A stretch of DNA of 4,616 nucleotides, taken from the IMG/VR virus record IMGVR_UViG_2671180680_000003; one strand, 5' to 3'. Shown in pieces: positions 1 to 4,616 of the stretch. The notes beneath the pieces were generated by a model. The model worked only from the letters and a program-made list of their open reading frames with translations, searched no databases and had not been told where the DNA came from. The position numbers and the translations under genes are program-made. Within the stretch, counting starts at the first letter, position 1. Each line of letters starts with the position of its first letter. This stretch comes from a virus. Taxonomy: Duplodnaviria; Heunggongvirae; Uroviricota; Caudoviricetes.

Positions 1-10
1 CAATGTGCAT

Positions 11-45
11 AAAAAAATCCGGAAACAAGTGAGCGTTTCCGGATT
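11..45 (-). terminator. Putative Rho-independent terminator downstream of the portal gene (minus-strand specific)
   Basis: Plus 16-26 (aatccggaaac) and 35-45 (gtttccggatt) form a perfect 11-bp inverted repeat around an 8-nt loop (27-34). On the minus-strand transcript the stem is followed by a U-run (complement of the A-run at 11-17). On the plus strand the stem is followed by cttac, so it would terminate only minus-strand transcripts. It lies about 30 nt past the portal stop (78-80). Confidence 0.5.
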
Positions 46-77
46 CTTACACAGCCACTGGATCGGTCAACTGATCC

Positions 78-1325
78 TTAACTGATCGGCATTACACCAC
101 CGGGACGCGGATTCATATCTTCCAGGTCGCGGCAGTCATTGGAAGAGTAAATTCCCCAGTTGATCCCGGTGGCGTAGGCTTCAAAACGGGACTTCATATC
201 CCCGCGCAGTAACGCCCCGGCGTTAAATTTGGCGTAATAAACGCCCTGCTTACTTTTTCGTACCAGTCCGGTGTTGATCCGCTGTTCGATGCGGGTCAGA
301 TACGGCACCAGTGAATAGTTGATAAATCCCAGCCCCAGCTCTTCGATATTGTTGAAGGTGGCGCGATCGGTGTTCTGCACCATGTGCAACGGCACCCGGA
401 ACAGACGACAGATTTCTTCCAGCTGAAACTTGCGGGTTTCCAGGAACTGACTGTCCTCGGCGTTCAGCGCCATCGACTTCCAGTCCAGCCCCATTTCCAG
501 AATCATCGGGCGGTGAGCATTGCCAAGCCCCGTGTGACACTCCTCAAAATCTTTCTTCAGACGCTCGTAAGCATCCGGCGTGAGCTTTTGTTCCGTACGC
601 AACACACCGGATGTCACCGCACCATTACTAAACAACCTGGCACCGTGCTCCTCGGTTGCCGCTGCCAGTGAAATGGCCTCACGCGCATACGCAATGGGAT
701 TCAGCCCGACAAGTCCATCCAGCGTCAGGGTGCGCACATGCCAGATTTCATTCTGGGTCAACACATCCACGGAACCATCCGGAAACGTCACCTGATAAAC
801 CGGCTGCCACTGGCTGTTCAGCTTCGGTTCCACACAGCCCGGATCTATCGGAAGAAGCTCCACCACTTCTCCCAGTGCCTTTACCTTGTAGGCGTAAAAA
901 TTCCCCCGTAGACACAGGCAGACAATAACCAGCTCCCAGAATTCCTGCGGTGTCATGTAGCCATTAGGTTTTGCCGAAACCAACTTATGCAGTCGTTCAT
1001 CCACCGCCCGTGTTTTCAGGGTACCGCTGATTTTGTAGAGACTGCAGGGCAGCATACCAACAGACTCTGCCAGCACCCTGACGCAAGAATAGACCGCCGT
1101 CAGGCGCATGGCCCGCTGGCTACTGATCCGCTTTCCGGTATAGGTGTCGTATGACAGCCCGATAGCATCAGCAGTTCTGCTGGCGTGGTCACCGGCACAT
1201 CGCTTTTTCGTTGAAATAATCCCGAAAAGAACACTATTTACCTCCGCCGACAGACTGCCGTGTACGGTCGAGATATCGCGCCACCAGCCACGACCAGAAC
1301 AGGCACAGCGCCCCGGCAACAACAA
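78..1325 (-). CDS. Phage portal protein, HK97-family-like; 5' boundary uncertain
   Basis: Longest ORF is 415 aa with TAA stop at 78-80. It carries the [22 protein letters not shown] motif that I recall as typical of the N-terminal region of HK97-family portals, and it sits directly downstream of the large terminase. The track start at 1325 is a TTG (followed by two more TTG codons) and the first 31 codons overlap the small membrane ORF in another frame. The first in-frame ATG is at 1109..1107 (M73), which would give 343 aa. I found no ATG/GTG/TTG between them. Confidence 0.85.
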
Positions 1326-1416
1326 AACCCGCCGGGGGATAAATCAGCCAGGCACCATACGCCAGCAAAAGCGCACCCAGCACGCCCACCAGAGGCGCGA
1401 GAATCAGCATGATCAT
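1234..1416 (-). CDS. Hypothetical small membrane protein (60 aa, two predicted transmembrane helices)
   Basis: ATG at 1416..1414 is preceded by a GAGG Shine-Dalgarno with 5-nt spacing (minus strand ...CTGAGGTAATTATG), 11 nt after the large-terminase stop. The translation [60 protein letters not shown] has two hydrophobic stretches separated by PPAG and a short charged tail. No family recognised; could also be a chance ORF in a hydrophobic-coding frame. Confidence 0.45.
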
Positions 1417-1427
1417 AATTACCTCAG

Positions 1428-3161
1428 TTAAAGCGAGCGGATCCCGTAGGACTCAATGTGGTCAGACAGCGTGTCTTCTTTCTCGTACAGCATGGCTCTG
1501 CCAACCGCCATAATCAGCGCAACTGCACCATCGATTTTGTTTTCCGCCTGCTCTTTGACGGGTTTCACCACATCATCGTTACCCGGCATGTTTTTGCCGA
1601 CCACGTTGCCGATACACCAGGTCATGATGGGATTGCCGTCATGATGAAAACGTCCCGATTCAATCGCTGCTTCCAGCTCTTTCATCGGATCGGACATATT
1701 GGTGAAGTTCTGGACGATAGTGACGGGATTCAGGTCTTCATCAGCAAGGTCATGTGACAACCCGGTCGCCCCGAAGGGGTCGATGGGTGACTCACTGACC
1801 GGGCTGATTTTGTTCGCCGCTTTGGCCTCCTCGAGGATGTAGCGATAATCCACCTCCGCACCATCGGTAACGGTCAGAACGCCCATTTCCACCCATTTCT
1901 GAAAGCGTTCGGCTGTCCGTCGATCTTCATTTTTCTCGACGCTGTACACCGTGTCATACGGTACCCAGAAACGCGGGGCCACACTGTAGTAATGCGTTTT
2001 ACCGTCAATCTCGCGGGTATAAAGTCGCGCCATGCTGTTCATATCCAGCTTACGCGCCAGGTCAAAGGCCAGAATGCACGGCTGCCCCTCGAACTGCTCA
2101 AGGGTCAGTGATTTATCCTCGCAGCTCTGCCAGCTCACCAAGTTGAAATACGCCGAACGCGCCGACACCCAGATATTGAGGTGTTTTGTTTTAAAGACGT
2201 TTGCCAGACGGGCGTTATTTTTCGCACGCTGCTGCTGACTTAACAAAAATTCGCGATAAACCGACACGCCAATATTTGGATTGGCTTTTTCCAGCACCTG
2301 CGGGCCGGTCCAGTCGTCACCTTCATCAACGGTATAGATGATCCCGAACAGTTCATCGTTAGGCACCGAGCCGTTGAGCATCTCGATGACTTCCCGCCGC
2401 TTGTCGTAGCACGGCCCCTCAATGTTGTACCCGGCGGTGGTGATGGCCCACATCAGTGGCTGACGTCGCGCCCCCATCCCGGTAAGCATTGTGGTATAAA
2501 GCGCATCGGTGGCATGCTCGTGATATTCATCAACCACGGCACAGTGGGGTGATGAACCATCACCTGGGTTGCCGATCAGCGGTTCAAACCGCGCGCCATC
2601 CTCCGGACGGTTCATGTTTGAGGCGTTAACCTCAATCCCGAACGCTTCCGTCAGCATGGGTGTGCGTTTACACATCAGTCGCGCCGGGCGAAAGACTTCC
2701 CACGCCTGTTTCTCTGTCGTGGCACCGGAATACACTTCCGCGCCAAACTCGTTATCACAGGCAAAACAATACAGGGCAACACCGGCAGAGATTGCTGATT
2801 TGCCGTTCTTACGGGGGATTTCGGTGTACACCTCCCGGAAGCGGCGCAACCGGGTGCCTTTATTGACCCAGCCAAACGCACAGCAGATCACAAATAGCTG
2901 CCACGGCTCCAGCGTGATGGGCATCCGTTTGAATGCCCACTCCCCCTTGGTGTGCGGCAACAGCTGAATAAATTTCGCGGCCCGTTCAGCCAGGTCCTTG
3001 TCGAAGCGGTAACGAAACGACTTACTTTTTTCCGCCATCAGGTCATCAAGATGGCGCTGGCAGGCCTGAATCACAAACTGGCAGGCAACAATCTTTCCGC
3101 GCACGACATCCCGGGCATACTGATTTGCAGCATTTACGTTGGGGTAAGATTTCCGGCTCAT
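1428..3161 (-). CDS. Phage terminase large subunit (ATPase plus nuclease)
   Basis: 577-aa ORF with ATG at 3161..3159 and TAA at 1430..1428. Has a P-loop-like segment ([14 protein letters not shown], residues about 114-127) and a Walker-B-like acidic patch ([10 protein letters not shown]). Size and position (after the small terminase, before the portal) match lambdoid/HK97-type large terminases. Its ATG overlaps the upstream stop as ATGA. Confidence 0.93.
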
Positions 3162-3554
3162 GATTCGATAATTTTCAGAAACGGGTTAGTGGCTTTCTTC
3201 TGCCCCGCCAGGCCAATCAGACGCTGGCGGCTGCTGGGGTCGAGTCCGAGCATTGCCCCCGTGCTGCTCATCTCGGACTCCTGTTCTTTTTTGGCGGTCA
3301 GCTCCGGATTTTTGACCCTGCCGCCCATTGCACCGGTGATGGTGTTGCCCTGTATGGCAATATTTTTCACGGCACGTCGCCAGAACTCATAGGCCACGCA
3401 CCACCGCTCAAGTACCGCCAGGTCAGTCACGCACAGCAGGCCCTGACCGCAGAGTTCTTTGGTTGTCAGTTGCCACATGATCGTGGCGAGAGGGAGATCT
3501 TCTTCAGCGAACCACTCTGGTGGCTCAACACCTTTGATGGGCGTAAAAACAGGT
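3158..3554 (-). CDS. Phage terminase small subunit, P27-family-like (C-terminal part; N-terminus hidden in the N-run)
   Basis: About 131 readable codons ending at TGA 3158-3160, which overlaps the large-terminase ATG. The C-terminal region ([39 protein letters not shown]) resembles the conserved tail of P27-type small terminases as I remember them. The part of track ORF 3158..4003 upstream of the gap is an artefact of translating N as X. Confidence 0.75.
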
Positions 3555-3881
3555 NNNNNNNNNNNNNNNNNNNNNNNNNNNNNNNNNNNNNNNNNNNNNN
3601 NNNNNNNNNNNNNNNNNNNNNNNNNNNNNNNNNNNNNNNNNNNNNNNNNNNNNNNNNNNNNNNNNNNNNNNNNNNNNNNNNNNNNNNNNNNNNNNNNNNN
3701 NNNNNNNNNNNNNNNNNNNNNNNNNNNNNNNNNNNNNNNNNNNNNNNNNNNNNNNNNNNNNNNNNNNNNNNNNNNNNNNNNNNNNNNNNNNNNNNNNNNN
3801 NNNNNNNNNNNNNNNNNNNNNNNNNNNNNNNNNNNNNNNNNNNNNNNNNNNNNNNNNNNNNNNNNNNNNNNNNNNNNNNNN
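3555..3881. other. Run of 327 N (assembly gap or masked sequence)
   Basis: Directly visible in the sequence. It breaks both the HNH ORF and the small-terminase ORF. All ORFs in the track that cross it are bridged by X and their across-gap continuity is not real evidence. Confidence 1.
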
Positions 3882-4197
3882 GGCAGGGCCAGCACAGACT
3901 CTGCAGGTTGCTGTCTGCGTCTGTTCCGCCATGCGCTTTCGGGATGATGTGGTCGACGGTTTTCGCCTCGCTCACCACACCGACACGCAGACACAACTGA
4001 CACAGACCTTTATCGCGCTTCAGAATACGGGCACGAATCACCGTCCATTTTGAGCCATAGCCACGCTGGTGGCGGCTCAGTCCGCGCTGGTGCTGCACCC
4101 AGCCTTCACCGCGATGTTTATCGCAGTAACCCGAACTGTCTGTGGTTGTACCTGCACATCCACGCTTACGGCAGGCACGTGGGATTAGTGATGGCAT
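3882..4197 (-). CDS. Phage HNH endonuclease (N-terminal about 105 aa; C-terminus hidden in the N-run)
   Basis: ATG at 4197..4195 with GAGGT Shine-Dalgarno 5 nt upstream (minus strand ...GTATGAGGTATTTATG). Translation has an HNH core (DHIIPKAHGGTDADSNLQSLCWPC) with paired CxxC zinc ligands (CQLC and CWPC), plus an N-terminal Cys/His cluster (CRKRGCAG...YCDKH). Sits immediately upstream of the terminase genes, as HNH proteins do in HK97-like packaging modules. Confidence 0.85.
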
Positions 4198-4239
4198 AAA
4201 TACCTCATACCCTGCGAAATGTTTACCACGATAAAAAGG

Positions 4240-4616
4240 CTACTTAATGCACTGAGTGCGGATATACTCCTGTGCCCCTTCCAGTTGCATCTGCATCGTC
4301 ATCAGCCGCTCTCTGAGGGTGAAATAATCCCGTTCAGCGGTGTCTGCCTGTCGGGGGCTGGTTGCATTATCCACGCCGGAGGCGGTGGTGGCTTCACGCA
4401 CTGACTGACAGACTGCTTTGATGTGCAACCGACGACGACCAGCGGCAACATCAGCGCGCAGAGTTTCATTTTCAGCTTTCGCATCAGCTAACTCCTTCGT
4501 GTATTTAGCATCGAGTGCATTAACATCACGCTGTCTCTGCTGCATGTCAGTAATGGTTGCGTTCGCCAGCTTCAGTTCTCTTGCGTTTTTGTCGCGCTGC
4601 TCTTTGTAGGTAATGG
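4240..4616 (-). CDS. Rz: Spanin inner-membrane subunit Rz (i-spanin), 5'-truncated by the window edge
   Basis: The track ORF starts at an internal Met (4545) but the frame stays open to the window end. My hand translation of 4546..4614 gives ...[24 protein letters not shown], which continues without a break into [26 protein letters not shown]...[25 protein letters not shown]...[11 protein letters not shown]. This is near-identical to my recollection of lambda Rz. TAG stop at 4240-4242. The N-terminal TM segment would lie beyond position 4616. Confidence 0.92.
4302..4484 (-). CDS. Rz1: Spanin outer-membrane lipoprotein subunit Rz1 (o-spanin), embedded in Rz in another frame
   Basis: 60-aa [63 protein letters not shown] with a signal peptide plus lipobox (VVGC) and a proline-rich mature region, closely matching lambda Rz1 from memory. 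It has its own strong Shine-Dalgarno (minus strand AAGGAGTTAGCTGATG) and lies wholly inside Rz in a different frame. Confidence 0.9.

Follow-up and report, generated by a model that had tools for sequence, protein, structure and literature searches.

An IS4 element truncates the portal gene of a Shigella sonnei prophage remnant and carries a conserved leader hairpin proposed to shield its transposase gene

The DNA analyzed here (the window) is a 4,616-nt stretch from IMG/VR record IMGVR_UViG_2671180680_000003. Its first part carries, on the minus strand, a damaged portal gene followed by the left end of an insertion sequence, with a hairpin directly upstream of the transposase start. The original prediction, made from the letters alone, had read this hairpin as an intrinsic terminator placed right after the portal gene and had offered several explanations for it, among them a phage module boundary, late antitermination, a prophage remnant, and inserted foreign DNA. 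The features on which our argument rests are as follows.

95..1234, minus strand: portal pseudogene of the HK97 type (PF04860), with a GTG start at 1234..1232, ending, relative to the 413-aa phiP27 portal, at the codon of residue 380
80..78, minus strand: TAA closing the truncated portal ORF, lying in the inverted repeat of IS4; not the portal's native stop
1..94, minus strand: left end of IS4, first 94 nt, 100% identical to IS4; the window stops at IS4 nt 94
94..77, minus strand: left terminal inverted repeat of IS4, 18 bp, TAATGCCGATCAGTTAAG, of which 16/18 positions match the right end of the complete 1426-bp element
65..70, minus strand: predicted -35 hexamer TTGACC of the insG promoter
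43..48, minus strand: predicted -10 hexamer AAGAAT after TGT (extended -10), its last 3 nt being the first 3 nt of the hairpin 5' arm
16..45, minus strand: leader hairpin, a perfect 11-bp stem of AATCCGGAAAC (45..35) with GTTTCCGGATT (26..16) and an 8-nt loop, at IS4 nt 50-79
18..20, minus strand: GGA, a minimal Shine-Dalgarno-like core in the hairpin 3' arm, 7 nt upstream of ATG (alignment columns 45-47, invariant or nearly so in 26 relatives)
11..17, minus strand: run of seven U, the first two within the stem and five beyond it, also the spacer between GGA and AUG
1..10, minus strand: start of insG (IS4 transposase), ATG CAC ATT G, encoding MHIG..., with the ATG (10..8) at IS4 nt 85 and invariant in relatives

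IS4 left end and the damaged portal gene

Comparison with annotated elements identifies window 1..94 on the minus strand as the left end of IS4, none of it phage, and the suggestion that foreign DNA might be inserted here is thereby borne out. In a similarity search with window 1..1500 as the query, window 1..99 gave a 100% match to the IS4 in lambda 4B5. The matching region of this lambda derivative is annotated 'Transposase InsG for insertion sequence element IS4', and the record annotates a 1426-bp IS4 with insG, running from TAATGCCGATCAGTTAAGG to CTTAACTGACTGGCATTA and with a direct repeat of lambda DNA on both sides; S. sonnei records likewise name the IS4 ORFs as IS4. Window 94..77 is identical to the left repeat of IS4 and agrees with the end motif of the IS4 subgroup, -AATR- (PMC2266710). 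Phage homology ends at approximately position 95, from which about 1100 E. coli records (1101) and 19 phage records (phiP27, SfIV, SfII, SfI, ST64B) match onward, and the genes annotated in those matches are the portal, a small membrane protein (ymfR type), and the large terminase. Only the first 10 nt of insG fall inside the window, and in loci 100% identical to the window insG is a 442-aa ORF with PF13006 (Nterm_IS4) and PF01609 (DDE_Tnp_1). Beyond the window, in the sister locus L006, positions 13068..14493 are a 1426-bp IS4 that terminates in ...CTGACTGGCATTA, matching the right inverted repeat, and complete IS4 copies at the portal junction differ from the lambda 4B5 copy at 5/1426 positions. 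The portal-IS4 junction had no exact match among species-representative genomes.

The portal gene itself is damaged at both ends. Its ORF is 94% identical to the phiP27 portal over residues 5-380 of 413, and the nucleotide alignment with phiP27 breaks exactly between CCCGGTGGTG and TAATG, with the loss of approximately 33 C-terminal codons (residues 381-413). The TAA at 80..78, which had been taken for the portal's own stop, lies in the IS4 inverted repeat: the ORF extends 14 nt into this repeat, and its final four residues and stop, MPIS*, are encoded by IS4. Near the other end, one nucleotide present in phiP27 is missing between window 1173 and 1172 (GAACT-GCTG in place of GAGCTGGCGG), which shifts the frame after approximately 21 codons, so that the true N-terminus at the GTG is out of frame with the remainder. 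The region of this deletion is identical in seven S. sonnei loci matching the window exactly, and a separate 44-aa ORF appears because the deletion splits the portal start from the rest. As a result of the deletion and the loss of residues 381-413, an uninterrupted frame of approximately 413 aa, as expected of a functional PF04860 portal, is absent. Taken together, these alignments show IS4 interrupting the portal of a phiP27/SfIV/ST64B-like prophage in Shigella sonnei.

A 13-nt inverted repeat (window 93..105 and 164..176, TACACCACCGGGA and TCCCGGTGGCGTA, whose halves are 92% complementary with 58 nt between them) reaches precisely to the insertion point, and ...CGGTG also terminates several other IS4 left flanks. 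These may reflect a target preference or chance.

The prophage beyond the window

Sister loci were gathered through the window's exact 577-aa large terminase, which is present on thousands of contigs (4305 blocks of the genome collection), and the eight long chromosomes listed were examined. Seven of these S. sonnei chromosome loci match window 1..3554 at 100% identity, among them CP000038 (L010), which we take to be S. sonnei Ss046; the eighth, L009, has one gap. The gene order in these loci is DnaB, RusA, Q antiterminator, holin, lysozyme, Rz, HNH, small terminase, large terminase, a 60-aa protein, the portal fragment, and IS4. IS4 is complete, with a 442-aa InsG, in L006 and L007, and is split in L004 and L010 by a 1331-bp IS3-family insertion with HTH_Tnp_1 and rve domains.

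L010 14190..15520 (same in L004): nested IS3-family element in IS4, termini TGGATTTGCCCC...CCAGTCTA, with a 5-bp duplication GTGTC

Its termini are those of IS2, of which the nested element is presumably a copy.

The original prediction had proposed looking beyond position 1 for protease and capsid genes as opposed to host or IS sequence. What lies there in the genomes identical to the window is insG and then host genes: raiA-pheL-pheA-tyrA-aroF follow IS4 in L006-L008, and bamE-recN-nadK-grpE follow it in the other listed loci, and no protease, capsid, or tail genes were found after IS4 in the listed sister loci identical to the window. The host-gene side of the junction lies at locus coordinates of approximately 14500-21700 in L003-L010. 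Together with the frameshifted portal, this gene content supports the earlier suggestion of a prophage remnant.

The flanks of the element tell how the remnant came to end here. A simple insertion of IS4 is marked by a target duplication of 10-13 bp, which is absent at the portal junction: the portal-side flank ccggtggtg shares no duplication with either right flank, cagcccttgagctgccgtttttt (cagcccttgag...) or gctcattgagcacctttttt (gctcattgag...). As an exact duplication of 10-14 bp (mode 12) is found at 40/50 distinct sites of IS4-subgroup elements (flanks of loci L011-L090), its absence at the portal junction points to a scar of IS4-IS4 recombination or of IS4-mediated deletion or inversion. 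The missing duplication thus reflects a later rearrangement and is no argument against the element being IS4. Read from these flanks, the rearrangement took the head, the tail, and the attachment end of the prophage away from this place, and the prophage is, on the same grounds, a remnant ending at an IS4-mediated rearrangement. The same prophage-IS4 junction occurs in two chromosomal contexts among S. sonnei strains, which points to inversions or rearrangements by IS4 that differ from strain to strain. In further Shigella/E. coli genomes (L022, L079), the raiA-side flank likewise stands next to the left end of an IS4. A search through the near-identical InsG protein for an IS4 copy beside the missing portal end, protease, or capsid returned only two unrelated contigs.

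When these results are placed in context, the position holds no unusual phage terminator and no new module boundary, and IS4 at the end of a defective prophage is an already known, ordinary, and already annotated situation, here a known insertion sequence at a broken prophage end in an IS-rich Shigella genome. The proposed module boundary survives to the extent that the hairpin does mark a boundary, which is that of an IS and not of a phage module. The locus also carries a caution, in that a stop codon and a hairpin after a truncated gene can belong to the terminal repeat and leader of a mobile element.

Two other features of the window were noted in passing. Window 3555..3881 is a run of 327 N, and the sister genomes have 254 bases between the same flanks (end of the HNH gene to the start of the small terminase); either the mask is not length-preserving or this strain has approximately 73 extra bases. 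The phiP27 cos site lies in this gap between HNH and small terminase. Further along, a 101-aa ORF (4240..4545, minus strand) lies within a gene called as a 154-aa Phage_lysis product in sister genomes, and a 60-aa ORF in another frame (4302..4484, minus strand), whose N-terminus looks lipoprotein-like, is nested in it. From their layout, we take the two for an Rz/Rz1 spanin pair with one gene embedded in the other, as is ordinary in lambdoid phages.

The leader hairpin and a promoter-like site

The perfect 11-bp hairpin, the U-run, and the ATG at 10..8 on the minus strand are present as first described, and the structure is supported by folding statistics and by covariation in relatives. RNAfold adds a G.U pair to the stem, giving 12 bp with a 6-nt loop at -15.5 kcal/mol, and for the 100-nt stretch the folding energy is -35.5 kcal/mol, well below the -21.7 +/- 3.0 of shuffled sequences (z = -4.59; 0/200 shuffles as good). 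An 11-bp stem with 5 G-C pairs and an 8-nt loop, followed by UUUUU, has the form of an intrinsic terminator. A consensus terminator scan of the window did not flag the hairpin, likely because the upstream AAGAAT can pair with the T-run, so that the maximally extended stem consumes it. Rfam, searched at a permissive threshold, gave nothing at 1..100; its single match, a chance miRNA hit inside the terminase gene, scored 25 against a gathering threshold of 86 bits. The earlier view that the ATG has no visible Shine-Dalgarno sequence is not quite right, as GGA stands at 20..18, 7 nt upstream of the ATG, and is invariant in 26 relatives.

One phage record (L001) starts insG at a TTG (2026..2028, corresponding to window 26..28, minus strand), six codons before the ATG, for a product of 448 aa. 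This start at TTG 28..26 was rejected, since it lies in the hairpin loop at a position whose sequence differs in relatives, whereas the ATG is invariant; judged by this alignment, the 448-aa annotation is probably too long.

Conservation was assessed in 80 loci of InsG relatives (55-100% transposase identity), which range from Enterobacterales to Halomonas, Legionellaceae, Ferrimonas, and others, by comparing the 50 nt before the start codon in 26 distinct sequences. A hairpin lies directly upstream of the ATG in all of them (26/26). The stem is paired in 98.3% of cells, and changes on both sides that keep the pairing occur in 9/11 pairs. The covariation score is 0.562 versus 0.194 for shuffles, with 0/500 shuffles reaching the observed values; when the 3' partner is slid by 1-3 columns as a control, pairing drops to 27-59%, and RNAalifold agrees with the hairpin. 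Across the 11 stem pairs there are 16 G.U/U.G cells, and of 5 unpaired cells one is C.A and the others are U.U and U.C. As G.U cells far outnumber C.A cells, the constraint appears to act on RNA of the sense (transposase) strand rather than on duplex DNA. On this comparative evidence, the alignment shows the hairpin to be a conserved structural RNA element of IS4-subgroup elements.

The sequence context of the stem is conserved as well. GGA in the 3' arm, 7-9 nt from the AUG, is invariant in all 26 relatives, as is the AUG, and 5-8 consecutive U lie between stem and AUG in 23/26; the three without them are Halomonas elements. These (L070, L076, L080) keep the hairpin, with 3' arms containing GGGAAG, GGGACG, or GGGAAAGG, and have neither the U-run nor the -35/-10-like geometry described below. 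They appear, from their sequences, to be a natural variant in which termination has been dropped. It follows that termination is not universal in the subgroup, and occlusion of the Shine-Dalgarno sequence may be the core role.

A promoter-like site overlaps the hairpin. Its layout in the window is TTGACC, 16 nt, and TG-n-AAGAAT, spanning 70..43, with a weak -10 hexamer (4/6). In relatives, a -10-like hexamer nAnAAT, with positions 2 (A) and 6 (T) invariant, places its last three bases at the start of the 5' arm, and a TTGnnn -35-like hexamer stands 16 nt upstream of it. This geometry occurs at the same offset in 19/26 relatives and in 0-1/26 at each of 60 other offsets (-20 to +40); it is also found in 9/16 more distant relatives (55-61% transposase identity), most of them with different intervening sequence. 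The predicted transcription start, approximately 7 nt after the -10 hexamer, falls at window 38..35, and in silico folding indicates that transcripts starting at window 38 or further downstream lose the hairpin. Both an insG promoter and the escape of the native mRNA are thus predictions, from promoter-like geometry and folding in silico, respectively. A literature search found no data on transcription start, termination, or translation for insG.

Shielding of insG and comparison with related elements

It can be hypothesized from these observations that the hairpin shields insG from outside transcription while the native IS4 mRNA escapes, and we consider this rather probable. RNA started at any promoter upstream of IS4 would carry both arms and would form an intrinsic terminator just before the AUG; in any RNA that reads through, the stem would sequester the GGA core of the ribosome-binding site. 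Transcription from IS4's own promoter (-35 at 70..65, -10 at 48..43) would instead start at approximately 38..35, inside the 5' arm, and, as an mRNA beginning there would have no hairpin, it would be neither terminated nor occluded. At this locus, transcription would enter from the late operon of the prophage (Q, lysis, terminase, portal), whose orientation is that of insG. Q-modified polymerase from a late promoter, as in lambda, is expected to ignore an intrinsic terminator. With a Q antiterminator in the late operon, the terminator part may therefore be bypassed here, which would leave the translational block alone, although such a bypass is speculation on our part.

Several other roles for the hairpin can be weighed against this one. 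It could belong to the phage, as had been proposed, as a native terminator or module boundary that separates the portal from the remainder of the head module and that late antitermination passes. A canonical hairpin and U-run on the coding strand approximately 30 nt past a stop would suit such a role, as would the Q antiterminator gene upstream in the same operon. Yet stop, hairpin, U-run, and ATG all fall within 94 nt that are 100% identical to IS4, homology to phiP27 and its relatives ceases at window 95, and in these phages, which lack such a hairpin, the portal stop lies within a 23-nt overlap with the next head gene. IS4 identity, the gene overlap in phiP27, and the alignment break together refute a native terminator, to which we attach practically no probability. 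The palindrome could also work as DNA, as a protein-binding site or a cruciform in transposition, and its subterminal position (IS4 nt 50-79) would be compatible with this. The stem sequence, however, varies freely while pairing is kept, which argues against sequence-specific binding, and the excess of G.U cells (16 vs 1 A.C) is a strand asymmetry expected of sense-strand RNA and not of duplex DNA; moreover, DDE transposases of the IS4 family act on the terminal repeats of double-stranded DNA. A DNA-level role is accordingly very improbable, and both it and the native phage terminator are effectively excluded.

Two further accounts keep the hairpin as RNA of IS4, and each seems to us unlikely without being negligible. 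One is that the hairpin attenuates IS4's own mRNA, with a promoter upstream in or near the inverted repeat and with most native transcripts terminated or blocked, so that transposase stays very low. The conservation of hairpin, U-run, and GGA within the stem would fit, as would the low transposase expression typical of insertion sequences; against it, the sole conserved promoter-like geometry in the left end puts the -10 hexamer at the foot of the 5' arm (19/26), and only 49 nt separate the IS end from the hairpin, 18 of which are the transposase-binding repeat. The other account, which we hold to be no more and no less probable, gives the hairpin a translational role only: GGA and the AUG region would be occluded, and the U-run would be an A/U-rich spacer and ribosome-standby sequence. 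That the three Halomonas relatives keep a hairpin with a GGGAAG or GGGACG 3' arm in the lack of a U-run speaks for this account, and so do the invariant GGA and a U-run that coincides exactly with the spacer from Shine-Dalgarno sequence to AUG. However, 23/26 relatives keep 5-8 U right after a GC-cored stem, which is the textbook form of an intrinsic terminator, and the roles in termination and translation are not mutually exclusive. Within the proposal that the hairpin shields insG from outside transcription, both roles are combined. The explanation as a whole, namely, that IS4 truncates the portal and carries a conserved leader hairpin by which we infer insG to be shielded, is very probably the best one for this locus.

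A broader design may be considered in the light of where these elements insert. IS4-subgroup elements sit in palindromes resembling rho-independent terminators (flanks of L011-L090; L006 14494..14525; L010 15830..15860). Forty empty sites were reconstructed: 31 fold at <= -8 kcal/mol, an A-run lies upstream in 27 and a T-run downstream in 26, and 20 sites carry the two runs together. Palindromic target sites fit AAA-N20-TTT, an old consensus of IS4 targets. The flank on the portal side of the IS4 in the window does not belong to the terminator-palindrome type. It could be speculated that IS4-subgroup elements are terminator homers, in which the left-end hairpin replaces the terminator destroyed by insertion, locks the element's own ribosome-binding site, and overlaps its own promoter, such that only self-made mRNA is translatable; we put this forward tentatively, as an idea that may well prove wrong. 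If true, terminator targeting would always put IS4-subgroup elements directly downstream of transcribed genes. No description of such a combined homing and insulator design for IS4, nor of a role for the IS4 leader hairpin, was found in the searchable literature, and either may well be in older papers. The comparative result, a hairpin that covaries and holds an invariant GGA, a promoter-like site overlapping it, and insertion targeted to terminators, is of modest value for the biology of insertion sequences.

Both halves of the locus have close counterparts in known systems. The HK97-type phages phiP27, SfIV, SfII, SfI, and ST64B have the same order of HNH, small terminase, large terminase, 60-aa membrane protein, and portal, at 83-94% nucleotide identity; phages of the phiP27 type have a 413-aa portal followed at once by protease-type and capsid genes, whereas the portal in the window is frameshifted and cut at residue 380 and no head module follows. 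On the other side of the junction, IS4 of E. coli/Shigella (insG; IS4 family, IS4 subgroup) shares with window 1..94 its inverted repeat, its leader hairpin, and the start of insG. The copy at this junction departs from the usual IS4 in lacking a target duplication and in having flanks from different places (prophage portal versus chromosomal terminator sites), and in Ss046-type strains it carries the 1331-bp nested insertion, unlike plain IS4.

The principle proposed here for the IS4 leader hairpin is already established for IS10, IS50, and IS200. IS4, IS10, and IS50 are all members of the IS4 family. For IS10 and IS50, a 'fold-back inhibition' of read-through transcripts was reportedly described by Davis, Simons and Kleckner in 1985 and by Schulz and Reznikoff in 1991. 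In these elements, the inverted repeat that covers the translation start is complete only in transcripts begun outside, and the element's own transcript starts between the two halves. IS4 resembles them in having the ribosome-binding core (GGA) in one arm, and promoter-like geometry and folding in silico would place the start of its own transcript between the arms; it differs in that neither IS10 nor IS50 is known to have a U-run terminator at the corresponding structure and in that the IS4 start site is a predicted one. IS200 is guarded from transcription that impinges on it by a rho-independent terminator at its left end, and another of its stem-loops sequesters the Shine-Dalgarno sequence (PMC4513863). 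The Y1 HUH transposase of IS200 is unrelated to the DDE transposase of IS4, for whose hairpin we infer the function. The likeness between the two lies in a terminator just inside the left end and upstream of the transposase start, and in a ribosome-binding site sequestered in RNA structure, but where IS200 uses two separate stem-loops and an antisense RNA, IS4 would have one hairpin for both jobs, with the promoter overlapping it.

What the first reader, a model, noticed from the sequence alone, without database searches (positions are those of the whole stretch)
1234..1416. Unassigned two-helix membrane miniprotein between large terminase and portal, overlapping the portal start
A 60-aa ORF with a good Shine-Dalgarno and ATG starts 11 nt after the large-terminase stop and encodes two hydrophobic helices with a short basic tail. 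HK97 itself goes from terminase straight to portal as far as I recall, so a membrane protein here is not part of the canonical packaging set. It could be a moron (for example a superinfection-exclusion or small toxin-like membrane protein), or only a chance ORF. Its last 31 codons overlap the longest portal frame.
Basis: partly seen in the sequence, partly recalled or inferred. Interest (0 to 1): 0.55.

Follow-up and report, generated by a model that had tools for sequence, protein, structure and literature searches.

The report
YmfR: portal-coupled phage membrane miniprotein
The 60-codon ORF is a real, already named prophage gene (the YmfR family) for a tiny two-helix membrane protein that always sits immediately ahead of the portal gene, and its function has never been determined.

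Summary
The ORF at 1234-1416 (minus strand) exists as described. It is neither unassigned nor a chance ORF. It is YmfR (e14 gene b1150; phiP27 L37, ST64B Sb3, SfII_03; PHROG 502 "membrane protein"), and the locus occurs in 1604 of 5426 complete E. coli genomes.

Across divergent relatives the frame is under purifying selection (mean pN 0.19, pS 0.65; no such signal in shifted frames).

The 31-codon overlap with the portal is an artefact. In relatives the portal starts at the GTG that shares one base with the ymfR stop (TAGTG, window 1234), and the portal's GGAGG ribosome-binding site lies inside ymfR's last codons. In this window the portal carries a 1-nt deletion near codon 21 and is cut by IS4 at position 95, so this is a decayed prophage.

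A profile search shows a much wider family with the core motif [17 protein letters not shown]. In 44 of 45 distant viral loci it sits directly upstream of a PF04860 portal, usually with a 1-4 nt stop/start overlap. Several published phage genomes leave it unannotated.

It moves with the portal when terL is exchanged, and it shows no moron features. Its function is unknown. The best guess is a late inner-membrane hairpin belonging to the portal/head module.

The parts
1428..3161 (-). Large terminase gene terL (577 aa); its stop TAA is at 1430-1428.
   Evidence: Pfam TerL_ATPase (8e-26) and TerL_nuclease (4e-33). It is 98-100% identical to terL of SfII, SfV and L022-L026.
1421..1425 (-). Shine-Dalgarno GAGGT of ymfR, 5 nt upstream of the ATG, inside the 11-nt terL-ymfR spacer (1417-1427).
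   Evidence: Read directly from the sequence. It is identical in the close relatives.
1234..1416 (-). ymfR coding sequence: 60 codons plus the stop TAG (1236-1234).
   Evidence: ORF list. PHROG 502 hit at E 2.8e-28. 166 homologous clusters, nearly all 60 aa. RefSeq names it 'ymfR: protein YmfR'. dN/dS is 0.04-0.33 in this frame only.
1342..1413 (-). Transmembrane helix 1 (residues 2-25), with conserved small residues P8, G11, G14, G21 and W23.
   Evidence: Hydropathy, AF2 helix 2-25, invariant columns.
1327..1341 (-). Tight turn Y26-P-P-A-G30, the centre of the family motif [17 protein letters not shown]. It is inferred to face the periplasm.
   Evidence: The best-conserved segment in both the close and the distant alignments. 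Topology is inferred from the positive-inside rule.
1270..1326 (-). Transmembrane helix 2 (residues 31-49), with conserved G35, C38, L39, W41 and S42.
1237..1269 (-). Short basic cytoplasmic tail (D50-K60). Its sequence varies except for the final GG[KED].
   Evidence: Alignment A2. The terminal Gly codons encode the portal ribosome-binding site.
1241..1245 (-). Portal Shine-Dalgarno GGAGG, embedded in ymfR codons 58-59, 6 nt before the portal GTG.
   Evidence: Sequence. Purine-rich GGAGG/GGGGG/GGTGA is conserved before the portal start in the relatives.
1232..1234 (-). Ancestral portal start codon GTG. It shares G1234 with the ymfR stop (TAGTG).
   Evidence: Annotated portal starts in phiP27, SfII and K-12 beeE lie at the homologous base. 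76 of 84 distinct junctions in related loci have a 1- or 4-nt overlap.
1100..1234 (-). Portal fragment A. Codons 1-21 (1234 to about 1172) are homologous to the portal N-terminus ([12 protein letters not shown]...). The frame then runs out of register to a stop at 1100.
   Evidence: tblastn matches portal aa 1-21 in this frame. The alignment shows a 1-nt gap at column 269.
1172..1173 (-). Site of the 1-nt deletion that frameshifts the portal (window GAACT-GCTGATG against GAGCTGGCGGATG in relatives).
   Evidence: The same split is present in five independent contigs, L022-L026, so it is a real mutation and not a read error.
96..1171 (-). Portal fragment B (portal aa about 22-380), in the frame of the mechanical ORF 78-1325.
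   Evidence: Pfam Phage_portal at 3e-107. tblastn matches aa 5-380.
1..95 (.). End of an IS4 copy. It cuts off the last ~33 codons of the portal and everything downstream of it.
   Evidence: Megablast finds IS4 copies in 2591 E. coli genomes, up to 32 places per genome. The exact IS4 end ...GGCATTA was fixed by comparison with an IS4 insertion in mlc.

Best explanation
The ORF is ymfR, a bona fide conserved phage gene that encodes a 60-residue inner-membrane helical hairpin. Both ends are inferred to be cytoplasmic, with the tight YPPAG turn at the periplasmic face. The gene belongs to the late packaging/head operon. It is translated from its own Shine-Dalgarno 11 nt after terL. Its stop shares one base with the portal start, and its last Gly codons form the portal's ribosome-binding site, so ribosomes finishing YmfR are positioned to start the portal (translational coupling). 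The hairpin gene and the portal gene are inherited as one unit. The most likely function, by inference only, is an accessory role in lytic growth tied to the portal/head module. One candidate is placing or nucleating portal and procapsid initiation at the inner membrane, which is the logic of T4 gp40. It is unlikely to be a lysogenic-conversion moron. In this window the gene is intact but sits in a dead prophage, so here it is probably a leftover. Shown: the gene is real, it belongs to the family, it has a hairpin architecture, it keeps its position and junction, and it is linked to the portal. Inferred: topology, coupling in vivo, late expression and function.
For: Identity: PHROG 502 at E 2.8e-28; RefSeq name ymfR in 1604 of 5426 E. 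coli genomes; K-12 b1150 has the same layout; annotated as a membrane protein in phiP27, ST64B and SfII. Coding: 166 clusters, nearly all exactly 60 aa. On a 42-codon core from 11 divergent loci, mean pN is 0.19 against pS 0.65. 40 of 42 third positions vary against 16 of 42 second positions, and the signal disappears in the two shifted frames. Structure: hydropathy, charge distribution and AF2 two-helix model. Basic N-terminal extensions in distant members and basic C-tails support N-in/C-in. Coupling: TAGTG, TGATG or TAATG junctions in all close loci. 76 of 84 distinct junctions overlap by 1 or 4 nt. Linkage to the portal: in L010, L015, L018 and L020 terL is only 35-37% identical to the window's terL, yet the portal is 72-82% identical and ymfR is present. 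SfV has a 98% identical terL but a 28% identical portal, preceded by an equally divergent hairpin ORF. Depth: the A2 and A3 profiles are the same family (hhalign 99.7%). There are 401 representatives at 50% identity and at least 1677 clusters. Downstream lies a PF04860 portal in 44 of 45 distant loci, and upstream a TerL in 32 of 34. Azospirillum phage Cd gp30/gp31 has the same layout. No moron hallmarks. In K-12, ymfR has log2FC 4.52 together with the other e14 genes, in a treatment for which the authors also report SOS induction (PMC10012262). Deleting ymfR has no host phenotype (PMC9145139). For T4, a membrane-bound portal initiator dependent on gp40 is described in PMC9958956.
Against: No experiment addresses the function. 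The best-conserved part is the membrane-embedded, periplasm-proximal turn. The cytoplasmic parts that could touch a cytoplasmic portal are short and variable, which argues against a simple portal-binding tether. HK97, RcapNL, NatCom_43819, fEg-Aba01, Mcat12 and Bacillus phage Gamma have PF04860 portals and no such ORF, so it is not generally required for this portal type. Tight linkage could merely reflect the overlapping junction, which makes the pair hard to separate by recombination. The promoter scan is consensus-based and cannot exclude a weak internal promoter. The related loci were mostly retrieved with the hairpin itself as the query, so the 44/45 figure shows where the gene sits, not how many portals have one.
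Confidence: 0.55

Rival explanations
1. Moron or superinfection-exclusion protein: a small inner-membrane protein expressed from the prophage that protects the lysogen, for example by blocking DNA entry of other phages (like HK97 gp15, T4 Imm or P22 SieA) or by acting as a small toxin.
For: It is a small, very hydrophobic membrane protein, as many exclusion proteins are. PHROGs files family 502 under 'moron, auxiliary metabolic gene and host takeover'. The gene stays intact in decayed prophages where the portal is dead: this window, L022-L026 and e14 of K-12.
Against: There is no promoter-like site on its strand within 500 nt upstream, no terminator-like site on that strand between it and the portal, and GC like the neighbours. 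Its position is fixed and its junction with the portal overlaps, even between phages whose portals are about 30% identical, whereas morons are sporadic. There is no PADLOC hit. In K-12 its transcript rises with the rest of e14. Deleting ymfR has no reported host phenotype. A 183-nt gene survives decay by chance far more easily than a 1.2-kb portal.
Confidence: 0.15
2. Lysis-related membrane permeabiliser: a holin, pinholin or antiholin-like two-TM protein that tunes membrane potential or lysis timing late in infection.
For: Size, two TM helices, inferred N-in/C-in topology, a basic C-tail and small-residue (Gly/Ala/Ser) stripes on both helices resemble class II holins. Foldseek lists two 'Holin' entries among its non-significant matches.
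Against: No holin family hit in Pfam or PHROGs, and no Foldseek match at E <= 1e-3. The gene lies in the packaging/head operon, whereas the window's lysis genes Rz and Rz1 lie about 2.8 kb upstream. A dual-start motif is not conserved (MIM, MFL and MIL variants). Coupling to the portal across many phage lineages is not explained.
Confidence: 0.1
3. Cis-acting leader: the ORF exists mainly to deliver ribosomes to the portal start and so set portal translation. On this reading the peptide itself is incidental.
For: The portal SD lies inside the ORF, and the stop/start overlap is the most constant feature of the locus. The C-terminal GG[KED] residues are explained by the SD.
Against: Strong amino-acid-level purifying selection acts on the two helices and the turn, far from the junction. 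The motif [17 protein letters not shown] persists after synonymous sites are saturated and across at least 1677 clusters. A leader needs neither 60 codons nor two TM helices.
Confidence: 0.06
4. Virion or ejection component: a hydrophobic peptide carried at the portal vertex that inserts into the recipient's inner membrane during DNA delivery.
For: Adjacency and coupling to the portal gene. Its hydrophobicity would suit membrane insertion.
Against: Nothing here indicates packaging of the protein. A 2-TM hairpin with no soluble domain would be inserted co-translationally into the producer's membrane. No virion proteomics were found in the literature searched.
Confidence: 0.05
5. Chance ORF, or a shadow of the portal reading frame.
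For: 60-codon ORFs are common in this window (46 ORFs of at least 30 aa). The ORF overlaps the longest portal-frame ORF.
Against: Length and frame are conserved in 166 clusters. dN/dS is well below 1 only in this frame. The overlapping portal frame is the artefact of a 1-nt deletion.
Confidence: 0.01

Closest known systems
YmfR of E. coli K-12 cryptic prophage e14 (b1150, 'IPR020297 domain-containing protein YmfR'), equivalent to phiP27 L37, ST64B Sb3, SfII_03 and PHROG 502 'membrane protein'
   Same: Same length (60 aa) and same position: 11 nt after terL, with the stop sharing one base with the portal start. Close family members are 88-97% identical. The window's protein is 100% identical to the product in contigs L022-L026.
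   Different: Nothing of substance. This copy sits next to a frameshifted, IS4-truncated portal. e14's copy sits next to a differently truncated portal (beeE) and a chimeric terL (ymfN). The family has a name but no known function.
T4 gp40 (membrane-associated chaperone needed to assemble the gp20 portal initiator on the inner membrane; PMC9958956)
   Same: A small phage protein linking portal or prohead initiation to the inner membrane. This is the only established precedent for a membrane step in portal assembly, and it is the functional model proposed here.
   Different: No sequence comparison with gp40 was made here. To my recollection gene 40 is not adjacent to or coupled with gene 20, and T4's portal belongs to a different family from PF04860. 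The analogy is purely one of logic and is untested.
HK97 gp15 / T4 Imm / P22 SieA (inner-membrane superinfection-exclusion proteins; from general knowledge)
   Same: Small phage-encoded inner-membrane proteins.
   Different: Those are morons or early genes with their own expression signals, placed variably and expressed in the lysogen or early in infection. ymfR has none of these signals, has a fixed position and is coupled to the portal.
Class II holins / pinholin S21 (two TM helices, N-in/C-in; from general knowledge)
   Same: About 60-70 aa, two TM helices with small-residue faces and a basic C-terminus.
   Different: Not in the lysis cassette, no holin family hit and no conserved dual start.
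Lambda gpW (head-tail joining protein encoded between terminase A and portal B)
   Same: The same slot in the gene order. Some automated phage annotations label this ORF 'head-tail joining protein W' (vB_EcoM-689R6, As1).
   Different: From general knowledge gpW is a soluble protein. YmfR is a membrane hairpin and has no Pfam gpW hit. The label appears to be a positional or transfer error.
Small 2-TM ORFs upstream of portals in other phages: Azospirillum phage Cd gp30, Mycobacterium phage Optimus gp8, Pseudomonas D3 Orf3 / PMG1_0003, and the Vibrio K269 67-aa ORF
   Same: 50-67 aa, two hydrophobic helices, sited between terL (or the upstream gene) and a PF04860 portal, overlapping or abutting the portal start.
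   Different: Cd gp30 is a clear family member (local HMM E 4e-19). Optimus gp8 is borderline (hhalign 63%) and K269 is weak (E 0.004). D3/PMG1 Orf3 shows no detectable similarity and may be an analogue only.

Membership tests
YmfR family / PHROG 502 | Significant match to the family profile over the full length | tested here: met
   phrog_502 at E 2.8e-28, residues 1-55 on profile positions 3-57 of 58. phmmer hits to 166 clusters. RefSeq names the orthologous locus ymfR.
YmfR family / PHROG 502 | About 60 aa, two hydrophobic helices joined by the Y-P-P-A-G turn; conserved G11, G14, G21, W23, G30, G35 | tested here: met
   Alignments A2 and A3, hydropathy, AF2 helices 2-25 and 27-57.
YmfR family / PHROG 502 | Position between terL and a PF04860 portal, with the stop overlapping the portal start | tested here: met
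   Window sequence; relatives.
YmfR family / PHROG 502 | Membrane insertion and topology of the protein | not testable with these tools
   Only predicted, from the positive-inside rule and AF2. Needs fusion reporters or fractionation.
Moron (lysogenic-conversion gene) | Own promoter and terminator flanking the gene | tested here: not met
   The nearest minus-strand promoter-like site is more than 500 nt upstream, at chance frequency (3 found, 1.8 expected). The only minus-strand terminator-like site lies about 320 nt inside the portal gene, also at chance level. The gene is separated by 11 nt from terL and overlaps the portal by 1 nt.
Moron (lysogenic-conversion gene) | Base composition deviating from flanking genes | tested here: not met
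   GC is 0.57-0.59 over the ORF against 0.52-0.60 in the flanks.
Moron (lysogenic-conversion gene) | Sporadic presence among otherwise related phages | tested here: not met
   Present at the same site in all 100 close loci where it was sought and in 44 of 45 distant loci next to a portal. It changes together with the portal.
Moron (lysogenic-conversion gene) | Expression in the uninduced lysogen | tested here: inconclusive
   Only indirect evidence: K-12 ymfR has log2FC 4.52 together with the other e14 genes in a treatment for which the authors also report SOS induction (PMC10012262). No baseline protein data.
Known anti-phage defence proteins (PADLOC) | Match to a defence-system profile | tested here: not met
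   0 families at E <= 1.
Holin (class II / pinholin) | Match to a holin family, and location in the lysis cassette next to endolysin or spanins | tested here: not met
   No holin hit in Pfam or PHROGs. Rz and Rz1 are at 4240-4545, separated from ymfR by HNH, terS and terL.
Holin (class II / pinholin) | Lethal hole formation on induction | not testable with these tools
   Needs expression experiments.
Lambda gpW head-tail joining protein | Sequence match to the gpW family; soluble fold | tested here: not met
   No gpW family among the Pfam hits at E <= 1. The protein is a hydrophobic hairpin.
T4 gp40-like portal assembly chaperone | Sequence or structural similarity to gp40; requirement for portal ring or prohead initiation | not tested
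   No gp40 sequence was compared. The requirement for assembly needs genetics. The analogy rests on PMC9958956 and on gene linkage only.

The most novel reading that the evidence does not exclude
YmfR-like hairpins are a widespread accessory of HK97-family (PF04860) portal modules, frequently missed by annotation and always coupled to the portal. They occur in phages of Alpha-, Beta- and Gammaproteobacteria and possibly Actinobacteria. On this reading they would tie portal synthesis or procapsid initiation to the inner membrane, a membrane step in head assembly so far established only for T4 (gp20-gp40). The hairpin and its cognate portal would co-evolve as a pair.
Probability: 0.2. Interest if true: 0.65.

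Novelty: already known. Interest (0 to 1): 0.3.

Why it matters
For this window it matters little. The ORF is an already named hypothetical gene sitting in a decayed prophage, and the apparent overlap with the portal is a pseudogene artefact.

More generally, this is a very common phage gene. The locus is in about 30% of complete E. coli genomes, and the family has at least 1677 protein clusters in metagenomes. It has no Pfam family and no known function. Several published phage genomes leave it unannotated, and some label it gpW.

Its strict coupling to the portal gene makes a concrete hypothesis testable with one knockout in a phage such as SfII or PY54. A role in portal or procapsid assembly would add a membrane step to HK97-type head assembly. 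A defence or lysis role would instead explain why such a gene persists in cryptic prophages such as e14.

Tried and rejected
- Pfam, NCBIfam and PADLOC scans of the 60-aa protein gave nothing significant. The best were TctB at 0.025 and an ABC permease at 0.24, both generic TM matches.
- Foldseek of the AF2 model against viral structures gave no match at E <= 1e-3. A two-helix hairpin is too simple to be informative.
- Rfam gave no RNA family anywhere in the window.
- Literature: 'ymfR' occurs in 14 papers. The six opened either list it in e14 deletions, show its co-induction with e14, use it as a neutral integration site, or turned out to be a catalogue-number false hit for 'b1150'. Searches for ST64B/integral membrane protein, for a small membrane protein between terminase and portal, and for e14/b1150 found nothing on function.
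- The 'putative rho-independent terminator' that the SfII record places inside the 5' end of ymfR was not reproduced by the terminator scan of the window. I treat it as a chance hairpin inside coding sequence.
- My first reading that SfV lacks the gene was wrong. A local HMM found an unannotated, divergent hairpin ORF there.
- A portal-profile scan of viral contigs, meant to measure without bias how many portals have the hairpin, failed because alignment A4 is too divergent. A sample of 13 cultured phages retrieved by portal similarity was used instead.
- D3/PMG1 Orf3 could not be shown to be homologous. Optimus gp8 is only borderline.
Full report
**1. What is in the window**

All genes read on the minus strand. 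Their order is:
- Rz (4240-4545, cut by the window end) with Rz1 embedded (4302-4484)
- an HNH endonuclease (start 4197)
- a run of N at 3555-3881
- the small terminase (P27/Terminase_4 type, ends 3158)
- the large terminase (1428-3161)
- the 60-codon ORF (1234-1416)
- a PF04860 portal

This is the right-end/left-end layout of the phiP27, ST64B and SfII group of HK97-like temperate phages.

**2. The observation**

- The ATG is at 1416, 11 nt after the terL TAA, with GAGG 5 nt upstream.
- It has 60 codons and the stop TAG lies at 1236-1234.
- The product is very hydrophobic (GRAVY 1.16), with two hydrophobic stretches (1-25 and 31-49) separated by YPPAG. All five charged residues lie after position 47.
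- AlphaFold2 on a 20-sequence alignment gives two helices, 2-25 and 27-57, at pLDDT 74.7.
- HK97 does lack such a gene: its terL stop overlaps the portal start.

**3. It is a real gene**

An ORF of this size is unremarkable by itself, since the window contains 46 ORFs of at least 30 aa. Conservation settles the matter.
- A protein search found 166 clusters at 90% identity, almost all exactly 60 aa, in Escherichia, Shigella, Salmonella, Citrobacter, Klebsiella, Enterobacter, Yersinia, Hafnia and Buttiauxella.
- I compared a gap-free 42-codon core from 11 divergent loci. Mean pN is 0.19 and pS 0.65, with pairwise dN/dS of 0.04-0.33.
- 40 of 42 third codon positions vary, against 16 of 42 second positions.
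- Reading the same DNA in the two shifted frames gives pN >= pS.

**4. It is not unassigned**

- RefSeq calls the orthologous gene 'ymfR: protein YmfR'. The locus is found in 1604 of 5426 complete E. coli genomes.
- In K-12 it is b1150 of cryptic prophage e14, between the terL chimera ymfN and the portal remnant beeE.
- It is phiP27 L37, ST64B Sb3 and SfII_03, annotated as a putative integral membrane protein.
- It matches PHROG 502 'membrane protein' at E 2.8e-28.
- It has no Pfam, NCBIfam or PADLOC family.

**5. The overlap with the portal is an artefact**

In phiP27, SfII and K-12 the portal is annotated to start at the G that ends the ymfR stop codon. ST64B annotates a start 3 nt further upstream, but its portal aligns from the same GTG.

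In the window that codon is GTG 1234-1232 within TAGTG, preceded by GGAGG (1245-1241) inside ymfR codons 58-59.

Alignment with ST64B, phiP27 and SfII shows a single-base deletion in the window about 60 nt into the portal, near position 1172.
- Portal residues 1-21 are therefore in the frame of the 44-aa ORF 1100-1234.
- The rest is in another frame, whose open stretch happens to run upstream to a TTG at 1325.

The same split occurs in five independent contigs whose terL and YmfR are 100% identical to the window's (L022-L026). It is therefore a real mutation and not a read error.

The portal is also truncated at about residue 380 by the end of an IS4 element that occupies window 1-95. The window thus shows a decayed prophage in which ymfR happens to be intact.

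**6. Anatomy of the locus in relatives**

In every close locus the junction is TAGTG, TGATG or TAATG, and the C-terminal GG[KED] codons supply the portal's purine-rich ribosome-binding site. Of 84 distinct junctions in all fetched loci, 58 overlap by 1 nt, 18 by 4 nt (most of these also have an ATG at -1), 3 are separated by 3-13 nt and 5 could not be scored.

The hairpin gene follows the portal and not the terminase.
- In Klebsiella michiganensis and three Serratia loci, terL is only 35-37% identical to the window's, while the portal is 72-82% identical and ymfR is present.
- SfV shows the converse. Its terL is 98% identical, but its portal is only 28% identical.
- The SfV portal is preceded by an unannotated, equally divergent hairpin ORF (MKSLIADVIGLAGFGLLTCGVYLQFGMAPALILSGALLLVGALAMARRGTRAA).
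- That ORF overlaps a well-placed GTG at 2440, which aligns with residue 1 of the SfII portal.
- The exchange point lies in the last codons of terL.

**7. The family is much wider than the annotation suggests**

- A profile search of 1.84 billion representative proteins found 401 representatives at E <= 1e-3, mostly 45-80 aa, that keep the core [17 protein letters not shown]. Many carry a basic N-terminal extension.
- The close and distant alignments are the same family by hhalign (99.7%).
- A second database search gave at least 1677 clusters. Almost all are 'hypothetical' and none has a Pfam domain. The few that carry a source name are from Sphingomonadales, Reyranellaceae and uncultured Caudovirales.
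- I fetched 80 viral contigs using the distant members. In 44 of 45 non-redundant cases the next gene is a PF04860 portal. In 32 of 34 the preceding gene is a TerL.
- Those portals are only about 28-35% identical to one another and the terminases about 19%.

I also examined thirteen cultured phages retrieved by portal similarity alone.
- The gene is present but unannotated in the supposed intergenic gaps of Klebsiella phage 48ST307 (E 7e-16), Yersinia PY54 (3e-19) and Burkholderia vB_E253 (7e-7).
- It is weakly recognisable in Vibrio K269 and in Mycobacterium phage Optimus gp8, which is annotated 'membrane protein' and overlaps the portal by 4 nt (hhalign 63%).
- An analogous 2-TM ORF with no detectable similarity occupies the site in D3/PMG1.
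- Nothing comparable exists in NatCom_43819, RcapNL, fEg-Aba01, Mcat12, Bacillus phage Gamma, Javan95 or CJIE4-1.

HK97, fetched separately, also has nothing comparable. Azospirillum phage Cd, found with a distant family member as the query, has a clear member annotated 'membrane protein' (gp30), with a 1-nt overlap with portal gp31.

**8. How it most likely works**

Shown:
- a conserved 2-helix hydrophobic protein
- its own ribosome-binding site
- a stop/start overlap with the portal
- co-inheritance with the portal
- no nearby promoter-like or terminator-like site on its strand, and no compositional anomaly

Literature:
- In K-12, ymfR rises with log2FC 4.52 together with ymfJ, ymfL, ymfM, ymfQ and xisE, in a treatment for which the authors also report SOS induction (PMC10012262).
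- Deleting ymfR has no host phenotype, and the locus is used as a neutral integration site (PMC9145139).

Inferred:
- N-in/C-in topology, from basic residues at both ends
- translation coupled to the portal
- late expression

On this basis I commit to the following. YmfR is a late-operon inner-membrane hairpin that belongs functionally to the portal/head module, and it is not a moron. The specific mechanism I consider most likely is that it links portal synthesis or procapsid initiation to the inner membrane, as gp40 does for the T4 portal gp20 (PMC9958956). That mechanism is only a guess, at roughly 0.2-0.25.

Two facts weigh against it.
- The most conserved part of the protein is the membrane-embedded, periplasm-proximal turn, not a cytoplasmic surface.
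- Several phages with PF04860 portals do without the gene.

**9. Rivals**

- A moron or superinfection-exclusion protein, about 0.15.
- A holin-like permeabiliser, about 0.1.
- A cis-acting translational leader, about 0.06.
- A virion or ejection component, about 0.05.
- A chance ORF, refuted.

The retention of an intact ymfR in two different decayed prophages (this one and e14) is the best point for a host-beneficial role. However, a 183-nt target survives decay easily by chance.

**10. Verdict**

It is partly wrong: the gene is not unassigned, is not moron-like, and the portal overlap is artefactual.

The gene family is already known and named, and its function is unknown. Interest in this particular finding is low to moderate. 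The generalisation that came out of the work may be worth an experiment: a widespread hairpin gene strictly coupled to the portal, often left unannotated.

Noticed in passing
window 1100-1234 and 96-1325 (minus strand); deletion at about 1172: The portal gene is a pseudogene. A 1-nt deletion near codon 21-22 splits it into two frames. The same lesion is present in five independent IMG/VR contigs (L022-L026).
   Followed up: yes
window 1-95: The right end of an IS4 element (...CTTAACTGATCGGCATTA) abuts portal codon ~380, so the rest of the portal and whatever lay beyond it is missing from the window. No complete E. coli genome matches the ymfR region above 96%, which suggests a non-E. coli host such as Shigella. 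The host was not identified.
   Followed up: partly
window 3555-3881: A run of 327 N masks the end of the HNH endonuclease gene, the region where phiP27 has its cos site, and the start of the small terminase gene. The mechanical ORFs that cross it are meaningless.
   Followed up: no
window 4240-4545 and 4302-4484 (minus strand): An Rz/Rz1 spanin pair, with Rz1 embedded in the +1 frame of Rz (Pfam Phage_lysis 1e-43, Rz1 7e-19). Rz is cut by the window end. The lysis cassette therefore lies upstream of HNH-terS-terL, well away from ymfR.
   Followed up: partly
L103 (SfV NC_003444) 2289-2450; L187 (Klebsiella phage 48ST307) about 932-1120; L191 (Yersinia PY54) about 714-920; L189 (Burkholderia vB_E253) about 810-1097: Published phage genomes leave a YmfR-family hairpin ORF unannotated in the terL-portal 'gap'. 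In SfV the annotated portal start (2392) is probably 48 nt too far upstream. GTG 2440, preceded by AAGGGGGA, aligns with residue 1 of the SfII portal.
   Followed up: partly
hits H7, H8, H17, H19 (vB_EcoM-689R6, Salmonella phage As1, vB_EcoM-720R4, vB_EcoM-606R7): Automated annotations list a 'head-tail joining protein W' among the three features at this locus, apparently for the hairpin ORF. The protein is a membrane hairpin with no gpW match, so the label looks like an annotation error.
   Followed up: partly
L003 (SfII NC_021857) 2370-2419: The SfII record annotates a 'putative rho-independent terminator' inside the first 60 nt of ymfR. The homologous window sequence was not picked up by the terminator scan. 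If it were real it would reduce portal transcription, which seems unlikely.
   Followed up: partly
L005 (MAG 'Bacillota bacterium' JAEWTL010000102), L019 ('Martelella alba' SZPQ01000064), H18 ('Enterococcus phage Efm 3-10', 1764 bp): Enterobacterial-type terL-ymfR-portal sequences sit in records labelled as Firmicutes or Alphaproteobacteria. L005 and H18 are 95-99% identical to the SfII group. L019 is more divergent (YmfR 48%, portal 78% identical). These are probably contamination, binning or labelling errors.
   Followed up: no
L198 (Campylobacter phage CJIE4-1) 317-751: In this phage a MazF toxin gene, not a hairpin ORF, occupies the slot between terL and the HK97-family portal.
   Followed up: no

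Follow-up and report, generated by a model that had tools for sequence, protein, structure and literature searches.

A very probable frameshifted and IS4-truncated portal pseudogene in a degraded lambdoid prophage of Shigella sonnei

The portal proteins of the HK97 family, exemplified by HK97 gp3 (8CEZ/8FQL), are described by the profile models TIGR01537 and PF04860. Among the described systems closest to the locus considered here is phiP27, an Stx2e phage (portal NP_543090.1, our locus L38, with E. coli orthologues such as WP_240745495.1), in which the genes follow the order HNH endonuclease, small terminase (TerS), large terminase (TerL), a ymfR-like gene and portal. The phiP27 portal gene encodes an uninterrupted protein of 413 amino acids and is followed by the gene for a prohead protease. 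The prophage e14 of E. coli K-12 has the pair ymfR-beeE, and it is from e14 that RefSeq takes the name ymfR for the upstream gene. The e14 portal homologue, beeE, is presumably a pseudogene as well, through lesions that we take to be independent of those described below. Pseudogene formation and prophage decay driven by insertion sequences (IS) are known in Shigella.

The locus analysed here has the phiP27 gene order and shares with phiP27 a GGAGG motif, a 6-nt spacer and a TAGTG stop/start overlap at the beginning of the portal gene. It differs in that a deletion follows codon 21 and an IS4 element follows codon 380. Likewise, it matches the HK97-family portal models, but its coding sequence is broken. 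The portal reading frame is very probably a frameshifted, IS4-truncated pseudogene lying in a degraded lambdoid prophage of S. sonnei that resembles phiP27, ST64B and e14. As a case of Shigella decay it is typical, with IS4 at the end of the gene and a further IS3-family element inside or beside that IS4.

The window, by which we mean the whole stretch of 4,616 nucleotides that was analysed, carries all of its genes on the minus strand according to its ORF listing. In gene order they are as follows.

First in gene order, minus strand: Rz/Rz1 spanin genes, 3' part
After Rz/Rz1 and preceding a gap of 327 N, minus strand: HNH endonuclease gene
Between the 327-N gap and TerL, minus strand: small terminase (TerS) gene
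1428..3161, minus strand: large terminase (TerL) gene
1234..1416, minus strand: gene for a ymfR-like membrane protein of 60 amino acids, with its TAG stop at 1236..1234
78..1325, minus strand: portal ORF, last in gene order
1..94, minus strand: left end of IS4, with the terminal repeat TAATGCCGATCAGTTAAGG at 94..76

Positions 1..3554 of the window are found, base for base, in the chromosome of S. sonnei Ss046 (CP000038.1, an accession whose identity is confirmed in PMC5447701, where the genome is credited to Yang et al. 2005). Against complete E. coli genomes, the phage part reaches about 95% identity at best among the matches listed; matches of at least 99% in such genomes are probably due to the IS4 part of the window. 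The run of N occupies positions 3555..3881, where Ss046 has 254 real bases that comprise the 3' end of the HNH gene, a 121-nt HNH-TerS intergenic region and the 5' end of TerS. Since 327 N stand for 254 bases, the length of the gap must be an estimate or a mask, and the ORFs listed across it are meaningless.

An earlier note on this DNA had asked where the portal gene begins. The features that bear on this are given below, from the 5' end of the frame.

1317..1325, minus strand: TTG TTG TTG, start of a spurious 415-aa ORF, inside the ymfR coding region but in another frame
1241..1245, minus strand: Shine-Dalgarno motif GGAGG, 6 nt upstream of a GTG, with the same spacing in 80/80 relatives
1172..1234, minus strand: true portal 5' end, comprising the GTG start at 1234..1232 and codons 2-21
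1202, minus strand: C of Ser codon 11 (AGC), which is AGT in nearly all relatives of the GTG subgroup
1171..1173, minus strand: frameshift site, with one G (1172) in place of the GG of relatives (CTGGCT to CTGCT)
1107..1109, minus strand: ATG, internal Met43 of the ancestral portal, chosen as the start by many automatic annotations (343 aa)
1102..1100, minus strand: premature TGA, ending GTG-initiated translation after 44 codons
95..1171, minus strand: portal body (codons 22-380 of the ancestral gene), shifted into the -1 frame with respect to the GTG

The sites from which that note had argued are indeed present: the TTG codons at 1325..1317 open the longest ORF (78..1325, 415 aa, minus strand), the first in-frame ATG lies at 1109..1107 and leads to a product of 343 aa, and GGAGG stands at 1245..1241, followed in the portal frame by the codons AGT GTT CTT. 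It was also right that the TTG codons have no obvious Shine-Dalgarno sequence; none precedes them, and none precedes the ATG at 1109 either. Its further point, that only GTT and CTT codons are available near 1232, is true of the portal frame but overlooks the GTG at 1234..1232, which is one base out of that frame and opens an ORF of 44 amino acids (1100..1234). Neither this GTG nor the truncation of the 3' end by IS4 had been mentioned.

Several comparisons bear on the GTG. It overlaps the TAG stop of the ymfR-like gene by one base (TAGTG), and the portal genes of phiP27, ST64B and E. coli A36 and C311 are annotated as starting at this same position. Among 80 viral-contig relatives, collected with the restored portal protein (one G added) as the query, the codon found there is GTG in 57 and ATG in the other 23; the relatives with ATG represent a more diverged subgroup in which the overlap with the ymfR stop reads TAATG. 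Within codons 2-21, the variable columns number 0, 2 and 8 at codon positions 1, 2 and 3 of the GTG frame in the GTG subgroup, and 1, 0 and 6 in the ATG subgroup, a third-position bias that reads as the signature of a translated frame. The 20-residue peptide encoded by these codons is conserved in the GTG-start subgroup, and the portal products annotated in relatives have 413 amino acids. Such comparisons of sequence firmly identify the GTG at 1234..1232, served by GGAGG at 1245..1241, as the ancestral portal start. The 60-aa ymfR-like gene is itself kept between TerL and the portal gene across this phage group; in relatives it is annotated as 'protein YmfR' or 'membrane protein', and its product falls into no Pfam or NCBIfam family.

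From the GTG, 21 codons can be read before the frame is lost. The earlier note had proposed that close prophages be compared for a single-base difference, and this comparison finds one G absent from the window: the alignment has CTG-CTGAT in the window and CTGGC(G/A)GA(T/G) in the relatives, and the G-to-T difference beside the deletion is silent when read in the ancestral frame, where the codon still specifies Ala. The extra base is present in 76 of the 80 viral-contig relatives, and four IMG/VR contigs carry both lesions, the deletion as well as the IS4 junction. When one G is restored, the frame encodes 380 amino acids, which align gaplessly to the phiP27 portal at 97.4% identity; dN/dS of the restored gene against its relatives is 0.04-0.10. 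The gapless match and the low dN/dS together argue for a normal portal gene that was under selection until recently. What would be expected of a frameshift pseudogene is found here, namely an indel that truncates the frame, its reproduction in independent assemblies, and no conserved recoding signal.

The other end of the gene is lost to IS4. Homology to phages begins at window positions 95-97, and at 94..78 the element supplies the last five codons of the portal ORF (VMPIS) together with its TAA stop (80..78), so that the portal ends after codon 380 and lacks the last 33 codons of its 413-aa relatives. Thousands of E. coli records contain IS4-family elements that match the IS4 end in the window, and the matching sequence is annotated there as IS4. 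In the S. sonnei chromosomes a complete IS4 of 1426 bp follows, with a matching right repeat (13068..14493 in locus L008); its terminal repeats are imperfect relative to each other, and its DDE transposase matches PF13006 and PF01609. The left flank (...CCCGGTGGTG) and the right flank (CAGCCCTTGAGC...) have no repeat between them, and hence no target-site duplication is present. Nor was homology to the portal 3' end, prohead protease or capsid found within 10 kb downstream in the S. sonnei chromosomes, where chromosomal genes lie beyond IS4. A simple insertion of IS4, with the rest of the portal gene beyond it, was rejected on both counts; the lack of a duplication and of any continuation of the portal gene points instead to an adjacent deletion or an IS-mediated rearrangement. 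In several S. sonnei genomes the IS4 is in turn interrupted, about 1125 nt into the element in loci L006 and L012, by an IS3-family element that begins TGGATTTGCCCCTATATTTCC and that we take to be IS2. The context to the right of the element also varies among strains, being bamE-recN-nadK-grpE in some and raiA-pheL-pheA-tyrA-aroF in others, which implies an IS-mediated inversion or rearrangement at the locus.

Were the missing G merely an artefact of sequencing or assembly, the 5' end of the gene would be intact in the organism. The sequence is indeed draft-like, with its 327 N in place of 254 real bases, the window ends inside a repeated element, IS4, and the indel falls in a GG dinucleotide. 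However, a run of two bases is no error-prone homopolymer, and the deletion recurs in the four IMG/VR contigs and in every one of 20 independently sequenced S. sonnei loci, where a 51-mer across it is identical, CP000038.1 of Ss046 included. These loci were fetched via exact TerL and YmfR proteins, and nearly all are multi-megabase chromosomes. The 343-aa ORF that results from the deletion is, moreover, found on at least 1000 contigs. An error is on this evidence highly improbable.

The frame also exists in an undeleted form within the species. The unshifted, IS4-tailed protein of 385 amino acids that would be predicted was looked up and has an exact public match (P0016, e.g. CSN80531.1); some two dozen short contigs carry it, under the name 'portal protein [Shigella sonnei]'. 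The DNA of this minority allele reads CTGGCTGAT at the site (L105-L112) and aligns to the window over stretches of up to 3.5 kb with one or two mismatches and one gap. It thus represents the same remnant with the same IS4 junction, but it keeps GG, and its GTG frame runs uninterrupted into IS4. Examples of the GG allele are the runs ERR025742, ERR025754, ERR025756, ERR025765 and SRR28511568 and the assemblies GCA_900487965.1 and GCA_001252575.1. In terms of frequency, 31 index blocks contain the unshifted allele, and about 4300 contain the TerL protein encoded nearby. The deletion is therefore a genuine polymorphism within S. sonnei and not an error. Of the 20 S. sonnei loci, 19 extend to the IS4 junction and have it in identical form; the other is a short contig that stops before it. 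As the junction is common to every copy examined that reaches it, the most parsimonious order would place the truncation by IS4 before the loss of the G, an order that draws on the distribution of the alleles and not on a phylogeny. A reversion, in which the G was re-inserted in the minority lineage, would be expected to produce the same pattern and is less parsimonious.

The portal identity of the remnant is clear from its profile matches. PF04860 is matched with 359 bits (cut-off 39.1; E 2.5e-107) over model positions 2-321 of 321, and TIGR01537 (portal_HK97) with 263.7 bits (cut-off 112.05) over positions 3-343 of 343, both above the curated cut-offs that define the family. The alignment to the HK97 portal structure 8CEZ spans residues 27 to 380 (E 4.6e-51). 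On the restored protein these matches start at residue 47 for PF04860, residue 39 for TIGR01537 and residue 27 for 8CEZ. A member of the family would also have a single uninterrupted frame from the conserved start to the stop, which this gene does not, and would sit in a head module; here TerL and ymfR lie upstream, but no protease or capsid gene lies downstream. The gene is accordingly best regarded as a pseudogene derived from an HK97-family member rather than as a functional member.

The 415-aa ORF remains to be accounted for. Upstream of the deletion, the -1 frame traverses the true portal 5' end, enters ymfR and reaches the three TTG codons. In phiP27 the equivalent off-frame is closed by a TGA (AAA AGT GAC, read as AAG TGA); the ATG subgroup has a TAA at that place, within the sequence AAATAAC. 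In the window, the synonymous AGT-to-AGC change that gives the C at 1202 converts the off-frame TGA to CGA, and the spurious frame is thereby open back to 1325. The ORF is thus the chance outcome of two small changes, and its first 51 residues, which have no counterpart in any relative, are not portal sequence. The earlier note had suspected that the first 30 or so residues were out of frame, and residues 1-51 are in fact the off-frame 3' end of ymfR joined to the true portal 5' end. It had also allowed that homologues might align along all 415 residues, in which case the long ORF would simply be correct; the alignment begins only at about ORF residue 52. The TTG codons at 1325, 1322 and 1319 were each rejected as a non-canonical start, lacking a Shine-Dalgarno sequence and lying inside ymfR in a frame that is closed in relatives. 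The ATG at 1109 was likewise rejected, being the internal Met43, downstream of residues that are conserved and matched by the profiles. The ambiguity over the start codon arises because a frameshifted pseudogene has been read as one ORF. Of the options the earlier note had left side by side, a damaged gene is the one that stands, in the form of the 1-nt deletion, and a non-canonical start and a sequencing or assembly error both fall.

It could still be argued that a shortened portal-like protein is made from a TTG or from the ATG at 1109 and retains some function, such as interference with the portals of incoming phages. All 415 codons are open, the Pfam portal domain is complete (ORF residues 77-403), and such products are listed in public annotations. 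Yet neither the TTG codons nor the ATG has a Shine-Dalgarno sequence, the extension back to the TTG codons falls within ymfR in another frame, one in which relatives have a stop, and a start at 1109 discards part of the sequence aligned to the HK97 portal (from 27) and to TIGR01537 (from 39). The 33 C-terminal residues and all of the partner head genes are gone, and the openness of the ORF hangs on a single synonymous change that arose by chance. We therefore hold such a protein to be very unlikely, while some translation at a low level, be it by spontaneous slippage or from a TTG or the internal ATG, is possible.

A related proposal is that the portal remnant, or the 44-aa peptide, has been retained as a dominant-negative fragment directed against head assembly by superinfecting phages of the phiP27/Sf type. 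Its support is limited to the openness of the frame and the intactness of the genes nearby; if it were true, the intact HNH, TerS, TerL and ymfR genes would owe their retention to belonging to an exapted module. Little further decay is to be expected in any case, because S. sonnei is a young clone, and we give this proposal only a very slim chance.

Under the preferred reading, that of a frameshifted and truncated pseudogene, the portal of the ancestral phage was translated from the GTG at 1234..1232 by way of the GGAGG 6 nt upstream, and the geometry of the TAGTG overlap suggests that its translation was probably coupled to that of the ymfR-like gene. In the first lesion, IS4 together with a loss of adjacent DNA replaced everything after codon 380, including the downstream head and tail genes. 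In the second and probably later lesion, in what is now the dominant S. sonnei lineage, one G of the GG after codon 21 was lost. Ribosomes starting at the GTG would now stop at the TGA at 1102..1100 after 44 codons, and the rest of the portal lies in the -1 frame, which is open by chance into ymfR and forms the 415-aa ORF with no biological start. Since the coding sequence is not intact, a full-length portal subunit cannot be made, and we infer from the sequence that no functional portal would be produced. Programmed -1 ribosomal frameshifting, by which the GTG-initiated 5' end would be linked to the portal body, was checked and rejected, and is the least probable reading of all. In its favour, slippage by -1 at any point between 1234 and 1102 would give back a product of portal length, and an A5 run is present at 1208..1204. 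Against it, the GTG frame has no X XXY YYZ slippery heptamer from 1234 to 1100, a single frame encodes the protein in 76 of the 80 relatives and in the minority S. sonnei allele, so that no recoding is conserved, and the gene is truncated at its 3' end and without downstream morphogenesis genes.

The main value of the analysis lies in annotation hygiene. The Ss046 record has a 414-aa 'putative portal protein' that starts at the second TTG (AAZ89394.1; UniRef Q3YYL8), at least 1000 S. sonnei contigs have a 343-aa 'portal protein' that starts at the ATG, and in some S. sonnei assemblies no product is called at the locus. Neither the 414-aa nor the 343-aa product has a real start codon. The correct label would be a frameshifted, 3'-truncated pseudogene whose ancestral GTG start overlaps the ymfR stop. 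The G/GG polymorphism beside a fixed IS4 junction might also provide a small, clean marker to separate the minority from the majority of S. sonnei. In other respects this is routine IS-driven prophage decay of a kind already known in Shigella, and nothing about it is mechanistically new.

Some smaller observations concern the neighbouring genes. The TerS stop and the TerL start overlap as ATGA at window positions 3158..3161 on the minus strand, a style of tight coupling like that of the ymfR/portal junction. TerL is called as a protein of 498 amino acids, or split into 90 and 498 amino acids, against 577 amino acids, in a few S. sonnei assemblies (L020, L022 and L023), and these calls come either from continued decay of the remnant in certain strains or from indel errors in long reads. 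At the other end of the window, the 3' part of the Rz-like ORF holds, in a different frame, a lipoprotein-like ORF of 60 amino acids; this embedded spanin pair lies at 4240..4545 and 4302..4484 on the minus strand, and its counterparts in related loci match PF03245 (Phage_lysis) and PF06085 (Rz1).

Follow-up and report, generated by a model that had tools for sequence, protein, structure and literature searches.

The stretch of DNA studied here, referred to below as the window, comprises 4,616 nucleotides of a tailed-phage record (Caudoviricetes; IMG/VR IMGVR_UViG_2671180680_000003). Its genes all lie on the minus strand and follow one another in the order Rz/Rz1, HNH endonuclease, a run of N's, small terminase (terS), large terminase (terL), a small membrane protein and portal. 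In window coordinates, the features are the following:

1..94, minus strand: end of an IS4-type insertion sequence truncating portal; homology to the intact prophage L004 ends at 95
78..1325, minus strand: portal gene, 3'-truncated (PF04860, E=3e-107; start codon uncertain)
1234..1416, minus strand: hydrophobic ORF of 60 aa between terL and portal; the same-position ORF of E. coli relatives is annotated ymfR
1428..3161, minus strand: large terminase gene, 577 aa, intact (PF03354 and PF20441)
3158..3652, minus strand: P27-family small terminase gene (relatives: 164 aa); readable at 3158-3554
3555-3652, minus strand: first 33 codons of the small terminase gene, predicted under the mask (count made from the terS side)
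3555..3881, no strand: 327 N in one run, a mask or assembly gap; near-identical genomes have 254 nt here
3653..3846, minus strand: predicted HNH-terS intergenic position holding cos; 194 N, where S. sonnei relatives have 121 nt
3703-3712 (counted from the terS side) or 3776-3785 (from the HNH side): expected place of TGCCCGCCCC
3847-3881, minus strand: predicted HNH end under the mask, HKAKTARERIR plus TGA (count made from the HNH side)
3847..4197, minus strand: gene for the HNH endonuclease (relatives: 116 aa); 3882-4197 readable, 105 aa
4240..4616, minus strand: Rz spanin gene, incomplete at the window end (the full-length S. sonnei copy has PF03245)
4302-4484, minus strand: Rz1, embedded in Rz (from translation)

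The N-run is the only one in the window, and a recount gave exactly 327 N at 3555-3881, as the first-pass annotation of this DNA had reported. On its right side, the HNH ORF starts at 4197 and can be read down to 3882 (316 nt, i.e., 105 codons plus one base); on its left side, the small terminase ORF can be followed from 3554 as far as the stop at 3158 (131 codons plus one base). These limits reproduce the approximately 105 and 131 readable residues that had been counted for both proteins. Other ORFs run across the N's and are translated as X's over them, and were discarded as artefacts of the mask. The content of the block was deduced wholly from other genomes.

Loci with an identical large terminase were gathered by exact-protein look-up (n = 10), and we take all ten to be Shigella sonnei, CP000038, for instance, being strain Ss046. 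The left flank of the N-run is 100% identical over 3554 nt in most of these loci, and the right flank matches at 734 of 735 nt in nine of them, window position 4349 being the only mismatch. The placement of HNH directly upstream of terS, followed by terL and portal, holds in the window and in the S. sonnei loci. The distance between the flanks is 254 nt in nine loci and 253 nt in L008, and the inter-flank stretch is identical in nine of the ten. The same 254 nt are also present in six viral contigs, and the 254-nt equivalent was found in 1188 of 5426 complete E. coli genomes; the E. coli with the best right-flank match reaches 99.7% identity, but has a different terS. Read in phage direction, the 254 nt are made up of 35 nt of HNH end, 121 nt of intergenic DNA and 98 nt of terS start, which is MAGTAGRSGRRPKPTARKALAGNPGKRALNKDE in the S. 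sonnei equivalents.

By comparison with these loci, the N's would cover the last 11 HNH codons plus the stop, roughly 121 nt of intergenic DNA with cos, and the first 33 terS codons, and the masked sequence would be expected to read ...CWPCHKAKTARERIR-stop / ...GGGGCGGGGCAAATCCC...TGCCCGCCCC ATCGTTTTTTT... / ATGGCTGGAACG... in that order. The interpretation of block 3555-3881 as HNH end, cos and terS start is thus supported by homology, and what had been proposed from the window on its own finds its counterpart in S. sonnei: the missing HNH C-terminus is supplied as 11 more residues before a stop, the final His anticipated after CWPC is there (CWPC-HKAKTARERIR-stop), the missing N-terminus of the small terminase consists of 33 residues, and the intergenic DNA with cos that had been placed inside the block corresponds, by homology only, to the 121 nt with TGCCCGCCCC in the near-identical genomes.

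The identity of the genes on both sides of the N's is clear from their readable parts and from the full-length copies. The S. sonnei HNH protein matches PF01844 (E=1.6e-16, 60.6 bits versus a cut-off of 21.4) at residues 66-112, and HNH is also related to PDB entry 5h0m, described in the PDB listing as 'HNH endonuclease' (E=1e-12). In the window, the readable part covers residues 1-105; His106, the last metal ligand, is masked, and is seen in the relatives alone. The S. sonnei small terminase matches PF05119 (Terminase_4; E=3.7e-20, 72.6 bits versus a cut-off of 24.7) over residues 57-147, wholly in the readable part, and its residues 34-164 are identical in the window; a search for solved structures related to TerS gave none at E<=0.01. 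The large terminase is of HK97 type, with PF03354 (TerL_ATPase, E=8e-26) and PF20441 (TerL_nuclease, E=4e-33), two domains that it shares with HK97 gp2, to which it is 26% identical by BLASTP over 522 aa (E=8e-31).

The size of the N-run deserves separate consideration, as it exceeds the 254-nt equivalent by 73 bases. In the 38 loci with exact anchors on both sides, the anchor-to-anchor spacing varies between 253 and 259 nt, and a spacing of 268 nt occurs in phage vB_EcoM-689R6. Gapped-pattern scans for the same anchors at 310-340 nt gave zero matches in viral, genome and metagenome contig collections, and the control scan at a spacing of 240-270 nt matched 27 viral contigs. Given this near-constant spacing of 253-259 nt and the empty scans at 310-340 nt, the number 327 is probably an estimated or arbitrary mask length and not the true one, and the N-run is unsuitable for inferring either reading frame or true size. 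The warning that the run length says nothing on the true length was therefore well placed, with equivalents of 253-259 nt. Alternatively, the 327 nt might be faithful, the standard 254 nt having received about 73 extra nucleotides in the cos intergenic region, e.g., through a duplicated cos or a small insertion. Masks that overwrite bases do preserve length, a private SNP at 4349 sets the window apart from all retrieved genomes, and the spacing is naturally variable, as the range above and vB_EcoM-689R6 illustrate; against these points, none of the 38 exact-anchor loci exceeds 259 nt, the three collections were empty at 310-340 nt while the control worked, and the flanks differ hardly at all from those of genomes with 254 nt. 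We regard a faithful length as unlikely.

Turning to the cos site itself, TGCCCGCCCC is present as one copy at 3450-3459 of L005, an unmasked equivalent, where 61 nt separate it from the HNH stop and 50 nt from the terS ATG; the readable part of the window does not contain it, even with one mismatch allowed. The HNH-terS intergenic region measures 115-125 nt in phiP27, SfV and E. coli relatives, and at the place where the window is masked, a cos site is present in each of the ten near-identical S. sonnei loci, as well as in 28 further related ones. The meaning of the 10-mer comes from Shigella phage SfI: in run-off sequencing of its virion DNA, the 10 nt TGCCCGCCCC were missing from the ends, and the authors' conclusion was that the missing 10-mer forms the cohesive end and that SfV shares the mechanism (PMC3636060). 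The SfI record begins at the base directly following TGCCCGCCCC, and from there into terS it is 100% identical to S. sonnei; the left ends of SfIV and SfV are 100% and 99.4% identical to the S. sonnei sequence, respectively. Furthermore, the record of phiP27 annotates a 10-nt cos-site, CGCCCGCCCC (misc_feature 21806-21815), between HNH L34 and terS L35, at the same position as TGCCCGCCCC, and in HK97 the corresponding 10-mer, CGCCGCCAAA, constitutes the final 10 nt of the genome record. A G-rich box and TCAAATC are common to the cos regions of HK97, phiP27, SfV and S. sonnei (L005 3405-3500), and the distance from the end of the 10-mer to the T of TCAAATC is 41 nt in all four, i.e., box, TCAAATC and 10-nt end keep one register from HK97 to S. 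sonnei. The SfI/SfV/phiP27-type motif can be written as YGCCCGCCCC, located some 60 nt beyond the HNH stop, with about 45-50 nt left to the terS ATG. The masked cos would belong to this type, with the G-rich box, TCAAATC, TGCCCGCCCC and ACCCGCG plus an A-tract arranged in that order.

The same intergenic DNA contains an inverted repeat, GGGGCGGG...CCCGCCCC, followed by a T-run, and could be conceived mainly as a transcription terminator or other RNA element rather than as a packaging site. The repeat is indeed perfect over 8 bp, with 33 nt between its arms and ATCGTTTTTTT after it. Nonetheless, its RNA fold is no better than that of shuffled sequence (z = -0.69), a terminator scan made no call, and no Rfam match was obtained at E<=1, so a terminator or RNA element in the hidden region was rejected as a candidate. 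In addition, HK97 keeps the end register without having the repeat, and the right arm of the repeat coincides with the cohesive end that experiments located in SfI. This alternative is accordingly given a very low probability, and the assignment of the intergenic DNA to cos is preferred. Finally, it is extremely improbable that the mask conceals an unrelated insert (an IS element, for instance) or that cos has been lost by deletion: the locus is certainly IS-ridden, with an IS4-type end in portal and further transposase genes in the S. sonnei loci, but subtraction of the gene ends (35 + 98 nt) from 327 nt leaves 194 nt, below the size of an IS element, which is thereby ruled out, and the cos intergenic region is intact in 10/10 of the near-identical loci.

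Taken from sequence comparison, the reading that we favor, and hold to be very likely, treats the N-run as a mask, or a gap in the assembly, at the HNH-cos-terS junction of an HK97-style cos packaging module; the module belongs to a defective prophage of S. sonnei type that is truncated by an IS, and the hidden stretch would have a true length of about 254 nt. The masked feature is already known and common: it corresponds to a phage packaging junction that has been characterized before and is very widespread.

The way in which such a junction might operate can be outlined by analogy with HK97, which has 10-nt 3' overhangs and whose HNH protein, gp74, stimulates the cleavage of cos by terminase (PMC9410871; PMC11331095). 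HNH genes adjoining cos and the terminase genes represent a recognized and widespread arrangement (PMC3592412). In the HK97 genome, the rightmost annotated gene is HNH and the leftmost is terS, and HNH is thus next to cos and terS when the two ends are taken together. On this model, the small terminase would bind just downstream of the cut site, and the nuclease of the large terminase, aided by the HNH protein, would cleave concatemers to leave 10-nt ends, probably as 3' overhangs. For the SfI type we infer a 3' polarity from the 10-nt 'gap' at both SfI ends and from HK97. At +14 to +26 lies ACCCGCG plus an A-tract, an element conserved between the SfV and phiP27 types. The HK97 small terminase site, CTAACCCGATTTTTT, spans +15 to +29, and its C:G pair at 21 and its A-tract are essential (PMC11331095). 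By resemblance to the latter, ACCCGCG plus A-tract may be put forward as a weak candidate for the small terminase site; the analogy is weak because neither BLAST nor Pfam reveals similarity between the small terminase and HK97 gp1. As a separate observation, ACCCG plus an A/T-tract does occur downstream at the place where HK97 TerS binds, despite the small terminases not being detectably similar.

The three closest known systems can be compared as follows. With SfI, SfV, SfII and SfIV the S. sonnei equivalent shares the cos 10-mer, TGCCCGCCCC being identical, and, for SfI and SfIV, the left end from cos into terS; its HNH, however, is of phiP27 type and not of SfV type, the left arm of the repeat is GGGGCGGGGCA in place of GGGGCGGGTCA, and they are viable, whereas a truncated prophage is found here. 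The Stx2e phage phiP27 has the same order of HNH (L34), cos, terS (L35) and terL (L36), but its 10-mer starts with C instead of T (CGCCCGCCCC versus TGCCCGCCCC), and its terminases are less similar. For HK97 (gp74 HNH, gp1 TerS, gp2 TerL), besides the shared arrangement, TerL type and cos register described above, the HNH proteins have 34% identity across 70 aa, and the differences include its TerS, the distance from HNH to cos (319 nt versus 61 nt here) and the cohesive end (CGCCGCCAAA versus TGCCCGCCCC).

The packaging module (3158-4197) is also a mosaic, with a phiP27-like HNH and SfV-like TerS and TerL. At the amino acid level, HNH is 99% identical to phiP27 L34 and 78% to SfV orf53; TerS is 98% identical to SfV orf1 and 48% to its phiP27 counterpart; and TerL is 98% identical to that of SfV and 77% to that of phiP27. 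This change of affinity from HNH to the terminases places the recombination joint in the conserved cos region, under the mask.

The locus is what remains of a defective prophage, with cos as a relic. The final 33 aa of the intact portal homologue are replaced by VMPIS-stop, and window positions 1-94 match what we take to be the IS4 terminal repeat. In the S. sonnei loci, an IS4-family transposase gene (PF13006 and PF01609) comes next, with further transposase genes after it; in L008 and L009, the next genes belong to host Pfam families (S30AE ribosome-associated, PheL leader, chorismate mutase/prephenate dehydratase). Head genes are absent from the S. sonnei loci. With a truncated portal and the head genes gone, the locus is unable to make virions, and for these same reasons inducing the IS-truncated prophage in order to map virion DNA ends would be futile and yield nothing.

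Some minor observations concern the neighboring genes. The 60-aa ORF at 1234-1416 has no Pfam match. The single-base difference at 4349, seen against nine of the ten S. sonnei loci (L009 being more divergent on the right flank), alters two overlapping genes at once, changing Leu to Gln in Rz and Trp to Arg in Rz1; the latter site falls in what we take to be the conserved DWQTPLNG motif of lambda Rz1. A 35-nt pattern that includes this base had zero matches among genome and metagenome contigs and one among viral contigs, the unrelated L016, which is 91% identical on one flank; an exact-protein look-up with the incomplete Rz product gave no match either. In the prophage of E. coli UTAK-3 (L001, 6388-7024), which has a related HNH-terS module, genes for a subtilase-family AB5 toxin binding subunit and a scabin-related ADP-ribosyltransferase are found upstream of that module, just upstream of the lysis genes.
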